Shown here piece by piece: positions 1-64,000 of a stretch of 64,000 nucleotides of DNA. Positions within the stretch are counted from its first letter, which is position 1. Every line of letters begins with the position of its first letter. Position numbers and translations under genes: made by a program. The DNA lies in assembly GCA_012690745.1 (NCBI GenBank), contig GCA_012690745.1_4086.1. One strand, 5' to 3'. The notes below the pieces were generated by a model, which ran no database searches, was not told where the DNA came from, and worked only from the letters and a program-made list of their open reading frames with translations. This DNA is from a phage.

Positions 1-213
1 TAGAAGATTGTCGGTATAATTGAAAAATACGAAGTATACACAAATGGAAAATGGTCTATATCAGTAAACTATATTGACCACACTAAACGAAAAAGATACT
101 TATATTGTGTTAATATTAATTGGTTCCCTGTTGATGACACTTTAGTTAATTAAAAATATACTTCCAGATAGATAAATAATATAAAGATGTCATTCCATAA
201 TAGGAGAATATAA

Positions 214-900
214 ATGGCTACAATGCTTGATCGATATGGCGTACCGCTCGCTGGCGGTGGTCGTATCTCTATGAAACAACCAAAAGCAAAATACAAATTT
301 CGTGTTATTTTCTTTGGTTTTGGTACTAATGATGATGGTAATATGATTACACTAGACACCAATACAGTTGGGGCAGTATCTGTATCACATGAAAACGTCA
401 CTGTTCATAGTTACAACAGTTCTGCACACTACAAAGGGAAATACACTTGGGATACAATTGATGTTGCTTTCCGTGACTCTGTAGGTAATGCTTCTGCTAA
501 AGCACTATACAACCAAATGCGTAAAGAATTTAACTACTACAGTCAAGAATCTCGCATGACAGATTCACAATTTAAATTTGAAATGTGGATTCAAGAGCTT
601 GATGGTTCTAATAGTGAAAATACAACAAACTTGTTTGAAGGAACATTGAGTACTTGGGTATGTCAAGGTTGCTTTATTGAATCCAGCAACTTTGGTGATT
701 GGGATTATTCCTCAAGTGAAGCACAAGTTATTTCAATGACTGTTCAACCAGATGGTTGTGCTAAATTGGGTCCAAACGGCGAAGCGTTCGGTGATGAAGT
801 TAGTGGCTTCGGTAATCCATCAACTGCTACCTCTATTTCTGGTGCACAAACTAATATTAGTAGTACTACTCTACCAGACAGTAACTTCTACGAAAATTAA
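214..900 (+). CDS. hypothetical protein, paralog 1 of a duplicated pair (possibly virion/tail-tube-family; unverified)
   Basis: 228-aa ORF; ATG at 214 preceded by AGGAGA (203-208). Shares the N-terminal motif KYGVPL..G...SM.QPKAKYKFRVI and the internal RDSVGNASAKAL with the next ORF. Structural assignment is a guess from motif pattern only. Confidence 0.55.
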   Translation: MATMLDRYGVPLAGGGRISMKQPKAKYKFRVIFFGFGTNDDGNMITLDTNTVGAVSVSHENVTVHSYNSSAHYKGKYTWDTIDVAFRDSVGNASAKALYNQMRKEFNYYSQESRMTDSQFKFEMWIQELDGSNSENTTNLFEGTLSTWVCQGCFIESSNFGDWDYSSSEAQVISMTVQPDGCAKLGPNGEAFGDEVSGFGNPSTATSISGAQTNISSTTLPDSNFYEN

Positions 901-994
901 TTTTATTTAAACTTAATATATAGCCTCGAATCTATTCGGGGCTTTTTTTATGCTAAATAAAGTATAATGCCTTATAAAATAAAAAGAGGTTGCT

Positions 995-1771
995 ATGGCA
1001 AATAACATGATTAATAAATATGGCGTTCCTTTACCATCGGGGCGTAATCGTTCAATGCTACAACCGAAAGCAAAATACAAGTTTCGTGTTATTGTGTATA
1101 ATTTCGGTACTGATATAGATGAACGTGATCACATCGCATTAGATGTTGATAAAATTGATAGACCTACTGTAACATTTAGTACTCATAAACTATATCAATT
1201 TACTACTAATACTTCCTATATAGGTAGTCATGATTGGGAACCAATTACTATATCTATACGTGATTCAGTTGGAAATGCATCAGCAAAAGCATTATCACGC
1301 CAACTACAAAAACAACTTGACTTTCAACGCAGAATAACTTCAAGAAATGACCAAGATTATGGTTCTTATAAATTTGGTTTAGTTATACAGATGTTGAGTG
1401 GTCGTAACTCAGATGATACACTAGAAAATCTAGGAAGAGATACACTAGTAGATGCTGCAACTGCTGCAACAAATAATGCTGGCTTAGTAAATGCAGTAGA
1501 TCAATTTATTGGTGGTTCTTCTTATAACAGTGCTGGTGTTATGGAATACTTTGTTTTAACCGGATGTGTTATTCAAAACATATCATACGATTCATTAGAC
1601 TATAGTTCAAGTTCTCCAGTTGAAATGGTAGTGACTATCAAACCAGATAATTGTATACAATTTGATAACATTGAAGAAATGTATAGTACCAGAATTAATT
1701 CACTTTTACCTGAAAATGTCAATCAAGGTTTAGATATCATTGATCGTGTTTTTGGTAGTGTAGGATTTTAA
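995..1771 (+). CDS. hypothetical protein, paralog 2 of the duplicated pair
   Basis: 258-aa ORF; RBS AAGAGG upstream of ATG 995. Clear paralogy with 214-900 (same N-terminal and RDSVGNASAKAL motifs). Confidence 0.55.
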   Translation: MANNMINKYGVPLPSGRNRSMLQPKAKYKFRVIVYNFGTDIDERDHIALDVDKIDRPTVTFSTHKLYQFTTNTSYIGSHDWEPITISIRDSVGNASAKALSRQLQKQLDFQRRITSRNDQDYGSYKFGLVIQMLSGRNSDDTLENLGRDTLVDAATAATNNAGLVNAVDQFIGGSSYNSAGVMEYFVLTGCVIQNISYDSLDYSSSSPVEMVVTIKPDNCIQFDNIEEMYSTRINSLLPENVNQGLDIIDRVFGSVGF

Positions 1772-1782
1772 GGAGATAATGA

Positions 1783-3890
<2,108 letters not shown>

Positions 3891-3917
3891 CTTAAACGAC
3901 CTTATGGAGTTATTAAA

Positions 3918-4454
3918 ATGAATAGATTACAACAAATCCTAACTGAAAAGAAACCAGTTTATGAATACCGAGTTAAGTTTGCAGTTGAACCAACACCTGA
4001 GCAACTTAGTAAAGTAACACAGCGACTAATGGATCGCTATGATGCGTTTGAAATTGGAGCACTAAAGAAAACAATTTTTATGGAAAAACCATTAGATTTC
4101 TATGAATTAGATTGTGGTGAAATTTGGATGTTTGACTTTAAATGTCATCGTGGCGTTCAATCAAATGTACTAATGTATGAAATTGGCAATTTACTAAGCA
4201 TGACAGAAGCATTGATTCGTGTTCGTAGTAAAGATGAACCTCGTCAAATTGAAATGACTGATTTGGAAGATGATATCGATTTTGATGATGTTGATGAACC
4301 AGTTATTGGAGTGGATTTTGGTAAACCAGAAGACAGTTATGACTTAGCTGGACAACAACGTGCAAACACTGCCGTTGATGATGCAATTGAAGCATCGAAA
4401 AAAGACAATAAATACTCTCAATATATGAGTGCTGGTTTTGGTAAAAAGGATTAA
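3918..4454 (+). CDS. hypothetical protein
   Basis: 178-aa ORF, ATG at 3918, tightly packed with neighbours; acidic C-terminal half. Confidence 0.5.
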   Translation: MNRLQQILTEKKPVYEYRVKFAVEPTPEQLSKVTQRLMDRYDAFEIGALKKTIFMEKPLDFYELDCGEIWMFDFKCHRGVQSNVLMYEIGNLLSMTEALIRVRSKDEPRQIEMTDLEDDIDFDDVDEPVIGVDFGKPEDSYDLAGQQRANTAVDDAIEASKKDNKYSQYMSAGFGKKD

Positions 4455-4457
4455 CAC

Positions 4458-5000
4458 ATGAGTATACTTAATGAAATGTTAGATTATGAAGACAATGAGT
4501 TAAATGAAGCTCGTCCTTATAGTCGTTCACAAAGTGCAGTTGATAGTGCAAAAGGAAAAGTAAAAGGCTTTTTTGGTAGTGGACAGATTGAACAAGGTGC
4601 ACAAGAAGTTGGTGCTGAAGCCAACCGCTTATGGGCAGAGTTTAAACGTTATGTTGGACGTAAATATGGTAAAGCTCAACCATCAGTACCTTACGCTGAT
4701 GTGGCACAGTTTTTTAAAGGTAACAATCTTGATATTAAACATTTAGGGAACAATCCTCGTCGTTCTTTTACACCAAAAGATGTAGGTACTGCTCTATTAA
4801 ATGCTGCTCGTGATATAATGAATGACTACCGTGACCAACAAGGTGGCGAAGAAAGTTCAGAATCACAACCATCACAATCGACCTCAACTGAGCAACCAGC
4901 ACAACAAGAACAACCAAAAGCACAAGGTTCCAGTATCCCTGATGCTCTACAAAAATTAAGTCCAGAGCAACGCGACCAACTGTTACGTATGCTTTCTTAA
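4458..5000 (+). CDS. hypothetical protein with low-complexity Q/E/S-rich C-terminus
   Basis: 180-aa ORF starting 4 nt after the previous stop. Confidence 0.5.
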   Translation: MSILNEMLDYEDNELNEARPYSRSQSAVDSAKGKVKGFFGSGQIEQGAQEVGAEANRLWAEFKRYVGRKYGKAQPSVPYADVAQFFKGNNLDIKHLGNNPRRSFTPKDVGTALLNAARDIMNDYRDQQGGEESSESQPSQSTSTEQPAQQEQPKAQGSSIPDALQKLSPEQRDQLLRMLS

Positions 5001-5013
5001 GGAGAATCAACAC

Positions 5014-6531
5014 ATGGATAATTTTTTCAGTACTGAAACTACCACAGTTCCTAATGGATATGTATATACGTCACATACTGGTGCAAAATATGTATTTCTT
5101 GAAGGATTCTGGTTCAATGACAATAATATGTTAATGGTAGACCCTAGAAAATACCCATCCATGTACGCAAGTGCTCGACAACAGATTGTCGAGCACAATC
5201 TAGCTTCAAATGAATATAAGATTGGTAACAAATATATTGTTGAAGGTAAAGAGTGTACATTTATTGGTGAAAACCGTTTCAATTCAAAAGATGGAATTCT
5301 ATTAACTGAAAGTGAATTCATCACTGAATTAATGGCAGATGATCATCGAGTATATAATGTTTCTAAAGAAACACTACAAAAAGAATGGAATGCATTAAAA
5401 TTTTACATTCTTCCACCATATGCTGATGATATATCAATTCCAGCAGGTATGGAAGTAAGTGGTTTTAAATTTGTGCCAAAGAATCACCGTTTTGTTGATA
5501 TGAAATCAGGACGAGCAGTTGATCCAGCAATGACCCGTAAACTATCAGATGAAGGTATGCGTATTGCTCGTCAGTTAGCTTCTAAAAATAAACTAATTCC
5601 AATCAAATCAACCTTAGTTCAAGGCAATACACGTTGTGAGTGGAATGGTAAAGAATTTTGTGATAATGATGGTAATGTAGTAATTCCAGAACAAAATGCA
5701 CATGCAATTATTAATGCATATCAGCAATTTGTTAAGAATAACCCAAGTGATTTTCCTACATTAACGGGTGAACAAGAACATAGTGAGCAACGTTTTGGTT
5801 CAGGTGAAAAGCCACATAAAGCTTCACACCCTGCTAAACAGCCAGTATTTGCAACTAAAGAATCAATTAATGAAGCAGATGAAGAAATTGAAGAATTTGA
5901 AAGCATTACTGTTCCTGACGGTTATAGAATGACTTCTTCTAAAGGAAAAACATACGCTAAGAAAAATAACTTGTGGTATGATATCGAAAGTAAAAAGCAA
6001 CTTAACACAAGTGCTTCTAAAAGTGTTGAACGAGCAGCACAGCGTGATATTTTCCGTCATAACAATTCCGGTGCTATGAAAATCGGTACAAAAGTTAAAT
6101 CCAAACAAGGCAAAGAATATTCGTATGTTGGTGGTGACAGATTCATTAGTGCTGATGGTAAGTTTATACCAAAAGCAACTGCTGCTAAATTACTTGCCAA
6201 ATATGAACAAGATAAAGAAGTTAAAAGTGATGAAACACCTGAAGTAGACTCTGGTACTGAGCAAATTCAATCAAAAGAAGAACCTAAGAAAGAACCAGAA
6301 TCTGAACAAAAACCAGACGAAGTTTCTGAACCAGAAACTAAATCTGAAACAATTGCTGGTGATGATGTACAATCATTAGCTTCTAAAATTAAAGAGTCAC
6401 CTTATGCTAAAAAAATCACAGTACTACTAACTCGTGGTGATGAGGTTTCTCTACTTGCTGCTGACATTTTACTTTCAGGTAAAAAGGATGAAACAGTGCA
6501 AATTTTAAAATCATTAAATAATAATGATTGA
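5014..6531 (+). CDS. hypothetical protein with internal repeats and a lysine/glutamate-rich C-terminal region
   Basis: 505-aa ORF; RBS AAGGAGA upstream. Repeated short module VPNGYVYTSHTGAKYVF / VPDGYRMTSSKGKTYAK / KSKQGKEYSYVGGDRFISADGKF. Confidence 0.55.
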   Translation: MDNFFSTETTTVPNGYVYTSHTGAKYVFLEGFWFNDNNMLMVDPRKYPSMYASARQQIVEHNLASNEYKIGNKYIVEGKECTFIGENRFNSKDGILLTESEFITELMADDHRVYNVSKETLQKEWNALKFYILPPYADDISIPAGMEVSGFKFVPKNHRFVDMKSGRAVDPAMTRKLSDEGMRIARQLASKNKLIPIKSTLVQGNTRCEWNGKEFCDNDGNVVIPEQNAHAIINAYQQFVKNNPSDFPTLTGEQEHSEQRFGSGEKPHKASHPAKQPVFATKESINEADEEIEEFESITVPDGYRMTSSKGKTYAKKNNLWYDIESKKQLNTSASKSVERAAQRDIFRHNNSGAMKIGTKVKSKQGKEYSYVGGDRFISADGKFIPKATAAKLLAKYEQDKEVKSDETPEVDSGTEQIQSKEEPKKEPESEQKPDEVSEPETKSETIAGDDVQSLASKIKESPYAKKITVLLTRGDEVSLLAADILLSGKKDETVQILKSLNNND

Positions 6532-6553
6532 TAACTAAAAGGATTTATTTAAA

Positions 6554-7534
6554 ATGGCTAAAAAAATTAATGAAGCACAAGTTAAAATCGATATCGCAGG
6601 TTTAGAATCTGATGATTTGGAAACTCTATCACGTATGTTAGCTCTTGCTGGTCAAGCTGAACGTCAAGACCCAGTAGTTGCCGCTCCAGTACCATCTATG
6701 GGGTCTATGACTCCATCTCTTCCACCTATTGCTCCACTAGATCTCGATTCTATTGGTGCTGAAGAAGAAATTGGTGGAATTGAAACTTCAGTTGAAGACC
6801 CACTAGCAGCGGCAGTTGATGATCTTTCCGCTGATGTTGGTGATTTTGGTGCTGACACAGATGAAGTTAGTATGGATGCTGAATTTTCAGAACCAGGTGT
6901 AGAAGGTGAAGAAGATTTTTCTCTTGACCTTAGTGGTCAACCTCAACTAGAATCAGTTGAAGAAGACGATGAGGAAGAAGAAGAAATTATTGAAGAAGAA
7001 TTCGATTTTAGTCGTATGCTATCTCTTGCTGGTATTAACGAAGAAGAAGACGAAGATTTTTCAGTAGAGGGTAATCCTGCTACCGATAAAGAAATGAAAG
7101 ATACCCAATTTCTACCAGATCTAAGTATCTCTGAAGATGAAGAACCATCTAACAGTACTGATTATGGTCCATATGATACAGAAGCTGATGCCGTTCGTGA
7201 TGGTCAACTAAAGACTAATGGTGTTGAAGGTGACCATTTTGTTGTAATTGCAAAAGGCAATCAATTTTATTGGAGACGTGTTGTAGATGAAGATCTTGAC
7301 AATCGTCCAGAACCTGAGTATTATGATAATGAAGGGAACGAAAATCGTGTTCATAAATTTGAACCAAAATTCCCAGGCACTGCATTAGGAGATAACCCAC
7401 TAAATGTTAATGAAAGTGAAGAAGATGATTCACCTGAAGGTAACATTGACTTGGAAGATGATTCTGATGAAGAAGTAGAAGATATTTTTGAAAGTCTCCA
7501 AGAAAAATACAAGAAATTTTTAGGAGACAAATAA
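6554..7534 (+). CDS. highly acidic protein (Asp/Glu-rich; candidate DNA-mimic or virion internal protein)
   Basis: 326-aa ORF with long D/E runs (EEDDEEEEEIIEEEFDF) and a duplicated motif SRMLALAGQAE / SRMLSLAGINEE. Confidence 0.55.
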   Translation: MAKKINEAQVKIDIAGLESDDLETLSRMLALAGQAERQDPVVAAPVPSMGSMTPSLPPIAPLDLDSIGAEEEIGGIETSVEDPLAAAVDDLSADVGDFGADTDEVSMDAEFSEPGVEGEEDFSLDLSGQPQLESVEEDDEEEEEIIEEEFDFSRMLSLAGINEEEDEDFSVEGNPATDKEMKDTQFLPDLSISEDEEPSNSTDYGPYDTEADAVRDGQLKTNGVEGDHFVVIAKGNQFYWRRVVDEDLDNRPEPEYYDNEGNENRVHKFEPKFPGTALGDNPLNVNESEEDDSPEGNIDLEDDSDEEVEDIFESLQEKYKKFLGDK

Positions 7535-7535
7535 T

Positions 7536-7931
7536 ATGCAATATAATTATCGTGAACTAGTTGAAGCGTTAGACGAAATTACCGGAAGAGATGAAGACGA
7601 AAGTTTTTCAGTTGAAGTTGAATCCGATGTTGTAGCAGTTGATGTTCTTAAGGATATTACCAAATGTCTTATTGATATTGTTGATAAGATTAAATCTGGT
7701 GAAGACCAAAAAGAAATTGTAGATAAACTACAAAAAGCCTGTGACATTTTGTCTGACATTCGATATAATGATGAAAGTACTGAAGTTGCTGATGAAGAAG
7801 TGTTGGAAGCCATTGCAGGTTGTTTTGGAACTGAAGGTATGGGACCAACAATTGACAAAGAAGGCGTACAACACTATAATGAGCCTGGTGCACCATCATA
7901 TGCTGCACGTCAAGGTTTTGTTGGAGACTAA
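7536..7931 (+). CDS. small acidic hypothetical protein
   Basis: 131-aa ORF, ATG 2 nt after the upstream stop; net strongly acidic. Confidence 0.5.
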   Translation: MQYNYRELVEALDEITGRDEDESFSVEVESDVVAVDVLKDITKCLIDIVDKIKSGEDQKEIVDKLQKACDILSDIRYNDESTEVADEEVLEAIAGCFGTEGMGPTIDKEGVQHYNEPGAPSYAARQGFVGD

Positions 7932-7934
7932 TAT

Positions 7935-8315
7935 ATGTTTCCAGAACCATCACATAACAGTACTGAATATCAAAATAATGTACTTTCCAAAGTTAGGGAA
8001 GTACATGAATCAGATTCAGAAATAACAGACCGTATGCTTCTGATGTCAATTTTTGAAAATTTCAGAACTGGCGGTGGTTTACGTCTTAGCAAGTTTGGGT
8101 ATGGAATTTGTAAAGAAAATAATCTTTATGAATTTACAAAAATCCCCTTGCAAAGAGAATTTAAAAGTTCTATAATGTTTACATCACTTGACAGAATATG
8201 TACTTCACCTTATTATGTTGAAGGTCAGTACATATATCTGACAGATGCAATGATAATAACTGAATTAACATTGTGTTGTGACGATTTTAAACAGTTATTT
8301 TCTATTCATATGTAA
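7935..8315 (+). CDS. hypothetical protein
   Basis: 126-aa ORF, last gene before the promoter-rich intergenic region. Confidence 0.4.
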   Translation: MFPEPSHNSTEYQNNVLSKVREVHESDSEITDRMLLMSIFENFRTGGGLRLSKFGYGICKENNLYEFTKIPLQREFKSSIMFTSLDRICTSPYYVEGQYIYLTDAMIITELTLCCDDFKQLFSIHM

Positions 8316-8339
8316 GAAAAAATGAATTAAAAATAAATG

Positions 8340-8367
8340 TTGACAAGATAGAATGATGTGATACAAT
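8340..8367 (+). promoter_or_regulatory. sigma70-like early promoter P1 (TTGACA - 16 nt - TACAAT with upstream TGTGA)
   Basis: ttgacaAGATAGAATGATGTGAtacaat; the same architecture recurs at four other sites. Confidence 0.6.
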
Positions 8368-8432
8368 AAGCATCAGACATAAAGTTTTCAAGCGACACAA
8401 GATGTGAGTTTGAAAAAAAAGAAAAAAAGTGA

Positions 8433-8460
8433 TTGACAAGTTGAAACGATGTGATATAAT
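8433..8460 (+). promoter_or_regulatory. sigma70-like early promoter P2 (TTGACA - 16 nt - TATAAT)
   Basis: ttgacaAGTTGAAACGATGTGAtataat, about 170 nt upstream of the AAA+ ATPase gene. Confidence 0.7.
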
Positions 8461-8521
8461 GTTCACATCAAGACAGCAAAGAGATTTACCTTTTAAACAC
8501 ACGGATGATTCATGAAGTAAC

Positions 8522-8562
8522 AAAGGAACTGATAAGTTAAATTATTTTAACACAGTTCCTTT
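8522..8562 (+). other. 5'-UTR hairpin (10-bp stem, 21-nt loop) between promoters and the AAA+ gene
   Basis: AAAGGAACTG (8522-8531) pairs with CAGTTCCTTT (8553-8562); followed by a T-rich stretch. Possible attenuator or processing site. Confidence 0.35.
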
Positions 8563-8629
8563 ACTTTTGCCCACGGATTGGCTATAATAGAAACTTAAAC
8601 GATTTTATCCAACAAAAGGAAATATATAC

Positions 8630-9955
8630 ATGACTACTCAAAACGATATCCTGAACGTTAAACTGACTCCAAAGAAAGCTAAAGAAGCAATGGCACTAGC
8701 TGACATGATTCAAGATAGCCTGATGATTTGGGGTAGCCCAGGTATCGGTAAGTCTGCAATCGCTCGTCAATACGCTGATGAAAATTACCCACTGCGTAAA
8801 GATAACGTAGCTAAAATCGAGTTCATGAAACAACAAATCGAAGCTGACCCTGAAAATGCTGATCAGCTACGCCGTGAACTGGCTGCATTTGAAGCAAAAC
8901 TAATCGACCAAGATACTAACTTTATCGATTTCCGTTTGTCTCAAATCGAACCAAGTGACCTTCGCGGTATTCCAGTACCAGAGAAGCTTTTCCGTAAAAC
9001 TGACGGTTCTCTTCTGAAAGAATCTGAGCTTGCCGAAGCAAAAGATTATGTAGCTGAAACTGCGGTAGTATGGGCTGCACCTAAAGTTCTGAAATTGTCC
9101 GAAGATTGGAAAGGTGTTATTCTGTTTGACGAAATTAACTCTGCAATGCCTATTGTTCAGGCAGCGTCTTATCAGCTAATCCTCGACCGTTGTGTTGGTG
9201 AGATGAAGCTACCTAAGACTGCACTGATTCTTGCAGCAGGTAACCGTGAAACTGATGGCGGTGTAACTTTCTCTCTTGCTACACCACTGCGTGACCGTAT
9301 GACTCACATTGAGATGATTCCTTATCATCAAGATTGGATTAACGATTATGCGATTGCAAAACGTTTGAACCCAGCAACTGTTGCGTTCATCAACAACACT
9401 GGTTCTAAGTACTTTAACACACTTAGTCCACAAGATCCTTCTCACAGTGGTGGTACTTCTCCACGTTCATGGGAAGCAGTAGCACGCTACGAAGATCTCA
9501 AGAAAACTAAGACAATTGATAAAGAAGTGTTCCGTGCAATGATTGCTGGTCGTGTTGGTGAAGGTGTTGCAACTGAATACATTGAGTACGTTGAGAACGT
9601 TGCTAAACTACCAGATACTATGTCTATTCTGTCTGGTGAAATCAAAGAAATCGACGCAACGCTGGATATTTCTGCGAACTACTTTATCACTCTGAACTTG
9701 GTTTATAAAATTATCGACCTGTTCAATGAGAAGCAAGAACAACGTCTACCAGTGGAAGAATGGGGTAAACTGTGTAACAACTTCATCACCTTCCTAGACC
9801 ATAACTTCTCTGCAACTCAAGCAGAACTGGCAGTACTGGCAATTCGTACCATCACGCTTCATAAGGTTGCGATTTCCATTAAAGATGTACCAGCGTTTAA
9901 AGATTTCATCGCTAAGTACTCTGAACTTGTACGTAAAGCACGCTCTCTTGGCTAA
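8630..9955 (+). CDS. AAA+ ATPase, MoxR/CobS-like (AAA_5-type)
   Basis: 441 aa. Walker A GSPGIGKS, Walker B VILFDEIN, downstream LILAAGNRE sensor-like segment. Strong RBS AAAGGAAA. Codon usage is GC-richer (CTG, CGT) than the structural genes. Confidence 0.8.
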   Translation: MTTQNDILNVKLTPKKAKEAMALADMIQDSLMIWGSPGIGKSAIARQYADENYPLRKDNVAKIEFMKQQIEADPENADQLRRELAAFEAKLIDQDTNFIDFRLSQIEPSDLRGIPVPEKLFRKTDGSLLKESELAEAKDYVAETAVVWAAPKVLKLSEDWKGVILFDEINSAMPIVQAASYQLILDRCVGEMKLPKTALILAAGNRETDGGVTFSLATPLRDRMTHIEMIPYHQDWINDYAIAKRLNPATVAFINNTGSKYFNTLSPQDPSHSGGTSPRSWEAVARYEDLKKTKTIDKEVFRAMIAGRVGEGVATEYIEYVENVAKLPDTMSILSGEIKEIDATLDISANYFITLNLVYKIIDLFNEKQEQRLPVEEWGKLCNNFITFLDHNFSATQAELAVLAIRTITLHKVAISIKDVPAFKDFIAKYSELVRKARSLG

Positions 9956-9976
9956 TTAACAAAGAGTTGTTGACAA

Positions 9977-10008
9977 GAAGGATGCCTAATGGTATCCTTC
10001 TTTTATCT
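9977..10008 (+). terminator. intrinsic terminator after the AAA+ ATPase gene
   Basis: GAAGGATGCC...GGTATCCTTC stem (one G-U) followed by TTTTATCTT. Confidence 0.55.
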
Positions 10009-10029
10009 TAACTAAACGAGGAAATATAC

Positions 10030-11454
10030 ATGTCAGATAACAAATCTACTTCCAGATTCAATGAAGTATCTCCGGCACTCCAGAAAGAATGTCAAGAACG
10101 TCTGGTTCTGGCTCGTACATCTTTGATGTTAACTGCACCATTCTTTGGTGTACTCGCTTCACGTTTACGTCCAGTTCCTAATAATACATGGTGTCGTACT
10201 CTAGCAGTGGATGGTAAACATCTATTCTACAACGTAGAATTTGTAATGGGCATTCAAGACCCATCTAAAAAGAAAGAATATGAAGAAGCTATTCGTGAAA
10301 AGCACCCTGAAGTTACAGACGAACAATTAAAAGAAATGACTGAAGGTTTGACTGATGAAAACCTTGTTGCTGTAATTTGTCATGAAATTCTACACTGTGC
10401 TTACGATCACTTCCTTCGTCGTGGTATGCGTGATCCACAACGTTATAACCGTGCAGCGGATTATGCCATTAACCAAATCATCGTTCGTGAGAAAATTGGG
10501 AAAATCCAAAGTTCATGGTTGTATGATAAAAAATATGAAGGCATGACCGCAGAAGAGATTTACATTCTTCTTGAAGAAGAAGAACAAAAAGAAGATGGTG
10601 AAGGTGAAGGTCAACCACAAAGTGGTGGCGGTGAAGGTGAAGGTAAAAATCGCGGTACTTTTGGCGATATTAAAGATGGTAAGGGTAAACCAAAAGGTAC
10701 TACCATTGACCAGCATGACGTTCCACAAGAAGGTCAAGAAGGTGGTTCAAGTGAACAGCAAAAACGTGATTATATGGATGATTTCAAAACAGCAATGATG
10801 AATGCTGCACGTGCAGGTGGTACACCAGCAGAAATCGCTCGTATGATTAACAACTTTAAAGAACCAAAGATTGACTGGCGTTCAAAACTTCAACGTACAC
10901 TTCGTAGTTGGTTGAAGTCTGATGCAACATATCAAAATCCGAATCGTCGTTCTTGGGGTGCAGGTTTTGGTTCTAATGGTTCATTCTATGGTAATCCAAT
11001 TTACCCAGGGATGAAACCAGATGATGACATTGATATTGCGATTGCACTAGATGCTTCTGGATCTATTTCTGAAGATATGCTTCGTGATTTCATTAGTGAA
11101 GTTCTAGGTATCACTAAACAATTCAAACAGTTTAAGATTCGTATCATGACTTTTGATACTGAAGTTTATACTGTAAAGGATTACAAAACTGGCGAAGAAC
11201 GTAAGATTCTGGAATATCCAGTAAAAGGTGGTGGTGGTACTGACTTTGAAGCAGTATGGGTTCATATGAAGAACGACAACTACAAGCCTAAACAGCTTGT
11301 AATGTTTACAGATGGTGAACCGTGGCAGTCGTGGGGTGATCCAAACTACTGTAAAACACTGTTCGTGATTCACAGTAACCCAAATAAAGTTGCACCATTT
11401 GGTGAGACTGTACACTACGAATATGAAGCTGATAAAAAGCGTCAACGTAGTTAA
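10030..11454 (+). CDS. VWA-domain protein with N-terminal HExxH putative metallopeptidase domain (DUF2201-like, CobT/ViaA-like partner of the AAA+ ATPase)
   Basis: 474 aa. HEILH zinc-binding motif in the N-terminal domain; E/G-rich disordered linker; C-terminal MIDAS-like DASGS motif (IAIALDASGSIS) typical of von Willebrand A domains. Confidence 0.7.
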   Translation: MSDNKSTSRFNEVSPALQKECQERLVLARTSLMLTAPFFGVLASRLRPVPNNTWCRTLAVDGKHLFYNVEFVMGIQDPSKKKEYEEAIREKHPEVTDEQLKEMTEGLTDENLVAVICHEILHCAYDHFLRRGMRDPQRYNRAADYAINQIIVREKIGKIQSSWLYDKKYEGMTAEEIYILLEEEEQKEDGEGEGQPQSGGGEGEGKNRGTFGDIKDGKGKPKGTTIDQHDVPQEGQEGGSSEQQKRDYMDDFKTAMMNAARAGGTPAEIARMINNFKEPKIDWRSKLQRTLRSWLKSDATYQNPNRRSWGAGFGSNGSFYGNPIYPGMKPDDDIDIAIALDASGSISEDMLRDFISEVLGITKQFKQFKIRIMTFDTEVYTVKDYKTGEERKILEYPVKGGGGTDFEAVWVHMKNDNYKPKQLVMFTDGEPWQSWGDPNYCKTLFVIHSNPNKVAPFGETVHYEYEADKKRQRS

Positions 11455-11466
11455 GTACTAAATAAT

Positions 11467-11497
11467 GAGAACGGAATTTTCCGTTCTCTTCTTTTAT
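11467..11497 (+). terminator. intrinsic terminator
   Basis: GAGAACGG-aatttt-CCGTTCTC followed by TTCTTTTAT. Confidence 0.65.
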
Positions 11498-11501
11498 AAG
11501 T

Positions 11502-11529
11502 GGGACAACTTATAAAAATATGATATAAT
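11502..11529 (+). promoter_or_regulatory. sigma70-like early promoter (GGGACA - 16 nt - TATAAT)
   Basis: gggacaACTTATAAAAATATGAtataat; same spacing and ATGATATAAT -10 context as P2. Confidence 0.5.
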
Positions 11530-11563
11530 AGTTAATGTACCAATATACATGGAGAGTATTAAA

Positions 11564-11809
11564 ATGGAACAAGAAAATAATCAAATTCAACTAACCCTTC
11601 TAGACCTAATCAATGCTGCAAAAATTATGGAAGCTGCTGTTGCACGAAACACCTTTAAAGTTGAAGAACTTGTTGAGGTTGCTCCAGTTGTATCTAAATT
11701 TGTTTCTTTTGCAAATGTAGCTCTTGAAGATATTAAAGCACAAGAAGATGCAGCTAAAGAAGAAGCTGAATCACAAGATAGTGAAACTCAAGAAGATAAA
11801 GGAGAATAA
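11564..11809 (+). CDS. small acidic hypothetical protein
   Basis: ORF track starts at 11549, but ATG 11564 is preceded by GGAGAG. Product is E/D-rich (EDAAKEEAESQDSETQEDKGE). Confidence 0.45.
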   Translation: MEQENNQIQLTLLDLINAAKIMEAAVARNTFKVEELVEVAPVVSKFVSFANVALEDIKAQEDAAKEEAESQDSETQEDKGE

Positions 11810-11811
11810 TT

Positions 11812-12468
11812 ATGGCAGCTATTCGTCATGTTGGTGTAATGCGTAATACAGGTTCTCGTGTTTTTGTTGTTTGGCGTTCACTACCAGATGATCCTGAACA
11901 CTGCCTTATTGTTTATCGTGATTCACTACCAGAAGCATATGTTCACGCAGTAACTGATATTGTTATGGGTCATGGTCAATCTAATATTGATTTGTGGGAA
12001 GTAATGCATAAAATTGGTTATCTCGATGGACGCAAAATGCTAGATGTTCTACACAATATGCAGCATCTCCGTCGCGTTCGTACTTGTGACATTGATATGC
12101 ACACTGGTGGTAATAATAAAATTTCTCTTGATGTTCTAAACAAAGCATTAGATGAAAATCAAGCAAAAGTACAAGAAGATGGTAAAGTAAAAGACTTTAA
12201 CCCATTCAATCCACAAGAAGCGGACACTAAAGTAGAAGAAGCTACTATTGTAGAACAACTTCTCACTGATGCACAAAAATATGAAAAACTGGCTAAAGAA
12301 CATTATGAACGTGCATATAATTTAGAGCCAAGTTTGCGTCCACAAACACAAGTTGTTGAACAACCGAAAGATAGTAAAACAATTTATCTAGAAATTCCAG
12401 AAGGTATTTCACAGACTAAAGCTATTGAGAAAGTAAAACAACTATTTGCAGAACGTAAAGCAAAATAA
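11812..12468 (+). CDS. hypothetical protein
   Basis: 218-aa ORF; RBS GGAGAA; starts 3 nt after the previous stop. Confidence 0.5.
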   Translation: MAAIRHVGVMRNTGSRVFVVWRSLPDDPEHCLIVYRDSLPEAYVHAVTDIVMGHGQSNIDLWEVMHKIGYLDGRKMLDVLHNMQHLRRVRTCDIDMHTGGNNKISLDVLNKALDENQAKVQEDGKVKDFNPFNPQEADTKVEEATIVEQLLTDAQKYEKLAKEHYERAYNLEPSLRPQTQVVEQPKDSKTIYLEIPEGISQTKAIEKVKQLFAERKAK

Positions 12469-12471
12469 AAT

Positions 12472-13065
12472 ATGAAAAAGAATGAATTAGATGAAGCAAT
12501 AAAAGGTTTATCTAATGTATGTTTTAGTGGCGGGGCAGCAGGTGCTGACCGCCTTTTTTCTATCTATGCAAAAAATAATGGATTTGAAGTTATTAATTTT
12601 TCATTCAAAGGTCATGAGCATAGTGTAGATGAAAGTACTATATTAGAAATACCATCCAATATTCTATCTGATATTTCTATATTAAATCAACTAAACATTG
12701 CATGTTACTCGTTACAGCGAAAAGTACCGAAGCCTGGTTCTTATGTTTACAACTTACTTGCAAGGAATAGTTATCAGATACTTAATACAGAAAGAATATA
12801 TTGTATTGCAAATATCACATCACCAACTAAGGTAAGTGGTGGTACTGCATGGGCAGTACAGATGTATATGGATTCAGTTGAAAATCCTGAAATTTATTGT
12901 TATGATATGAATTCACGTTCAGTATTTTATTTTGATACAGTACTGAAAGAGTTCACACAAACATTCGTCGTTCCAGCACCACATGGTAACTGGACTGGTA
13001 TTGGTTCACGCAATGCCACCGAAAAACATATGGAACATTTTATTACATTTTTCAAGGAAGAATAA
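12472..13065 (+). CDS. Rossmann-like protein with glycine-rich FSGGAAGAD loop (SLOG/DprA/LOG-like; putative nucleotide-processing enzyme)
   Basis: 197-aa ORF; stop overlaps the thymidylate synthase start (ATGA at 13062-13065), implying co-expression. Fold assignment is inferred from the G-rich loop only. Confidence 0.4.
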   Translation: MKKNELDEAIKGLSNVCFSGGAAGADRLFSIYAKNNGFEVINFSFKGHEHSVDESTILEIPSNILSDISILNQLNIACYSLQRKVPKPGSYVYNLLARNSYQILNTERIYCIANITSPTKVSGGTAWAVQMYMDSVENPEIYCYDMNSRSVFYFDTVLKEFTQTFVVPAPHGNWTGIGSRNATEKHMEHFITFFKEE

Positions 13066-13994
13066 TGAAACAACTACAAGAACTATATCAAAAAATTCTA
13101 GATGAAGGCGTAGAAAGCGTTGACCGTACTGGTGTTGGGACAATCAAACTTATCGGTCAACAAATGCGTTTCGACCTTAACGATGGTTTCCCAGCAGTGA
13201 CGACAAAACGTCTAGCTTGGAAAGCAATGACTTCAGAATTACTATGGTTTATTGAAGGTTCCCATGATGAGCGTCGCCTTTGTGAAATTTTGCATGGAAC
13301 TCGTGATACCGAAAAGAAAACAATTTGGACAGATAATTACCTAAATCAAGGCGTTGCTCTTGGTTATACTGGTGGTGAATTGGGTCCAGTGTATGGTAAG
13401 CAATGGCGTGAATGGGAAGATTATAAATTTAGTTCCAGTACTGAAGAAATTCAAGAATTAAAAGATAAAGGATACAAAGTTATCGATTATACTGGTTCAC
13501 ATGGTGTTGTTATGAAACGTACAACTGACCAATTACAAGAACTAATCAAAGGTATAAAGTCCGATCCATATGGTCGTCGCCACATTCTAAGTGCATGGAA
13601 CGTTGGTGAGCTTGATGATATGACGTTGCCACCTTGTCATAGCTTTGTGCAATTTTGTGTAGTACAAGGGAAACTAAGCTGCATTCTACATCAACGCTCC
13701 GCTGATCTATTTTTAGGAGTTCCATTTAATATCAGTAGTTACTCACTACTAACTCATATGATTGCACAAATTACTGGTTTAGATGTTGGTGAATTTATTT
13801 GGAATGGTGGTGATTGTCACATTTATAAAAACCACGTTGAACAAGTAAAAGAACAACTACAGCGAAAACCTCGTGAATTACCTGAATTGTGGCTTGATCC
13901 TACAATTACTAATATTGAAGATTTCACAATGGATTCTTTCAAATTAGTGAATTACAACCCAATGCCAACAATTAAAGCACCGATGGCTGTATAA
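13065..13994 (+). CDS. thyA: thymidylate synthase (ThyA-type, T4 td-like), intronless
   Basis: 309 aa. Canonical motifs: FPAVTTKRLAWK, RRHILSAWN, active-site LPPCHSFVQF, QRSADLFLGVPFNISSYSLL, GGDCHIYKNH. Confidence 0.95.
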   Translation: MKQLQELYQKILDEGVESVDRTGVGTIKLIGQQMRFDLNDGFPAVTTKRLAWKAMTSELLWFIEGSHDERRLCEILHGTRDTEKKTIWTDNYLNQGVALGYTGGELGPVYGKQWREWEDYKFSSSTEEIQELKDKGYKVIDYTGSHGVVMKRTTDQLQELIKGIKSDPYGRRHILSAWNVGELDDMTLPPCHSFVQFCVVQGKLSCILHQRSADLFLGVPFNISSYSLLTHMIAQITGLDVGEFIWNGGDCHIYKNHVEQVKEQLQRKPRELPELWLDPTITNIEDFTMDSFKLVNYNPMPTIKAPMAV

Positions 13995-14001
13995 ACGAAA
14001 A

Positions 14002-14028
14002 GGGAGAACTAATGTTCTCCCTTTTTTT
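14002..14028. terminator. bidirectional intrinsic terminator between convergent genes
   Basis: GGGAGAAC-taat-GTTCTCCC followed by TTTTTTT on plus; A/T run on the other side as well. Confidence 0.75.
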
Positions 14029-14029
14029 A

Positions 14030-15994
14030 TTATCTAATTGTTACCAATGTTCTTCCGTCGAAACGTACATCAGGAGTTGAAGGTATACTAAACACTACGT
14101 TAGTGCCGTTAAACGTAACGCTATCGACCTCAACACGAGTATAGACACCAGGACTAACCTGTTCCTGTATCTCTGCTGTGACGATGTTTGAGGCTGTTAC
14201 AGTAAGGGTGTAGTAGTTACCACTTAATACCCAAGATGAAATGGTAAAAGCATCGGTTCTCACTGAACCTGAACCAATCGGAACCCATTGACCTTGAACT
14301 TTTTGCATTGAAGTACGCTCGGTATTTGAGTATGCAATCATACCATCAACGCCAACAGAGTTATCAATAGTTGCTAGTACTGGTAATTGGATACCATATC
14401 TATTAAAACGTGTTCTTATAGTTCCATTATCATAGATACTTACATCAGCATAATTACCCATTGATAGTTTTAAATCAGAACTAACTAATTGGATTGTACT
14501 TTGATTAGTAGTACTTTCTAATGTAATTATACCATTAGCTAATAGATTTATATTTTTAAATTTATTAGTTGTTCCATTGAAATTAGTGTTTGCTGTAAAC
14601 GTACTAACTCCATTAACTGTAATTGTATCTGATGCAGCATCGCCTAATATGGTATTACCTTGAATGTTCAAATTACCACTAGCAGTGATATTACTAGCTG
14701 ATGTATCACCAGTCAATGTGCTTGTACCATCAACCACAATATTACCATGAAACGCACTTTCACCATTTTTAAATTCAACTTGTACTTTATTCATTGAACT
14801 AAATGAAATAATATTACTACTAGCACTTAGTCCAACATTAGTATTGGTTGCATTATCAAATCTTAGTACTGGGGTTGATGCTGGGGTTGAAGTTGTTTGG
14901 TATAATGTTAATGTTGAATTATTAATTCTAATACGTTCAGTTCCCGCAGTACTGAAACCAATTGCATCATCTGCTGGATGAAACATACCAGTATTAGCGT
15001 CTGACCATTTTGCAGGATCATTACCTGGGTTATTGGTTGGATCAAATGGATTGTTATTAAATGTCAATGCTGGTGCTGCTGCACTACCATAGACCACACC
15101 AAAACGCCCTGAGCCGCTTGTTCCATCATTATACATGGAATCACCAGTTCTACGTAAACACTCAATCACAACGTTATCTATGGATGTTTGAACGGTCCCT
15201 GCGTTTGTCCTAAATTGACGATGATTTGCAATCATTACAGTATTGTCATATAATACTGAAGCAGCGGAAATGCTTGTTCTTGACTGGCGTAGACGTATGT
15301 TTTTATCTTCAGTTATAATAATCCAATCACCATCTGATAGTGCGGTTTGGTTCATTGGAACACCTGAAGCAAATGGTTTGGTTAAGTCAGCATCTGTTGC
15401 TAAATTTTTAAGACCATCATGACCAGTACTAGGAATAGATGCAGGAATAATTCTAGCGAAAGCGTATGTTACTAGTTTAGCACCAGATATATTTGGATTA
15501 GAGTCAACATAATATAAAATTTCAATCCAATTACCTTGTCCAGTTGGATTTGTAGGTGTAAATGTAACAGGACTTGTTTGTGGATTATTTGCTTCATAAT
15601 GGGCTTGTGCGGCATCCATAATACCACGAACAACATAATAATCACCATTTAGTGATGCTGCTGGTGCTGGTAGTGGTGTTTGTGCTAAAGGTGGATCAAT
15701 ATCATCTGGGATAGGATTGTATGTACCAACAAACTGTAAACCACTAGTTACTGAATCTGGTAATTGGGAAGTAAGAAGTTTACCATTTGCATCTAAGTTT
15801 GCAAAGCGGCGATATGCCATAGTACCATCTTCAAAATCCAGAACACCTTCAAATGATTTCCATTCCTTATTGTATCTAATCATCCCTGATCTTATTACAT
15901 CAGCGGTTTCTTTTGATGGTGCTTTCGGTAACTCTAAAAAAGATTTACTATCAATAATTACACCACCATCACCTCTAATTCGATTTATACTCAT
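14030..15994 (-). CDS. tail fibre / receptor-binding protein
   Basis: 654 aa, Thr/Ser/Asn/Gly-rich beta-rich composition, N-terminal GMIRYN..W..FEG-type fibre motif, C-terminal variable region. Confidence 0.6.
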   Translation of the reverse strand: MSINRIRGDGGVIIDSKSFLELPKAPSKETADVIRSGMIRYNKEWKSFEGVLDFEDGTMAYRRFANLDANGKLLTSQLPDSVTSGLQFVGTYNPIPDDIDPPLAQTPLPAPAASLNGDYYVVRGIMDAAQAHYEANNPQTSPVTFTPTNPTGQGNWIEILYYVDSNPNISGAKLVTYAFARIIPASIPSTGHDGLKNLATDADLTKPFASGVPMNQTALSDGDWIIITEDKNIRLRQSRTSISAASVLYDNTVMIANHRQFRTNAGTVQTSIDNVVIECLRRTGDSMYNDGTSGSGRFGVVYGSAAAPALTFNNNPFDPTNNPGNDPAKWSDANTGMFHPADDAIGFSTAGTERIRINNSTLTLYQTTSTPASTPVLRFDNATNTNVGLSASSNIISFSSMNKVQVEFKNGESAFHGNIVVDGTSTLTGDTSASNITASGNLNIQGNTILGDAASDTITVNGVSTFTANTNFNGTTNKFKNINLLANGIITLESTTNQSTIQLVSSDLKLSMGNYADVSIYDNGTIRTRFNRYGIQLPVLATIDNSVGVDGMIAYSNTERTSMQKVQGQWVPIGSGSVRTDAFTISSWVLSGNYYTLTVTASNIVTAEIQEQVSPGVYTRVEVDSVTFNGTNVVFSIPSTPDVRFDGRTLVTIR

Positions 15995-16044
15995 TTAAAT
16001 ATTTCCTCAGAATAGATTTATATGATGTATTTATTTTAGTTAAA

Positions 16045-16078
16045 AGAAAAGGCCAAGCATAGGCTTGACCTTAAAAAA
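16045..16078 (-). terminator. intrinsic terminator (minus strand) after ORF 16079-16858
   Basis: Minus-strand AAGGTCAAGC-ctat-GCTTGGCCTT followed by TTCTTTT. Confidence 0.55.
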
Positions 16079-16858
16079 TTAACGTATACGTTCAGGAATA
16101 TCAACACCTTCATATACCCAAGTTGCAGCTTGTTGTGCCTTATAAATTGCATCAGGATCTAAATCATCAACTGCATCAATTGCTGCACACTGATTGTCAC
16201 ATTCTGTAAACAATTGCTCAATCATAGCAAAGGCTCCAGTGTATAGTTGTGTCATTTCAGTAGCAGATAATTTTACAATTGCGTCATCAAGAAAAATAGA
16301 AACACTTTCAGAACCTGAAGTGACTTGTGTATAGTAATTAAGAAGCATTTGACGACCAGACATATCAGTACTGTAACGATGACCATTGAACATATAACCA
16401 GAATTCATACGATTTGTACGTTCTGATATAGTTCTTGCTTTTAAATCAACTTTAACATCTGCTATTGGCATATCAATATAATGATATGTTTTAAGAACAG
16501 TTAGTGCTTTATATTCTTCGGTAGCGTCTTCTAAAAATTCAACAATAGGTTGATTTTCATCTTTTAATTTAATAAACTCCAACGGTTGTTCAATAGCATT
16601 AACATTTCCAACATTTTTATACACTAACCACCAAAAACCTTCTTCTTTTCTAACAGCATCATTAGGTTCTACTGGGGAACCATCTTTACTTGAAATACCA
16701 TAAAGAGTTCTAATATCACTATAAAGATAACGATAGGTTTGTGGATCTTCTGGTGTTGCACCAGGACGTTCTTTAAGTCCTTTTACACCAATTGGATTGG
16801 AAATAATGTTTCCCAATTCATAATTTTCTTTTGAATTTCCTTTCACATATGTGAACAT
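16079..16858 (-). CDS. hypothetical protein (possible fibre assembly/accessory protein by position)
   Basis: 259-aa ORF between the giant fibre gene and the 654-aa fibre gene; ATG confirmed at 16858. Confidence 0.45.
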   Translation of the reverse strand: MFTYVKGNSKENYELGNIISNPIGVKGLKERPGATPEDPQTYRYLYSDIRTLYGISSKDGSPVEPNDAVRKEEGFWWLVYKNVGNVNAIEQPLEFIKLKDENQPIVEFLEDATEEYKALTVLKTYHYIDMPIADVKVDLKARTISERTNRMNSGYMFNGHRYSTDMSGRQMLLNYYTQVTSGSESVSIFLDDAIVKLSATEMTQLYTGAFAMIEQLFTECDNQCAAIDAVDDLDPDAIYKAQQAATWVYEGVDIPERIR

Positions 16859-16922
16859 ATAACTACCTCACTTGTTATGATGGTGTCACCCAAAATGAGT
16901 GACACCTTTATTATTATAATTA

Positions 16923-19900
16923 TTAAGCAGTACGTTGTGCAATAAACATATCTGTTACTGGACTCACACCGTCATAAATGACTTGGTAGATAGTTACAGA
17001 GTTTGCAGTTTTGTTCAGTGTGCCATCAACAACCGCATAAGTACCATCAGTAGTAAAGTTTCTATTACCTGTTGCATCTTGTTTCACATAAATGTATACT
17101 GAAGATGCTTTACCACCACCGATTAGACCAGTGATTGGTGCTAGAGTGGTATCTTGATCTAGAGTGATAAAGTATACGTTGCTAGTACCGTCTGGGGTCC
17201 AAGTACCAGTTGGTGCGATAACAGAAGAAGTTACTTGATTAGGAATAACATCATATTTTTTAGTAGTTACTGTTGTAGTAGTTAGGTCAGCATTAGTAGT
17301 TGTTAATTGACCAGTTACAGTTACATCTTTATCAAATACTGCATTTTCTTTGAAAGAAGATGTTGCATTGACAGTTAATGTATCAGCAGCAGCGTCACCT
17401 AAAACAACACTACCATTTGCAGTCATTAAACCAGTAACAGTTAAAGTACCACCGATTGTTGCTGCTCCAGTAACAGATGCACTAGCAAGTGTTGCTGCAC
17501 CAGAAGTAGTAATGGTAGTTACTGAAGTTGCTGCTAGGGTTGCAGTACCTGTTGCAGAAATATCACCACCAACAGTTAGGTTACCAGAAGTAATTCCAAC
17601 GGTTCCAGTAATGTTAGCACCACTTGACATTGTTACTGCACCACCAAATGAACCAGTAGTAGTTACTTCAAGGGTGTTCCCTTTTAGTAGACCAGTTGCA
17701 GTAATACTTGTACCTGCGGTAATACTAGTACCAGCAGCAACACTGTTGGTTGCAGTTAATGATTTAACAGCCACGTCAGAGTTTGCTTGGTTTAGTGTTG
17801 CGTTAAGTAGACCAGTTACTGTAAAGTTACCGTTGTTAACTACGTTACCATTGATTGTTAAGTTGTTGTTTTGTGAACCAACATCACCAATAGTTGCTGA
17901 TTTGGAAATCAACTCTGCACCAGAAGTAATATTACCCGCTGCACTAATAGTGTCCGCCGCAACAACTGCATAAGGTTCAATTGTTTGACCACTAACGTCA
18001 ATATCAGCGTTGATACCACCATCTACACGCAAGGAGCCAGCAATGTAAGTATTAGGGAAAATCTGAACTGTCTCTGGTTGATCGCCAATTTTAGTACCGA
18101 TAATAACATCAGCACCAGTTTTAACTGCACCAGAGGTTGTTAGAGAACCTAAAGTTGTAGCACCAGTTACACCTAATGTACCACCAATTGTTGCGTTATT
18201 AGTAACTGCTAACGCAGCACCTTCACCATTAAGAGCGATTGATGGAGCAGATACTGCACCAGTTACGCCTAATGTGCCACCAATTGTTGCGTTGCCATCT
18301 GAATGTAGAGTTGTAGCTACAGAAAGACTGTTAGCAACTACATCAGTACTAGCTAAATCCAATGCACCTGGGGTTAATGTACCAGTAATGTTAACATTAT
18401 TACCAAAGGTCGCTGCACCAGTCACATCTAGTGTAGTACTAAATGTACCAGATGTTGCAGAGATTGCACCTGAATCTAGTGATCCAACAGTTGCTTTACC
18501 AGTTACACCTAAAGTTCCACCAACAGTTCCATTTGTGGTTACATCCAATGTACCAGTACTTAGTTCTTGTGCGGTTACCTTACCGGATGCAGTAACAGTT
18601 GAAGTGGAAACACCACCAGTTAGAGTACTAGCACCAGTAACACTTAATGTGGTTGCCGCAGTTACGCTATTCACACTAAGATCAGCACCGGATAAGTCCA
18701 AACCACCTTCAGGAACAAATACACCCTTAACAGTTAGTTTTTGTACTGTACTATCACCTGTTACATCCAATGTAGAAGCAGTTAAACCACCATTCATACT
18801 TGCTGCACCAGTAACACCTAGTGTAGTGGTTACAGTAGCACTATTAAGTGTTGAGCTACCAGAAATATTAGCACTAGAAGCAGTAATAGTTCCAGAATCA
18901 ACTTGTATACCACCAGCAACAACCTGAATTCCACCAGCATTAACTGTTAGTTTACCAGCAGTATTCAATGTATTTGAAACTGTTGTTGCACCAGTTAAAG
19001 TTGTAGTGCCAGTTACACCTAAGTTACCAGAAATAGATGGACTACCTGTAATGTTACCAGTAGTTAGTATCAAATCAGTACCTACGGTAGTGGAGCCAGT
19101 ACTTTCTAGTGTTACACCGACGATGTTTGCAGAACTTAGGTTAATAGTACCATCAACAGTTAAGTTACCTTGAACGGTTGCATCACCTAGAGAAGTTAAT
19201 GTCTTCACAGACACATCAGTTGTGCTAAGATCAATAACACCCGCAGTTAGTGTTCCAGATACTGCTAAATTACCAGTAATCGCGGTATTTTTAGTAATGG
19301 ATACATTTTCTGCCGCTGAAGTAATAGAACCAACAGTAAGTACACCACCAACAGTTGCGTTATTAGTTACATTTAGAGCAGTTCCAACACCAGATAGTGT
19401 TGCTGACCCACCAGTAATTGCACCTGAGATTGAAGCTGTTGCTGCTGAAACATCACCAGAAACTACTGCATTTGTTGCATTTAGAGCAGACACTGTAACT
19501 TCAGTACTTTGAACTTTAGGTAGAACGTTGATACCTTCTGCACTACTAACTGTAATAATACCAGTACTTGTTAGAGATTTAACAGATACATCAGCACCAC
19601 TTAAATCAACTGTACCAGAAACAACAAGATCTCCACCAATATTTGCTCCAGCGGTAGTAGTAATGGATTTTGCACTTACATCAGTTGTGCTCAAATCAAT
19701 TGCACCTGGTGTTACTGTACCAGAAACTGTTAGGTCACCAGTAATAGATGTATTATTGGAAATAGATACACCATCAACGTTACTAATTGTTGGGGTTTCT
19801 ACAGAAACTGCTTTAACTTTACCTGAAGAAGTTACGTCAGCTACGGTAGATGCACCAGTAACATTCAAATTAGTAATATTTGCAGTTGTTGAACCAAGGG

Positions 19901-22448
19901 TTGCAATAGTTGCATCAGTACTTTGAAGTTTAGGTAGAACACTACTAATTGTGGATTCATTACTAACAATTGCACCAGTACTAGTTAAAGATTTGACAGT
20001 AACATCAGCCGTAGTAAGATCTACTGTACCATTAACAGTTAGGTTACCACCAATAGTTGCACCAGCAGTAGTAGTAATGGATTTAGCATTAACATCAGTT
20101 GTTGCTAGATCGATAGAGCCTGGAATAACTGCACCAGTAACAGTTAGGTCACCAGTTACATTTGTATTATTGGAAATAGTGACACCACTTGCATTTGAAA
20201 TGGTTGGGGTAACCAACGATGCAGTTGTAGTTTCACCAGTTACAGTTAAAGTTGACCCAACTAGAACAGATGAGCTTGAGTAAATTGTACCCAAATTAGC
20301 AGATCCGGTAACAGTTATATCATCAGCATTAACAGTAGTTGCCGTTATGGTAGTACTATTAAGTACTGGAAGTACGTTAGCATTAACAAGATCATTACTT
20401 TTAACAATACCAGAAGTAGTTAATGATTTAACATTAAGGTCGGCTGCTGATAAATCAAAAGAGCCTTGAACTACTAAATCACCACCAATAGTTGCACCAG
20501 CAGTAGTAGTGATTGATTTAGCATTAATATCGGTAGTGCTCAAGTCTAGAGAACCAACAGTTAAGCTACCAGTAATATCAACATTTTCTGTAAAGTTAGT
20601 ATTACCACTAATAGTTGGTGCAGTCAGAGTTGTTGCACTAATATTAGTACCGTTAATTGTTTGCCCACTTACAGTTCCACTCGCAGTGATAGTAGGGGCC
20701 GTTACTTCAGTAGATGCACTAATTGTTGGTGCAGATACAGAAGTTGTACCAGTAATAGAACCAGAACTTACTGAACCAGCGGATAATGCACCAGAAAGAG
20801 TTGCAGTTGTACCAGCAATATCACCAGTAACAGTTAGTTTAGCACCCACGGTAGTGTTACCAGTACTTTCAAGTGTTGCACCTTTAATATTTGCTGCCGC
20901 GACAACAGAATTAGGTGTTAGATCCTGCCCACTAACATCAACAGTTAGTCCAGTTACTGTTCCAGTAAATTCAACATCATTAAGAATTGCTTTACCACCA
21001 ACTTGTAGGAATGGTGTACCTGGAGCTTGTGTTTCGTTACCAGTAATAGTTAGGTAATCTAGTTTGTTTAGACCGTTACCAGTAATACCATAAGTGGAAA
21101 GAGAAGCGTTACCGAAAGTTGCTGTTTTAAGAACGTTCAATGTAGAAGGAGAAACGACTTCTGATTGAACTTCGTTAGGTAGAATAACTGTTGGGCGTTG
21201 ACCTGGTGCAGTATATCCAAAACCTAGTTTCACTGCCGCATCTTGACTATTTTGACCTAAGCTGATAGCTTTAAAGGATGCAGTACTGTTATAACCAGTA
21301 ATATTAGAACCAAGAGTAACACCACCAACTAATGAAGTTACACCAGTAACGTTCAAAGATACTGCATTAATATCGTCTAGTTGGAACGTTCCACCAAGAA
21401 GACCAGAAACATTAATGTTATTAAAATTAGCAGTACCAGTACTTTCGATATTTGGAATAGTTGCAGTTCCGGTTACTTCAAAGTCAGCAACTTTAGTTTT
21501 TCCTTTTTGAACTTCTAATAGTGGTGTGTCTGGTGATTGTGTATTGTTACCAGAAACTGTTAGATAATCTAATTTGTTTAGACCATTACCAGTAATACCA
21601 TAAGAAGATAATGACGCATTACCAAAAGAAGCAGAGGTCAATACTGTCAAGTTTGCAGGTGACATTAGCTCGGACTGAATTTCGTTTTGTAGAATAACAG
21701 TTGGGCGTTTACCAGGAGCAGTGTAAGGGAAGCTTAATCTGAAGGTTTGTGATTCAGAGTTAGAACCAATACGAATGTCTTTAAAAGTAGCAGTACTGTT
21801 AATACCAGTTACGTTAGCACCGAAAGTTACTGCACCTTGTTGGTTAGATGCACCAGTAACGTTCAATGTTACTGCATTTAAGTCAGATAGATTAAACTCA
21901 CCACCAAGTGTACCACTAATTGTCACATCGTTAAATGTAGCAGTACCAGTACTACTAATATCTGTTGTACTTACATTAGTAATTTCTGCGGTATTAGCAG
22001 TAATTTTATCAAATGCAGCAGTAGTCCCAACATCAGCAGTAATATTACCTTTAAATGCTGTTGTTTCAGCAACTTCTAAGTTTTTAACTTTAGTTGCTTG
22101 TAGAGTGGTTGTACCAGCAGTTTGTGTAAAATCAGAACCAACTGATACAGTACCGTTAAAGGTAGCGTTTGAATTAATTGTTGCTGTATCAGACCCGACA
22201 ACTGCACTACCGATTGTAGTATTACCCTCAACACCAAGACCACCAGAAAGTGTTGCTTTGCCACCTACATCTAAAGTAGATGTAATGTTGGCAGTTGATG
22301 ATTCAATGGCAGTAAAAGTTGCATTTGCAAAAGTTACAGTACCATTTACAGTTAGGTTATTGTTGAAAACAGCATTTCCTTTGACTAAAAGATCCTTACC
22401 AACCGTACCAGCACCAGTAATATCTAAGTCAGTTTTTATTGAGTACAT
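16923..22448 (-). CDS. giant repeat-containing tail fibre / adhesin-like protein (1841 aa)
   Basis: Continuous ORF, Thr/Gly/Ser/Val-rich. Two ~170-aa tandem units (aa ~152-495) and about three and a half ~140-aa tandem units (aa ~620-1110). Low stop-codon content generates spurious antisense ORFs. Confidence 0.75.
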   Translation of the reverse strand: MYSIKTDLDITGAGTVGKDLLVKGNAVFNNNLTVNGTVTFANATFTAIESSTANITSTLDVGGKATLSGGLGVEGNTTIGSAVVGSDTATINSNATFNGTVSVGSDFTQTAGTTTLQATKVKNLEVAETTAFKGNITADVGTTAAFDKITANTAEITNVSTTDISSTGTATFNDVTISGTLGGEFNLSDLNAVTLNVTGASNQQGAVTFGANVTGINSTATFKDIRIGSNSESQTFRLSFPYTAPGKRPTVILQNEIQSELMSPANLTVLTSASFGNASLSSYGITGNGLNKLDYLTVSGNNTQSPDTPLLEVQKGKTKVADFEVTGTATIPNIESTGTANFNNINVSGLLGGTFQLDDINAVSLNVTGVTSLVGGVTLGSNITGYNSTASFKAISLGQNSQDAAVKLGFGYTAPGQRPTVILPNEVQSEVVSPSTLNVLKTATFGNASLSTYGITGNGLNKLDYLTITGNETQAPGTPFLQVGGKAILNDVEFTGTVTGLTVDVSGQDLTPNSVVAAANIKGATLESTGNTTVGAKLTVTGDIAGTTATLSGALSAGSVSSGSITGTTSVSAPTISASTEVTAPTITASGTVSGQTINGTNISATTLTAPTISGNTNFTENVDITGSLTVGSLDLSTTDINAKSITTTAGATIGGDLVVQGSFDLSAADLNVKSLTTSGIVKSNDLVNANVLPVLNSTTITATTVNADDITVTGSANLGTIYSSSSVLVGSTLTVTGETTTASLVTPTISNASGVTISNNTNVTGDLTVTGAVIPGSIDLATTDVNAKSITTTAGATIGGNLTVNGTVDLTTADVTVKSLTSTGAIVSNESTISSVLPKLQSTDATIATLGSTTANITNLNVTGASTVADVTSSGKVKAVSVETPTISNVDGVSISNNTSITGDLTVSGTVTPGAIDLSTTDVSAKSITTTAGANIGGDLVVSGTVDLSGADVSVKSLTSTGIITVSSAEGINVLPKVQSTEVTVSALNATNAVVSGDVSAATASISGAITGGSATLSGVGTALNVTNNATVGGVLTVGSITSAAENVSITKNTAITGNLAVSGTLTAGVIDLSTTDVSVKTLTSLGDATVQGNLTVDGTINLSSANIVGVTLESTGSTTVGTDLILTTGNITGSPSISGNLGVTGTTTLTGATTVSNTLNTAGKLTVNAGGIQVVAGGIQVDSGTITASSANISGSSTLNSATVTTTLGVTGAASMNGGLTASTLDVTGDSTVQKLTVKGVFVPEGGLDLSGADLSVNSVTAATTLSVTGASTLTGGVSTSTVTASGKVTAQELSTGTLDVTTNGTVGGTLGVTGKATVGSLDSGAISATSGTFSTTLDVTGAATFGNNVNITGTLTPGALDLASTDVVANSLSVATTLHSDGNATIGGTLGVTGAVSAPSIALNGEGAALAVTNNATIGGTLGVTGATTLGSLTTSGAVKTGADVIIGTKIGDQPETVQIFPNTYIAGSLRVDGGINADIDVSGQTIEPYAVVAADTISAAGNITSGAELISKSATIGDVGSQNNNLTINGNVVNNGNFTVTGLLNATLNQANSDVAVKSLTATNSVAAGTSITAGTSITATGLLKGNTLEVTTTGSFGGAVTMSSGANITGTVGITSGNLTVGGDISATGTATLAATSVTTITTSGAATLASASVTGAATIGGTLTVTGLMTANGSVVLGDAAADTLTVNATSSFKENAVFDKDVTVTGQLTTTNADLTTTTVTTKKYDVIPNQVTSSVIAPTGTWTPDGTSNVYFITLDQDTTLAPITGLIGGGKASSVYIYVKQDATGNRNFTTDGTYAVVDGTLNKTANSVTIYQVIYDGVSPVTDMFIAQRTA
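19121..20591 (-). repeat. intragenic tandem repeats (about 3.5 units of ~420 bp) in the giant fibre gene
   Basis: Repeated protein module G(S/A)(L/I)DL.TTD(I/V)(N/S)AKSITTTAGA(T/N)IGG.L.V.G..DL..AD..VKSLT(T/S)(S/T)G; also visible as near-identical antisense ORFs 19528-19926 and 19951-20283. Confidence 0.8.
20966..21995 (-). repeat. intragenic tandem duplication (2 units of ~510 bp) in the giant fibre gene
   Basis: Protein units ...GGEFNLSDLNAVTLNVTGAS...FPYTAPGKRPTVILQNEIQSE...SSYGITGNGLNKLDYLTVSGN... and ...GGTFQLDDINAVSLNVTGVT...GYTAPGQRPTVILPNEVQSE...STYGITGNGLNKLDYLTITGN... Confidence 0.8.
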
Positions 22449-22544
22449 TTATACCCTCCATTATAACCTTGTTAATATGTATATATTTAGTTTTATTATG
22501 CTGTTATCCAACAATTAATATGTTATTTGACAAAAGCAAATATA

Positions 22545-22587
22545 ATAAAAACCAGACTTATTTAGAACAAGTCTGGTTAATTTTTTT
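22545..22587 (-). terminator. intrinsic terminator (minus strand) after ORF 22586-23482
   Basis: AACCAGACTT...AAGTCTGGTT stem with T-runs on both strands. Confidence 0.55.
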
Positions 22588-23482
22588 ACTTACCAGAGAT
22601 GACAATCTTACCACTGAAAGAAATATCAGAAGTGAAGATTACATCACCAGTACTACTAATTTGTGTATCAGTCACTACCAATTCAAATGGAGATGACGAA
22701 ACACTCCCAGGTGTTTTATTTGCATAAATTGAAATATACAAATTATCTGGTGTTTGATTGTGTTCAGATGCAGGAATAGTGATTGTAAAATCACCATCAC
22801 TAGAAACCCAATCTGCTTGGTTTACCAATTTACTATAAGGTACTGTCATTGTTGTTGCTCCTATAATGTTTACTTTAACACTTGCATAATCTGTGATTTG
22901 ACCAATCACATCAATTGTTATATCCCCAATACCACTAACTGTTACTGTGGTTTGGAATACTGATTCCAATGCAACATTACCTGGGTCACCTTGTAGTTGG
23001 ATCATAATATCAGAACCTCTACCATGAACTGATTCTGGTAGTGTGTAAGTATAATGATCAGTAGTATCTGGCACTAATGTAAATGCAGAAACAGGAACTA
23101 TTTCAGTAGTTACATATGAGCTATCAGTCCCAGGTGAGCTACCTTTAAATGGTTTCCAAATACCAAGATCTTTAATATAAATTTGAAGAACATTAGTACT
23201 ATCAACCAAAAAGTAAACGTCACCATCTAGACCGATCGAATCGGATGGTGCTGTTGTTCCACGTAAGATACCAGAACTACCACCACCACTGTGTGCGTTT
23301 AAATATCCCAATGTAACCAAGTGTGTGTTTGCAGTTGGTTCACCTGCTGAAATTGGAAGAAGTTGTGTTCCTGAGTAGTTTTGAATTTGCACAACACTAC
23401 CATTTGTGGTAATCTGTGCACCATTCTTCCCAAGAATGAAGGACTTCTTCATGGTTCCTTCTAAATTAGAAAAAACTGCCAT
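22586..23482 (-). CDS. tail fibre/spike protein with N-terminal anchor shared with ORF 23499-25640
   Basis: 298 aa; N-terminus MAVFSNLEGTMKKSFILGKNGAQ closely matches MAVFSNFEGTMQPKFILGKKGAS of the upstream gene. Confidence 0.55.
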   Translation of the reverse strand: MAVFSNLEGTMKKSFILGKNGAQITTNGSVVQIQNYSGTQLLPISAGEPTANTHLVTLGYLNAHSGGGSSGILRGTTAPSDSIGLDGDVYFLVDSTNVLQIYIKDLGIWKPFKGSSPGTDSSYVTTEIVPVSAFTLVPDTTDHYTYTLPESVHGRGSDIMIQLQGDPGNVALESVFQTTVTVSGIGDITIDVIGQITDYASVKVNIIGATTMTVPYSKLVNQADWVSSDGDFTITIPASEHNQTPDNLYISIYANKTPGSVSSSPFELVVTDTQISSTGDVIFTSDISFSGKIVISGK

Positions 23483-23498
23483 TTTAATATAATCTCCT

Positions 23499-25640
23499 TT
23501 ATGGTAGGGTTATGTAAGTTACGGGTTGGGCAGCTTTTAATGCTGCACCAGCGGCAGTTGCTGTTATGATAGGATCTGCAATATCAATTCTATATACGTT
23601 GTTTACAACATACACTGCACGAGTTATATACGTTCTCAAATCACCACCATTTTCACCAGCACCGGATATAATGATCTCAGTACCAGCAGCTTTTGCATAT
23701 TGGTTTTCACCCCATGACACACCCAATGCTTCTATGTATGTTTGTCCTGCTACCGTTTGTCTAATTGTGTCATATTTTCCGAAAAAAGAACCACCAACAG
23801 TTACAATATATTTTCCACCCGATTGTTTATGAATAATCGTGCCTTCAGAGAAATAGCGTCCCCCAGGAAAAGTATCGTATGGAATATAATATTGCTCAAC
23901 TACAGGTATCAGTACTGGGCCACGGTGTCCTGTACCATCGATTGCAGTTGTAACTTTAAAGTTATTAGATGATTGGTCTATTCTGTCTACATACATTTTA
24001 GAAAAACTATATTTTGAAACATTACAATCATCTTGAACAACACAGTTAGTCCAATTAGTATAAGTATATTTAGAGCGAGTATAGATACCACCACCTTCGC
24101 CTTCGGTAGAGAGGTGTTGACCAATTACATCTAATTCTTTAGTTCTAATATCACTAAATTTAGATGATGATGGCAAACCACGCCAAAGGATTTTAGAACA
24201 GGTGATATTGCTCAATTCTGTATTATTTAACCAATTATCAGAACCGGAAGTATAAACAAGTATAGAAGACTCTGGAATATAGAGATTAGAAATTTTAAAG
24301 TTTCTAGGTGGTCCAGCAAAACGACCAGAAGTTACACCCCAGTTTATTGAAACCATTCTATTTGTGATAGAAGGATCATTAAGCAAATGACCAGTCAACC
24401 CATCAATAATGAATTCTTTCGAACCATAAGTTATAACACCAGCAGTGGTTAATCCAGTACCAACAGAAACTAAAGATGATGGATAAACTTCATTATTAAG
24501 TATTTTAAAGTCCATTCCTAATTCAACGTGGATACATTGTCTAACATTATATAGTCTGTTATTTTTAATAACAAAGTTTCTGACATATTGTGTATCTGGT
24601 GCATCTAAACCATAAGGACCAGAACCAGCAACGCCAATACCAATGCCCCAGTTTGAAAGTGGGATTGGAGCGTTAGAACCATCAACGTTTTCAATTACGT
24701 TTCCTTCAATCACAAAACCATCAGGATAATGTGAGTTAATTACGTTTAGTTCAATTGCATCACCATATATATCATGTATGTGGTTATATGAATATCTACC
24801 AACCTTCATTTTCTCACCAGTACCTTGTTGAAGAACACCATACTTACATTGGGTCATTTCATTAAAGCAAAAATCTATTGTTCCTGGTTGTGTCATACCT
24901 TGCATTAAAAATGCAGCAGTACTTGTGATGTTTATAAATTTATTAAAATAAAACTTACCATCGCCACCGAAGAATTTTAAATAACATCCAGTAAGTGTTG
25001 CAAATTGTATTTGGGAATTAATAACGGATACCATAGTACCACCATTACCAGTAATAGTTCCCCCAAACCAAGTTACATCTTCCAGGTATATTGCAGTTTT
25101 GATACGGTAATTACCACCAGCCTGAATTTGGATTTTATTTTCTTTAGCATAAGCAGCACATAAATTTACAGCAGCAGTGTCATCAGTTTCGCCATCACCT
25201 TTAGCACCAAATTCTTCTGGTGTTATATAAAACTGGGCCTGTTGAACTGTACCTCCAGTAATAAGTCCGATGAAATCGCCACCATTTTTACTGGATATAA
25301 CTTTTTTATTAATGTATAATGATTTTACCCATGTACCATTACTTTTTGCAAAAATATCAACAATACCATCTTCATCAATTTGAAAATACGTATTATTGTT
25401 CTTTCCTACATCATCGGTAGGGGGTACAACACCAAATAATGCATTAGGGTTATCTTCAAGATATTTTACGTTAACTGCTGAATTAGGGTCAGATGAAGTT
25501 CCTACCTTCAGTGGTAGGAACTGTTCTCCTAGATAATCTTTTATAGAAACTGAATCATTGATAAAATTTATTGAAGCACCTTTTTTCCCCAATATGAATT
25601 TGGGCTGCATAGTTCCTTCAAAATTAGAAAATACTGCCAT
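23499..25640 (-). CDS. tail spike / receptor-binding protein (shared N-terminal anchor, large variable body)
   Basis: 713 aa; conserved N-terminal ~25 aa shared with 22586-23482; Gly/Asn/Thr-rich body. Any enzymatic (depolymerase) role is speculative. Confidence 0.55.
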   Translation of the reverse strand: MAVFSNFEGTMQPKFILGKKGASINFINDSVSIKDYLGEQFLPLKVGTSSDPNSAVNVKYLEDNPNALFGVVPPTDDVGKNNNTYFQIDEDGIVDIFAKSNGTWVKSLYINKKVISSKNGGDFIGLITGGTVQQAQFYITPEEFGAKGDGETDDTAAVNLCAAYAKENKIQIQAGGNYRIKTAIYLEDVTWFGGTITGNGGTMVSVINSQIQFATLTGCYLKFFGGDGKFYFNKFINITSTAAFLMQGMTQPGTIDFCFNEMTQCKYGVLQQGTGEKMKVGRYSYNHIHDIYGDAIELNVINSHYPDGFVIEGNVIENVDGSNAPIPLSNWGIGIGVAGSGPYGLDAPDTQYVRNFVIKNNRLYNVRQCIHVELGMDFKILNNEVYPSSLVSVGTGLTTAGVITYGSKEFIIDGLTGHLLNDPSITNRMVSINWGVTSGRFAGPPRNFKISNLYIPESSILVYTSGSDNWLNNTELSNITCSKILWRGLPSSSKFSDIRTKELDVIGQHLSTEGEGGGIYTRSKYTYTNWTNCVVQDDCNVSKYSFSKMYVDRIDQSSNNFKVTTAIDGTGHRGPVLIPVVEQYYIPYDTFPGGRYFSEGTIIHKQSGGKYIVTVGGSFFGKYDTIRQTVAGQTYIEALGVSWGENQYAKAAGTEIIISGAGENGGDLRTYITRAVYVVNNVYRIDIADPIITATAAGAALKAAQPVTYITLP

Positions 25641-25654
25641 TATGACATCCTCCC

Positions 25655-26782
25655 TTAAATATTATCTTGAATCGGTTGGATAGGAGCTTGCCATGAAAGA
25701 GTACAAATAATTTCCATTTTTCCATAAGGACTGTTGTTAACAGAATCGTTGAATACACATGAAATAATTTCATCAACATCGGATGCTGCATGATTAGTTT
25801 CATTAACAATAAAACGCATCTGACGATTGATATCAAAGTAGGAAGTTGGTGCAATTACAGTCCCACCAATATCTTCTTGTGCTTCACCACCAAAACGTAC
25901 AAACATATCAGTTACAGGAAGAGAATAAGGTTGTATAACGTTTACATCAATATTAGAAACTACATATCCAGCAGGACACGTACCAATAACTAATAGTGCG
26001 TTAGTCCATGAGCTATCTATTGTATTTCTAATAGAAATTGTATCTTTACCTGGTGCACCTGGTTCGCCTTGTATACCTTGAATACCTTGCTGACCTTCTT
26101 TACCACGGAATAGAATACCCTCACTCCACTCTTTTGCAGGAGGGGTAGTTGTAGTTACTTCATCAACATAATATAGTTTTCCATCAGTGTTGTTATAAAA
26201 ACAATAATCAACTGGAAGATTTTCAATACTTGGAAATTGATCACCACTGCTATCAATATGGAAACGACCACGCGGACCTTGTTCACCACGGAAAGGTATA
26301 CCATCACTCCAAGTAGCAGTTACACTTTGATAGAAATAAAGTTTACCATCTTGAGTATTATAAAATGTATAGTTATCAAAAAGACCAGTTGTTGGGAAAG
26401 TAGTTCCAGCACTATCAATGTGGAACGGCTTACCCGCTTCACCCGTATCACCTTTACCAAACTCAACACTAATCCATGTACTTGTCGGATCTTGTGCATC
26501 ATTTGATTTAAAGTATAGAGTACTGGTATTGTTAGCCAAGCTTAAGTAGCACCACCCAAGTGGTTCACCAACTTTAAATTGTTCGGAAGGAATTTCAAAA
26601 CCAATCTCATTAGGATAAAAGTTTTTACCATTCTCGCCATTCTGTCCTACAACAAGACCTAAATCTTGAATTGTGTTATCTGCATAGGTTACAATTAAAT
26701 GCCCAGCACCATTAATAACTAGACTTTTGATGCCGGAGTTATTACATGAACCACTGGACCCATTGTTAAATGAAATTGTCAT
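25655..26782 (-). CDS. collagen-like repeat-containing tail fibre protein
   Basis: Gly-X-Y runs (GKEGQQGIQGIQGEPGAPGKD, GEQGPRGR, GQNGENGKN) interspersed with a repeated module FHIDS.G..FP...Y.FYN.DGKLY. ORF track starts at a TTG (26818); first ATG with RBS AAGGGAAA is at 26782. Confidence 0.65.
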   Translation of the reverse strand: MTISFNNGSSGSCNNSGIKSLVINGAGHLIVTYADNTIQDLGLVVGQNGENGKNFYPNEIGFEIPSEQFKVGEPLGWCYLSLANNTSTLYFKSNDAQDPTSTWISVEFGKGDTGEAGKPFHIDSAGTTFPTTGLFDNYTFYNTQDGKLYFYQSVTATWSDGIPFRGEQGPRGRFHIDSSGDQFPSIENLPVDYCFYNNTDGKLYYVDEVTTTTPPAKEWSEGILFRGKEGQQGIQGIQGEPGAPGKDTISIRNTIDSSWTNALLVIGTCPAGYVVSNIDVNVIQPYSLPVTDMFVRFGGEAQEDIGGTVIAPTSYFDINRQMRFIVNETNHAASDVDEIISCVFNDSVNNSPYGKMEIICTLSWQAPIQPIQDNI

Positions 26783-26892
26783 AATATTTCCCTTGTATGA
26801 GTTAATGTCATATACCAATATTTATCAGTACAAAATACATTTCGTTATCATTAATAAATAAATGAAAGTTCACTACTAAAAGGGCTTAAACA

Positions 26893-27390
26893 ATGGCATT
26901 AAGATCAAAAGACTTTCTCTTCAGAAGAAAAACAAAAGATGGTTCATGGCAAGATTTTCCTGAATCTGATAGCTGGTATCCAGCTAACTTGGATTATCAC
27001 TGGAATGAACAAACGTTACCACTCGCAAGTGGTGGCTACTATGGATGTACTACAGGTTTACATACTATTTCATTTACACTACGTAATTTTATTGGTAGAA
27101 TTTATGTATTAGCTACATTAGCTAGTAATCCTACTGATGATGATTGGTTTCCAATTAAATTCACTGAAAGTTGTAATTATTATCTTGAATTTACTGATAT
27201 GGTTATTTTAAATCCAAATGGTGGGGATTTAATTAGACAACAAGGAACTACCGGAACATTTGCTGAAACAGTAACTGGTAATTTTACTTACCTTAAAGTT
27301 GGTATAGACCGTGATTATATTAGTAAGTATCCATCAGATGTCCAAAAAAGTTTAGCTGGGAAGTTAGAACAAATTTTAATTAACTACTAA
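26893..27390 (+). CDS. hypothetical protein
   Basis: 165-aa ORF diverging from the fibre cluster. Confidence 0.45.
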   Translation: MALRSKDFLFRRKTKDGSWQDFPESDSWYPANLDYHWNEQTLPLASGGYYGCTTGLHTISFTLRNFIGRIYVLATLASNPTDDDWFPIKFTESCNYYLEFTDMVILNPNGGDLIRQQGTTGTFAETVTGNFTYLKVGIDRDYISKYPSDVQKSLAGKLEQILINY

Positions 27391-27399
27391 GGATTAGAA

Positions 27400-28008
27400 A
27401 TGAAATTAGAAACAGAACAACCAAAACTATTTGTTAAAGGTCATGTCCTAATTACTGACGTTACTGATCCATCAAATCAAAAAATCGTTTTAGATAAATC
27501 TAACGCTATTCACCCTGAAAATATGAGTACTGCCATTGCTAATGCGTTAGCATATAATCAAGACAGTACTGGTATTCCTATTGGTTCTATTAGCGAGATG
27601 CGTTTTGGTAATGGTGGTACAGTAGTTTTAAGTACTGGTCGTGTTACTTATAAAAAACCACGTGTTACATCATTTGGTGGTTTGTATTCACAAACATATT
27701 TGAAAAAAATCAACCCACGAATTACGGCAGGTATTGATTCACAATACAATAATATTACAACTGTACATATACCAGGACAGTCCTATACTGATATTGTATG
27801 TATTTGTACTCTAGGGTTAGGTGAACCATCCGACCAAGGTGTAAGCTCAGGGACAAGCATGGATGGAACTTATGTGTTTGATGAATTGGGATTATACACG
27901 GATGGCGATAGTGGTATTCCTTTAACCCATATCATTTTTCACCCAGTTGAGAAAAGTGCAAACCGTGTCTTACAAATTAAATACACAGTTCGTGTACAAT
28001 TACAATAA
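27400..28008 (+). CDS. hypothetical protein (possible virion component)
   Basis: 202-aa ORF, RBS AAGGA, tightly spaced with neighbours. Confidence 0.45.
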   Translation: MKLETEQPKLFVKGHVLITDVTDPSNQKIVLDKSNAIHPENMSTAIANALAYNQDSTGIPIGSISEMRFGNGGTVVLSTGRVTYKKPRVTSFGGLYSQTYLKKINPRITAGIDSQYNNITTVHIPGQSYTDIVCICTLGLGEPSDQGVSSGTSMDGTYVFDELGLYTDGDSGIPLTHIIFHPVEKSANRVLQIKYTVRVQLQ

Positions 28009-28020
28009 TGGGGACATATA

Positions 28021-29121
28021 ATGAGTGTTAATTATACAATTTATAGAAGTAATGGTAGTGTTTATGCTACCATTCCAAATAATGTTATTTTAGGACCAAA
28101 CCAGCCCGGAAGTAACCCAGTTCCGTTAAATTTAGTTGGTAGAAATAAAGTAAGTTACGGTCAAGCATGGAATGAAAACTTTTTACATTTAGTTGAAAAT
28201 TTCAGTTCAGCATCTGCACCACGTGGCAACGTCAATGGTCAACTTTGGTATAGAAACACTGGTAGTACTGGTGAGTTATTGATATCATTAGTTGATAATG
28301 CTAGACAACCTGCTGATATGGTAAGTGAAGCTGAGTGGGCGTCTATCCCTATGATTACTGTTTTTAACACAGTGCCTGATGGTGAAAATAGTGTTATGGG
28401 TCGTATGGTATTAACTAGTAACGGTGATTCTCTTCGTGTGTTAATGAAAAACAAAGAATGGCGTGAAATTCAAACATCTAGACCAGAAAACAAAGAGTAT
28501 TCATCATTATTAGATATTAACTATGATAATGGTAAAAAATATATAGAGTTCACACAAAGTAATAGTACTAAACCAATTGCGTATTTTAACTTAGGTGGTA
28601 CTTCACAAGTAGATACAAATAACTGGACAACATTAACTAATGGTACTGGTGTCTTTGAATTTGGTAGCAACTATTTCTATGAATTAAAAATTATGATTAG
28701 AGAAGTAAATGATTCTTCTGGTGAGATAGTTTCTCTTCCATACAATTCAAAAACCTTTTTTATAAAAGGGCAATTTTATGTAGATAATCAAGGAACTTTT
28801 GTTCCTGGTTCGGTGGGGGCAAGTCAAATGCCAGACCCACGTAGGATTACACAATTAGAATCCATAAAAGATGTTATTACCAGTAGTCGCCCAAACTGGG
28901 ACGTAAATATTGTTATTAATGGTGTAGATCCATCTATCCCAAATCCTAATGGAACATCTAAAGCTGATTATGAAAATTGGGTTATCAATTCTCTAAACTC
29001 AAATAAAAATTTAGGTTTTCGAGTTGATGGTAGCATTAGTAATCTAACTGCTGGTGAATCCGTTAAACTACAAGCATCCGTGTTGTTAAATATTACAGGT
29101 ATTCCGATTATTGGAGTATAA
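28021..29121 (+). CDS. hypothetical protein (possible baseplate/fibre-associated)
   Basis: 366-aa ORF, Asn/Ser/Gly-rich, followed by a strong terminator. Confidence 0.45.
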   Translation: MSVNYTIYRSNGSVYATIPNNVILGPNQPGSNPVPLNLVGRNKVSYGQAWNENFLHLVENFSSASAPRGNVNGQLWYRNTGSTGELLISLVDNARQPADMVSEAEWASIPMITVFNTVPDGENSVMGRMVLTSNGDSLRVLMKNKEWREIQTSRPENKEYSSLLDINYDNGKKYIEFTQSNSTKPIAYFNLGGTSQVDTNNWTTLTNGTGVFEFGSNYFYELKIMIREVNDSSGEIVSLPYNSKTFFIKGQFYVDNQGTFVPGSVGASQMPDPRRITQLESIKDVITSSRPNWDVNIVINGVDPSIPNPNGTSKADYENWVINSLNSNKNLGFRVDGSISNLTAGESVKLQASVLLNITGIPIIGV

Positions 29122-29126
29122 AAAAA

Positions 29127-29152
29127 GGAGCCACACGGCTCCTTTTTGTTTT
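29127..29152. terminator. bidirectional intrinsic terminator
   Basis: GGAGCC-acac-GGCTCC followed by TTTTTGTTTT; preceded by an A-run for the opposite strand. Confidence 0.75.
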
Positions 29153-29615
29153 AATATCTATATGGTAAACTGTTGACAAACTGTGTACCTTCACGTATAC
29201 TTTCCCATAGTGAGTAAAAATCTTTCATTAAGTTTGTGTTAAGTAAAGTATTTTTAGCACCAGGGTGTAATGGTTTAGGCCAAGAACCAATTCTAACCCA
29301 AGCATAACCAGAGCTTTCATGATTTAAAGTTGGTACAAATTCATTCTCAACTACAATAACAAATGAATAATATTTAAATTTACCATTTTTTGTACAAAAT
29401 ACATCAAACGGTATAATATCAATAATGTTAGGTATTGAGTTGCCCAACTCTTCTTTAATTTCTCTCATCAGACCTTGTAGTGGTGTTTCGTTATGTTCAA
29501 GCTTTCCACCAACAAATGCCCAGTTGTTAGAATAGGTACTTCTTTCAGAACGCAAGTTTAACATCATATGTCCAGTACTTTTTGATAAAAATATAGCACC
29601 AACCGCTTCATTCAT
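29151..29615 (-). CDS. Nudix hydrolase
   Basis: 154 aa with the Nudix box GGKLEHNETPLQGLMREIKEELG (GX5EX7REUXEEXGU); RBS AAAGGAGGTG. Confidence 0.8.
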   Translation of the reverse strand: MNEAVGAIFLSKSTGHMMLNLRSERSTYSNNWAFVGGKLEHNETPLQGLMREIKEELGNSIPNIIDIIPFDVFCTKNGKFKYYSFVIVVENEFVPTLNHESSGYAWVRIGSWPKPLHPGAKNTLLNTNLMKDFYSLWESIREGTQFVNSLPYRY

Positions 29616-29628
29616 AACAACACCTCCT

Positions 29629-30972
29629 TTATTTGTCAGTGAAAGTTATTTTCCAATATCCCTGACGATACACAGGCATGATACTTTTATGCCATTTAAA
29701 TTTGTCATTATATCTATAATAACCATTGTCTTCTTTATTATAAATGTAATTTCGTACAGTAGATGGATCAATTAATTGTGCACCATCATTTGTAATTTTA
29801 AACAAATAATTTGATGGGATTTCGGTTTCTTTATAAATGATGTTATGTATACTGTTATTTACATAATATTGTTCAGGTAATGCACTTGAAAGTACTGAAT
29901 CTTTCTGCACAAACCCATGTATAGTGTAATCAACAGTATAATTGGTATTATCAAGCTGTACTATAATTTTGTTGGCATCTTCATTTTCACCATACGACGC
30001 TATATGACCTTTTAGTGGGTTGTCTTCTTCAATAGATTGTTGAAATTTAATCCCTACTTTTTTGTCATCAAAATTTGGTTCTAGATATTTAAGATATTTT
30101 TCCCATGAATATATTCCACCGTTGGGAGAAACCGCAGATAGCGATTGGCTAACCAAGGTAAGTTGGTATGTATCAGGTAAATTATACTTGGAATTAGTAA
30201 TTTCTTCAACTTTAATGCATAAATTCTTGGGTGTAAAAACATCTGTTATTATATCTGAATAATTTCCCATTTCAAAATCAAATTCGTCACGAGCACCTTT
30301 AATATTTGTAGTAATCTGTTGGATTAATTTTGGTTTTTCAACAATAGCTGGTAAAGAAAACCATATTGTCGTTTCAAATGTTAAAACCATTATATCCAAA
30401 TCTGGGTCAGTTCCTTGTGGAAAACCACGAGTAGAAAACTGACAATCTATTAGTTCAACATCACTAAGCGATGTCCAATCTAACGGGTTATCAGATAATT
30501 GAAGTTGTATACTAGGTGCAAACAAAGTTGAGATTTGTTCGAATAATTCCATTTTAGTTTGAGTTTGAGTTACCCAAATATTCAAATCAAACGTAAAAGT
30601 CCAAGGTACTGGGTTATGTCTTACAATTTTGTATTGTGTGTCAAGATCTTTTGTGTACTCATTAATAGCAGGGGACTTGTTAGACCCCATTACTATAGTT
30701 TCGTTGGCATTAGAACGAATATTTTTACGATCCAACTTTAGTTGATTAACACTTATGGTCATTATAGGTGCTGATGGGAGAACATTTTCACTATTCCCAT
30801 TTATAATTGCTGCTGCCATTCTTGAAATATCGGCATAGCGACATGGAACCTTTTTGTATTTTGGGTTTCCATTAGCATCAATACCATTTTGTACTTGAAA
30901 TTCACCAAAAACTCTGATAAGATGTTTCAGTACTCTGCGAAATTGACCGTCATAATAATAATCTATTTTCAT
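29629..30972 (-). CDS. hypothetical protein (447 aa)
   Basis: Long ORF translationally coupled to the upstream gene (ATGA overlap at 30969-30972). Confidence 0.5.
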   Translation of the reverse strand: MKIDYYYDGQFRRVLKHLIRVFGEFQVQNGIDANGNPKYKKVPCRYADISRMAAAIINGNSENVLPSAPIMTISVNQLKLDRKNIRSNANETIVMGSNKSPAINEYTKDLDTQYKIVRHNPVPWTFTFDLNIWVTQTQTKMELFEQISTLFAPSIQLQLSDNPLDWTSLSDVELIDCQFSTRGFPQGTDPDLDIMVLTFETTIWFSLPAIVEKPKLIQQITTNIKGARDEFDFEMGNYSDIITDVFTPKNLCIKVEEITNSKYNLPDTYQLTLVSQSLSAVSPNGGIYSWEKYLKYLEPNFDDKKVGIKFQQSIEEDNPLKGHIASYGENEDANKIIVQLDNTNYTVDYTIHGFVQKDSVLSSALPEQYYVNNSIHNIIYKETEIPSNYLFKITNDGAQLIDPSTVRNYIYNKEDNGYYRYNDKFKWHKSIMPVYRQGYWKITFTDK

Positions 30973-32462
30973 TCTGTGTCCTTATGTATGCGATAAACAG
31001 TATTAGGTTTAACTGCGTCATGTAATGGAACTTTGTTATCACTATTTACAAACTGTGTAAGTGCTAAGTCTGCACCTTCCCACGGTTTTCTTCCACCATA
31101 ATCAAAAATAACCCATGAATTCTTAGTTGCATTGAATTCCCATAACGTAACTGGAGTATAATCGGTGCGATAGAAATAGTCACCATCTACTGCATCAGTT
31201 GGGAACATATTTCCTTCAGGGACTGTACCTCGTGCTGGTGGAATTTTAGGACGATAATCTTGTTGCGAATCAATATTACCATATACACAATTGGACGTGA
31301 ATGGTTCATTGACATAAGTTACCTTTGGTTCCCCCCACTTGTCATCATTATACTGATAAATGTGTGGTTCTTTATAAAAAATACAAAAATCTTCCACATC
31401 TTCTGGTGGAACATCACTGGTAGTATATTCTACATCACAATTTAACCATTTTTTAGCACTTTTATCATATTGATACAACGTATAACCTGTCACATCTGCG
31501 TCATTTTCTTTAAAGAAGAAGTCACCATCCATTGGTTTTCTGGGAAAGATGGTTCCACGCTTGACTTCCACAGAAATCCATGTATCATTAACAAACTCTT
31601 TGAGTACTGGGTATGTTTTTTTCAAAAAATACATTCCATCGGCAGGTTCTTCTGGAAAATCATAACCGTTAAGCATATATTTTGATAAATCTACTGTATC
31701 AGGTCGATCATCATACAAATGTTCATTTGTATAATGAATATAGGGTACTTCATCATCAGCTTGCATGATGATACGGTTCATGATATCCATTTCATTGCCA
31801 TAGTTACTGTTTTCCGACGAACCATCATCGGTATTTCCATTACCATTATTAGGGTCATCTGGATTATCAGGATAATTATTGTTACCGAGTAAATCGGAGT
31901 ACTCAGGTGAGTCGGTTAGCGGTTTAACTCTAAGTTTATAAATGTGATGTTGCCACGTAACCGAGTATCCCTCAGATGTACGAAATGCATCTTGGACGAC
32001 ATAGAAGCGGTTTAGACCTGTATCTTTACCCAATACATCAAAATCACGTAAATTTGGTAGTTCTATCACATCCCCTGGCATGATTTTTCTACCTAAACGC
32101 TGCATCATTGTATTATAATGGATTGTGATGTCCATAGTGTTGAAATTAAAGAACAATCCTGGGATTTTCAAGTCTGGAGTTGCTTCTTGAACTTGATAGA
32201 CACAACTAAGTGTGATAGCTTCAAGGTTGTAGTTTCTGTTTGGTGTGTCACCAAAAATTAAATCGCCAATACTTGACACAACTGATCCTGAAGATGTATA
32301 ATCACCTCCATAGGATAAGTCAGTGTTGTCAGCAACTTGTTTTGGACCGACATATGCATAAAGCCACATGTCAACTCCACCAATGTTGTATTGTTCAGCA
32401 ATGGCAGAATCAATGAACTTGTAATCATTGGTTCTACCTTTTTTCCACATTCTATATGTCAT
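30969..32462 (-). CDS. hypothetical protein (~497 aa)
   Basis: ORF track starts at a TTG (32474); the first ATG (32462) is preceded by GGAGA. D/N/G-rich low-complexity middle region. Confidence 0.5.
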   Translation of the reverse strand: MTYRMWKKGRTNDYKFIDSAIAEQYNIGGVDMWLYAYVGPKQVADNTDLSYGGDYTSSGSVVSSIGDLIFGDTPNRNYNLEAITLSCVYQVQEATPDLKIPGLFFNFNTMDITIHYNTMMQRLGRKIMPGDVIELPNLRDFDVLGKDTGLNRFYVVQDAFRTSEGYSVTWQHHIYKLRVKPLTDSPEYSDLLGNNNYPDNPDDPNNGNGNTDDGSSENSNYGNEMDIMNRIIMQADDEVPYIHYTNEHLYDDRPDTVDLSKYMLNGYDFPEEPADGMYFLKKTYPVLKEFVNDTWISVEVKRGTIFPRKPMDGDFFFKENDADVTGYTLYQYDKSAKKWLNCDVEYTTSDVPPEDVEDFCIFYKEPHIYQYNDDKWGEPKVTYVNEPFTSNCVYGNIDSQQDYRPKIPPARGTVPEGNMFPTDAVDGDYFYRTDYTPVTLWEFNATKNSWVIFDYGGRKPWEGADLALTQFVNSDNKVPLHDAVKPNTVYRIHKDTE

Positions 32463-32504
32463 GATTGTCTCCAAAATAAATCGGGTATATCTTTATTTAC
32501 CTTG

Positions 32505-32532
32505 TAGACAAACCGTAAGAATGTGATATAAT
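32505..32532 (+). promoter_or_regulatory. sigma70-like early promoter upstream of the ClpA-like gene (TAGACA - 16 nt - TATAAT)
   Basis: tagacaAACCGTAAGAATGTGAtataat; same ATGTGATATAAT context as the other early promoters. Confidence 0.6.
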
Positions 32533-32572
32533 GTTTATTAATTAGAGTGACGTGAATCACATAGGAGAATAC

Positions 32573-34861
32573 ATGAATCTTACTCAATTGTTCAAAAAAA
32601 GCGACGAACTGGCAACATCTCTAGGTCATACATTCTTGACTATTGACCACGTAAGTGCCACAGTACTGACTATTGATAGCATCAAGAACGTATTTGAAGA
32701 TATGAACATTGATGCAGACAAACTGCACAACCGCCTGATGAACTATCTTAAAAATACAACAGTTCCACATGCACCAAAAAGTGTTAAAGATGAAGACGCG
32801 AATCGAACTTCACTTCTAGTGAATCGCGTTGTACATGAGCTTTCTAAAAAATCAGTTATTGAACAACTAAAAAGTGATGATTTTTCGATTGATGCATATT
32901 TTGTTCTATTCGAATGTCTGTCTTTCCCTAACACAGCACTAGAAGCTGCGTTAAAAGAAGAAGGTGTTAGCTGTACTGAAGCTGCACGTGCATTACAGAA
33001 ACACGTTGAGTCACTTGATAAGGGTATCAACTTACAAAGTATTAATGACGAACCGATTGGAGATAAAAAAGTGGCCCAACAGCAGCAATCATCTAAACAA
33101 AAAGGTTTGGAAGACTATACAACGAATCTAACTGCTCTTGCAAAAGAAGGCAAACTAGATCCTATGATTGGTCGCCAGAAAGAATTGTCTGCATTGATTG
33201 AGACTCTTGCTCGCAAAACCAAAAAGAATGCTATTCTCACTGGTGAAGCTGGTGTAGGTAAAACACAAATCATCGACGGACTTGCACAAGCTATTGCTGA
33301 TGGTAACGTACCTGAACACCTGAAAGACGTTGAAATTCTTTCACTAAATGTTGGTGCATTGACTGCTGGTACTAAGTATCGTGGTGAATTTGAAGAACGC
33401 ATCGACAATTTGCTAAAAGAACTAAAGAAACGTGAAAATACTATTGTTTTCATTGATGAAATTCATATTATGGTTGGGGCTGGTTCCGCAAGTAATGGTT
33501 CTATGGACATGAGCAATATGCTTAAGCCAGCACTTTCACGTGGTGAGATTCGTGTAATTGGTGCAACAACATATGATGAATATCGTAAAAATATCGAGAA
33601 AGATAGTGCATTAACTCGTCGTTTTATGAAAATTGACGTAGTTGAGCCGACAATTGATGAAACTCGTGCAATTGTTAATGGTTTGAAACCAACGTATGAA
33701 AAATTCCATAATGTTGAGTTCACATCTGATGCAATGGATGCTGTAATTTCTCTCAGTGATAAATTCCTGAAGAATAAGCACTTCCCAGATAAAGCAATTG
33801 ATCTAATGGATGCTGCTGCGGCTAAAGTTCGTTCACGTGACAACAATAGTAAGCTAATTACTGCCAATTTGATTCAAGAAGTTGTTGCTGGTATTGCCAA
33901 TTTGGATATCAACGTGGTTGCATGTACTGAAAGTGATCGTATGCGTAATCTACCAGATGCACTACGCTCACGTGTATACGGTCAAGAGGAAGCTATTCAA
34001 AAATTAGTTGATAACGTGATGGTAGCTCGTGCAGGACTGCGTGACAAATCTAGTGTTCAGGGTGCATTTATGTTTGTTGGACCATCTGGTACTGGTAAAA
34101 CAGAAATTACCAAAGCATTAGCAGACGCAACTGGTGCGGAACTCATTCGCTTTGATATGTCAGAATTTTCTCAAGAACATACTGTTTCTAAACTAATTGG
34201 TTCACCTCCAGGTTATGTTGGTCATGATTCTGGTAACGGTTTACTGTTGGATAAAATTGAGCAGTTCCCTAATGCAGTACTGTTACTTGATGAAATTGAA
34301 AAAGCAGATCGTAAAGTACTACTAACCTTCCTACAGGTTTTGGATGAAGGTCGTCTGACTGGTTCTCAAGGTAAAACTGTATATTTTAATAACGTAACTG
34401 TTATTATGACTACAAACCTTGGTGCGGCTGATTCAACAAAGCGTAGCATTGGTATGAGCGGTAGTGACACTGCACAGGACAAGGCAATTAAAGCATTCTT
34501 GCCACCAGAGTTTATTAACCGTATTGATAGTATCGTTACGTTTAAAGACCTAAGCAGTGAAGCTATTGACAGCATCATTGATAAGTTCATGGGTGGTTTG
34601 AATGAACAAGTCAAAGACCGTAATGTTAAAGTTACATTGACAAAAGCTGCACGTGAATGGCTTGCGAAAAATGGGGTAAAAGTTGGTATGGGTGCACGTC
34701 CAATGAAACGTACCATTGAACAAAACATTCGTGTACCACTAGCTAAAGAAATGTTGTGTGGTTCACTTGTGAATGGTGGTAACATTACATTTGATGTTAT
34801 TGATGGTAAAATCGGTATTAAGCCGAAACGTACCAAAGCTGTAGATAAAGCACTAGTATAA
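32573..34861 (+). CDS. ClpA/Hsp100-family AAA+ unfoldase (two nucleotide-binding domains, no ClpB-type middle domain)
   Basis: D1 Walker A GEAGVGKT and Walker B IVFIDEIH; D2 Walker A GPSGTGKT and Walker [10 protein letters not shown]; N-terminal Clp_N-like region. ORF track begins at a GTG (32552); ATG 32573 has RBS AGGAGA. Host-like codon usage. Confidence 0.85.
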
Positions 34862-34871
34862 AAAAAGAAAA

Positions 34872-34897
34872 GGAGAGCATTATGCTCTCCTTTTTTA
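34872..34897. terminator. bidirectional intrinsic terminator between convergent genes
   Basis: GGAGAGCA-tta-TGCTCTCC followed by TTTTTT; A-run on the 5' side. Confidence 0.75.
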
Positions 34898-37800
34898 TTA
34901 CTTAACTAATAATATATTTTTAATATCATTACCACTAACTTGTAGACTATCAGTGTATACTGAAAGATCTATAGTGTAACTATTTTGTGTGTAACGTTTT
35001 AACATATCATAATTACCTAAATTAATTCCATTGAAAGAATATGTGGTATTAAGTTTAAAATCATGTTCTGCACTATACATTACACCACGGAGTAAATTAT
35101 TTGCATTTCTAACTTCAACTTTTTCATATCCAATCGATATAATATCATTCATGTTCGCGGCTGAACCGGATAAAACATTATTTCTAATACTATAAGGACT
35201 TATTGATTTAGGTTGAGAAACATAGGTTGTATTTTCTTCACTAATGGTTGTGATGTTAGTAACAGTACCACCAACAACACCGATATACATACCGTCAACC
35301 ATTGGGAATCCATAAACCCATATCCCTTCATTATTTCTAAACGGTTGAATAACACTTGAATCATATTCGATAACGTTGATTTCTAAACTATCAGTCATTT
35401 TAGTTCTTGCCAATTCACTAAGAACTCCCGCACCCGTAATTGGTAAGTTATAACCGTTATCGATAGTAATTCCATCAACATCAAATATTTCATTGGAGAT
35501 TATCCAAACGTCAACGTCATCTGGTGTTATTCCGTCATTGTACTTACCACCATTTAAAGTAATATCGTAGAAAACATCATAATTAATTACATCAATGGTG
35601 TAATTTCTATTTTGTTCATACAATTTAATACCATTCTTGACAAATTCAGGGTCAGCAAATGTTCTAACACGAACAATGTTCAATGCTAGAGGCTGTACTG
35701 GCTCATTTTGTTGTGCAAGAGTGATGTTATCATAACGGAGAACTGCACCAGTACTCTCATCAATCAATTCAATCGTTTCCTTACCTGTATTTCTTACAGT
35801 GAATAGGATCGGAGTTGTATTGTTTTTGATGTTAGATACACGCAAGATTGTTTCCCATGTGTGATTTTGATATCTCACAAAATCTTCACCATCAGGAGTG
35901 AAAATCATCACCTTATCACCATCAGATAGGTCATTGTCAACTATTTCTGCTTCAGTTAAGCTATTAATAGATCTCACACGATAGAAATATTTTTCATCAA
36001 ACTTCGATGTTGTTTTATTAATATCATTTTCAATCTTAGCATATGAAGGAATACTTACAATTGCTTCTGTATGTTTATATGGATTGATAATTGCCATACC
36101 TTCAGTTTGATATCTGCTGTTATCACGTAATTGTACAAGAGATACATTGTCAAACCCATATCCATCAACTGTAAATCTAATTTGTCCAACATCACGCCCA
36201 GAAGGGTTTATGTCAGATATATCCACAATATAAGGATCAACTTCATCATCTTTAACTTCCCATTTTATTGAAGAAGTTTGAGATTCCAATGCTAGGTTAT
36301 CAAATGCATTCATATCATTGAAGTACTTAGCTTCAGTAATACTATCAAGTATATATTGATAATCAGAATACATTGGATTATTTTGATCTAGTGGTAAATC
36401 ATCAAGATTTATTTCAGCTAGTTCAACCATTTCACCATTTGTGATAAAATAATCTTCCATGAAATCATCAATACTTTGTTCATCAGGTATACTTTGATAT
36501 ACACCGTTAACATTTAAGTAAACATATTTTCGTGGAATCATTGTAATTGCATAGATATCAATTGGGGTCTTACTAAGAATCTCTTCAGCTTTTTCGTACT
36601 TATCAGTAGCGTCTTTGTCGAATAACCCTCTCATACCTGCTAATACGTGAATAGCATCAGTATAGAAACGGGTATCACCACCTACTTCATCATAACGATA
36701 AACATATACACCATACTCAACTTCAAGTTTAACTTTTACTTCATAGTCTGATGCGTCAGGATTTTTATCTTTAATTAATGAAATGTATTTTTGATACAAT
36801 TCACTGCTTATTTCAAAATATCCATAGTTATAATCATTACTAGAAGAAAAGCCTAATGGAAGTCTAGTACTAGGATTGTCATTATAAGTAAGTCCACTAA
36901 ATCCACATCCAACTTCATCGTGAATTTTCTCATCACTTATATCTTTATAAAGTTTCAAACGGTTTGCCAATGTGTTATACTGAACATATTGTCTAAGGTC
37001 AGTAAACATATCGTTATGCGTTGATTCTTTATAAACACGTTCCAATGTAGCAGTGAATTCATCAGTTGCTTCTAAATCTTCCGCATGGTCTTTATACCAC
37101 TGGTTAACGCCATATGCTGTTCCTAGTGTTACATCCAATTCTGGATAGTAGATTTGCATTTGATAAGCAATAAGAAGATCGAAAGTTTCTTCACTATATT
37201 CTGGGAAAGAATATATATAACGTTGTAATTCATAGTTACTAACAGCATCCTTTTCATTGGATTGATATTTGTTATTAACACTTACTAATTCATTTATGCT
37301 TGCCAAATCTTCATTTGGTTTACACTGAATATTATCATAATGCATAATAATATCAATTTCTTGGAATCTTCTATTTGGTGTAACGAAATCACTTGGTAGT
37401 GAACCTACCTGTTCCCATTTTTGGGTAATTTCATTAAATTGAGCGTACTCATAATCCCAAATATCTTTTTCAGTTTTGATCCAAGAACCGTCAACGAAAA
37501 TATATCCATTAGGATCTAAATCATTACATAGACCTTTTATTAAATCATCATCAGATGTCTTTTGCTCTATTTGTGAACGAATTTTAGTTCTATAAGGTTT
37601 AACTTCTTCAAAATATTCAACAATTTGATTAATCAAATTATCGTTTGAATAGTTTTGAACTAATGATTGTTCCAAACCAACAATATAGATATATGATGTT
37701 TTAAATACCCAATCCACAACACTTTGTTCAACATGTACATATTTGACCATATCAAAAACAATTTCGCTTTGATGTAAATCGAAAGAATTTTTGAGTAAAG

Positions 37801-40800
37801 CTAGTGCTTTACGAACGTTGATTTCACGATTGCTTAGTGAACCATTATCATTATGAACACTATAATCTGCGTAAAGCATATCATTGAGTTCAACTGTACT
37901 GTTTTCACGACCAATCGCTTTCCAATAAATTGAATCGCGTGATTGTGATTTAATATACAATGTCCAAATGTTTTCACTATCGGTAACTCTGATAATATCG
38001 CCAACTTGGTAGTTTTTAGTATTAGCATCTTCTAAGCTTGACTCTTGAGTATAAGTCGTGTTACTATCATATCCAACATCATACCAATCAGCATATGACC
38101 AGTACTGAGTCATGTCTAATGAGGTTCCTAGTGATTCAACATAATCAGATTGTTTAATCATTTTATGTTGTCCCTCACCTTTGTTTTCTAACGTTATAGT
38201 AACAACACTACCCGCGTTTGCTGGACTATTCATTAACTGAATATATCCATTTTCGTCGAAGTGAATAAAATAAACAGCACTAGAAGTTAATGGATTTGGT
38301 AGATATCCACTAGTACTTAAAATAACAGCGTCATTTTCTTTAAATTTATCACTTTCAACTGCAATAACTAATTCATTATTGTAAGACAACACACGGAAAG
38401 AAACTTCATTAGGGTTAACTTCAGTGGTTTTAACATTAAACACATCTTCCATAACAACACTATTAGTGGTTATGTTTTGTGACCTATAATAATTATTAGC
38501 ACTTTCTACAAAGTTTCTACGAGCTTCTATAACATTTTGGAACCAAGTTTTGTTTGATCCTAAACCGTTATCAACATCTGGATATAATAAATTAATCACA
38601 GAACCTGATTCAGTTGTTTCTTGACCAATTAGTGAGTTCCACATTGAATCCCAAATTAGTGGGTTAAAGTTATAGCTGTCACCTTCTTTACATAGTTGAT
38701 ACTGGTCATGTTTAACAACTTCAGTACTATCCATGTAATAAGAAACAGTTAAAATACTGGTATCATCATTCACTTTAAATTGCATATTACTAAGAATAAA
38801 CGAGTTTTCATTTATTGGAGCGAACCAAGGAATGTTTAGCTGTGTTGGATCTTTAATAATACGAGCAATGTCAGTACATGATTTCGTTCTGGTATGTAGT
38901 GGTGGTACATAAATTGTATCACGTACCCAGAAATAGTATTTTGTTACATAACTATCAGTTGAACTATCATATTCCAAAAATGTACTATAATTATCTTCAA
39001 GTGCAGTTCCACTTGGTAGATACATAGTATTATTTTTGTTTTTCTTAGCAACATCTTTACAGTATTTGTCCCAGTTATATGGCTCAACTGGTGAACAAAC
39101 CCACTCTAACACATCAATGGTACTATGTGGTAACAAACGTCCCCAGTTGTAACGTTTGTATTCATTGGTTGCATCAATATCAACATTACCGTCTGCGTCA
39201 TAAATTGCACGAGTATAATCCAAATAAAATGCAGTGCTAGTGTTCCACCATACTTGACCAACTTTATCAGCACCCCAAGCCTGGATTAACTCTCCATTAC
39301 TATTATACTGTGCAGGATCAACTGGTGAAGTATATGTTACGTTTTGCATAGCCGCACCTGGAATAACACCATTAATTGGGTCATAAACGTTTAGATATAG
39401 CTCAGTAATGTTAGTACGTTCATCATATGTCGTTGGACGATCAAATAAAGTACTTTGTGGTGCTTTAAAACTATATTTCTTGTCAATGTAAGCTTGACGA
39501 TCATCAGTACTGGCAAAACGTGATACATAACGATACAAACGTGGACGTGTATCTGGATCAGTAAATTCAATATCAATAGAAGTGTCAAATGGAACTACCA
39601 TAACTTTAGGATCAGAACCAGCAGTATAATATTGACTTTCTACTGTTAAAGTATCTGGCATAAAGTTAGTTTCATCAACAAAATAATAATAATCACCATC
39701 TTCAAGTGGTACATTATCAGTTAAAGTTACTTTACAAAATTGTTCAGCATACACATCGGTATTTTCAATAGGTGTTATAGAAACCATTTGTACATTAGTA
39801 TCAACCAATTCAAAAATGTTCCACAAACCATTACCGTCTTTAAACATCCACACAGATTCAGGATTTTCACCTTTACCATTAGTATAAGTTATGCGGTCAT
39901 TATATGCAGTACTGAAATCTTTTGTTGTGTACGATACTTCATCCAATGTTACTGGACCAATATCTGGAAGTTGGATGTTTTCACTTCTTCCACTACGCAT
40001 TGGGAATGAGAACTTACCATTTGGACGTGTAATCCAACGAGGATCTTTACCTTGCTCACCGAAGTATACAATATGATTACCATTACCATTTGAAGTTGCA
40101 TTTACATCAAAAGAAACCATTTGAGGTTGTTGTTTAAATTGGTCATTGATTAGTTTAAATTGAAGGTTTTTCTTACCATCAATATTACCATATGTACCAA
40201 TTTTAAATGCCCATTCTTGTAATGCTTTATATTCATCAGTGTCATATGATTTAGAAACACGAAGTACACGTTCTAAAACTTGGTTAGTACCTTTATCGTG
40301 AATGAATCCTTTATAGAAATCAACACGACTAACATCACTACTAATCATACGCTGTAGATAATCACGAGATTGATAACCAATCAAATGGTTTGACAACTCT
40401 TGTAATTGTACATCACTTACTGGAGTTTCACTATCATAATAATGTTGGAAATCCGACACTAATTTTTCAAATGATGGTAGTGTTCCAGCTTCCAAGATAA
40501 TAAATCCAGGAGCTTGTAGGCGACCAGTCCATGAACCAGTAATATATCCATACATTTTAATTAGTTCTTGAATAGAACCATATGTTGGCTGATAAATGTA
40601 ATCACCAAAAATAGTTTTATCATCAAAAATAACAGCATGTTCATATGAACACAAACTTAAACGAATCAATGCAATGCGTTTATTAGATTCTAAAGTTCTA
40701 ACAGTGAAGATATTTCCAATACGAGAAGTTTCAATTTCATATTGGCGAATACCTTGGTTATTATCATCAAGTAATGACCATACACCACCATTATTTTGCG

Positions 40801-43800
40801 TAATAGATTGTACTGAACCAAAGTCTGCCCCAAATTTAGCGTTTGCAGCACTTGGGGTACAAGAAATAAATTCACCAGTTACTAGAGAATTCTGACTCCA
40901 GATCACGAAATCTTTAGCAATAGTGTTCCAATCTTGTTGAGCACCACTATCATTTACATCTTCAAAAATCCAACCATGTTCTTTAAGATATTCACCATAT
41001 CCACAAATAAAAGTATAAACTTCTTGGTAACTATTGAAAACTTTACCATATTCAATTGAAGCTTCAGACTTCCATTCATTATAATGAACAACATTACGGT
41101 TTTCCAATTTAAGAGTTACTTTTCTACCATTTTTTACTGGAAGTTTATATTTAAATTTAGCACCAACTAGATCATATCCATCAATCTGATATGCACTACC
41201 ATTCCAAGTAATTTTGATCGCACTCATTTGCTCATCACGGATATTATTAGAACGAACAAGACCAATGGTTTGGTTTTCTTGTGAAATAAGACCGAAAGAT
41301 TTAGCATTGAATGTTAGCTGATCTGCTTTAGTAAATCCTCCAATTTTATGACCAACATTTATATAAGAAGAACGAACTACATCCCCATACTTGGTGGTAA
41401 TATTTTTATTTTGATACATCAAATGGTCACTTACAAACATTTGATAACCAATTGTTCTTGTGCTATTTTCACCATGAACTACTGTATTTTTATCAAAATT
41501 AATACGCTTACGTGTATCACCATAAAGGAATTGTGAACCATCAGTGAATACTTCTTTTAAGTTATCGTTGCGGGTATCCCAGAAATAGTTAGCAAATTGT
41601 GCTGGTTTAGCTTTATACAAAAGCATCATTTGGTCATATGCAAACAATGTAGTGTTCATGTATGTAAATTCCATGTCACCCATATCACCATATGTCCAAG
41701 GTTCTGCTCTATGATTTAAAGATCCAGACACTAAACCTAAAATTTCAGGTGCAATATATTCAACCACACAAATATCAATACCAGAAGATGTTTTATTTCC
41801 AGTTTTTGTAATTTTGAATGGCTGTACACCAAATCTTTTATATTTGTCATATTGACCACGACGATCACCAAATAAAATAGTTCCAGTACTGCTATCTCCA
41901 ATAGTTCCGTCAATATCCCAAAGACCACTAGGAACTAAATCACCTTGCTCATTCATAACAAGTGCTTCATATACATATACAACATCACTATCACGTTCAC
42001 CAACTTGAACAGCCGTTGGTTCGTATTCTTGGTTCCACCAAGTTGGACGTTGTGTAAAGCCAAACATTTCCCACGGATGGGTAGCTGGGCGATATGTACC
42101 ATATTGGTCAGTGTAAATGGCACGCCATGAACCACGTGCAGGAATTTCAGTACTTTGACCATTAACTACATAATAAGTGCCAGTATAGTTCCAAGTTCTC
42201 CAATTGTTAGGATCATAATCATGTGTACTATTACTGATACCATTAGTTGCGGTGAAGTTAATGTATCCACGTAGTAATAATGTTTGTTTCTCTTCAGCAC
42301 TATATTCAGTTTTAGTGAAATATGGTGTAGGGAAAAGGTCATCACTATTCAATACTGGTACGTAATCAACATCTTTGAATTTATTATCAATACTATTAAA
42401 AATTCTATTTTCTAATTCATATACAACATCATCCATTTTATCAACACCATTGATAACACGGTATGCTTTGGAAATAATACCAGTATGACTGATGTTATAA
42501 CAGCTTGGTTTACTACCAGCAGTGAGGAATGTCGCTTTTTCTGGTACATATGCTTGAAGAATACCTAAGAACTGTGGTGTTGGTGGTATAAATGCACGAA
42601 TGAATCCAGAAGTACTTCCAACATTATCATAATAGAATGGGAATGAACTATCACGTCCCATATTAATAGTAGTTAAAATTGCATCAACAATGTTTGCAGC
42701 ACTATTTTGTAAAAAGTCTGATGGATTTTCATCATACATACGAAGCATTTGTGTATTAAATTTATTAATGAATCTAAAATATTCAGATTGCATAAACATA
42801 GTTGCTTCAAACAAATCAATATCTTCATTTGCAGTATGTGCCATCAATGGAAGCATAGATGCTTCATTTTGGATAATTTTAGTACCTACGCCATTATTAA
42901 CCAATCCTTTAGCCAAACGTTCTTCATAGTCATTGAAATCATCAGAAGAACCACGTGTAATGTTCTTTTGAATAATATCCTGAAAATGTAAAGTGTAGTC
43001 ACCTTGGTTAATGTATATAATATTAGAATTATATGGGTTATTTTGTAGGTTGATTGGAACTTCATATGCACCTAATTCTTTATTAGGAGTTACAGTACTG
43101 CTATAAGTTCTAATTTGAATAACAGAATCTTCATCCAATTCTACAGTACTATCTAGAGTGATGCTTTGTACTTGACCTTTTGAAACATTTTTGGTATATT
43201 TGGACACATCAACACCATCAACCACAACTTCAATAATATCAGAATCATTATCTAAAACTTTTTGTGCCAATTCGAATGTATGGTCATATTTTACAATCTG
43301 AACACCATCACCAGTAATTGGATGCCAATCTAGATAAGTTTCACGGTCAGCTTTATAGTACTGATATGTTCTATCAACTTCAATAACATATGCATACATA
43401 CCATCAACTGGTTCTTTAAAAACTTCCATATCATAAACAGTACTGAATACACGATACATATCAGTACGTTGGACTTGTGGAGTTTGTTTTACAAATTGTT
43501 TAGAGTACTCTTCTGAACGAACCCAATCGGTTTGAAGATTCATTTCATTATTTTCATCAATAATGTTATAATAGTATAAACCATCAATTTCAACTTCTTT
43601 TCCAAGATGGTCATAGGTATAACGTTGGGATTGTAAAAAGTTTTCATAAATGTAATAATTATAATCACCAAGTTCAATGTTATATCCATATACACTATCA
43701 GTTGCATAGTTGTAATTTATTTTAAAACCAAACAACTCTGAACCTTTAAAGTTACTTGATGGATATGTAGTACTGTTGTCAAGTTTGATACCATTACGAT

Positions 43801-44899
43801 CATAAAGTTGGAATTTAGGGAATACGTTAACACTAGTTTTTGATTGTGCACGAACCCACAAAGATCCATTCCAGTACATAGAACTATTACCATACTCATT
43901 ACCTTTAGTGATTAGAACAACATCACCATCTTGAGGTTCACCACTTGGGCGTGATTCGGTTTCTTCTTCTGGATCTAGTGCTAAACCATAAACACGAGTA
44001 CCATCTTGCATTTTTTTCACATATACATTATAAATTCTATTGTTTTCACCATTGTTACCAATACTGGTGAATAGAATACGCATTCCATCTTGCGGAATAA
44101 TACCATCAATACGTATACCACTATTAATATCTTTTTGAACGATATCTTCAGGTTTAATAATATCAGAGAACAGATCAACAGTTCCACGGAATTTTGTACC
44201 GTAGTTAATTAGCTCAATATTTTTATTATATTCAATAATTGGTGCACGTGCACGAATAAAACGTGAATCTTGCATTAATTCTTCAGTTAATATTGAGCCA
44301 TCTTCTAATGTTTCACCTAAAGTATACCAAAAGTTTTGTAGTGACCATGTATTACCATTAAGTGCTCCACGTTCCATTACAATGTAATCAGGTGAAGTAA
44401 TATTATAAGAGTTTTTAGTATCCCAAAGATATGAGCTAAAATTGTTCATTTTATTTGGGTTAATAGCTGGAGTCCATGCATAAAACTTACCGTTGAACAA
44501 ACGGCTTTCATTATCGGTTAGTGCTCCATAATGATTCATGTATCCAACTAGATCATCATAAAATTGAATTGAACGAATTGTCGAATCATCATTTTTTGAG
44601 ACGTAAGCAGTGGACAACTGATAAAGTTGACGTGCTACAGTACTTTCATGTAAGAAGATATTACCAGCAGCGGCAGGAGAACCCATATCACCAATATAGC
44701 CGTCAACTAATTCGTTTTCAGCCGGATTAAACCATTGTTGAATAACATCATCACTGACTTTTTGAATATCTTCTAAGCCTTGCATCCACTCAGGCAATCT
44801 TTTAATAAAAAGCTTCTTCTGTACTGCTTCAGCCATCTGTGTAGGTTGAAACTTAAAATTATTAGTCATTTTTGGACTCCATATAATTCGTTCATTCAT
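34898..44899 (-). CDS. giant virion protein (3333 aa), probably baseplate-wedge/fibre-network component
   Basis: Uninterrupted 10-kb ORF directly downstream of the baseplate-J-like gene in the baseplate operon; Y/N/D/T-rich beta-type composition. A second in-frame ATG (44869) with a GGAG RBS may be the true start. Confidence 0.7.
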   Translation of the reverse strand: MNERIIWSPKMTNNFKFQPTQMAEAVQKKLFIKRLPEWMQGLEDIQKVSDDVIQQWFNPAENELVDGYIGDMGSPAAAGNIFLHESTVARQLYQLSTAYVSKNDDSTIRSIQFYDDLVGYMNHYGALTDNESRLFNGKFYAWTPAINPNKMNNFSSYLWDTKNSYNITSPDYIVMERGALNGNTWSLQNFWYTLGETLEDGSILTEELMQDSRFIRARAPIIEYNKNIELINYGTKFRGTVDLFSDIIKPEDIVQKDINSGIRIDGIIPQDGMRILFTSIGNNGENNRIYNVYVKKMQDGTRVYGLALDPEEETESRPSGEPQDGDVVLITKGNEYGNSSMYWNGSLWVRAQSKTSVNVFPKFQLYDRNGIKLDNSTTYPSSNFKGSELFGFKINYNYATDSVYGYNIELGDYNYYIYENFLQSQRYTYDHLGKEVEIDGLYYYNIIDENNEMNLQTDWVRSEEYSKQFVKQTPQVQRTDMYRVFSTVYDMEVFKEPVDGMYAYVIEVDRTYQYYKADRETYLDWHPITGDGVQIVKYDHTFELAQKVLDNDSDIIEVVVDGVDVSKYTKNVSKGQVQSITLDSTVELDEDSVIQIRTYSSTVTPNKELGAYEVPINLQNNPYNSNIIYINQGDYTLHFQDIIQKNITRGSSDDFNDYEERLAKGLVNNGVGTKIIQNEASMLPLMAHTANEDIDLFEATMFMQSEYFRFINKFNTQMLRMYDENPSDFLQNSAANIVDAILTTINMGRDSSFPFYYDNVGSTSGFIRAFIPPTPQFLGILQAYVPEKATFLTAGSKPSCYNISHTGIISKAYRVINGVDKMDDVVYELENRIFNSIDNKFKDVDYVPVLNSDDLFPTPYFTKTEYSAEEKQTLLLRGYINFTATNGISNSTHDYDPNNWRTWNYTGTYYVVNGQSTEIPARGSWRAIYTDQYGTYRPATHPWEMFGFTQRPTWWNQEYEPTAVQVGERDSDVVYVYEALVMNEQGDLVPSGLWDIDGTIGDSSTGTILFGDRRGQYDKYKRFGVQPFKITKTGNKTSSGIDICVVEYIAPEILGLVSGSLNHRAEPWTYGDMGDMEFTYMNTTLFAYDQMMLLYKAKPAQFANYFWDTRNDNLKEVFTDGSQFLYGDTRKRINFDKNTVVHGENSTRTIGYQMFVSDHLMYQNKNITTKYGDVVRSSYINVGHKIGGFTKADQLTFNAKSFGLISQENQTIGLVRSNNIRDEQMSAIKITWNGSAYQIDGYDLVGAKFKYKLPVKNGRKVTLKLENRNVVHYNEWKSEASIEYGKVFNSYQEVYTFICGYGEYLKEHGWIFEDVNDSGAQQDWNTIAKDFVIWSQNSLVTGEFISCTPSAANAKFGADFGSVQSITQNNGGVWSLLDDNNQGIRQYEIETSRIGNIFTVRTLESNKRIALIRLSLCSYEHAVIFDDKTIFGDYIYQPTYGSIQELIKMYGYITGSWTGRLQAPGFIILEAGTLPSFEKLVSDFQHYYDSETPVSDVQLQELSNHLIGYQSRDYLQRMISSDVSRVDFYKGFIHDKGTNQVLERVLRVSKSYDTDEYKALQEWAFKIGTYGNIDGKKNLQFKLINDQFKQQPQMVSFDVNATSNGNGNHIVYFGEQGKDPRWITRPNGKFSFPMRSGRSENIQLPDIGPVTLDEVSYTTKDFSTAYNDRITYTNGKGENPESVWMFKDGNGLWNIFELVDTNVQMVSITPIENTDVYAEQFCKVTLTDNVPLEDGDYYYFVDETNFMPDTLTVESQYYTAGSDPKVMVVPFDTSIDIEFTDPDTRPRLYRYVSRFASTDDRQAYIDKKYSFKAPQSTLFDRPTTYDERTNITELYLNVYDPINGVIPGAAMQNVTYTSPVDPAQYNSNGELIQAWGADKVGQVWWNTSTAFYLDYTRAIYDADGNVDIDATNEYKRYNWGRLLPHSTIDVLEWVCSPVEPYNWDKYCKDVAKKNKNNTMYLPSGTALEDNYSTFLEYDSSTDSYVTKYYFWVRDTIYVPPLHTRTKSCTDIARIIKDPTQLNIPWFAPINENSFILSNMQFKVNDDTSILTVSYYMDSTEVVKHDQYQLCKEGDSYNFNPLIWDSMWNSLIGQETTESGSVINLLYPDVDNGLGSNKTWFQNVIEARRNFVESANNYYRSQNITTNSVVMEDVFNVKTTEVNPNEVSFRVLSYNNELVIAVESDKFKENDAVILSTSGYLPNPLTSSAVYFIHFDENGYIQLMNSPANAGSVVTITLENKGEGQHKMIKQSDYVESLGTSLDMTQYWSYADWYDVGYDSNTTYTQESSLEDANTKNYQVGDIIRVTDSENIWTLYIKSQSRDSIYWKAIGRENSTVELNDMLYADYSVHNDNGSLSNREINVRKALALLKNSFDLHQSEIVFDMVKYVHVEQSVVDWVFKTSYIYIVGLEQSLVQNYSNDNLINQIVEYFEEVKPYRTKIRSQIEQKTSDDDLIKGLCNDLDPNGYIFVDGSWIKTEKDIWDYEYAQFNEITQKWEQVGSLPSDFVTPNRRFQEIDIIMHYDNIQCKPNEDLASINELVSVNNKYQSNEKDAVSNYELQRYIYSFPEYSEETFDLLIAYQMQIYYPELDVTLGTAYGVNQWYKDHAEDLEATDEFTATLERVYKESTHNDMFTDLRQYVQYNTLANRLKLYKDISDEKIHDEVGCGFSGLTYNDNPSTRLPLGFSSSNDYNYGYFEISSELYQKYISLIKDKNPDASDYEVKVKLEVEYGVYVYRYDEVGGDTRFYTDAIHVLAGMRGLFDKDATDKYEKAEEILSKTPIDIYAITMIPRKYVYLNVNGVYQSIPDEQSIDDFMEDYFITNGEMVELAEINLDDLPLDQNNPMYSDYQYILDSITEAKYFNDMNAFDNLALESQTSSIKWEVKDDEVDPYIVDISDINPSGRDVGQIRFTVDGYGFDNVSLVQLRDNSRYQTEGMAIINPYKHTEAIVSIPSYAKIENDINKTTSKFDEKYFYRVRSINSLTEAEIVDNDLSDGDKVMIFTPDGEDFVRYQNHTWETILRVSNIKNNTTPILFTVRNTGKETIELIDESTGAVLRYDNITLAQQNEPVQPLALNIVRVRTFADPEFVKNGIKLYEQNRNYTIDVINYDVFYDITLNGGKYNDGITPDDVDVWIISNEIFDVDGITIDNGYNLPITGAGVLSELARTKMTDSLEINVIEYDSSVIQPFRNNEGIWVYGFPMVDGMYIGVVGGTVTNITTISEENTTYVSQPKSISPYSIRNNVLSGSAANMNDIISIGYEKVEVRNANNLLRGVMYSAEHDFKLNTTYSFNGINLGNYDMLKRYTQNSYTIDLSVYTDSLQVSGNDIKNILLVK

Positions 44900-44914
44900 T
44901 TGATTTATTTATGA

Positions 44915-44942
44915 TATAAAAAAGGCGTTCCGAAGAACGCCC
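44915..44942 (-). terminator. intrinsic terminator (minus strand) between the 1153-aa and 3333-aa genes
   Basis: Minus-strand GGCGTTC-ttcg-GAACGCC followed by TTTTTTAT. Confidence 0.6.
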
Positions 44943-44948
44943 GTTATA

Positions 44949-47900
44949 TTAAGAACCGATATTAATATTACTTTTAGCTAGTGAGTTAACAATTTGAACA
45001 TTTTCAACAGATGCAGTACTCAAAAATATTTGGTCTGAACGTGAAGGGATTTCAAATAGAGAGCCAAATTTTGAATTTGGATTTTGTGCAACTATAACAA
45101 TGGTACTAATATGTCTACCTAACTGTGAGTGTATGTAAGTACACAAATCAGTATAATAGAAACTTTCACCGAAATCCCAGTTGTCAACATTGAAGTATTC
45201 ATTAGTTAATGCTATAACATTTTGACGAATTTCATCGTCACTCATTGTGCTGTTTGGTAATTTCACTACTTTAAAATCAGCTTTGTAATCTTCAGCAGCA
45301 CTGTTGCCAAATAAAGGTAAGTACTCAGCACTATGCCAAATAATACTATCACTAATGACTATTTTTTGTTCAACATCTTTGAACATATCTTTCAATTCAA
45401 CCGATGTAGGTGGTTTAGGAATACTACCAACAGCATTATTTTTCAACCAAACGTCAACTTCAGTTTTATATGAATTGGTTAATACATACATATCAATTAA
45501 GTTTGTTCTACTAGGATCAATGCGATTGTCGTCAGGTGCATAGTGTTTCCAATGGAAGTCTATACTAGTACGTGCATTAGTTTTAACAGTGTACTGTGAA
45601 GTAACATCTTTGTATCCATAATAATCTAGCTTCTGATTCTCGTCAGCATTAGTTCCCATGTTATTAATTGCACGATAAAAAGCCAATTCAGGACTAACAG
45701 TGCCAGTATCATCGGAATAAGTTAAATTACTAATTAGCTGTCCTAAACGATCATTGTTATTACCAACTGTTTGTTCAATAAAATAATATTTACCATCATA
45801 GTTAAAACCAACTAAAAATCCAGAACCTTTACTATATAATCCACTCAATGTGGTTGAACGAATTGCGTTATTTCTAACAAATTCAGTTCTTTTATATGCA
45901 TTCGGCTCTGCCAAGGCTTGTTCCATTGTATAAGACCACGATGAATCAAGAAGTGTGAAGGTATCATTTGGTAACGACAGTACTGATATAGTGAAATCAC
46001 TATTTTCCTGAAATACCAAAATACCACCATATTTTAATGCATCGGTTCCAGTCCAAGTAGGAACAATTTCTTTAAATTGGTTTGGTTCCAATGGTATACC
46101 ATTACTATCTACTTTCCTAGATGTAACAATAACACGAGAACCATCTAGATAGCCATTCTCTTGTTGAATTGTGTCATAAATTTGAAAATCTATATTACTT
46201 GTCAATCCTGAATTACTACTACTAGTAGTGTTAGATGATAAAATTTCAATCTTATCACTTTGAACTGTACCAGTACTAATATCAGTAATTTTTTTAGATG
46301 ATACAAAGTAAAATCTTACTTTTTCTCCACCCACAAAAATATATTCAATACCGTTAGCATCAAATTCCCAAGTTTCTGCTGTATATTTTACATTAATTAT
46401 AATTAAAACTTCATTGCCATTATATACAATAGTATCATCATTGGTACTTACTTCAATAGGAACCCATGATGTCGTTTCTTTGTCATGTACAATAACAAAA
46501 TCAGTTTTTTTATCTAGCATAGCAGAAATTGCTTGAACTTCAACCGAGTTAAATCTAGTTCTATATGGTAAAATGTACTCTATGGCTTGCATTCCACTTG
46601 GAACCGATGTACTCAGTACATAAAATCCATTATCCAATACACTAACTACACTAGCCCATATAGTAGTTCCAGAATTAGAAAATTTAATTAGAGTACCAAC
46701 CTGATATGAACCATAAACTGTACCAGATGAACCCAAAATTCTACCATATGTGTTAGTTGTATAATTTGAATTGTATACCGGAGTCCATGCTTGTTGTATT
46801 TCAATACCAATTGTATTTGATGGAAACGCTTGGTAACGTTGTATTACCGCATTTTCACCAATCAATGGTTGAATATTGTCAATAACAATACTAGCATTTG
46901 TTTTTGTAGTTGGTAGTAATAATGACCTATTAAATTGTGTGTTTTCTTGATATAATGCACCATCATCACTAAAAACATCGGTATTTTGATACTTACCAGT
47001 AGGATCATTAATATCAATAAATCTTGATTGTCCACTATAAATTCTATTAATAGCTTTAGATTTAAGTACAGTATTGCCTAAACTAAGTGGTGCAATATTA
47101 TAATCTTCACCATTGACAAAACGGTTTTGTGTATAGTACATTTGTGGTGCACGTGCTTTAATCTGCTCAATAGTCTCTGCACTTTGTGCACGGTCGGACT
47201 CATATTGTAATGAAAAACGTATATCCAATGTACTAGATTCATAACTTGACTGTGTTTTTGTACGATATGTATATTTTACGCTTTTGTTTTGAATTTCAGA
47301 AGTTTTAATGTTATATGTTTTACCATTACTAACACGATACCATACGCGGAACGTCCCACGGGGAACAACACCACTTCTTGAGTCTGGATACTTAATTGTT
47401 ATTTGATCTTTATCACGAGTAGTAACAGCAAAAATTGTTTTTAATTGACGATTAACAGTGTTATATGCAATACTTTCCATTGATGGAACTTTTGTCCATT
47501 TGGTACGAACAATACCATCTTCATTTATTTCTTGAACCCATACATCAGTTTCGTTGATATTATCAACGTTAATATCTTGTATACGGTTCTCTTCACGGAT
47601 AGCATATTGATAATCTTGATATGTCAATGTACCTTGTACGAAATATACAAAAAAACCAGTATTTGGTGAGCTAAATCCATTACCATCATTTTGATAAACA
47701 ATATATTTTTGCTCTTGTGGTTCTGGATGTCGTTCTTCAACACCAACAGACGTAATATCAGGATTCACTACTTCAAATGTCATAGATTCACCATTGACAG
47801 TTGCAATAAATGGAATACTGGGTGCTGTCATTGGGATGGTGTTCATTCGATATAGTTGACGGGAGACACCATTAACATCAATACGCTTGACTGGATTACC

Positions 47901-48410
47901 AAATTGGTTAGTACTGACAAATGAACTGTTCATTACTAGAATGAAGTTTTCATACCAGTTAGCATCCATCGGGTCATTCCAACGAATGATTTTATCTTTT
48001 AATGATTCATTAAAACTATTACGAACATCTTGGTTTGTTTTAATTTCGGTTAATTTAGCAACTGCACGACCTGGATATGAGCGGCGTGGTGAGTAAGAAA
48101 TCATTTTAGCTAGTTTTAGTACTGATGCACGACGAGTTGCAGTATCTAAAAAGTTTTCACGTGTGTTCAAATCCATACGAAATGCCAAGTTCTGCCCTAG
48201 CATAGAAATCGTATCTAAAATAAAAATAAACTGGTCGTTTTCGATCCAGTCGTTGAATGAGTCTGGGTAAGTTGCACGTAGATAATCAATCATACTCTGA
48301 CGGATAGTATCGAAGTCATAAGCTGTAAGATTGATTTTATAAAAACTTTCATATACTTGAGTCCAATCCTCACCAGCGTATAAATTTGATTGCCTTTTTT
48401 GTTGTGACAT
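44949..48410 (-). CDS. baseplate wedge protein, baseplate-J/gp6-like (1153 aa)
   Basis: Large ORF immediately downstream of the gp25/GPW-like gene, the conserved W-J order of myovirus baseplates. Assignment rests mainly on synteny. Confidence 0.45.
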   Translation of the reverse strand: MSQQKRQSNLYAGEDWTQVYESFYKINLTAYDFDTIRQSMIDYLRATYPDSFNDWIENDQFIFILDTISMLGQNLAFRMDLNTRENFLDTATRRASVLKLAKMISYSPRRSYPGRAVAKLTEIKTNQDVRNSFNESLKDKIIRWNDPMDANWYENFILVMNSSFVSTNQFGNPVKRIDVNGVSRQLYRMNTIPMTAPSIPFIATVNGESMTFEVVNPDITSVGVEERHPEPQEQKYIVYQNDGNGFSSPNTGFFVYFVQGTLTYQDYQYAIREENRIQDINVDNINETDVWVQEINEDGIVRTKWTKVPSMESIAYNTVNRQLKTIFAVTTRDKDQITIKYPDSRSGVVPRGTFRVWYRVSNGKTYNIKTSEIQNKSVKYTYRTKTQSSYESSTLDIRFSLQYESDRAQSAETIEQIKARAPQMYYTQNRFVNGEDYNIAPLSLGNTVLKSKAINRIYSGQSRFIDINDPTGKYQNTDVFSDDGALYQENTQFNRSLLLPTTKTNASIVIDNIQPLIGENAVIQRYQAFPSNTIGIEIQQAWTPVYNSNYTTNTYGRILGSSGTVYGSYQVGTLIKFSNSGTTIWASVVSVLDNGFYVLSTSVPSGMQAIEYILPYRTRFNSVEVQAISAMLDKKTDFVIVHDKETTSWVPIEVSTNDDTIVYNGNEVLIIINVKYTAETWEFDANGIEYIFVGGEKVRFYFVSSKKITDISTGTVQSDKIEILSSNTTSSSNSGLTSNIDFQIYDTIQQENGYLDGSRVIVTSRKVDSNGIPLEPNQFKEIVPTWTGTDALKYGGILVFQENSDFTISVLSLPNDTFTLLDSSWSYTMEQALAEPNAYKRTEFVRNNAIRSTTLSGLYSKGSGFLVGFNYDGKYYFIEQTVGNNNDRLGQLISNLTYSDDTGTVSPELAFYRAINNMGTNADENQKLDYYGYKDVTSQYTVKTNARTSIDFHWKHYAPDDNRIDPSRTNLIDMYVLTNSYKTEVDVWLKNNAVGSIPKPPTSVELKDMFKDVEQKIVISDSIIWHSAEYLPLFGNSAAEDYKADFKVVKLPNSTMSDDEIRQNVIALTNEYFNVDNWDFGESFYYTDLCTYIHSQLGRHISTIVIVAQNPNSKFGSLFEIPSRSDQIFLSTASVENVQIVNSLAKSNINIGS

Positions 48411-48475
48411 AATTTATTCCTTTAAATCAGTAAAGTACTAGTTCAGTACTGGGAATTATATATAGAAATATTTAT

Positions 48476-48507
48476 TCAAAAAGAAAAGCACTCCGAAGAG
48501 TGCTTTT
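48476..48507 (-). terminator. intrinsic terminator (minus strand) after the gp25-like gene
   Basis: AAAGCACTC-ttcg-GAGTGCTTT followed by a T-run on the minus strand. Confidence 0.55.
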
Positions 48508-48511
48508 GTAA

Positions 48512-48907
48512 TTATAAAGACGATACTGAATATGTTGCCATTCTGTTATTACTTCTTGCATCGAATACAATAGTAAGTTCTTCTAATGTATCCAATACTA
48601 CGTACTGTAATACAATATTCATTTGGTATCCATATTCTATTCTTGAAATTTGCAATTTCTTAAGATTTAAGCGTGGATCTAAGCTAATTATTCTACGGGC
48701 ATCTGCTTCCAAAAGGTTGATAGTATTATAACCTTCCAATTCAAACAGCAAATCCCATGCAATAAAACCATAGTCAGCATCAAATGCTCTTTCGCCTTTT
48801 TTTGTATTGAAATGATTCATTAAATCTTGGCGAACCAATTCACTATCATACAATGTTTCAGTTCTACCCACTACTGGGGTAGAAAAACCTTTAAAAACAA
48901 CTGCCAT
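48512..48907 (-). CDS. baseplate wedge protein, gp25/GPW-like
   Basis: 131 aa; contains the family-typical TKKGERAFDADYG (GER...FG) motif; size and position between lysozyme and the J-like gene fit. Confidence 0.65.
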   Translation of the reverse strand: MAVVFKGFSTPVVGRTETLYDSELVRQDLMNHFNTKKGERAFDADYGFIAWDLLFELEGYNTINLLEADARRIISLDPRLNLKKLQISRIEYGYQMNIVLQYVVLDTLEELTIVFDARSNNRMATYSVSSL

Positions 48908-48922
48908 TGACTATTTCCTTTA

Positions 48923-49411
48923 TTATACGGATTCAACAATACGTGCCATCTTTTCCGCTCTTGAAGTGGTTTGTTTATACCATGTACTATCACGCAATTC
49001 CTTACCAGCAGTTTTATAATCAGCCTTACCTAATGCGGTCATTGCTTTTTTAAATTTTAAAACTTTGGTTTTTCCCATCTGGAATACCATCAACCATAAT
49101 ACACGTTGAACCTGTACAGGTGCGGTCATACCAAATTGTTCATAAATTGATTTTGCATCATTGTACGCAGTTTGAGCATCTTTAAGAAGAAGTTGGTCAG
49201 CTTGTGCTTCTGTTAAACCATTCTTGAAATTTTCACCAGGTAAAACTAGGTGACCATAGCCAATAGTATCAAGACCTAAGCTGTCTTTATATACCCAAAA
49301 CTTATCATTTTTAAAATAACCAAGTTTTTTCTGATAAGCAATAGTTCCTTCAAATTCTTTAATTTCCTTAAAAAATTGCTCATCTGTATTTTTAATTTCC
49401 CATTTACTCAT
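48923..49411 (-). CDS. T4-type lysozyme (GH24 endolysin)
   Basis: 162 aa; catalytic context EFEG...KDSLGLDTIGYGH (Glu/Asp/Thr triad arrangement of T4 lysozyme) and MVFQMGKT helix motif. Confidence 0.85.
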   Translation of the reverse strand: MSKWEIKNTDEQFFKEIKEFEGTIAYQKKLGYFKNDKFWVYKDSLGLDTIGYGHLVLPGENFKNGLTEAQADQLLLKDAQTAYNDAKSIYEQFGMTAPVQVQRVLWLMVFQMGKTKVLKFKKAMTALGKADYKTAGKELRDSTWYKQTTSRAEKMARIVESV

Positions 49412-49447
49412 AAAGATATCCTCGTTTTATTTATAGTACTAAAATAT

Positions 49448-52111
49448 TTATTGACATGCCTCTAAACGACGAGCCATTAACTCAGCACGGCGAGTAGTTT
49501 GGCGATACCAAGCTGAATTACGTATTTGAGCAGCAGCTTGTTTATAATTACCTTTAGCTAATTCAGACAACATAGTTTTAAATTTAAGTACCCCACCTTT
49601 ACCCATCTGGAATACCATTTGGCATAGTACTTGTTGAGCCAAATAAGGTGTTTTCATGTTGTATGAAGCATAAATTGATTTAGCATCATATATAGCTTTA
49701 CTACTATCACGAACTAACATATCGTTGGCTTGCTGTTCAGTTATTCCATCTGAAAAGTTTTCACCACTAATAATTAAGTGACCATAACCAATAGTTGGAT
49801 ACCCACGACTATCCAAATAACGCCAGAATTTACCATTACGATAATATCCTTTTGCTTGTTGGTATTGTAATGTACCTTCATATTCTTTTAATTCAGAAAT
49901 AAATTGTGCATCACCTGGAACAACTTTCCAATCGATTGCAGTTTTATCAACATTTCCAATATTATAGGTAGGTTGCTCCACCGGAGTTGTTGAAGCTCCA
50001 CTTCTCTGTGTTCTTCTCCTACGAGGCACATGACGAGAACCACGTTGAGAATATCCAGTACCTATCGTTTTGATTTTTGTTGTAACTACCAATTCATCAC
50101 TATCAACTGAAGGTTGTACAACTGCTTTTGGAGCAGATTGATTAGTTGCTTGACCACCAATTAATGTTTTATTCGCCGCATCAGACCCTGTTCCTGTTTG
50201 TGAAGCATAAAATAATCCTGGGTCAACAGAACCACTGAATCCAAGAACATTTGCTGATGTAACACGAATTTCAAACTGTATGACACCATTTGCTTTTCCA
50301 ACAACTTGACCTTTTTGAACAACATCTTTGTTTAATAAATCAGATTGAATATTATAAAAAATAGATTTATATCCAGACTTATGTTGTATTAAAAGAGCAC
50401 CATTAGTAATTACTACCACACCACCATCTGGTGCAACTACATCACCTTTACATTGTATTTCCCAACCTGAACGGTCTGCCTTTCCTCCACTTTGTGTTGG
50501 AACACCTTTCCCCCAGTAACCATATTGTCGAATAGTACCGCTACATGGCATTAACATATGTAAACCTTCATATGTAATACTATATCCAGTCATCCCAGGA
50601 TCAGATGTCATCAAATCTTGTGATTGAACTTGTTCAGTTTCTGATGTATAGTTAACAAACTGAACAGCTTCAGTGTCTTGTGCTACGGGTAATTCTGGTG
50701 ATACATCATTTGCTGGTTGTGGTTGTACTGGTGATTCACTAGAACCACTTCCACCACCTTGTCTTGGTGGTTCAACATAACTACCATGATTTTCAGCGTT
50801 AACCCATGCAGCGATATCATGAATGTGTTCATTAAGACCAGCAGATGGTGTTCTAAAGTTTGGTGCAGTAAATTCAGCAGTACCGCTATTACCACCACTA
50901 TTAACTGTTAATGTTTGACCACCACCACTAATAATTGCTGATGATGATCCAATTAGGTTTGCAGATGTTGCGGCAGAAATAGAAGCATTTGAACCAGCCG
51001 TAATATCAGTACTGCTACCACTTTGCATACGTAATGATGCAGCCGTAACTAAACGAAGGTCTGCCCCAGAATTAACAACAACTTGTCCACCAACTTTTGC
51101 ATCAAGAGCACCAATTAGATCTAATTTAGTATTTGCACCAACTCGTGCATTGAAATCTTGTCCGGTTTCAATATTATATGAACGTCCAGCAGTAATATTA
51201 ATATCTTGACCAGCACGAATATTAATATTCTTATCACAGTGCATGTCAATATCACCTTCACCAGTGAATTTTATACGTGCAGTGCCATCACGGTTAATTA
51301 AAAGAACATCACCAGTAGCTTCTGATAAAAGAAGTTGTGCACCACTACGTGTTTTTATTACGACACCTTCATTTTTACGAGAACCAACACGTGTATCGTT
51401 TACTGGGTTATTAAATTGTGTATCTTGATATCCATCTGGGTCTTGATCCCACGTTGGTGCTGTTAATTCCTCTTCAGTATATCCATCATCAATAATAAAA
51501 CTATTACCACGTGGCGAAGACATACCATATACAGTACTGGTGGTTTGTCGAGTACTACTACGATTCGCCAACCCAGCTTCTTCGTCATATAAAAGGTTTT
51601 GCTTTTTAAGACCTGCGATGATTGGAACGTTAGCATATTTGTCTTGCATATCGGTAGTGATAGTGTTACGATCATAGTCAGTAACAGGAAGTGGCATATC
51701 AGTTCCACCATAATTACTTACTTCAGTTGCCATACCCGGAACCATAGTATTCATACGCTGGTCATATACACAACCAATCCAATATGCTTGGAATGTACGG
51801 GCTTGTGCAAAAATTACAACAACTGTACACCCTACGTCTGGTGGTACTGCCCAAAAACCGTATCCTTTTGGATATTGACCATATGCATCAGCACTTGGAA
51901 TACCTGGTGTTTTACCAGCAAAAGGAGACATGTAAGATGCTTCTATCCATGATTCTTTTGAGTTTTTATCACTTTGAGAACCTTGTATCCAAACTTTCAG
52001 TTTTCCTGATTTAGTTGGATCTCTGTTATCCATAACAGTTGCTAACTGCGGATAAGATGGGTCAAAACGACCCAACTGCTGTTGTGCATACTTTTTACTT
52101 GTATCTGCCAT
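49448..52111 (-). CDS. baseplate central spike/hub protein, gp5-like, with C-terminal GH24 lysozyme domain and a central M23-like beta-barrel segment
   Basis: 887 aa. N-terminal OB-like region; Gly/Ser/Thr/Asn-rich repetitive middle (aa ~280-410); M23/LytM-like pattern (aa ~510-620, catalytic His residues not evident); C-terminal domain (aa ~725-887) paralogous to the free lysozyme (DSRGYPTIGYGH, QMVFQMGKGG). Confidence 0.7.
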   Translation of the reverse strand: MADTSKKYAQQQLGRFDPSYPQLATVMDNRDPTKSGKLKVWIQGSQSDKNSKESWIEASYMSPFAGKTPGIPSADAYGQYPKGYGFWAVPPDVGCTVVVIFAQARTFQAYWIGCVYDQRMNTMVPGMATEVSNYGGTDMPLPVTDYDRNTITTDMQDKYANVPIIAGLKKQNLLYDEEAGLANRSSTRQTTSTVYGMSSPRGNSFIIDDGYTEEELTAPTWDQDPDGYQDTQFNNPVNDTRVGSRKNEGVVIKTRSGAQLLLSEATGDVLLINRDGTARIKFTGEGDIDMHCDKNINIRAGQDINITAGRSYNIETGQDFNARVGANTKLDLIGALDAKVGGQVVVNSGADLRLVTAASLRMQSGSSTDITAGSNASISAATSANLIGSSSAIISGGGQTLTVNSGGNSGTAEFTAPNFRTPSAGLNEHIHDIAAWVNAENHGSYVEPPRQGGGSGSSESPVQPQPANDVSPELPVAQDTEAVQFVNYTSETEQVQSQDLMTSDPGMTGYSITYEGLHMLMPCSGTIRQYGYWGKGVPTQSGGKADRSGWEIQCKGDVVAPDGGVVVITNGALLIQHKSGYKSIFYNIQSDLLNKDVVQKGQVVGKANGVIQFEIRVTSANVLGFSGSVDPGLFYASQTGTGSDAANKTLIGGQATNQSAPKAVVQPSVDSDELVVTTKIKTIGTGYSQRGSRHVPRRRRTQRSGASTTPVEQPTYNIGNVDKTAIDWKVVPGDAQFISELKEYEGTLQYQQAKGYYRNGKFWRYLDSRGYPTIGYGHLIISGENFSDGITEQQANDMLVRDSSKAIYDAKSIYASYNMKTPYLAQQVLCQMVFQMGKGGVLKFKTMLSELAKGNYKQAAAQIRNSAWYRQTTRRAELMARRLEACQ

Positions 52112-52124
52112 AATATTTTATTCC

Positions 52125-54374
52125 TTAATCAACTATACTATCGTGACGTTTGAGTGCACGAATTACAATTGCAGCTTGAATTTGTTGTGTAAAAGAACCA
52201 CCTGCACCAAAATCATGAACAATTTTATTAACACGATAAATTGTTTGGTTAAATGTGGTTGGTGTATTAATATCCAAAACACCAGTGTTATCATTTATTG
52301 ATATTACTGGTTGTAATTTTAGTAATAGATACGCTTCAGATGTTATATAATTTGCTACATGATAATCATCTGGGTTAATTTCCATATCTTCACCATTAAT
52401 TACTTGTTCTAGATATTGTAAGTAAGAGTAATCACTCCACCCTAACCAGTACGGGTCGCCTACTACACGCATATCGAGTTTACACAAAAAAGGTCTATTG
52501 TAATAGTTGTCACGTATTTTACGTCTATCCATTTCATATGTGCTGCTGTTATCGTTTAACGAAGCGGATAAAGTTGTTTCATTGTTAGTTGCTTCGGTTG
52601 GCATTGTGAACACTTCACCATAACGGTGACCAACACCATCAGTACCGCCATCGTTTTCTTCATAAGTGGTTACATAATCTTCAATATATTGAGGTAAAAC
52701 ATTGACTTGATAGTTATTATAACGGTCTTGTTCTTCTGCGTTACCAACCTGCATTTGATTTTTTGCTAAAGTTTCAACTTCAGTTAACAATTGTTGTTGG
52801 GCTTGTGTTAACATCCCTCCTAAATCACGAGTTACACGTAAATCACTTGTTTTTGCCCATGCGTCTGGTATACTATTGTATTGTACACCTTGAATATTGA
52901 GTTCTTGGGATGTATGTGTACCTGCATGGTTCGCTACATCTTGTATCGGACCAGGGTTACGTGTAGTGGCTACGAAAAATTGCTGATCAAATTTCAAATC
53001 CAAATCAAGTATCTCACTATTAAGCCCACTAAATTGATAATTATAAGTTTTCATGTTTATTTTTGGTTTTTGATCATTAGGATCTACGTATTTTTCTGCG
53101 TTCTCAAAAAAGTACTCAAATGTGAAATTTTCAGGTTGTAAATCCGATTCATGAACAATATCACCTATTTTAAATCTAACAATATAAAAAATTACTTTAT
53201 AAACAGAAGTATTACGATAATTATCAAAACCAACGTATTGTTTAACTGGTATAATGTTTACAAATTGACGCACACTAGTACTATCATCGGCTTGTACAGT
53301 ACATGTATCAATAACGTCATCAATAATTCGAGATATAGGAGTACTTGGGTTCCATGAAAAGTTTTTAGAACCTTGTGCACCACTTTTAGTTGTTCCGGCC
53401 TCTGCCATTTGTTTAGAATCATAGTTTATAAACAAATCTTGCAAATCAGGTGCTACTTTAAATTCGAAAAATTTACCTTCGGATAATTCACCAAATTTAT
53501 ATCTAAGATAACCATATTGTTGGTCAGCCATCTGATTTAATTTATCTTCTAAATCAAAGCAGAAGTCACCAAAGTTTTCAGCAGTACAATTGAATGGTTC
53601 TTTTAAGGTCCATTCAATGTTATCAACTAAAGCTGCTCTATTATGAACTAAGTTCATAGTATACATCATAGTACTACCACTTTGTGAAGCACTTGCAGTA
53701 ACACTATTAATTTTAACTGACCAGCGTCTTGTTGTTTCTGGGATAATTTCAGGTATTCCATTTTTATTAAAGCCAATAAACTTTAATTCCAAGATCAATG
53801 GCAAGTCCATAAATTTATGATATCTAAGTTTGTTACTTAACGAAATTAATTCATCATATAGACTCATACTATTATTTTCAGACATATTAAGTACTGCTGT
53901 ATTAAAACAATAGTTTGTTGTCATTCCTGGTGTTGAAGGTCCAGCTTGTGTCATTTGTACACTAGTGATATTATATTTGCCAGTAACACCACTTTCTGAT
54001 ATCACATGTCGTTGCACTTCTGCATCTGGGTAAAGCCAAAAGTTTTTAAAATCATCTTTATCTAAGGCAAATAAACAAAAGTGCCAAGTTGGGTTATCAT
54101 ATTTCAATAATTTATTGTCATACGGTATTACAAACTGACTTAAATCGAGATCTTCATAAACTTGATCAACACTAGCACTTTGTTTTGGTAATGATACTAC
54201 ATTACTTACATTTGCTTTGTAATTATTTTTTGTAATAGTTTTTACATCATTTTGTAATGTATTTGCTGTAGCTTTCAAACTATCAAGTGCATTAGATGTG
54301 GTGGTTTTAGCCTTACCAGTAATACTTGTAATATCATTTTGAAAATTATCAACTGTACTTCGTAAATCTGCCAT
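52125..54374 (-). CDS. baseplate hub-associated protein (749 aa; possibly gp27-like)
   Basis: Long ORF immediately upstream of the gp5-like spike gene in the same operon; assignment is positional. Confidence 0.45.
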   Translation of the reverse strand: MADLRSTVDNFQNDITSITGKAKTTTSNALDSLKATANTLQNDVKTITKNNYKANVSNVVSLPKQSASVDQVYEDLDLSQFVIPYDNKLLKYDNPTWHFCLFALDKDDFKNFWLYPDAEVQRHVISESGVTGKYNITSVQMTQAGPSTPGMTTNYCFNTAVLNMSENNSMSLYDELISLSNKLRYHKFMDLPLILELKFIGFNKNGIPEIIPETTRRWSVKINSVTASASQSGSTMMYTMNLVHNRAALVDNIEWTLKEPFNCTAENFGDFCFDLEDKLNQMADQQYGYLRYKFGELSEGKFFEFKVAPDLQDLFINYDSKQMAEAGTTKSGAQGSKNFSWNPSTPISRIIDDVIDTCTVQADDSTSVRQFVNIIPVKQYVGFDNYRNTSVYKVIFYIVRFKIGDIVHESDLQPENFTFEYFFENAEKYVDPNDQKPKINMKTYNYQFSGLNSEILDLDLKFDQQFFVATTRNPGPIQDVANHAGTHTSQELNIQGVQYNSIPDAWAKTSDLRVTRDLGGMLTQAQQQLLTEVETLAKNQMQVGNAEEQDRYNNYQVNVLPQYIEDYVTTYEENDGGTDGVGHRYGEVFTMPTEATNNETTLSASLNDNSSTYEMDRRKIRDNYYNRPFLCKLDMRVVGDPYWLGWSDYSYLQYLEQVINGEDMEINPDDYHVANYITSEAYLLLKLQPVISINDNTGVLDINTPTTFNQTIYRVNKIVHDFGAGGSFTQQIQAAIVIRALKRHDSIVD

Positions 54375-54385
54375 ACGTTACTCCA

Positions 54386-54700
54386 TTAGCCTATGTTTCG
54401 AGTACCATTAAGATAATTCTGTACTCTTTGATTTGCTGGTATTCTAATTGTTACTCCACTTTTAAAATTATATATAGGATCTTCTCCTAGTATGTCTGGA
54501 TTTAACAATGCGAAAATATAATATAAGCGTTCATTACCATACATTTCGTATGCTAAACGCCAAGGTTGATATTCATATTTCAATGGGATCTCATAAAAAT
54601 CATCAGTATCAGCCGGAACAATATCACGTGGTAAAGTATACCCAAGATACCATGTTTGTTTCACCTTAGCGTAAGGTGAGTATTGACTATAGTTGGACAT
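54386..54700 (-). CDS. small baseplate/tail-associated protein (104 aa)
   Basis: Short ORF whose start overlaps the stop of the upstream gene (translational coupling). Confidence 0.45.
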   Translation of the reverse strand: MSNYSQYSPYAKVKQTWYLGYTLPRDIVPADTDDFYEIPLKYEYQPWRLAYEMYGNERLYYIFALLNPDILGEDPIYNFKSGVTIRIPANQRVQNYLNGTRNIG

Positions 54701-55521
54701 TAAATGAATCCTCCTTTACGTAATAGTTCACCACGTTTGAATGCATTGAGGTTGAACGTTTTAGTCATATAATCCGATGTTGGTTGTTCTTCAAGTTGTA
54801 ACATAACTGAGATTTTTTGTGGAACCCAAACTTCATCTTGTGGGTTCATATATCCAGTACTTCTAAGTTGTTCGAAGAATTTTCTACTATCCATGTCGGA
54901 TAAATTAAAAGTACTATCGCTACTATTCAACGGAACTTGAATATAAGAAACATCATTTGGGTAAGTAAAATTATAAGATTTTAAAATAACAGGAATATCA
55001 TTATATGTATAACGACCATATCCACTTAGAAGTAAGATTGGTGGTGGTGCACCTGCAATTGCGAGTTCGGGGTTATTAGCCGAAGCAGCTTGTCTACCAA
55101 AATCCATCAACGAAACAGAACGTATAAAATGAACACATGCCAACGCATACATAGCTTCTGCTGCTGTATTCGCATAAAATTCACCCTGAATCGTGAAAAC
55201 TGTATTAGTAGTGTTCTTATAGTTGTTATAGTTACTGTTAGTATGTATAGGGGACTGTGTTTCATACTGAATTGACCTTTGTTCAGTAATTGTTGGTGTT
55301 ACAGTCCAAACCAACCCATTAGTTGGACGCAGAAACGAAAGTAGAGTTGGTTCGGAGCTATCTCCAAAATCACCATATACATAGTTAGCACCTGCGGCTT
55401 TAGGTCGTAATCGAATTCTACGATCAATCATCTTTTTGATTCTCCATAATAAGGGAACATTTGATGTATTTATACGTGGGACAAACTGCTTTTTGGTGCT
55501 ATAATAACATTGATGGTACAA
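54700..55521 (-). CDS. hypothetical baseplate/tail-associated protein (first gene of the minus-strand baseplate operon)
   Basis: ORF track begins at a TTG (55521); an in-frame ATG at 55431 is preceded by GGAGA and may be the real start (about 243 aa). Confidence 0.45.
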   Translation of the reverse strand: MYHQCYYSTKKQFVPRINTSNVPLLWRIKKMIDRRIRLRPKAAGANYVYGDFGDSSEPTLLSFLRPTNGLVWTVTPTITEQRSIQYETQSPIHTNSNYNNYKNTTNTVFTIQGEFYANTAAEAMYALACVHFIRSVSLMDFGRQAASANNPELAIAGAPPPILLLSGYGRYTYNDIPVILKSYNFTYPNDVSYIQVPLNSSDSTFNLSDMDSRKFFEQLRSTGYMNPQDEVWVPQKISVMLQLEEQPTSDYMTKTFNLNAFKRGELLRKGGFI

Positions 55522-55562
55522 GGATTGTACCTATTGGATTTAAACATGGAGAGTAAAATACA

Positions 55563-56402
55563 ATGACAAATAGACCAAAGCGTAAAAAGTATCTCAATAA
55601 TGCTGATTTACTTCGTGAAATACAAAAAAGTAAAATTTCATATTGCTGGTTATTAGACAAATCATATAGTATGTATGATTATATTGTTTTTCATGAGTCA
55701 GGAATTACTGCTGAGTTACTAGAAAAAGCTAAGGCAGCACGAATTAAACGACTGAACAATGAAATGCTTGATAGTATTCGTGAAAAGGAAAATATGAGTG
55801 CTAAAAAAGCTAAAGAATATGCAGATGAACACAATTTAGTTATCACTGACGTTCCAATTGATGAAGTTGTTATTCGTGTTATTACAGATGAACATATTCC
55901 ACCAGATACTAGAGTTAACTTTGAACCATTCAAGCATTATATTGTAGATAATGAAGGTATTCTCTATGAAGTTTGTCGTTCTCACTGGAAAGGCGACCTT
56001 GAAACTGGTGAATTCAGTACTGTTCATGGTAAAATTACAAATGAACTTGGGAAGATGTTCATTAAACTTGCAGAGGAAATCTCACACAAATCTAATTACA
56101 GAAACTATACATACTTAGATGAAATGATGGGTGATGCAAGAATACAATTAGTTAAAAACGCACTTCTCTTTAAAGAGAGCATTCTTTATAAAAAAGATAA
56201 ACCAGCAGTTCAGCTAAATCCTTTCTCTTACTATACATCATTCGTAAACAATAGTTTTCGTTCTATATTGAATAGTGAGAAAAATGTTCGAAATATACGT
56301 GATGATTTACTTGAAATGCATGGCTTTACGCCATCACATACACGTCAAATTGAAATTGAATTGAACATGATTGAAAGGAAAAATGAAGATGGCTCTGTTT
56401 GA
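55563..56402 (+). CDS. late-transcription sigma factor, T4 gp55-like (with internal insertion)
   Basis: 279 aa; N-terminal KKYLNNADLLREIQKSK and C-terminal NPFSYYTSFVNNSFRSILNSEKN resemble gp55 segments as recalled from memory; sits directly upstream of gp47/gp46 as in T4. RBS GGAGAG. Confidence 0.5.
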   Translation: MTNRPKRKKYLNNADLLREIQKSKISYCWLLDKSYSMYDYIVFHESGITAELLEKAKAARIKRLNNEMLDSIREKENMSAKKAKEYADEHNLVITDVPIDEVVIRVITDEHIPPDTRVNFEPFKHYIVDNEGILYEVCRSHWKGDLETGEFSTVHGKITNELGKMFIKLAEEISHKSNYRNYTYLDEMMGDARIQLVKNALLFKESILYKKDKPAVQLNPFSYYTSFVNNSFRSILNSEKNVRNIRDDLLEMHGFTPSHTRQIEIELNMIERKNEDGSV

Positions 56403-57420
56403 TAAAGCAATTACATTCACTGATATTCATTTAGGTTTAAAGAATAACAGCAAGCAACACAATGAAGATTGTTTAAACTTCATTAAATTCATGATTGAGG
56501 TAGCTAAAAAAAATAATATCAAAGTTTGTGTTTTTATGGGAGATTATTTTCATAATAGAAGTAATATCAATATCCAAACACTAAACTATGGTTTACAAAT
56601 TCTTCAATTATTAAATGATAATTTTGAAAAAGTATATTTTTTAGTAGGCAACCATGATATGTATCATAAAAACAAACGTGATATAACAAGTATCAATATG
56701 GCTCAAGTTTATGAAAATATAGAATTCATTAATGAAATTACAACATTTGATGATTGTACTTTCATTCCATTTATGATTGAAGATGAATATAAGTTGTTAC
56801 CTCAACTAAAAAGTAAGTATGTTTTTGGTCACTTAGAGTTACCAGGTTACTTGCTTAACAAGATGGTAGAAATGCCTGATCATGGTAAAGAAACAGAAGG
56901 TTCTTTTGGTGGTTGTGAGTATGTTTTTAGTGGACATTTTCATAAAAGGCAGTCAAAAACAACTTCAAAAGGAACTCGTGTAGTTTATACTGGTAATTGT
57001 TTTCCACATAATTTTTCCGATACATGGGATGATGCAAGAGGTGTGATGATTCTTGAACATGGAAAAGAACCTATTTTCAAGTCATGGGATAATGCACCAA
57101 AATATAGAACATTCACACTTTCTGAATTGTTGACTGATCCAAGCTATTATCTACAAGATAACACAATATCAAAAGTTCAAGTTGATATATCAATAACAAC
57201 AGATGAGATTAGTTTTATTCGTGATACATTTACTAAACTTTACAACATTAGAGAGTTTAATGTTGTAACGAGCAAGCAAAGTATCGCAGAATTAATTGAA
57301 GATGGTGTTAGTTTTGAAAGTACTGAATCAGTTGATGAGATTGTGTTGCAGCAAATTATGGAAATTGACTCACCCATGTTTGATAAAAATCTTCTAATCC
57401 AAATTTACAGATCGTTATAA
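56389..57420 (+). CDS. recombination/repair nuclease subunit, T4 gp47-like (Mre11/SbcD phosphoesterase)
   Basis: Calcineurin-like motifs TDIHLG, GDYFH, GNHDMYH, GHLELPGY, SGHFH. ORF track starts at 56371, but ATG 56389 follows AAAGGAAAAATG. Confidence 0.85.
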   Translation: MALFDKAITFTDIHLGLKNNSKQHNEDCLNFIKFMIEVAKKNNIKVCVFMGDYFHNRSNINIQTLNYGLQILQLLNDNFEKVYFLVGNHDMYHKNKRDITSINMAQVYENIEFINEITTFDDCTFIPFMIEDEYKLLPQLKSKYVFGHLELPGYLLNKMVEMPDHGKETEGSFGGCEYVFSGHFHKRQSKTTSKGTRVVYTGNCFPHNFSDTWDDARGVMILEHGKEPIFKSWDNAPKYRTFTLSELLTDPSYYLQDNTISKVQVDISITTDEISFIRDTFTKLYNIREFNVVTSKQSIAELIEDGVSFESTESVDEIVLQQIMEIDSPMFDKNLLIQIYRSL

Positions 57421-57428
57421 GGGACTAT

Positions 57429-59576
57429 ATGCTAAACATTACACGTATATCTATGAGGAACTTCTTTTCATTTGGTAATGCACCACAATCAATTGAATTG
57501 AATGGTTCTGACATTTCATTAGTACTGGGTCAAAATAATGATGCAGTTATTGAAGGTGGTGACAGCACCGGACGTCGAAATGGTGTCGGGAAAAGTGCTA
57601 TTATTCAAGGATTAGTTTTTGGATTATTTGGGAAAAGTATTGGTAATGATATTAAAATTCCTAACTTAGTCAATAAAACTAATGGTAAAAATTGTGAAGT
57701 AGTTGTAGAATTTGAAAAAGATGGTGTACAATATCTTGTTGAGCGTGGGAGAAGTCCCACGTATTTCAATTTTGTTACTTTAGGCAAAGATAATAAAATT
57801 GAAGATGAATCAAGGGGAGAAAAGAAAGACACACAAGAAGATTTGAATGAAATTCTTGGTATATCTCAATTATTATTTGAACATATTGTAGTACTGAATG
57901 CTAACGTTGAACCTTTCTTAGCTTTATCCACACAAAAACAACGTGATATGATAGAAGAACTTCTTGGAATAACACAGTTGACGGAAAAAGCTGAAATGCT
58001 AAAGGAGATGTATAAGGATACTAAACGTTTAGCCGAACAAGAAAAGTTCAAAAATGAAACTGTAGCTGCAAGTAATGAACGTATTCAAAAAAGTATTGAG
58101 ACACTACAAGAACAGGCAAACCAGTTTGAAATTGATAAAAATAATAGAGTATCTAAGTTAAATGAAGAGTTGAATATATATAAAACTTTAGACTTTAATG
58201 ACCTCTATGAAGCTGCTGATATAAAAGAGAAAGCTCTTATTCATAACGCAAAGCGTGGGGAAATCGAACGCCGTGTACAAGAGTTGGCGTTAAAATTTGA
58301 TGCATATGACCGTGAACTTGAAAGATCTAAAAGAGCATTAAATCTAAGCATTGATAAGCTAAAAACTATTGATATTAGTGCAGAATTGGAAAATCATAAT
58401 GAGTTGGAGATATGGAAACAGTTAGAGGGTATTCTAAAAGAGAATAATAACCAAAAACGTTTCAAAGAACAAAAACTAAACTCACTAAAAATAGCTTTAA
58501 AAGGATATGAATGTTCAATTAATGCTGAAATTGACAAATTATCAACAGTTGAAAACAGCAAATGTCCACTTTGTATGTCTGAATTAGAACATAACGAACA
58601 TACTTCTTCAATTAAAGACAAAATCCAAAGTACTATTAATGATCTTCAAGCTAAAATTGATAGTTCTTCTTCTGAAATTGAAACATTACTTCAAGAAATT
58701 GATAGTATTGAGATTTTTGATATGCCACCTAAGCCTGTGACATATTATAATACACTTTCAGAAGCACAAATGCATGAACATAAGCTTCAAGAATTGGTCA
58801 GAAAGAGTGAAGAAGAACAAATAAACATCTATGCAAATGAACTTATGTCATCATATGATGAACTTAACTCATATGAACTAATGGAAGTTCCAGATACATT
58901 AAACAAATATGAAGTTAAAGAGTTAGAAATGACTGTAAATTCATTATCACAGCAATTAGATCGTGAATTGAAGACTACTAACACATTTATTAGCCAAATT
59001 AATACCCTGAAGACTGATTCTTTAGTACCAATTGATTATAGCGACTATAATAATCTTGATAAAATGTCAAATCACCAAGATTTCTTGGTTAAATTACTTT
59101 TAAACAAGGATTCTTATGTCCGTAAACGTATTATTGAGCAAAATATATCATATTTGAATACACGACTTCAGTACTATATCGATATGTGCGGTTCTGAGCA
59201 TAATGTTGTGTTTTTGAATGATTTGAGTGTTGAAATTGAGAAGAGTGGACAGTACTTTGACTATAAACAGCTTAGTAGAGGTGAGCGTACAAGGGTAAAC
59301 ATCGCATTATCTTGTGCTTTCCGTGATACATATGAGTCATTATACCAAAGTATTAATATTCTTATCATTGATGAGATGATTGACCAAGGTCTTGACTCAA
59401 GTGGTGTTCTACGTGTGTGGTCTATCTTCCAAGATATGGCTGCTGTACGTGGTAAGAACGTTTATGCTATTTCCCACAGAGAAGAGTTACTATCTAAGAC
59501 TGAAAAAATCCTCAAAGTTGTTAAAGAGGACGGTTTCAGTACTGTTGAATATGCAACCCTTGATGATGTTTTCTAA
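57429..59576 (+). CDS. recombination/repair ATPase subunit, T4 gp46-like (Rad50/SbcC)
   Basis: 715 aa. Walker A RRNGVGKSA, long coiled-coil with CPLC zinc hook, signature LSRGERTRV, Walker B ILIIDE, C-terminal SH motif. Confidence 0.9.
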   Translation: MLNITRISMRNFFSFGNAPQSIELNGSDISLVLGQNNDAVIEGGDSTGRRNGVGKSAIIQGLVFGLFGKSIGNDIKIPNLVNKTNGKNCEVVVEFEKDGVQYLVERGRSPTYFNFVTLGKDNKIEDESRGEKKDTQEDLNEILGISQLLFEHIVVLNANVEPFLALSTQKQRDMIEELLGITQLTEKAEMLKEMYKDTKRLAEQEKFKNETVAASNERIQKSIETLQEQANQFEIDKNNRVSKLNEELNIYKTLDFNDLYEAADIKEKALIHNAKRGEIERRVQELALKFDAYDRELERSKRALNLSIDKLKTIDISAELENHNELEIWKQLEGILKENNNQKRFKEQKLNSLKIALKGYECSINAEIDKLSTVENSKCPLCMSELEHNEHTSSIKDKIQSTINDLQAKIDSSSSEIETLLQEIDSIEIFDMPPKPVTYYNTLSEAQMHEHKLQELVRKSEEEQINIYANELMSSYDELNSYELMEVPDTLNKYEVKELEMTVNSLSQQLDRELKTTNTFISQINTLKTDSLVPIDYSDYNNLDKMSNHQDFLVKLLLNKDSYVRKRIIEQNISYLNTRLQYYIDMCGSEHNVVFLNDLSVEIEKSGQYFDYKQLSRGERTRVNIALSCAFRDTYESLYQSINILIIDEMIDQGLDSSGVLRVWSIFQDMAAVRGKNVYAISHREELLSKTEKILKVVKEDGFSTVEYATLDDVF

Positions 59577-59584
59577 TTAAAGTT

Positions 59585-59611
59585 AAAGGGAGCCTTAGCT
59601 CCCTTTTTTTA
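59585..59611. terminator. bidirectional intrinsic terminator
   Basis: GGGAGC-ctta-GCTCCC followed by TTTTTTT. Confidence 0.75.
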
Positions 59612-60086
59612 TATCTACCATATTTAATTTACCGTCCTTAATTAGCTTTCTAGCTTGTTTAGTTCTTTCCTTGACGTTACCTCCAGGAACTACTCCTAAA
59701 TCGCTTAGAATGGCGTTCTGCTGCGTTGCTGGAAGCCTTTTAAACTTAGCTACGTCAACGGTTAATGCCGTGTGGTGAATGACCTGCTCATCTTCTGGTA
59801 TATGATTGTTCCTTTCAAGATAATCTGCCAGATTACGCAATACTTCATGTAATGGCTTATCAGTTAAATGACTTAGGCATCGTTTATATGAGTTTGCTAC
59901 TCTCCCTTCCCATCCATTCACTTCGTTTTGAAGAACCTGCCTACAATGTTGATTTCCACCATGATAATGGTCCAGTACTGGTTTTGTTATTTCTATACCA
60001 ATTATAGGGTCAATCCCATTCTGCTTCTTTAATAGTTCATTTCGATAAGATGCTGCTTCTTTAGGATTTTTTAATCTCTTTTTCAT
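59595..60086 (-). CDS. endonuclease VII-like (His-Me finger) protein; possible Holliday-junction resolvase or homing-type nuclease
   Basis: 163 aa; DHYHGGNQHC...NGWEGRV and YLERNNHIPEDEQ resemble T4 endo VII motifs as recalled; GC-richer codon usage than neighbours. Confidence 0.45.
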   Translation of the reverse strand: MKKRLKNPKEAASYRNELLKKQNGIDPIIGIEITKPVLDHYHGGNQHCRQVLQNEVNGWEGRVANSYKRCLSHLTDKPLHEVLRNLADYLERNNHIPEDEQVIHHTALTVDVAKFKRLPATQQNAILSDLGVVPGGNVKERTKQARKLIKDGKLNMVDIKKGS

Positions 60087-60146
60087 AGCTGTTTGTCCTG
60101 TTTTGTTAAATAAAGTATATTAAAAAGTTTTGTGAGGTACAATAGA

Positions 60147-61094
60147 ATGGCTAAAATGACACAACAACAATTTATAGATAAATCAATTAATCTACATGGT
60201 AGTATTTACACCTACAATAACACCGTGTATGTTAATGCACATCAACCAGTGTCTATTACATGTAAAATTCATGGTGACTTTACGGTAGTTCCTAATAAAC
60301 ATATTTCCGCAAAGCAAGGTTGTCCGGTTTGTTCTGATATTGCAAAGAAAGAACGTAAATCTAAAAAGTCACTGGAGTCATTCTTTACTGAAGCAAAAGA
60401 AGTACACGGTGATAAGTATGATTACTCTAAAGTGTTTTTCAACATTCGTTCAGAGAAAATTACTATCATATGCAAAGAAGAAGGTCATGGTGAATTTAAT
60501 CAGGTAGTTAGTAATCACCTAGCTGGACAGGGTTGCCCTGAATGCTCCAAAGCACTTATTGGTTTAAAGAAAAGAACACCAGAAGATGTATTCTTTGAAG
60601 ATTGTAAGTACATTCATATGGATGCATACGACTACTCCAATACAAAATATAATGGTATGTATGAAACAATTACACCAGTATGCAAACGTCATGGAGAATT
60701 CACAGTACTGGCAACTAAACATTATCATAGAAAGCAAGGTTGTCCGGTTTGTTCTGACATGGAACTAAAGTCAAGACCAGTTATTGAAATTCAGAATTTT
60801 TTAAAAGAGTATGATATAATATTTGAAATGGAAAAGAAGTTTGATGGTTGTAAAAATATAAACCATTTACCATTTGATTTTTATATTCCTTCACTGAATC
60901 TTCTAATAGAGTATGATGGTATTCAACACTTCAAACCAATAGAGTACTTTGGTGGTAAACAAGCTTTAGCTGAACAGCAAAGAAATGATGAAATAAAAAA
61001 TCAATTCTGTTTTAATAACAACATTACTCTTCTTAGAATAAAGTATTTCGAAGATCATATTAAAATCATCAAAGACTATATATCAAAACTTTAA
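60147..61094 (+). CDS. homing-endonuclease-like protein: three tandem zinc-ribbon modules plus C-terminal PD-(D/E)xK (DUF559/Vsr-like) nuclease domain
   Basis: Three repeats of HG(D/E)FTV....KH....KQGCP(V/E)CS; C-terminus FDFYIP...LLIEYDGIQHF. ORF track start 60132 is a GTG; ATG 60147 follows GTGAGG. Confidence 0.6.
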   Translation: MAKMTQQQFIDKSINLHGSIYTYNNTVYVNAHQPVSITCKIHGDFTVVPNKHISAKQGCPVCSDIAKKERKSKKSLESFFTEAKEVHGDKYDYSKVFFNIRSEKITIICKEEGHGEFNQVVSNHLAGQGCPECSKALIGLKKRTPEDVFFEDCKYIHMDAYDYSNTKYNGMYETITPVCKRHGEFTVLATKHYHRKQGCPVCSDMELKSRPVIEIQNFLKEYDIIFEMEKKFDGCKNINHLPFDFYIPSLNLLIEYDGIQHFKPIEYFGGKQALAEQQRNDEIKNQFCFNNNITLLRIKYFEDHIKIIKDYISKL

Positions 61095-61200
61095 AATATG
61101 ATATAGTTTTTTTAGAACCAAGTAATAAAAATGTTACTTGGGTTTTTATATGTGTAAAAGTTGGAACTAAGTACTTAATGAATATTTTTATAAAAATAGT

Positions 61201-61228
61201 GAGACAACTTTAAAGTTTGTGCTATAAT
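61201..61228 (+). promoter_or_regulatory. sigma70-like promoter (GAGACA - 16 nt - TATAAT) preceding the ORF-free region
   Basis: gagacaACTTTAAAGTTTGTGCtataat. Confidence 0.45.
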
Positions 61229-61234
61229 GTTTGT

Positions 61235-61665
61235 TGTAGTAATGACAATCCTGTTGAATGCAGAAATGCATATAAATTAGAACCTGATCCTATCGAAAAT
61301 GTAGATGGCAGATGAGCAGTTCAACAGTGCGATGAGCAAAAGAAACCCGTTAGATGTGGGCATAGTTTGAACCCCTCACGGCAATGCGGCTCAATAAAGA
61401 ACTCCGATAAGCATACAGAGAGTTCCTAGATAGACATATAAGGATCGCACCTTACCAGATTTGCTAAGGGAGTTTATTAAGTGATTTTAATAAACAGCCT
61501 GAAGTTTGATTGTATAGACTTTCAGGTGAGTGTCAGGATGATTAAGACTGACGACCGTTGCACATGACTGCGATAGAGAGAAACAGAGCAACCCGCTTTC
61601 GTTCTTAATATATTTTTAAGAAATTCGCAATACAATAAATGCTGAAACCATCAGCGTCAAGAAAT
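61235..61665 (+). ncRNA. candidate structured non-coding RNA locus (no ORF; flanked by promoter and terminator)
   Basis: About 430 nt without ORFs in a tightly packed genome; locally higher GC; internal hairpin CCTGAAGT...ACTTTCAGG (61497-61527); repeated GATGAGCA. No tRNA cloverleaf recognised by eye. Confidence 0.3.
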
Positions 61666-61690
61666 AGAGACTTCATTGTCTCTTTTTTAT
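61666..61690 (+). terminator. intrinsic terminator closing the ORF-free region
   Basis: AGAGAC-ttcatt-GTCTCT followed by TTTTTTAT. Confidence 0.7.
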
Positions 61691-61902
61691 TGTCTTCATT
61701 CCCCTGCGGGGGGATGAAAATGTCCTCAACAAATCCCGTCAAGTATTAAATCTTTTAAAGTTCTTTATAATTAATTTAATTAAATGAATATGAGTTACGT
61801 AGTAACGAATATTCTTCAGCTAACGAATGAAATGAGTTAGATGAATCCAATAATATTAAAATTAATCCTTTCATAATTCAATTCAAATAATTCTGTAGTT
61901 TA

Positions 61903-61936
61903 AAACCAAAAAAAAAACCAGCAACAATGTGCTGGC
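61903..61936 (-). terminator. intrinsic terminator (minus strand) after ORF 61947-62156
   Basis: Minus-strand CCAGCA-cattgt-TGCTGG followed by TTTTTTTTTTGG. Confidence 0.6.
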
Positions 61937-61946
61937 TATATGAAAA

Positions 61947-62156
61947 TTAGTGCTTCTCGTTTTGTTTTTTAATTTTTTTATTAAAAGACTTAACTAATAA
62001 GTCTCTATCTATTAATGGCATATTAAGGAGTGTTCCATAGTCAATGTTATCCATATATACAGAACATTCCATTAGTGCATTTTTGATTTCTGACTTATTC
62101 AGTTCTATCTCCTTCAGTACTTCTTGTATTTCTTCAGGAGATGACTGGAGAAGCAT
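61947..62156 (-). CDS. small hypothetical protein (69 aa)
   Basis: Start overlaps the stop of the upstream gene at 62156; K/E-rich. Confidence 0.4.
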   Translation of the reverse strand: MLLQSSPEEIQEVLKEIELNKSEIKNALMECSVYMDNIDYGTLLNMPLIDRDLLVKSFNKKIKKQNEKH

Positions 62157-62992
62157 TACTCGAAAAAATGACTAGGATCATATTTTAGTCCATCAATTTC
62201 CCATTGATGATTACATCCATCACATTCTACTTCCATACTATGTGATACTCCAATTTCAAGTACTTCATCCATTTTTTCACGAATTAGTTTAAGTACTCCC
62301 TTCGATTGTTGTCCAAGCCATTCATTAATAAATTCTTTTTCAACTACTTCATCACCATCTGGTGTTATAATTTTTGCAATAACTCCACCGATCATGTCGA
62401 AGTTAAGTTGAGCCATGTTTTCAAATACTTCAGAAAATATTTTTACTTTTTCATCTTTATCAATATCAGCAGTTTCAAGAAACTTAGTCTTCTGTTGCTC
62501 ACTGAACATGCGTTCAGCAAACGATGAATATTCTTTCCATGTAAGTGGTCTAAATTCTAAACGGAGTCCATTATCTAAATCAATTGATGGGATTTCTTCA
62601 AATGCTTGTGCAGTTTCAAGAAGATATGATAGATTACGCTCAAATCGACCTTCTTTTTCACATTCAGGACATACAACGTTAATATCATATGTTTCTTCTT
62701 TAGAAGCAACTTTAATAGCAATAAGAAGCATTTCAACGTCATTTACATACAACTCATCAGCGTCAATTACATTAGGAACACAGTTTTCAATAACACGGGA
62801 TACTGCATCTCCGTTTAGTAACATATCGGGGGTATTAAGTGTCATTTCATCACGTGCACTACGTGCACAAACTCCACATTTGACACCTTTTGGACCTAGG
62901 ACTCCTTCTTTATAAGGAATAACGCCGTTTGTAACTAACTTAGTACTGATCTCTTCAATTTTAGTGTACTTAGCAAGTGGATTCATAGCCAT
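62156..62992 (-). CDS. hypothetical protein with two CxxC pairs (putative zinc-binding)
   Basis: 278 aa; CGVC...CPEC...CDGC; ATG confirmed at 62992. Confidence 0.5.
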   Translation of the reverse strand: MAMNPLAKYTKIEEISTKLVTNGVIPYKEGVLGPKGVKCGVCARSARDEMTLNTPDMLLNGDAVSRVIENCVPNVIDADELYVNDVEMLLIAIKVASKEETYDINVVCPECEKEGRFERNLSYLLETAQAFEEIPSIDLDNGLRLEFRPLTWKEYSSFAERMFSEQQKTKFLETADIDKDEKVKIFSEVFENMAQLNFDMIGGVIAKIITPDGDEVVEKEFINEWLGQQSKGVLKLIREKMDEVLEIGVSHSMEVECDGCNHQWEIDGLKYDPSHFFE

Positions 62993-63122
62993 TTTATTAA
63001 ATCTCCATGTAATAAATGTGTTTTAGTATTTATAAGACCAAAAAAGATTAAATTAAACTAATTTTTATATTCTCTATAGTTTCATAAATATTTCTATAAT
63101 ACATCTATTAAAAGGGAATGTT

Positions 63123-64000
63123 ATGGCTGGAAATACAAGTGATTACCTACTCCAGCAGTTGGTTAATCAAACTAAAGATAACAACGATAGTTTGAGTGCT
63201 ATACGTGAGTTATTGGCTGAAAATATAAAAAATGATAGAAAGAAATCCGGTTCTAAAAGTGGAAAACGTAATGGAAGTAATTCATCAAGTACTGGAAACC
63301 GTGGCTCTCGAACAAATAACAAAGCTGATGATGGTAAAGAATTTGGAAAAATATTTAAATCATTATCATCTGAAGTATCGAATGTCGGCAAAACTATGAT
63401 GAGTACGTCTGCAAACGTTAGCAATGTTGTAAACTCACTAGGAATGAGTGCATCTTCATTTGCTGGTTCATTAGCAATGATCCCAGGTCCAGTTGGTGCA
63501 GCAGCATCTGCCTTCAAATTGGTTGCTGACGCTGGTTTAGCAGTTTATAATGTGTTAAATGCACAGCTTGAAGTTTATAATAGAATAAACAGTGCTGGTG
63601 TCGCTCTATCTGAAGGTTACGGCTCCATATTAAAAGGTGCTGGTGCATCAATGATGAGTATTGATGCATTTGGTGAAGCATTACAAACTCATAGTGCCGT
63701 TGTTGCACAATTAGATGGTGCATATGGTGATGGTGTTTCTACATTTGGTAAATTATTGGGTACTGTGCAACAAGCACAAAATCAATTAGGTTTATATGGT
63801 GTTTCTCAAAAAACATTAACTGATTTAACTGCACGTAATATTAAATTCCAAAAGCAATTTGGTGGAAGAGAAATGTTACGTAGTATGGATCAAGCAAAAA
63901 GTACTGAACAGTTTATCATGAGTATGACTAAGTTCAGTAAAAGTATGGGTGAGTCAGTTGATGCACTATTAAATAAAACACAAAACTTAGATAAATCATT
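63123..64000 (+). CDS. tape-measure / baseplate-hub gp29-like protein, 5' part (runs off the window)
   Basis: Open frame from ATG 63123 to the window end with RBS AAAAGGGAA; Ala/Ser/Gly/Asn-rich helical composition. Missing from the ORF track because no stop lies in the window. Confidence 0.5.
   Translation, partial: MAGNTSDYLLQQLVNQTKDNNDSLSAIRELLAENIKNDRKKSGSKSGKRNGSNSSSTGNRGSRTNNKADDGKEFGKIFKSLSSEVSNVGKTMMSTSANVSNVVNSLGMSASSFAGSLAMIPGPVGAAASAFKLVADAGLAVYNVLNAQLEVYNRINSAGVALSEGYGSILKGAGASMMSIDAFGEALQTHSAVVAQLDGAYGDGVSTFGKLLGTVQQAQNQLGLYGVSQKTLTDLTARNIKFQKQFGGREMLRSMDQAKSTEQFIMSMTKFSKSMGESVDALLNKTQNLDKS

Follow-up and report, generated by a model that had tools for sequence, protein, structure and literature searches.

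A jumbo coliphage central spike with a metal-ligand-free LytM domain and a GH24 lysozyme behind its predicted needle

The central spike gp5 of phage T4 combines an OB-fold and a triple β-helix with a GH24 lysozyme, and enters the periplasm on contraction. Its lysozyme forms an insertion that separates OB-fold from helix (residues ~190-326), the chain is cleaved at residue 351, and the helix is C-terminal and capped by a separate PAAR protein, gp5.4; the T4 genome also encodes a free GH24 paralogue, T4 lysozyme (gene e). In P2 gpV, phi92 gp138 and the R-pyocin protein PA0616, the OB-fold and β-helix are followed by a strictly conserved HxH motif, past which only ~12 residues form a pointed tip. 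The tail-tip protein gp13 of phi29, a phage of a Gram-positive host, couples a lysozyme-like domain to an M23 domain that has kept both zinc site and endopeptidase activity, in the reverse of the order described below and with neither OB-fold nor β-helix. Outside phages, evolved VgrG proteins of type VI secretion systems are β-helical spikes with a C-terminal enzymatic extension whose site of action is the target periplasm; Pseudomonas aeruginosa VgrG2b carries such a C-terminal effector domain (PMC6899460), and the C-terminal effectors of Vibrio cholerae VgrG-3 and the pesticin-like VgrG3cp target peptidoglycan (PMC9927483).

Here we analyse an 887-residue protein encoded at positions 49448..52111 of a 64,000-nucleotide phage DNA stretch (the window; all features given below lie on its minus strand). 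The phrog_13211 profile covers the whole protein (1813 bits), which is 99.9% identical to its PBECO4 counterpart; the phage is a known jumbo coliphage of the PBECO4/121Q group, and the protein its cell-puncturing tail spike. It belongs to the same gene family, in the same neighbourhood, as CBB_240. A 2017 paper assigned CBB_240 a gp5 OB domain at the N-terminus, possibly an M23 domain in the middle (Pfam E 6.5e-4) and a lysozyme at the C-terminus, and also noted an adjacent T4-type lysozyme gene and the difference from the T4 gp5 architecture (PMC5259590). The protein is thus already annotated and its outline published, and the present work refines that picture and reveals no new kind of system. 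That description left the role of the spike uncertain and did not include the β-helix, the HxH motif, the missing M23 ligands or an analysis of the duplication (PMC5259590), which are what we add here.

The locus is a baseplate module, in which the spike gene is flanked by gp53-like, gp25-like and gp6-like wedge genes. The gp25-like gene (48512..48907; PF04965, E 1.2e-8) lies downstream of the spike and of a free lysozyme gene, and the order spike, free lysozyme where present, gp25-like wedge is kept in eight diverged loci. According to the literature, spike orthologues are part of the virion: mass spectrometry detected the 95.9-kDa gp241 in phAPEC6 particles and CBB_240 in CBB particles (PMC5259590), at sequence coverages of 9.9% and 4.1%, respectively, so low that detection need not extend to the C-terminal domains. 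Taken as a whole, we consider it probable that the protein is a trimeric gp5-type spike carrying a dead LytM domain and a GH24 lysozyme as cargo behind its needle, and that the neighbouring free lysozyme is an old duplicate of that cargo.

A composite gp5-type central spike had been proposed in a preliminary description of this DNA, and its domains, neighbourhood and virion-borne orthologues agree. The N-terminal OB-fold (residues 23-116; 51764..52045), which would dock the spike to the hub and tube, matches PF04717 (Phage_base_V) with E 8e-7 and 29.8 bits in the full-length protein (cut-off 23.8), or 33.5 bits when the N-terminal part is searched in isolation, and has 19 invariant columns in the family alignment. 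It is followed by a connector (residues 117-249; 51365..51763) that is the most conserved segment of the spike (mean identity 71%, 20 invariant columns) and that, in contrast to T4 gp5, contains no inserted lysozyme. The monomer model has low pLDDT at residues 116-157, which is consistent with an extended segment that depends on a partner. The needle follows at residues ~250-420 (50852..51364): the repeats match PF10106 (DUF2345; 34.7 bits, cut-off 30.7), their profile also matches the spike helices of VgrG1, T4 gp5C, phiKZ gp164 and cyanophage A-1(L), and pLDDT there is 83-90 in the monomer, so that a trimeric, triple-stranded β-helix is predicted. The preliminary description had overlooked both this helix and the HxH motif that ends it. 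As both precede the M23 and lysozyme domains, these two are located beyond the needle, a position that no domain of T4 gp5 occupies. VgrG, part of a secretion system that comes with immunity proteins, carries a fused gp27-like module at its N-terminus; the spike differs in being a virion protein that lacks such a module, its OB-fold beginning at residue 23 and the 887 residues giving no Pfam match to PF05954 (Phage_GPD, the gp27-like module). It serves to deliver the genome, whereas evolved VgrGs serve to kill.

The helix ends in H429-I-H431 (50819..50827), and both histidines are invariant in all 83 aligned sequences and in four further representatives. In the literature, HxH marks either an iron-binding Apex or a fibre clamp. 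Most likely, the two residues form a predicted inter-chain, Fe-binding histidine cage that clamps the three chains together. Where Apex-type spikes have HxH near the C-terminus and a short conical tip, 456 residues follow the motif here, and ~90 do so even in relatives without cargo; HxH may therefore be an internal clamp rather than a pointed apex. Profile searches found no similarity to gpV- or gp138-type apices.

Behind this clamp lies a degenerate M23/LytM domain (residues 514-650; 50162..50572). Its presence had been suspected as a β-barrel lacking metal ligands, and this is what we find: the M23 fold and its overall groove architecture are predicted with high confidence, and the positions of the zinc ligands (HxxxD and the second His of HxH) and of the two catalytic histidines are occupied by R547, E551, N587, V610 and Q612. 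No zinc-ligand set, complete or partial, is present in any of the 87 family sequences, the catalytic positions are likewise substituted in every homologue, and judged from these substitutions the domain is catalytically dead. The ligand-free fold is nevertheless maintained in evolution, as expected of a degenerate LytM (dLytM) domain, with a mean identity of 57.9%, equal to that of the GH24 lysozyme domain. The former active-site positions vary across the family and the invariant residues appear to be structural to the fold, which makes it less likely that the old catalytic groove binds a conserved ligand.

The best structural matches among characterized degenerate LytM domains are those of EnvC, DipM, SpoIIQ and PrgK, all of which work through protein-protein contacts. 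PrgK, from the pCF10 conjugative type IV secretion system, combines a degenerate LytM domain with a muramidase and a CHAP domain, and its LytM domain down-regulates its own muramidase (bioRxiv 10.1101/2024.02.15.580431). By analogy, the dead LytM domain most likely serves as a protein-binding accessory, holding the adjacent lysozyme back or in position until infection. The analogies have their limits. The muramidase of PrgK is SLT-like rather than GH24, its domain order is different, and it belongs to a Gram-positive system without a spike. EnvC, NlpD, DipM and SpoIIQ are proteins of the cell, located in periplasm or membrane, in which the LytM domain is partnered by coiled-coil, LysM or transmembrane elements; the domain described here belongs to a virion spike, and the residues equivalent to the groove are not conserved in it.

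The intact groove architecture also suggests a different function, in which the domain, having retained a peptide-binding groove without the metal, would bind peptidoglycan and anchor the lysozyme on the sacculus at the site of penetration. The domain directly precedes a muramidase, as wall-binding domains do in modular lysins, and the predicted endolysin of the genus also couples GH24 to a wall-binding LysM domain. Given the variation of the former active-site residues, and the protein-protein contacts used by all four characterized matches, we regard such targeting as unlikely, if still worth weighing. A bolder view of the protein-binding accessory is that it is injected to act as a pseudo-enzyme regulator, either as a mimic of EnvC or NlpD or, in a milder form, as a safety catch on the lysozyme until firing. 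We see this as a long shot; if true, such needles would be, like evolved VgrGs, modular carriers of swappable periplasmic effectors beyond an HxH-clamped helix. That the injected domain binds AmiA/B/C or other autolysins in the manner of EnvC/NlpD, and so activates host enzymes locally, strikes us as highly improbable.

The C-terminal domain (residues 725-887; 49451..49939) is a GH24, T4-type lysozyme, placed at the end of the chain as had been noted, compared with residues 190-326 in T4-type gp5 chains. Alignment identifies E745, D767 and T773 as the equivalents of T4 lysozyme E11, D20 and Thr26, and the free copy has the same Glu, Asp and Thr. Across the family, the catalytic Glu and Asp are each conserved in 82 of 83 sequences and the Thr/Ser in 62 of 83, with Asp taking this last position in one subclade; the spacing between Glu and Asp is ~13 residues longer than in T4 lysozyme. 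The domain looks intact and is predicted to be a competent muramidase. In relatives, the cargo behind the helix is either GH19 or GH24, a modular exchange reminiscent of evolved VgrGs.

Between HxH and LytM lie a Gly/Ser/Pro-rich linker (residues 450-476), a strand-helix element (478-499; predicted strand 478-486, predicted helix 490-499) and a variable stretch before the M23 domain (together 50573..50764). This region is only 26-46% identical across the family and is homologous to the C-terminal tail of the cargo-less, ~555-residue relatives, although a GGG(S) stretch after the HxH region is conserved. In the segment between LytM and lysozyme (49940..50161), the strand ELVVTTKIKTI (675-682) and the motif RGS...P(R/K)R are conserved, and a polybasic linker (699-715) is predicted to be disordered (pLDDT <50); V675 and G691 are invariant, and R690, S692 and P696 almost so.

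Together, these features suggest how the spike may work. The OB-fold and connector would fix it to the baseplate hub, with the triple β-helix as needle, and past HxH each chain would continue through the flexible Gly/Ser/Pro linker into the dead LytM domain, then through the disordered polybasic linker into GH24. On sheath contraction, the needle would cross the outer membrane and bring three copies of the cargo into the periplasm, where GH24 would cut glycan strands, clearing a way through the peptidoglycan for the tail tube. The LytM domain would cleave nothing, restraining or positioning the lysozyme until infection. Contacts between domains cannot be read from the full-length monomer model (pTM 0.48), and three appendages of ~45 kDa past the needle tip are sterically awkward, which counts against delivery in this form.

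Alternatively, the part behind the helix could be cleaved off during assembly, leaving a needle that ends near HxH and a LytM-lysozyme fragment that is lost or held non-covalently. Models for such processing are T4 gp5, which is cleaved after assembly, and lactococcal Tal proteins, which cleave themselves at glycine-rich sites; the conserved GGG(S) after HxH, and the RGS...P(R/K)R motif and disordered polybasic linker before the lysozyme, offer candidate sites, and the HxH literature places the motif near the mature C-terminus. Virion mass spectrometry tables, on the other hand, list orthologues at full-length masses, which may be calculated values, and ~90 residues follow HxH even where there is no cargo. 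The cargo domains are, furthermore, as conserved as the structural ones, which indicates that the cargo is at least functional. We therefore find cleavage quite unlikely and favour cargo that stays attached to the needle.

The neighbouring gene (48923..49411; PBECO4 gp535) encodes a free-standing, 162-residue GH24 lysozyme. Its paralogy to the spike domain through duplication, as first proposed, is supported by our analysis, and both proteins have the GH24 family profile and the T4 lysozyme fold. The broader suggestion of duplication or capture between an endolysin and a virion lysin stands only in part. Within the main clade, the free copies form a monophyletic group (87% bootstrap), and none pairs with the spike domain encoded in the same genome (0-3% support), so that the duplication, as reconstructed from these sequences, is old rather than a recent exchange. 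The endolysin label is also not established, as the genus has a third GH24 protein (121Q gp532), with a transmembrane segment and a LysM domain, that has been predicted to be the endolysin (PMC5259590) and is the likelier candidate.

The free copy appears to be under its own transcriptional control. The gap of 36 nt that separates the spike stop codon from the ATG of the free copy contains the T4-type late-promoter motif TATAAATA (49428..49435), followed by a GAGGA ribosome-binding site. The motif occurs three times in the window, against 10.95 copies expected by chance, and all three lie 16-40 nt upstream of minus-strand ORF starts; one (55467..55474) lies upstream of the gene that opens the spike-containing baseplate operon, ~36 nt before the start that RefSeq annotates for PBECO4 gp531. 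We thus take the copy in the gap as a putative late promoter of the free lysozyme.

The old tandem duplicate of the lysozyme module would, then, be expressed late as a soluble muramidase, and it is probably an auxiliary lysis enzyme rather than part of the virion. It was undetected in the virion proteomes of phAPEC6 and Rak2-like phages, in which the spike was detected, and its UE-S1 orthologue, LysUE1, has been purified and is muralytic in vitro with EDTA (PMC12805682). Its position between spike and gp25 in the baseplate operon of many diverged genomes could instead point to a low-copy baseplate or assembly component, bound for example by the LytM domain of the spike. Binding of lysozyme-fold enzymes by dead LytM domains is known from other systems, and a predicted endolysin already exists in the TM-LysM-GH24 protein. 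Yet the proteomes, the soluble activity of the orthologue, the separate promoter motif and the absence of the gene from lineages in which the operon is otherwise retained (the P0076, P0080 and P0084 loci) make us give this structural role little credence, and we retain that of an auxiliary lysis enzyme.

Of all phage parts, the central spike is the first to make contact with the host envelope. Where T4 gp5 places its lysozyme before the needle and uses a separate PAAR tip, the family described here, spread across Rak2/121Q/PBECO4-type jumbo phages and many metagenomic relatives, represents another solution: a needle predicted to be closed by HxH, with swappable wall-degrading cargo following. 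Part of that cargo is a pseudo-peptidase, on which selection is as strong as on the enzyme. The family is a tractable system in which to study the stowage of cargo on a spike, the function of dead LytM domains in settings other than cell division, and the origin of tail lysins and soluble lysins from one another through duplication. With these phages being developed for therapy and their lysozymes, such as LysUE1, for use as enzybiotics, the roles of the three GH24 copies are also of practical relevance.

The window shares 99.9% identity with Escherichia phage PBECO4 and 95-99.8% with 121Q, phAPEC6, SP27 and further phages of the genus Asteriusvirus, which are jumbo myophages with genomes of ~350 kb. 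Its minus-strand baseplate operon encodes, in order, a structural protein, a gp53-like protein, a 749-aa structural protein, the spike, the free lysozyme, a gp25-like protein, a 1153-aa gp6-like wedge protein and a structural protein of ~3300 aa, and runs divergently from the gene of a gp55-like late sigma factor (55563-56402, plus strand). The two ORFs named in the preliminary description, the 887-aa spike (49448-52111, minus strand) and the 162-aa free lysozyme (48923-49411, minus strand), proved exact. Immediately upstream of the spike, in the position expected for a gp27-like hub, lies the 749-aa gene (52125-54374, minus strand), which has a counterpart of 682-807 aa in every related locus examined and whose product had no match in searches against Pfam and PDB sequences. 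The 2-kb block within the spike gene (50001-52000) is the most GC-rich of its neighbourhood, at 0.388 versus ~0.33 in the flanks, a peak probably due to the Gly/Ala/Ser richness of the helix and linkers and not to foreign origin.

The spike is a central-spike homologue, with domains in the order OB-fold, connector, needle, HxH motif, linker, dead LytM, linker and lysozyme. With coordinates verified and M1 counted as residue 1, residues 23-116 form a gp5/VgrG OB-fold (PF04717, exceeding the curated cut-off) and residues 117-249, in which an enzyme insertion is absent, are the best-conserved segment (over 83 homologues, mean identity is 71% and 20 columns are invariant). Beta-helix repeats follow at residues ~250-420 (DUF2345, also exceeding the cut-off), and the family profile matches the helices of VgrG1, T4 gp5C, phiKZ gp164 and the cyanophage A-1(L) central spike. 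Beyond a variable Gly/Ser/Pro linker (450-476) and a predicted small strand-and-helix element (478-499) come the M23/LytM domain (514-650) and, in the proposed C-terminal placement, a GH24 lysozyme (725-887; PF00959, 45 bits).

Directly after the beta-helix stands the motif LN-x-H429-x-H431, both histidines of which are invariant in 83/83 aligned homologues and in 4 further representatives at 37-42% identity. An HxH near the spike C terminus marks the Fe-binding Apex domain of spikes proposed to lack a PAAR tip, and HxH also occurs internally in trimeric fibres as an Fe clamp (bioRxiv 10.1101/2023.02.25.529910, PMC12407873). The motif here is not near the C terminus, and we read it as a putative histidine-cage clamp at the needle end.

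Relatives matching only the first ~40% of the protein (OB-fold and helix) are of three kinds: cargo-less spikes of ~500-600 aa, spikes in which GH19 follows the helix, and spikes in which GH24 does. The members of one group, of ~555 aa, carry a clearly homologous SLN.L.GH.H motif and Gly/Ser linker, so that HxH is not at the extreme C terminus even where cargo is missing; they also share a strand aligning with spike residues 478-486, and end shortly past TYEPCPEH, which aligns with TYEGL at the start of the M23 domain. This alignment supports a conserved ~510-aa core to which LytM and GH24 would have been appended. In these cargo-less spikes, a conserved Cys/His-rich terminal element, (T/F)(Y/F)EP(C/W)PEH(E/T)(H/N), follows the HxH and a Pro-rich linker (seen in the distant relatives P0093, P0094, P0097, P0101, P0103-P0105, P0095 and P0112), and may form a further metal site or a tip of the spike's own.

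An M23-like segment devoid of metal ligands had been proposed, and comparison with the canonical M23 motifs sustains it: the domain at 514-650 is a pseudo-enzyme across the family, dead but under selection, and structurally closest to the degenerate LytM (dLytM) regulators. We favour, by analogy, a protein-binding role in which it would restrain or position the adjacent lysozyme. The closest parallel in function is PrgK, part of an envelope-crossing machine, whose LytM domain lacks metal and down-regulates the muramidase beside it; DipM-type LytM domains, for their part, bind lysozyme-fold transglycosylases. The domain might alternatively be a peptidoglycan-anchoring module, or mimic EnvC/NlpD and activate host amidases. 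Residues equivalent to the old LytM groove vary across the family, which disfavours a ligand tightly bound at the former active site and, among the rival explanations, most weakens the EnvC mimic. A further alternative is that the cargo is freed from the spike by proteolysis. In the inter-domain segment (residues 651-724; 49940-50161, minus strand), a conserved strand, ELVVTTKIKTI (675-682), and the nearly invariant motif QRGS-x3-P(R/K)R precede a disordered polybasic run, RRRRTQRS (pLDDT <50 at 699-715); this segment could be where the protein is processed, could dock as a strand or could contact membrane or LPS.

The lysozyme of the spike looks catalytically intact from its residues, and orthologues of the spike were detected by virion mass spectrometry, as gp241 of phAPEC6 (95.9 kDa, 7 peptides) and as CBB_240 (3 peptides). 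If the needle acts as do P2 gpV and T4 gp5, which are known to reach the periplasm, sheath contraction would carry three LytM-GH24 units into that compartment, and the spike lysozyme would then open the sacculus. At residue 773, equivalent to Thr26, one subclade (18/83 homologues in the alignment) has Asp and a remodelled loop, PD--PVKGQ-DIGYGH; this substitution may alter its catalytic mechanism or product.

Gene order around the spike is kept in eight diverged loci. A free lysozyme adjoins the spikes of GAP32, XaC1 and the relatives P0074, P0077 and P0085, and none lies beside those of P0076, P0080 and P0084, where gp25 directly follows the spike. In a bootstrapped neighbour-joining tree of 20 lysozyme domains (~160 columns), rooted on T4 lysozyme, the main-clade free copies (window, GAP32, XaC1 and P0074) were monophyletic in 87% of replicates, and pairings of a free copy with the spike domain from the same genome arose in only 0-3%; the main-clade duplication is therefore older than the split of these genera. 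The proposed domain duplication thus stands as an old event, with no recent gene conversion. The deep free copies (P0077 and P0085) may go back to that event, with losses afterwards, or to events of their own.

The free copy, cast earlier as the endolysin, is probably not the main one: the literature-predicted (SAR-type?) endolysin of Rak2-like phages is of the type of 121Q gp532, a third GH24 paralogue just outside the window (11192-12118 of the 121Q sequence L011), with an N-terminal transmembrane segment and a LysM domain, in which the Glu-Asp spacing is longer still. These genomes thus have three GH24 lysozymes, each in a setting of its own. LysUE1, an orthologue of the free copy, is muralytic in vitro (PMC12805682). 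Most simply, the free lysozyme is a soluble late muramidase aiding lysis; its absence from virion proteomes, and from some lineages, makes a structural role less likely. Pelagibacter and Xanthomonas phages are among its close matches (E<=1e-20), which takes this GH24 subfamily, with its long Glu-Asp insertion, well past enterobacterial jumbo phages.

In the gap of 36 nt that separates the stop codon of the spike from the ATG of the free lysozyme lies TATAAATA, the T4 late-promoter consensus, followed by GAGGA. The octamer is under-represented in the 64-kb window (3 copies versus 10.95 +/- 3.2 expected by chance), and all three copies lie on the minus strand, 16-40 nt upstream of ORF starts: in this gap (49428-49435), at the head of the baseplate operon (55467-55474) and before ORF 62156-62992 (63027-63034). 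They are likely to be genuine late promoters of the jumbo phage, and their placement, with the neighbouring gp55-like sigma factor, suggests that an extra late promoter serves the free lysozyme and its downstream genes. For the minus-strand ORF 54700-55521, mechanically called from a TTG (273 aa), the shorter RefSeq start (243 aa) is favoured because the operon-head copy falls within the longer ORF.

In T4 gp5 the order is OB-fold, lysozyme and needle, the tip is a separate PAAR protein and cleavage occurs at residue 351, whereas here the lysozyme follows the needle. The closest prior description, of the orthologue CBB_240/239 (2017, PMC5259590), had already reported the OB domain, a possible M23, the C-terminal lysozyme and an adjacent T4-type lysozyme, so the outline of our finding is true but not new. 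M23 domains are, moreover, common in viral hub, tail and tape-measure proteins, as are tail-borne lysozymes. We add the helix and HxH ahead of the cargo, an 'evolved-VgrG-like' topology in a phage; the exchange of cargo modules among related spikes; an M23 domain that is inactive and selected family-wide; and an old lysozyme duplicate with its own late-promoter motif that is probably not the main endolysin. The interest of this architecture would rise if the LytM domain does regulate the lysozyme or host autolysins.

Follow-up and report, generated by a model that had tools for sequence, protein, structure and literature searches.

A probable free-standing homing endonuclease gene of the zinc-module and Vsr-like nuclease class, and the foreign endonuclease VII allele linked to it, in a jumbo coliphage

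T-even phages carry free-standing homing endonucleases, namely Seg, Mob and the Vsr-like Hef, and in their "intronless homing" the genes on the flanks are co-converted. More recently, between 2023 and 2025, proteins in which zinc modules are joined to a Vsr-like nuclease were described as products of homing endonuclease genes (HEGs) that make up a large outgroup to the EDxHD/Vsr enzymes (PMC12350094), and CapR-like zinc modules have been recognized as arrays with which phage HEGs bind DNA (PMC10448857). The prototype of the EDxHD family of homing endonucleases is I-Bth0305I (PDB 3R3P; PMC3239194), while in ICP1 and other phages nuclease genes are located at boundaries of genetic exchange and in HEG islands (PMC10448857). 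How does a pair of nuclease genes found in a jumbo coliphage compare with these systems?

The pair lies in what is called here the window, i.e., the whole 64-kb stretch of DNA that was analyzed, whose source is a jumbo coliphage of the Asteriusvirus type (121Q/PBECO4 group). A first-pass annotation, made from the letters and their open reading frames, had drawn attention to two neighboring nuclease genes at 59595-61094, and both frames are real: one of 163 aa on the minus strand (59595-60086) and one of 315 aa on the plus strand (60147-61094), the latter being called identically in public annotations of other contigs. The plus-strand gene is most likely a free-standing HEG (PHROG 559/9084; Pfam DUF723 and DUF4379). 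Its product consists of three Cys/His/Cys/Cys zinc modules of about 60 aa each, CapR-like and of the Pfam DUF723/DUF4379 kind, and then a Vsr-like nuclease domain. Module 1 occupies aa 5-64 (60159-60338, plus strand) and has the motif HGDFTVVPNKHISAKQGCPVCS at aa 42-63; module 2 occupies aa 75-135 (60369-60551, plus strand) with HGEFNQVVSNHLAGQGCPECS at aa 114-134; and module 3 occupies aa 145-204 (60579-60758, plus strand) with HGEFTVLATKHYHRKQGCPVCS at aa 182-203. All three were delimited by invariant alignment columns, helped in module 1 by a DUF723 match on aa 31-63 (30.1 bits, cut-off 20.9), in module 2 by a DUF4379 match on aa 103-135 (27.3 bits, cut-off 24.5), and in module 3 by the internal repeat, in which the protein matches itself at an offset of about 70 aa (E=2e-18). 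The zinc ligands C39/H42/C59/C62, C109/H114/C130/C133, and C179/H182/C199/C202 are invariant among 48 HEG homologues, so that the tandem triplication noticed at the outset is borne out. Module 1, which resembles CapR and DUF723, is presumed to bind DNA.

The Vsr-like (EDxHD-type) nuclease domain covers aa 205-315 (60759-61091, plus strand). The core that had suggested a DUF559/Vsr-like nuclease, FDFYIP...IEYDGIQHF, is found at aa 243-262, and the suggestion agrees with both its conserved catalytic residues and its Vsr-like fold. In the homologue alignment D244 is invariant, and E255, H261, D281, and K284 are conserved in at least 90%; across 36 nuclease-domain sequences D244, E255, H261, and D281 do not vary. 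The codons of D244, H261, and D281 are at 60876-60878, 60927-60929, and 60987-60989, respectively. The best structural matches of the domain, in an AlphaFold2 model of the HEG protein with pLDDT 92, are E. coli Vsr and I-Bth0305I. It is to be noted that this kinship is visible by structure only: neither the single sequence nor the full-length profile found anything meaningful among PDB sequences, and the profile of the nuclease domain reached 3r3p, that is, I-Bth0305I, with a non-significant E value of 0.84. The position of the first Glu of the EDxHD motif, which is E170 in I-Bth0305I and the Glu of "SxGE" in the wider family, is taken by V212, and it is Val or Ile throughout the subclade to which this HEG belongs; an acidic residue stands two positions after it in five of six subclade members (E214 here). 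The gene is typical in codon usage (z=+0.19), and it is under purifying selection, with a dN/dS of 0.089 against the ECO103 allele, to which it is 86% identical in nucleotides. It has no paralogue in the 64-kb window. Searches in NCBIfam and PADLOC gave nothing useful, and a reading of the locus as a defense system was dropped.

This HEG adds one more member to a type of homing endonuclease known before and represents no new kind of system. Members of the outgroup in PMC12350094 have three to five zinc modules of about 60 aa, followed at the C-terminus by some 100 aa of Vsr-like nuclease; the window HEG has three modules and a nuclease domain of 111 aa. Unlike the intron-encoded system described there, it is free-standing in an intergenic slot: Rfam on 59000-63000 gave a single terminator-like, sub-threshold match and nothing else, and therefore the gene lies outside any recognizable intron. 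Its subclade is also set apart from the outgroup by short proteins of about 315 aa with three modules, by a site upstream of endonuclease VII (endo VII), and by the displaced first Glu. I-Bth0305I is likewise encoded in an intron, the group I intron of recA, and its N-terminus is made of NUMOD/helix-turn-helix motifs instead of zinc modules. What the two share is a D...H spacing of 17 residues (D196/H213 in I-Bth0305I, D244/H261 here) and a conserved downstream Asp; of the composite motif E170, D196, N208, H213, and D222, the window HEG keeps D244, H261, and D281 invariant, while the equivalent of E170 is Val. Like the free-standing HEGs of T-even phages, it is intergenic, has its own expression signals, is sporadic among close relatives, and adjoins a conserved gene of DNA metabolism, with replaced flanking markers and variable tract ends. 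It differs from them in its DNA-binding module, in the group of its host phage, and in that the co-converted marker is the entire allele of an essential gene, divergent by about 25%. With the HEGs of ICP1 and other phages it shares a location where a recombination tract ends, zinc modules of the CapR/DUF723 type in several copies, and recombination inside the HEG itself, as seen in the chimeric HEG of genomes L011, L014, and L015; the nuclease domain of the ICP1 type is, however, T5orf172/GIY-YIG and not Vsr-like.

How mobile is the gene? A segment of 1080 bp (60088-61167, plus strand), defined by BLAST breakpoints and junction sequences and containing spacer, HEG and terminator, stands in place of 58 intergenic bp of 121Q, slurp01, UE-S1, and BF17. 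The 60-bp divergent spacer between the two start codons (60087-60146) has both ribosome-binding sites, that of the HEG being GAGG at 60134-60137, and, according to a promoter scan, weak promoter-like hexamers; it is a portion of the inserted segment and is missing in 121Q. On the other side of the HEG, and still within the segment, a terminator scan found an intrinsic terminator with a 10-bp stem and a T-run (61118-61150, plus strand), which insulates a promoter located downstream at 61199-61228. The HEG is present in about four of 59 related phage records and in none of 16 syntenic IMG/VR loci; counted over 69 matching phage records, two have this very gene and two more an orthologue, 46% identical to it, at the corresponding place. 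Orthologues of 47-61% identity fill this slot in other genera, Munch and L022-L025 have orthologues there, and the four closest relatives of 311-318 aa that could be placed are all divergently upstream of endo VII. In RaK2 and L022 a gene of the T5orf172 type occupies a second HEG slot at the same locus. The gene thus behaves as a mobile element, with sporadic presence, a precise indel, and a conserved insertion slot. The first-pass annotation had called it homing-endonuclease-like and mobile and had expected presence/absence polymorphism in related phages, and on both points the precise exchange of 1080 bp for 58 bp and the rarity among relatives agree with it.

The minus-strand neighbor had been likened to endo VII, and this resemblance is confirmed at every level. 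Its protein matches PHROG 423 with E=1e-30, its family profile matches T4 endo VII in PDB (1E7D) with E=3e-9, and in Foldseek its model (AlphaFold2, pLDDT 94.7) aligns with 1e7l_A over 161 columns and full length (TM 0.70/0.72, probability 1.0), including the C-terminal helical domain of T4 gp49. With T4 endo VII (gp49; PDB 1EN7/1E7L/2QNC) it has in common the full-length fold and the catalytic Asp/His/His/Asn/Glu: D39, H40, H42, N57, and E60 align with D40, H41, H43, N62, and E65 of T4, the first four being invariant and E60 conserved in at least 90% of 46 sequences. The T4 enzyme has a structural zinc site of four cysteines, whereas the window protein has none of them; C23, C26, C58, and C61 are replaced by D26, I29, Q53, and V56. 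This replacement holds across the whole RaK2-like family of endo VII, no CxxC motif is found anywhere in the family alignment, and Pfam PF02945 (Endonuclease_7) does not match the window protein at E<=0.1, a precomputed match being recorded in a few family members only. The gene follows gp55-gp47-gp46 and precedes the gp26 baseplate hub, and a terminator scan places a bidirectional hairpin terminator in the gap between gp46 and endo VII (59585-59606). It is at the identical position in 121Q, RaK2, GAP32, Munch, and 16 IMG/VR loci. Across the RaK2-like clade endo VII belongs to the core genes at this position, and therefore it is not an insertion; it is a resident gene, and its product is presumably the Holliday-junction and packaging resolvase of the phage. 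Its codon usage is atypical as had been remarked (per-codon log-likelihood z=-3.35; second of 39 ORFs by GC3), and so is that of the resident 121Q allele (z=-2.25). Atypical codons are a general trait of endo VII in this group of phages and give no evidence of import from outside. The first-pass annotation had named universal presence together with loss of catalytic residues as what would refute it. The HEG shows neither; endo VII is universal, but its catalytic residues are intact.

Although the gene is resident, the allele is not. Between the window and slurp01, the nearest HEG-less relative, which is otherwise near-identical to the window phage, dS is 0.007 for gp46 and 0.03 for gp26 while it is about 2 for endo VII (dN 0.14), and the two endo VII alleles diverge by about 25% in nucleotides. 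Mismatches to slurp01 become dense from 59616, after isolated ones at 59564 and 59583. Comparison of mismatches with public contigs and slurp01 puts the limits of the foreign tract, which comprises both the endo VII allele and the HEG, at about 59600 and 61167, the left one being at the hairpin terminator behind gp46; the corresponding tract of ECO103 runs from 59769 to 61218. UE-S1, which has no HEG, has a patch of the HEG-associated type at about 59770-60040, and L011, L014, and L015 have the window type of endo VII joined to the chimeric HEG. At least three variants of the cassette exist. That of the window is repeated, without a mismatch in about 1570 bp, in six other public contigs; farther out, the flanks of these contigs differ by up to 2.6%. 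The near flanks (about 58000-62400) are almost identical too among the contigs that bear the cassette, so that the picture of one cassette in different backgrounds leans on differences at distances above 1.5 kb. Among the matches listed, the endo VII allele of the window adjoins the HEG in all nine places. The first-pass annotation had taken both genes to be mobile or recently acquired. For endo VII this holds for the allele, which is foreign, recently acquired and swapped in along with the HEG, but not for the gene itself. Mosaics of this kind could, in principle, also arise by ordinary homologous recombination with no cut by the HEG. A search for the target, in which empty sites of HEG-less genomes were compared with the flanks of the cassette, found no convincing conserved pseudo-palindrome or junction motif.

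What could have carried the two genes together? We consider it likely that the plus-strand gene is a free-standing HEG of the class with a CapR-like zinc array and a Vsr/EDxHD-like nuclease, which homes with co-conversion of the resident endo VII. The setting would be a mixed infection, in which a genome without the HEG serves as the target. The three zinc modules may attach to an extended target site at or close to the endo VII-intergenic junction of that genome, and the Vsr-like domain would then cut, with D244, H261, and D281 as putative metal and general-base residues. The break would be repaired off the HEG-carrying genome by the phage's own machinery, supposedly by the adjacent gp46/gp47 and by endo VII, and this repair would install the HEG and co-convert the DNA on its flanks. 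Since endo VII of donor and recipient differ by about 25% in nucleotides, crossovers would be resolved only beyond endo VII, and the entire resolvase gene would be swapped, giving the cassette at 59600-61167. In this scheme we infer the cleavage activity, the position of the target, and the direction of transfer. Candidate places for the recognition sequence are endo VII, the empty site of 58 bp, and the right junction. The interval of about 59770-60040 is common to all HEG-associated tracts, and it encodes the catalytic motif of the resolvase. A tentative extension, which we would not favor at present, is that the recognition site is inside endo VII and that the cassette is a unit of drive and immune cargo, cutting the resident allele of the essential resolvase and replacing it by a heavily recoded one that resists cleavage. 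If so, a selfish nuclease would dictate the evolution of a core recombination enzyme, perhaps including its zinc-less form, and the enzyme shaped in this way would itself be required to resolve the repair intermediates.

The same gene might instead have been a homing endonuclease once and have since lost its mobility and been domesticated for a function of the phage's own, such as exclusion of competitors, degradation of host or rival DNA, or CapR-like site-specific regulation by DNA binding, the mosaicism nearby coming from ordinary recombination. Strong purifying selection would fit such a function, as would the persistence of orthologues in one slot in different genera, their divergence following that of gp46 approximately, the displacement of the canonical first Glu in the entire subclade, and the precedent of CapR-type modules co-opted as repressors (PMC10448857). 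However, a useful function is hard to square with the lack of the gene in the great majority of close relatives; D244, H261, and D281 are intact, no defense family is matched in PADLOC, and the sharpest sequence discontinuity of the region coincides exactly with HEG plus endo VII. We therefore regard domestication as unlikely.

Or could endo VII itself be the reason for the exchange? Its divergent allele might be a selected cargo, driven by escape from a host defense or a factor of a rival phage, with the HEG as a hitch-hiker. Several old alleles of endo VII do exist inside one genus, UE-S1, though HEG-less, has a portion of the HEG-type allele, and codon usage is unusual in both alleles. Yet the dN/dS of endo VII is 0.07-0.09, its differences being mostly saturated synonymous changes, and so diversifying selection is not indicated; the catalytic residues and most of those in the core do not vary, and in the nine places among the matches listed the window allele always has the HEG beside it. 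Selection on the cargo seems very improbable to us. We give still less credit to two mobile nucleases side by side, with the endo VII-like gene as a homing endonuclease of the F-CphI type. A homing family using the endo VII motif exists (PMC6083498), and the gene does sit within the exchanged tract, but enzymes of that type are sporadic and have the motif fused to other parts, and the window gene is neither: its alignment with T4 gp49 is collinear from end to end and takes in the C-terminal helical domain, it is universal and syntenic, at the exact position in all RaK2-like genomes examined, and it has no additional DNA-binding module. On these grounds we rejected the F-CphI-type candidate.

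With homing and co-conversion as the preferred reading, the locus is a clear natural case of a free-standing HEG of the recently recognized zinc-array and Vsr-like nuclease class in circulation, with an empty site known exactly, three or more variants of the cassette, and conversion tracts that end at different points. In otherwise near-identical genomes an essential resolvase gene has been wholly replaced by an allele with saturated synonymous sites. HEG-positive and HEG-negative coliphages of the 121Q/PBECO4 group make an experimentally tractable pair for the target and specificity of this class of nuclease, and the same pair is suited to measuring the extent to which core genes are carried along with such elements from one jumbo phage to another. 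Phylogenies of this group are poorly served by endo VII as a marker. The endo VII "deletions" in four Salmonella SD phages were at first considered as scars of break repair, which was given up as the preferred reading, their endpoints matching the divergent tract of the ECO103 type; two of the four genomes show further breaks, e.g., a split gp47. These "deletions" are more likely assembly drop-out of a divergent cassette, and the cassette may be silently lost in reference-guided assemblies.

The 8-kb stretch around the homing endonuclease gene (HEG; 60147-61094, plus strand) is 96-98% identical to Asteriusvirus jumbo coliphages such as 121Q, PBECO4 and slurp01, and most of these relatives cover only 87% of it. 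Genes are arranged in the order gp55-like late sigma factor, gp47, gp46, endo VII (59595-60086, minus strand), HEG, an ORF-free stretch, a small ORF and gp26 baseplate hub (minus strand), and the two neighboring nuclease-like ORFs of the first-pass annotation were both found as described there. It is to be noted that the late sigma factor (55563-56402, 5′ of gp47), for which alternative longer starts are annotated in relatives, has 279 aa and is much longer than T4 gp55 of about 185 aa. Compared with 121Q, 60088-61167 (1080 bp) stands in place of 58 bp of intergenic DNA, the empty site, and consists of a 60-bp spacer with a ribosome-binding site, the HEG and a hairpin terminator (61118-61141). 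Homology to 121Q is back exactly from 61168, the breakpoints are exactly common to UE-S1 and slurp01, and homology to BF17 is back from 61164. The synteny comparison that had been suggested thus reveals a presence/absence polymorphism in which presence is rare: only two phage records, ECO103 4-12-1 and EC22.5-2, which are equal in length, carry the HEG, at 85% nucleotide and 88% amino-acid identity. An orthologue of 46% identity occupies the same slot in Salmonella phage Munch and Klebsiella phage fENko-Kae01, the HEG is found in none of 16 syntenic RaK2-like loci in IMG/VR, and the close relatives matching it in length (311-318 aa, 51-61% identity), among those located, are all on diverged jumbo-phage contigs, each upstream of endo VII and divergent from it. 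Between the window and ECO103 alleles, dN/dS of the HEG is 0.089, namely, the gene is still under purifying selection.

The 315-aa product has the three tandem modules (HG.FTV...KQGCPxCS) that had been noticed from the sequence, ~60-70 aa apiece and each with HG-F-(16)-GCPxC at its end; self-comparison gives the internal repeat an E-value of 2e-18 at an offset of ~70 residues. Twelve putative zinc ligands, C39/H42/C59/C62 in module 1, C109/H114/C130/C133 in module 2 and C179/H182/C199/C202 in module 3, are invariant in an alignment with 47 homologues, and the Pfam families DUF723 and DUF4379 ("probable treble-clef zinc finger") match the modules, both above cut-offs. The proposed nuclease core, FDFYIP...IEYDGIQHF, also holds up: it lies inside the C-terminal 111 residues, where D244, E255, H261 and D281 are invariant among 36 domain sequences. 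The best structural matches of this domain are Vsr and I-Bth0305I, and its relationship to these known nuclease structures is not significant at the sequence level. In I-Bth0305I, the composite EDxHD motif consists of E170, D196, N208, H213 and D222 (PMC3239194); the D244-H261 spacing of the HEG is the same 17 residues, with D281 downstream. The first Glu of the motif is the Glu of "SxGE" in most of the wider family, but it is Val or Ile in the HEG and its five closest relatives, five of these six having an acidic residue two positions after that site (E214 in the HEG). In phage homing endonucleases, CapR/DUF723/DUF4379 zinc modules are known to form repeated arrays that bind DNA (PMC10448857), and proteins in which three to five CapR-like domains of ~60 aa precede an EDxHD/Vsr-like domain of ~100 aa make up a large outgroup to the EDxHD homing endonucleases that had gone unrecognised (PMC12350094). 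The database search yielded more than 7,400 relatives, mostly of 430-550 aa with more modules. The HEG is, as these two papers indicate, a fresh example of an already described design; no link between such an HEG and endo VII in Asteriusvirus was found in the literature searched.

What, then, is its neighbor? The resemblance to endonuclease VII that had been claimed is borne out by PHROG 423 "endonuclease VII" (1e-30), by the family profile against T4 endo VII (E=3e-9, residues 21-137) and by a model (pLDDT 94.7) that superposes on T4 endo VII over its full length with a TM of 0.70. Endo VII is a core gene, found at the same position in 121Q, RaK2, GAP32, Munch and 16 IMG/VR loci. Catalytic D39, H40, H42, N57 and E60 are conserved in the family alignment. 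The four cysteines that form the structural zinc site in T4 endo VII (C23, C26, C58, C61) have given way to D26, I29, Q53 and V56 across the RaK2-like clade. Its codon usage is indeed atypical (z=-3.35; GC3 rank second of 39 ORFs), as is that of the resident 121Q allele (z=-2.25), and that of the HEG is typical (z=+0.19). Identity between the window and slurp01 is ~100% over 55000-59599 and 99.5-100% over 61200-64000 but only 70-79% over endo VII; dS is 0.007 for gp46, 0.03 for gp26 and ~2.0 for endo VII, whose dN is 0.14. Thus, the suspicion that endo VII is mobile or recently acquired is right for the allele, which is foreign, but not for the gene itself.

Dense mismatches to slurp01 start at 59616, just inside the 3′ end of endo VII, and end at 61167. 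The foreign tract of ECO103 extends from 59769 to 61218, the 3′ third of its endo VII being 121Q-type. HEG-less UE-S1 has an ECO103-type patch in endo VII at ~59770-60040, nearly identical to ECO103 over 59876-59996, and from ~60041 returns to 121Q-type sequence with an intact empty site; either a conversion tract ended before reaching the HEG, or recombination removed the HEG. Three further loci (L011, L014, L015) combine window-type endo VII with a chimeric HEG and an ECO103-type right flank. The exact endo VII protein of the window is found in 16 public contigs, and the HEG adjoins it in all nine among the matches listed. Six of these nine have no mismatch over 59600-61167, and their divergence reaches 2.6% at distances beyond 1.5 kb, with the caveat that the nearest 1-1.5 kb of flank is nearly identical as well. 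Such variable tract ends and mosaics are the footprints expected of break-induced gene conversion. The interval common to all tracts, ~59770-60040, encodes the endo VII catalytic motif. Separately, in four Salmonella phages, SD-2_S15, SD-15_S21, SD-1_S14 and SD-6_S16, "deletions" affect the 5′ portion of endo VII together with the intergenic region; their ends (121Q-locus positions 4751-4794 on the left, 4935 or 5188-5196 on the right) match the limits of the divergent tract of ECO103 type (window 59769-61218). The genomes of these phages are 20-40 kb short, and two of the four also have a broken gp47; the gaps are likely assembly drop-out of a divergent HEG-containing cassette, not real deletions.

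How could the HEG spread together with a foreign endo VII allele? In an HEG-less genome, the zinc modules would recognise an extended site close to the junction between endo VII and intergenic DNA, the Vsr-like domain would then cut, probably dimeric like I-Bth0305I, and recombinational repair from a co-infecting HEG-containing genome would copy the HEG and co-convert endo VII. The putative cut may be inside endo VII, in the common interval ~59770-60040, or alternatively in the empty site; in the latter case, crossovers would be pushed as far as gp46 simply by the 25% divergence of the donor endo VII.

The conserved slot and the purifying selection would also fit a nuclease that is domesticated or immobile; with the sporadic distribution and the intact D244, H261 and D281 on the other side, this reading is less likely than a mobile HEG. 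Endo VII could also be the selected cargo, with the HEG hitch-hiking beside it, which is again less likely, the endo VII alleles showing no sign of diversifying selection and the window allele adjoining the HEG in all nine listed matches. Nor is endo VII as likely to be a second mobile nuclease: its place inside the foreign tract might suggest so, but the gene stays at the same position in all RaK2-like genomes examined and matches T4 endo VII over its full length.

On the opposite side of endo VII, between it and gp46, RaK2 (ORF085w, 2962-3993 of the compared locus L028) and a related metagenomic contig (L022, 2418-3449) have a 343-aa gene with matches to T5orf172/MUG113 (GIY-YIG-like) and DUF4379; the gene is absent from Asteriusvirus. 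The locus therefore has a second homing-endonuclease slot and is a small HEG hotspot.

The ORF-free stretch 3′ of the HEG (61199-61790, core 61255-61770) is better conserved than its coding flanks, with 94-98% identity to BF17 against 72-89% for coding DNA. Identity to Munch, GAP32 and the compared locus L024 is 70-75%, and RaK2 and L022 lack the stretch. It has a TGnTATAAT promoter (61199-61228) and a terminator (61666-61683), and matches no Rfam family. For five sequences, the fold predicted by RNAalifold has 98 pairs and includes long-range helices; compensatory changes occur at 25 of the pairs. Probably, the stretch encodes an undescribed structured phage RNA of ~500 nt; such a conserved, apparently structured non-coding RNA directly 3′ of the HEG is the most interesting side observation at this locus.

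Follow-up and report, generated by a model that had tools for sequence, protein, structure and literature searches.

The window, a 64,000-nucleotide stretch of DNA, derives from a RaK2/121Q-type jumbo phage (Asteriusvirus-like, 121Q/PBECO4) and carries at positions 61201-61690 a segment that has no credible open reading frame (ORF) and is richer in GC than both of its flanks. No ORF of more than 45 amino acids overlaps 61188-61749 on either strand, and the GC fraction is 0.395-0.425 in 61200-61599, compared with 0.205-0.26 just before (61000-61299) and 0.24-0.305 after the locus (61600-62099). An earlier note on this DNA had described the segment as ORF-free, less AT-rich than its surroundings and bounded by a promoter-like element at 61201-61228. 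Our data bear out all three points, the promoter scoring 10/12 with TG and TGnTATAAT being kept at the 5' edge of most aligned members of the family described below. The terminator that the note placed at 61666-61690 is also present, with a covarying stem, but it is not the end of the unit, which continues to ~61745. The predicted terminated form covers ~61236-61688 (~450 nt) and the conserved unit, reaching past the terminator, ~510 nt.

Transcription is predicted to start at ~61235-61238. The TGnTATAAT element stands at the same place in paralogues and orthologues, with TATACT in some bacterial copies. The scan detects seven terminator-like sites in 5 kb, against 1.6 expected; the majority of family members have the terminator of the locus, though some do not, among them copies 1 and 2 of phage 121Q. 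Promoter and terminator are both predicted and both conserved. The surroundings include a very AT-rich stretch 3' of the second repeat site (site 2) and a minus-strand terminator (61916-61937) between the locus and the downstream operon. Both the window and phage Munch have, outside the RNA, an adjoining homing-endonuclease-like ORF that 121Q, CBB and BF lack at their loci. A 36-amino-acid ORF across both repeats (61639-61749) was rejected, as it is not conserved (CBB, for example, has a stop). A position of the window copy in a terminal repeat was likewise discarded: the 'repeat_region' of UE-S1 is merely a 158-bp feature inside the element.

Table 1. Predicted features of the RNA gene, in window coordinates.
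Feature	Position	Strand	Basis or remark
Sigma-70-type promoter, extended -10 (predicted)	61199-61228	+	Consensus scan
Promoter parts (TGnTATAAT 61220-61228)	TG 61220-61221; TATAAT 61223-61228	+	-35 weak
5' hairpin AUGCA-GAAA-UGCAU, GAAA (GNRA) tetraloop	61258-61271	+	Read from the sequence; outside the counted structure
5' domain	61285-61393	+	Conserved single strands CCUGAUCC, UCGAAAAUGUAGA and GAUGAG, plus helices 1-4
Helices 1-4	61292-94/61304-06, 61316-18/61328-30, 61333-37/61389-93, 61347-50/61378-81	+	Covariation
Hairpin, helix 5	61399-404/61420-425	+	6/6 pairs covary
Conserved junction GAUAGACAUAUA	within 61399-61454	+	Between hairpins 5 and 6
Hairpin, helix 6	61439-42/61451-54	+	Covariation counts
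Invariant segment CUAAGGGAG	within 61463-61495	+	Ahead of helix 7
Helix 7	61472-77/61490-95	+	6/6 pairs covary
Long hairpin, helix 8	61497-61527	+	Covaries
Pseudoknot PK1, helix 9	61509-61515 (loop, AUUGUAU) with 61630-61636 (AUACAAU)	+	
3' core, conserved	61531-61636	+	Helices 10-14, invariant GACCGU and 3' strand of PK1
Hairpin of 3' core	61531-33/61551-53	+	
Pseudoknot PK2	61557-61 (GUUGC) with 61588-92 (GCAAC)	+	GCAAC strand inside loop of helix 61576-80/61596-600
Helix of 3' core (GAGAG/CUUUC)	61576-80/61596-600	+	
Closing helix of 3' core	61569-73/61625-29	+	
Hairpin of 3' core	61602-06/61618-22	+	86% paired on hold-out
Hairpin L	61641-45/61651-55, within 61641-61661	+	3' strand is repeat site 1
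Repeat site 1 AUCAGCGUCAAG	61650-61661	+	
Intrinsic terminator	stem 61666-71/61678-83, then U-tract to 61688	+	Scan; stem covaries (helix 15)
GC hairpin	61694-61718	+	Helix 16; flanks UUCAUU/AUGAA
Repeat site 2 AUCCCGUCAAG	61733-43 (entry 61733-61745)	+	3' boundary of the conserved, horizontally transferred unit

Pattern scans and nhmmer brought together 105 unique family members. In the alignment from which the structure was derived, 16 helices, the two pseudoknots included, are paired in 98.2% of 1636 cells, and 52 of the 76 pairs show double-sided compensatory changes; sliding the partners by 1-3 columns lowers pairing to ~40%. The covariation score is 0.477 as against 0.166 for shuffles and ~0.06 for the slid controls, and none of 500 shuffles reaches the observed value. 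The helices were chosen from the very alignment on which they were scored, a selection bias mitigated by a hold-out of 33 sequences outside the structure derivation, in which 93% of cells are paired compared with 37-50% in slid controls. There, core helices are 93-100% paired and the 3' core helices and both pseudoknots 97-100%, with 58-82% in some poorly aligned helices of variable regions. G·U pairs outnumber A·C juxtapositions by 154 to 5, an asymmetry that fixes the + strand as the selected one and points to strong selection on it. Minimum free energy z-scores are modest (-3.25 for the + strand, -2.0 for the - strand), and the conclusions are independent of them.

With compensatory pairs beyond controls, one strand favoured and no conserved ORF, the locus carries the general hallmarks of a conserved structured non-coding RNA (ncRNA). 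Covariation across related phages, which the earlier note had named as a check on its candidate structured ncRNA, is strongly positive. We also considered that the locus might be a protein gene in decay, or that it might act only as DNA, being a MITE, iteron or other repeat array bound by protein, without RNA function, to which the multicopy state, the direct repeats at sites 1 and 2 and the two or three small 'hypothetical proteins' annotated there in some GenBank records might seem to point. However, no ORF conserved in position, strand or frame was found among the family members compared (in 22 of them the longest ATG-initiated ORFs span 27-80 amino acids, at differing positions and on differing strands), and the frameshifted homologue that the note had named as a refuting scenario is not seen. 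Moreover, compensatory substitutions fall within helices, long-range ones included, the G·U to A·C ratio indicates selection on one transcribed strand, and the copies are ancient and syntenic instead of recently transposed. We regard this explanation as effectively refuted by the comparative evidence, and give it almost no credence.

The alignments indicate a fold of at least 16 helices (Table 1). Two pseudoknots covary, hairpins are capped by GNRA loops, peripheral modules can be swapped, and the junction nucleotides are highly conserved. At the place of the 5' hairpin, CBB, Munch and L021 have GNRA-capped stems with other stem sequences. Helices 1-4 are 93-100% paired on the hold-out set, and helix 61347-50/61378-81 encloses a variable hairpin. 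In other members helix 7 bears a peripheral insertion of 60-90 nt, a hairpin with a conserved 16-nt loop (UACAAnAnAGAUCCGU); in still others the module with this loop is inserted in helix 61602-22. The hairpin at 61497-61527, which had been noted as stable, is real and covarying, and its loop makes the long-range pseudoknot PK1. In the main alignment PK1 is 99.2% paired with 4/6 pairs covarying; on the hold-out its five cleanly mapping pairs are 99.4% paired and 5/5 covary, the sixth mapping to a nearly empty column. PK1 could be intra- or intermolecular, as the covariation fits either. Helices 10-14 are 97-100% paired on the hold-out, except for hairpin 61602-06/61618-22. A divergent metagenomic subfamily retains only the 3' part, with the ~110-nt core (61531-61636) in a ~270-nt 3' domain.

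In hairpin L, downstream of the core, the 5' strand and site 1 covary from one subfamily to the next (GACGA/UCGUC, GAUGC/GCGUC, UUUCG/CGAAG, UCGAU/AUCGA). Sites 1 and 2, which are direct repeats, change strictly in concert: the mutual information of 61651/61734 is 0.97 bit, and whenever one site has a rare variant (UGUC, CUUC, CGAC or CGAAG), the other has the same one. This identity-type covariation is an unusual evolutionary signature that calls for a mechanism. A scan of the rest of the RNA for a third cis partner of these repeats returned none, save the hairpin L strand just upstream. Because that strand is complementary to both sites, the 3' module may take two alternative states, switching between pairing with site 1 and pairing with site 2. 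For a candidate pairing of the repeats with GAUG (61714-17), Serratia L037 offers a single compensatory case, and neither RaK2 nor the divergent subfamily can form it. Within the GC hairpin, the G-run (GGGGGG, 61708-13) hardly varies, and the only changes in the C-rich 5' strand CCCC-UGC (61701-07) are from C to U. None of the five pairs of this C4/G6 stem shows a double-sided change, unlike the other helices; the stem is conserved by sequence.

By BLAST, the family matches 72-74 phage records at four or five places each, with fewer places in RaK2-type phages. Phage 121Q has four dispersed paralogues on one strand, at ~90.2, 192.7, 247.4 and 326.6 kb, most with their own TGnTATAAT promoter, and the paralogues are only ~70% identical. 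Syntenic orthologues occur in jumbo phages of Escherichia, Salmonella, Klebsiella, Erwinia, Serratia, Yersinia, Pectobacterium and Cronobacter; two Xanthomonas phage records were also matched, by BLAST only. Endonuclease VII and the baseplate hub flank copy 4 in 121Q, CBB, BF, Munch and Hallingskeid, and also in a metagenomic phage that is only distantly related; copy 2 lies upstream of dam/cytidyltransferase in 121Q and RaK2. These data indicate that the four copies of 121Q-type phages are ancient paralogues, whose orthologues hold their genomic position across jumbo-phage genera. An unannotated gap of 121Q at 135-137 kb, considered as a further copy, is not homologous.

Enterobacterales carry five of the 105 members in chromosomal islands or prophages, one copy apiece, and in the prophages the RNA gene lies between the integrase and a cI-type repressor. 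The island copy of E. coli LR-29-1 is 80% identical to a copy of Serratia phage BF over 546 nt, and the homology ends at the ends of the RNA gene, on the 3' side at site 2. The gene moves as a self-contained module whose ends are those of the RNA. No plasmid copy was found among the sequences of PLSDB. A serine recombinase lies within ~5 kb of four of the five bacterial copies, and a role as recombinase guide or bridge RNA was dropped because the 121Q annotation contains no serine recombinase.

Neighbouring genes differ among copies and are often convergent, and an all-against-all BLASTP of the neighbours found no protein common to all loci. This bears on a cis-regulatory function, in which the RNA would be a leader, attenuator or antisense element for a neighbouring gene. 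A promoter followed by a terminator is indeed what an attenuator has, and copies 1 and 2 of 121Q, which have no terminator, are followed by + strand genes. Nevertheless, the downstream gene is a different one at every copy; it is convergent at the window copy and at the four bacterial loci taken from a scan of genome contigs; the minus-strand terminator parts the window locus from the downstream operon; and ~500 nt with two pseudoknots far exceeds known attenuators. We therefore consider regulation of a neighbour in cis very improbable.

The earlier note had seen no tRNA cloverleaf, and ARAGORN agrees, with zero tRNA or tmRNA genes in the whole window. Its likening of the locus to the tRNA clusters and small stable RNAs of T4-like phages is inapt: the genome is not that of a classical T4-like phage, and the product would be a multi-pseudoknotted RNA of ~0.5 kb from a new family, with several copies per genome. 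In a scan with Rfam, which the note had also proposed, no Rfam 15 family reaches its gathering threshold anywhere in the window, and this supports an uncatalogued family. At E<=10 on 61000-62000, the matches inside the locus are short chance matches to sRNAs and cis-regulatory elements, at 15-21 bits against gathering thresholds of 36-54, and the tmRNA covariance model reaches 5.5 bits against 47 on a fragment of the locus. The top score in the scanned kilobase (35.6 against 99 bits) belongs to the minus-strand terminator near 61903-61987, outside the locus, and when RaK2 and three bacterial copies were searched at E<=1 nothing relevant came up. The RNA is accordingly assigned neither to tRNA or tmRNA nor to any Rfam 15 family, including Intron_gpI, RNaseP, GOLLD, ROOL, HEARO, the small ribozymes and the phage sRNAs. 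Our search of the literature found no RNA-seq of RaK2/121Q-type enterobacterial phages and no description of this RNA in work on these phage genera; a screen for viral RNAs (10,006 candidates) names no jumbo phage in its main paper.

A known class that has diverged too far to be recognised (tRNA cluster, tmRNA, RNase P, group I or II intron, GOLLD/ROOL or small ribozyme) would fit the ribozyme-typical size and pseudoknot content. Like group I introns, RNase P RNA and tmRNA, the RNA combines comparable size, pseudoknots and GNRA tetraloops with a variable periphery round a conserved core. In addition, the homing-endonuclease-like ORF is adjacent in the window and in Munch, and by our reading the topology of PK2, helix 61569-73 and hairpin 61602-22 resembles a pseudoknot of the P3-P7-P8 type. 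On the other hand, apart from the tmRNA fragment none of these families matches the locus even at E<=10. The gene is an intergenic unit with its own predicted promoter and terminator, without flanking exons, exon continuity or splice-site context, and it has no tRNA-like ends, tag ORF, P4-type or CR-I/CR-V motifs. Only 7 nt separate the 5' strand of PK2 from the next helix, where the P4-P6 domain of a group I intron would sit, and the endonuclease ORF is external to the RNA and not shared by all loci. We consider a disguised known class extremely unlikely.

Among the closest known systems are GOLLD and ROOL, large 'ornate' ncRNAs associated with phages and prophages, which form Rfam families and have been examined by cryo-EM (PMC12286853). 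Shared features are a length of several hundred nucleotides, many helices, pseudoknots, long-range loop contacts (a hairpin loop making a 6-7-bp contact, here PK1), variable peripheral modules and carriage by phages or prophages as independent transcription units, as predicted here. In contrast to GOLLD and ROOL, the present family shows no covariance-model similarity to them and has 4-5 diverged copies per genome, and the window and 121Q copies are not beside tRNA genes; hosts also differ, being Lactobacillales or rumen organisms for GOLLD/ROOL and Enterobacterales, through their jumbo phages, here. The Pseudomonas jumbo phage PA5oct, of a related lineage, has four ORF-free ncRNAs of 236-619 nt defined by RNA-seq (ncRNA001-004), two of them very highly transcribed (PMC7318152). 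ncRNA004 ends in a C-rich/G-rich hairpin reminiscent of 61694-61718. However, the PA5oct ncRNAs have another genomic neighbourhood and do not contain the invariant motifs GACCGU, ACCCGC and AAGGGAG, and homology was rejected since nhmmer --max with the family profile gave no significant match (best E = 0.74-1.4).

Taken together, the comparative evidence leads us to the verdict that the locus encodes what appears to be a large, previously uncatalogued structured ncRNA. With considerable confidence, we interpret ~61236-61688 (to ~61745) on the + strand as a stand-alone gene for a multi-pseudoknotted ncRNA of a non-Rfam family that acts as a fold. Host sigma-70 RNA polymerase would transcribe the gene, hence probably in the early phase of infection, and its expression would be constitutive in cells that carry an island. 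The RNA most likely works as the folded molecule itself, ribozyme-like or as a scaffold for protein or RNA, and it would do so in trans and not as the leader of a neighbour; it is the architecture that suggests trans action and a catalytic or scaffolding role. Trans-acting RNA paralogues are often homogenised, and an explanation by dosage fits the long-term upkeep of 4-5 diverged, position-conserved copies no better than a role in cis or one tied to position.

The main competitor is an R-loop or primer role. ColE1 RNA II, of ~550 nt, and the T4 oriF/oriG transcripts are RNA primers that form R-loops. The locus may, by analogy, be a cis element of a replication origin, its transcript being a structured primer RNA that stays hybridised to the DNA at the invariant C4/G6 segment and, once processed near site 2, primes DNA synthesis; the 4-5 copies would then be phage origins, and a jumbo phage, on infection, would also replicate islands that bear one. 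As with those transcripts, a promoter (predicted here) would drive a structured RNA of ~0.5 kb, near RNA II in size, with a G-run/C-run near its 3' end, and as with the T4 origins there are several loci per genome, in a phage that encodes a UvsW-like helicase, RNase H and a T4-type replisome. The copies are spread over ~350 kb, on one strand in 121Q and at positions conserved between genera, and the paralogues evolve independently without being homogenised. The conservation of the C4/G6 hairpin by sequence and not by compensatory covariation, the AT-rich stretch after site 2 and the capture of exactly this module by chromosomal islands also agree with an origin. Yet a strong intrinsic terminator precedes the G-run in most copies, there is no sequence relationship to the known primers, and the site between integrase and cI-type repressor in prophages would be an unusual place for an origin. 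Known primer RNAs, furthermore, need no ribozyme-like complexity or conserved junctions such as those of the 5' 400 nt, and the present RNA is far more elaborate in tertiary architecture. An origin function thus seems unlikely, albeit the one alternative of some weight.

An RNA acting as a fold would join a small group. Bacteria and phages rarely have large RNAs of ribozyme-grade architecture, and the known ones are mostly catalysts or unusual assemblies, such as rRNA, RNase P, introns and, lately, ROOL, GOLLD and OLE. The family brings to this field a deep covariation-validated alignment, with 105 distinct sequences and two pseudoknots. Lytic jumbo phages carry it in 4-5 copies and integrative islands with the same range of hosts carry it too, a distribution suggestive of a part in genome replication or in the interplay of phages with hosts or satellites. 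More speculatively, and with clear reserve, it might form a new class of large RNA (a ribozyme or a self-assembling or scaffolding RNA) with 4-5 specialised copies, captured by islands and equipped with a two-state 3' switch, which takes part, through RNA alone, in the conflict of phages with hosts or islands or in the replication of phage genomes. Tractable E. coli phages (121Q, PBECO4, phAPEC6) carry the family, so that these ideas are immediately testable. The 'hypothetical proteins' that many GenBank records annotate over family loci are spurious.

The stretch that separates the endonuclease VII gene from the baseplate-hub operon probably contains an expressed, structured non-coding RNA gene of a new family. 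The earlier note had proposed a candidate structured RNA from an ORF-free, GC-richer locus bounded by a promoter and a terminator, and these features were borne out: no ORF exceeds 45 aa over 61188-61749 on either strand, the GC content is 0.395-0.425 across 61200-61599 versus 0.205-0.26 just before and 0.24-0.305 after, and a sigma-70-type site and an intrinsic terminator lie at its borders, the terminator scan having returned seven sites against 1.6 expected. The note had recognised no tRNA cloverleaf, and ARAGORN likewise reported 0 tRNA or tmRNA in the whole window. It had also raised the possibility of a decayed protein-coding gene. The longest ORFs in 22 family members reach 27-80 aa, at inconsistent positions and strands, and we consider this explanation highly improbable.

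Features of the RNA gene, its surroundings and related loci. Positions refer to the window unless they carry the handle of a fetched sequence (L004, phage 121Q; L069, E. coli LR-29-1; L096, a metagenome contig; L139, phage PA5oct).
Feature	Position	Strand	Remarks
320-aa ORF	60132-61094	+	
Terminator of the 320-aa ORF	61118-61141		
Promoter	end at 61228	+	TG-extended TATAAT
RNA gene	~61236 to ~61745	+	predicted terminated form ends at 61688
Internal hairpin	61497-61527	+	its loop is a PK1 strand
Pseudoknot PK1	61509-15 with 61630-36	+	AUUGUAU with AUACAAU; covariation
Pseudoknot PK2	61557-61 with 61588-92	+	GUUGC with GCAAC, inside the loop of the GAGAG/CUUUC helix; covariation
Strand X	61641-45	+	5' strand of hairpin L
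Site 1	61650-61	+	AUCAGCGUCAAG
Intrinsic terminator	61666-71/61678-83	+	stem, followed by a U-tract
C4/G6 hairpin	61694-61718	+	
Site 2	61733-43	+	AAAUCCCGUCAAG
Conserved segment	61750-61915		GAAAATTCTTWGACAWTCGAAGAWTGGCWAAT
Bidirectional terminator	61916-61937		end of the minus-strand baseplate operon
LR-29-1 island	L069:4958-15302		
Divergent copy	L096:994-1700		OERT01000271.1
PA5oct ncRNA004	L139:5617-6235		
121Q unannotated gap	L004:37194-39161		135.2-137.2 kb, ~2 kb

The covariation check on relatives supported a structured RNA. Stacked column pairs that covary were searched for mechanically and then counted explicitly in a 22-sequence MAFFT alignment; the resulting fold has 16 helices and 76 pairs, in which 98.2% of cells are canonical and 52 pairs have changed on both sides. 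The covariation score was 0.477 versus 0.166 in column shuffles (0 of 500 reached the observed value), and when the 3' partners were slid by 1-3 columns, pairing fell to 37-48% and the score to about 0.06. An internal hairpin singled out in the earlier note contributes its loop to PK1, which is replaced in other members by UUCGAAU/AUUCGAA or UCAUAU/AUAUGA; PK2 variants include GUCAU/AUGAC and GUUGA/UCAAC. Because the helices had been chosen on the same alignment, the count was repeated on 33 unused sequences from paralogue groups and bacterial loci. Pairing there was 93% of cells overall and 97-100% for the core helices and both pseudoknots, against 37-50% in slid controls, and all five cleanly mapping PK1 pairs covary; three variable-region helices reached only 58-82% pairing, owing to poor alignment of the window row in these parts. 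In the structure G·U pairs are far commoner than A·C (154 against 5), which indicates selection on the + strand transcript; a purely DNA-level repeat has next to no probability. This multi-pseudoknotted fold is strongly selected on the + strand. MFE z-scores of -3.25 and -2.0 are unremarkable and add little support. The alignments further reveal a 5' hairpin with a GNRA (GAAA) cap, long invariant single-stranded junctions (UCGAAAAUGUAGA, GAUGAG, GAUAGACAUAUA, CUAAGGGAG, GACCGU, GAAACAG and ACCCGC) and a peripheral hairpin module whose 16-nt loop, UACAAnAnAGAUCCGU, is conserved and which is inserted at one or both of two helices depending on the member. The predicted architecture is that of a large tertiary-structured RNA rather than a simple sRNA.

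Of the 50 members in the alignment of this region, most remain conserved 3' of the terminator. A hairpin follows the terminator, where a member has one; its 5' strand is C-rich (CCCC-N3-4 in most) and its G-run, GGGGGG, is nearly invariant. Unlike the other helices, this hairpin shows only C-to-U changes on the 5' strand and never compensatory swaps. Beyond it, site 2 is a direct repeat of site 1. Positions 61651 and 61734 agree in every member, as U in 30 and as C in 20 (mutual information 0.97 bit), and the rare variants UGUC, CUUC (RaK2) and CGAC (Serratia prophage) occur in both sites every time, as does CGAAG in a divergent metagenomic subfamily; the two sites evolve in strict concert. 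Strand X, directly upstream, pairs with site 1 as the small hairpin L and covaries with it, and since site 1 is repeated as site 2, X is equally complementary to both. A scan of the RNA found no other segment complementary to the repeats. The best reading would be that X pairs either with site 1 or with site 2, in helices that exclude each other; the repeats might instead serve in template realignment or as paired processing sites. The copy on an E. coli chromosomal island and that of Serratia phage BF are 80% identical over 546 nt, the homology beginning just past the promoter and stopping at site 2, which independently supports this 3' boundary. Outside the transferred module, copies orthologous to that of the window (phages CBB, BF, Munch and Hallingskeid) share the conserved segment that precedes the bidirectional terminator.

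The locus is 100% identical in Escherichia phages SHEFM2K, PBECO4, phAPEC6 and others, and 99.8% identical in phage 121Q (Asteriusvirus, ~350 kb). By BLAST, 72-74 phage records match, with identity down to about 67%; the jumbo phages concerned infect Escherichia, Salmonella, Klebsiella, Erwinia, Serratia, Yersinia, Pectobacterium and Cronobacter, and two Xanthomonas phage records also gave a BLAST match. Most records have 4-5 matching places and RaK2-type Klebsiella phages two. Most of the 121Q genome was searched by alignment and with an nhmmer profile; the four copies found there share the + strand and lie at ~90.2, 192.7, 247.4 and 326.6 kb, the last being the window copy; TGnTATAAT precedes most copies. 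The window copy has the same position in Pectobacterium phage CBB, Serratia phage BF, Salmonella phage Munch, Erwinia phage Hallingskeid and a distant metagenomic phage, and copy 2 lies upstream of dam/cytidyltransferase genes in 121Q and RaK2 alike. This synteny indicates that the paralogues, only about 70% identical, are old and position-stable, and in clustering orthologues from different genera group together rather than with paralogues of one genome.

Outside these phages, a 23-base degenerate pattern taken from the core detected 51 IMG/VR loci, 69 metagenome loci and four bacterial assemblies. Distant BLAST matched two of 5,426 complete E. coli genomes and no plasmid. In total, 105 distinct sequences were obtained, 82 at full length. 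In bacteria, the gene is found close to the border of an integrated element: a large serine recombinase is ~400 nt upstream on the same strand in Silvania and Serratia sp., a serine recombinase and two ParB-like genes accompany it beside host tilS in the Serratia fonticola chromosome, a cI-type S24 repressor is a neighbour in Silvania and an Enterobacteriaceae MAG, and in E. coli LR-29-1 a ~10.7-kb island beside ffs holds integrase remnants and a small serine recombinase. No protein common to all loci was found among the neighbours. The RNA gene is a horizontally portable, probably independent unit. The LR-29-1 island, which may serve in defence or be a degenerate satellite, contains IS3, a truncated tyrosine integrase and DUF4326, DUF488 and dual-OB proteins, and ~700 nt downstream of its RNA gene are likewise unannotated. 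The divergent subfamily, on metagenomic phage contigs, has in common with the other members only the 3' domain (about 270 nt, starting at AAAGGGAG), which is therefore the conserved core and is here joined to a different, longer 5' domain; at least one such contig has the same baseplate-hub/portal neighbourhood. Another divergent copy, on OERT01000271.1, is flanked by an MFS transporter gene on one side and very large BNR/sortilin-repeat proteins on the other, a context unlike that of the jumbo-phage or recombinase-associated loci.

Host RNA polymerase would transcribe the gene from the extended -10 promoter, yielding a terminated RNA of ~450 nt and a read-through form of ~510 nt. Since the neighbours vary and are often convergent, and since the module apparently functions in widely differing genomic contexts, the product probably acts in trans and as a folded RNA of a ribozyme-like or scaffold-like kind; a cis-regulatory leader is very improbable. 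Any particular activity deserves far less weight than the existence of a new-family gene. The main rival is a cis-acting origin or primer RNA. That role would fit the presence of several copies that keep their positions, are not homogenised and share one strand, as well as a G6/C4 element invariant in sequence and AT-rich DNA 3' of site 2, and capture of the module would allow islands to be replicated by an infecting phage. However, the terminator sits upstream of the G-run and the 5' architecture is elaborate, and we regard such a function as unlikely.

Rfam 15 gave no match in the window at gathering thresholds and nothing meaningful on the locus at E<=10, the best match in the scanned kb lying outside it, at the minus-strand terminator; the family is described neither in Rfam nor in the searchable literature. 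Nearest in function and architecture are the "ornate" GOLLD and ROOL RNAs, which share its size, pseudoknots, long-range loop contacts, phage carriage and lack of a known function. Their covariance models do not recognise our RNA, and its host, copy number and context are different. A diverged known class carries minimal probability. The ncRNAs defined by RNA-seq in the related jumbo phage PA5oct (PMC7318152) have no detectable homology to the family and so do not bear on its transcription. One of them, ncRNA004, ends in UUCCUUCCC-AAAC-GGGGAGGAAA, resembling the C4/G6 hairpin, with no further match in the rest of its sequence (nhmmer E = 1.4), and may be an analogue rather than a homologue. 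Given the failed GOLLD/ROOL models and the non-homologous PA5oct ncRNAs, we rate this as a new RNA class, which large automated candidate lists (e.g. PMC10690425) may already hold unnamed.

121Q contains another large unannotated gap, in which AGTACTGA-type repeats are abundant; being non-homologous, it was rejected as a family member. Automatic annotation has placed two or three "hypothetical protein" CDSs over the RNA locus (PQ390715, PP886230, PQ330092, OR699181-8, MK773491 and others); these are most likely spurious, as is gene 516 of 121Q, whose 156-nt ORF (about 51 aa) runs on the minus strand within copy 3. The 320-aa ORF, an insertion that separates the endonuclease VII gene from the RNA promoter, contains repeated treble-clef zinc-finger motifs (DUF723, DUF4379), and its C-terminus matches DUF2726 weakly, below threshold; we take it to be a nuclease-like, free-standing homing-endonuclease-type gene. 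It is missing from this site in 121Q, CBB and BF, but in Salmonella phage Munch the site holds a 318-aa ORF.
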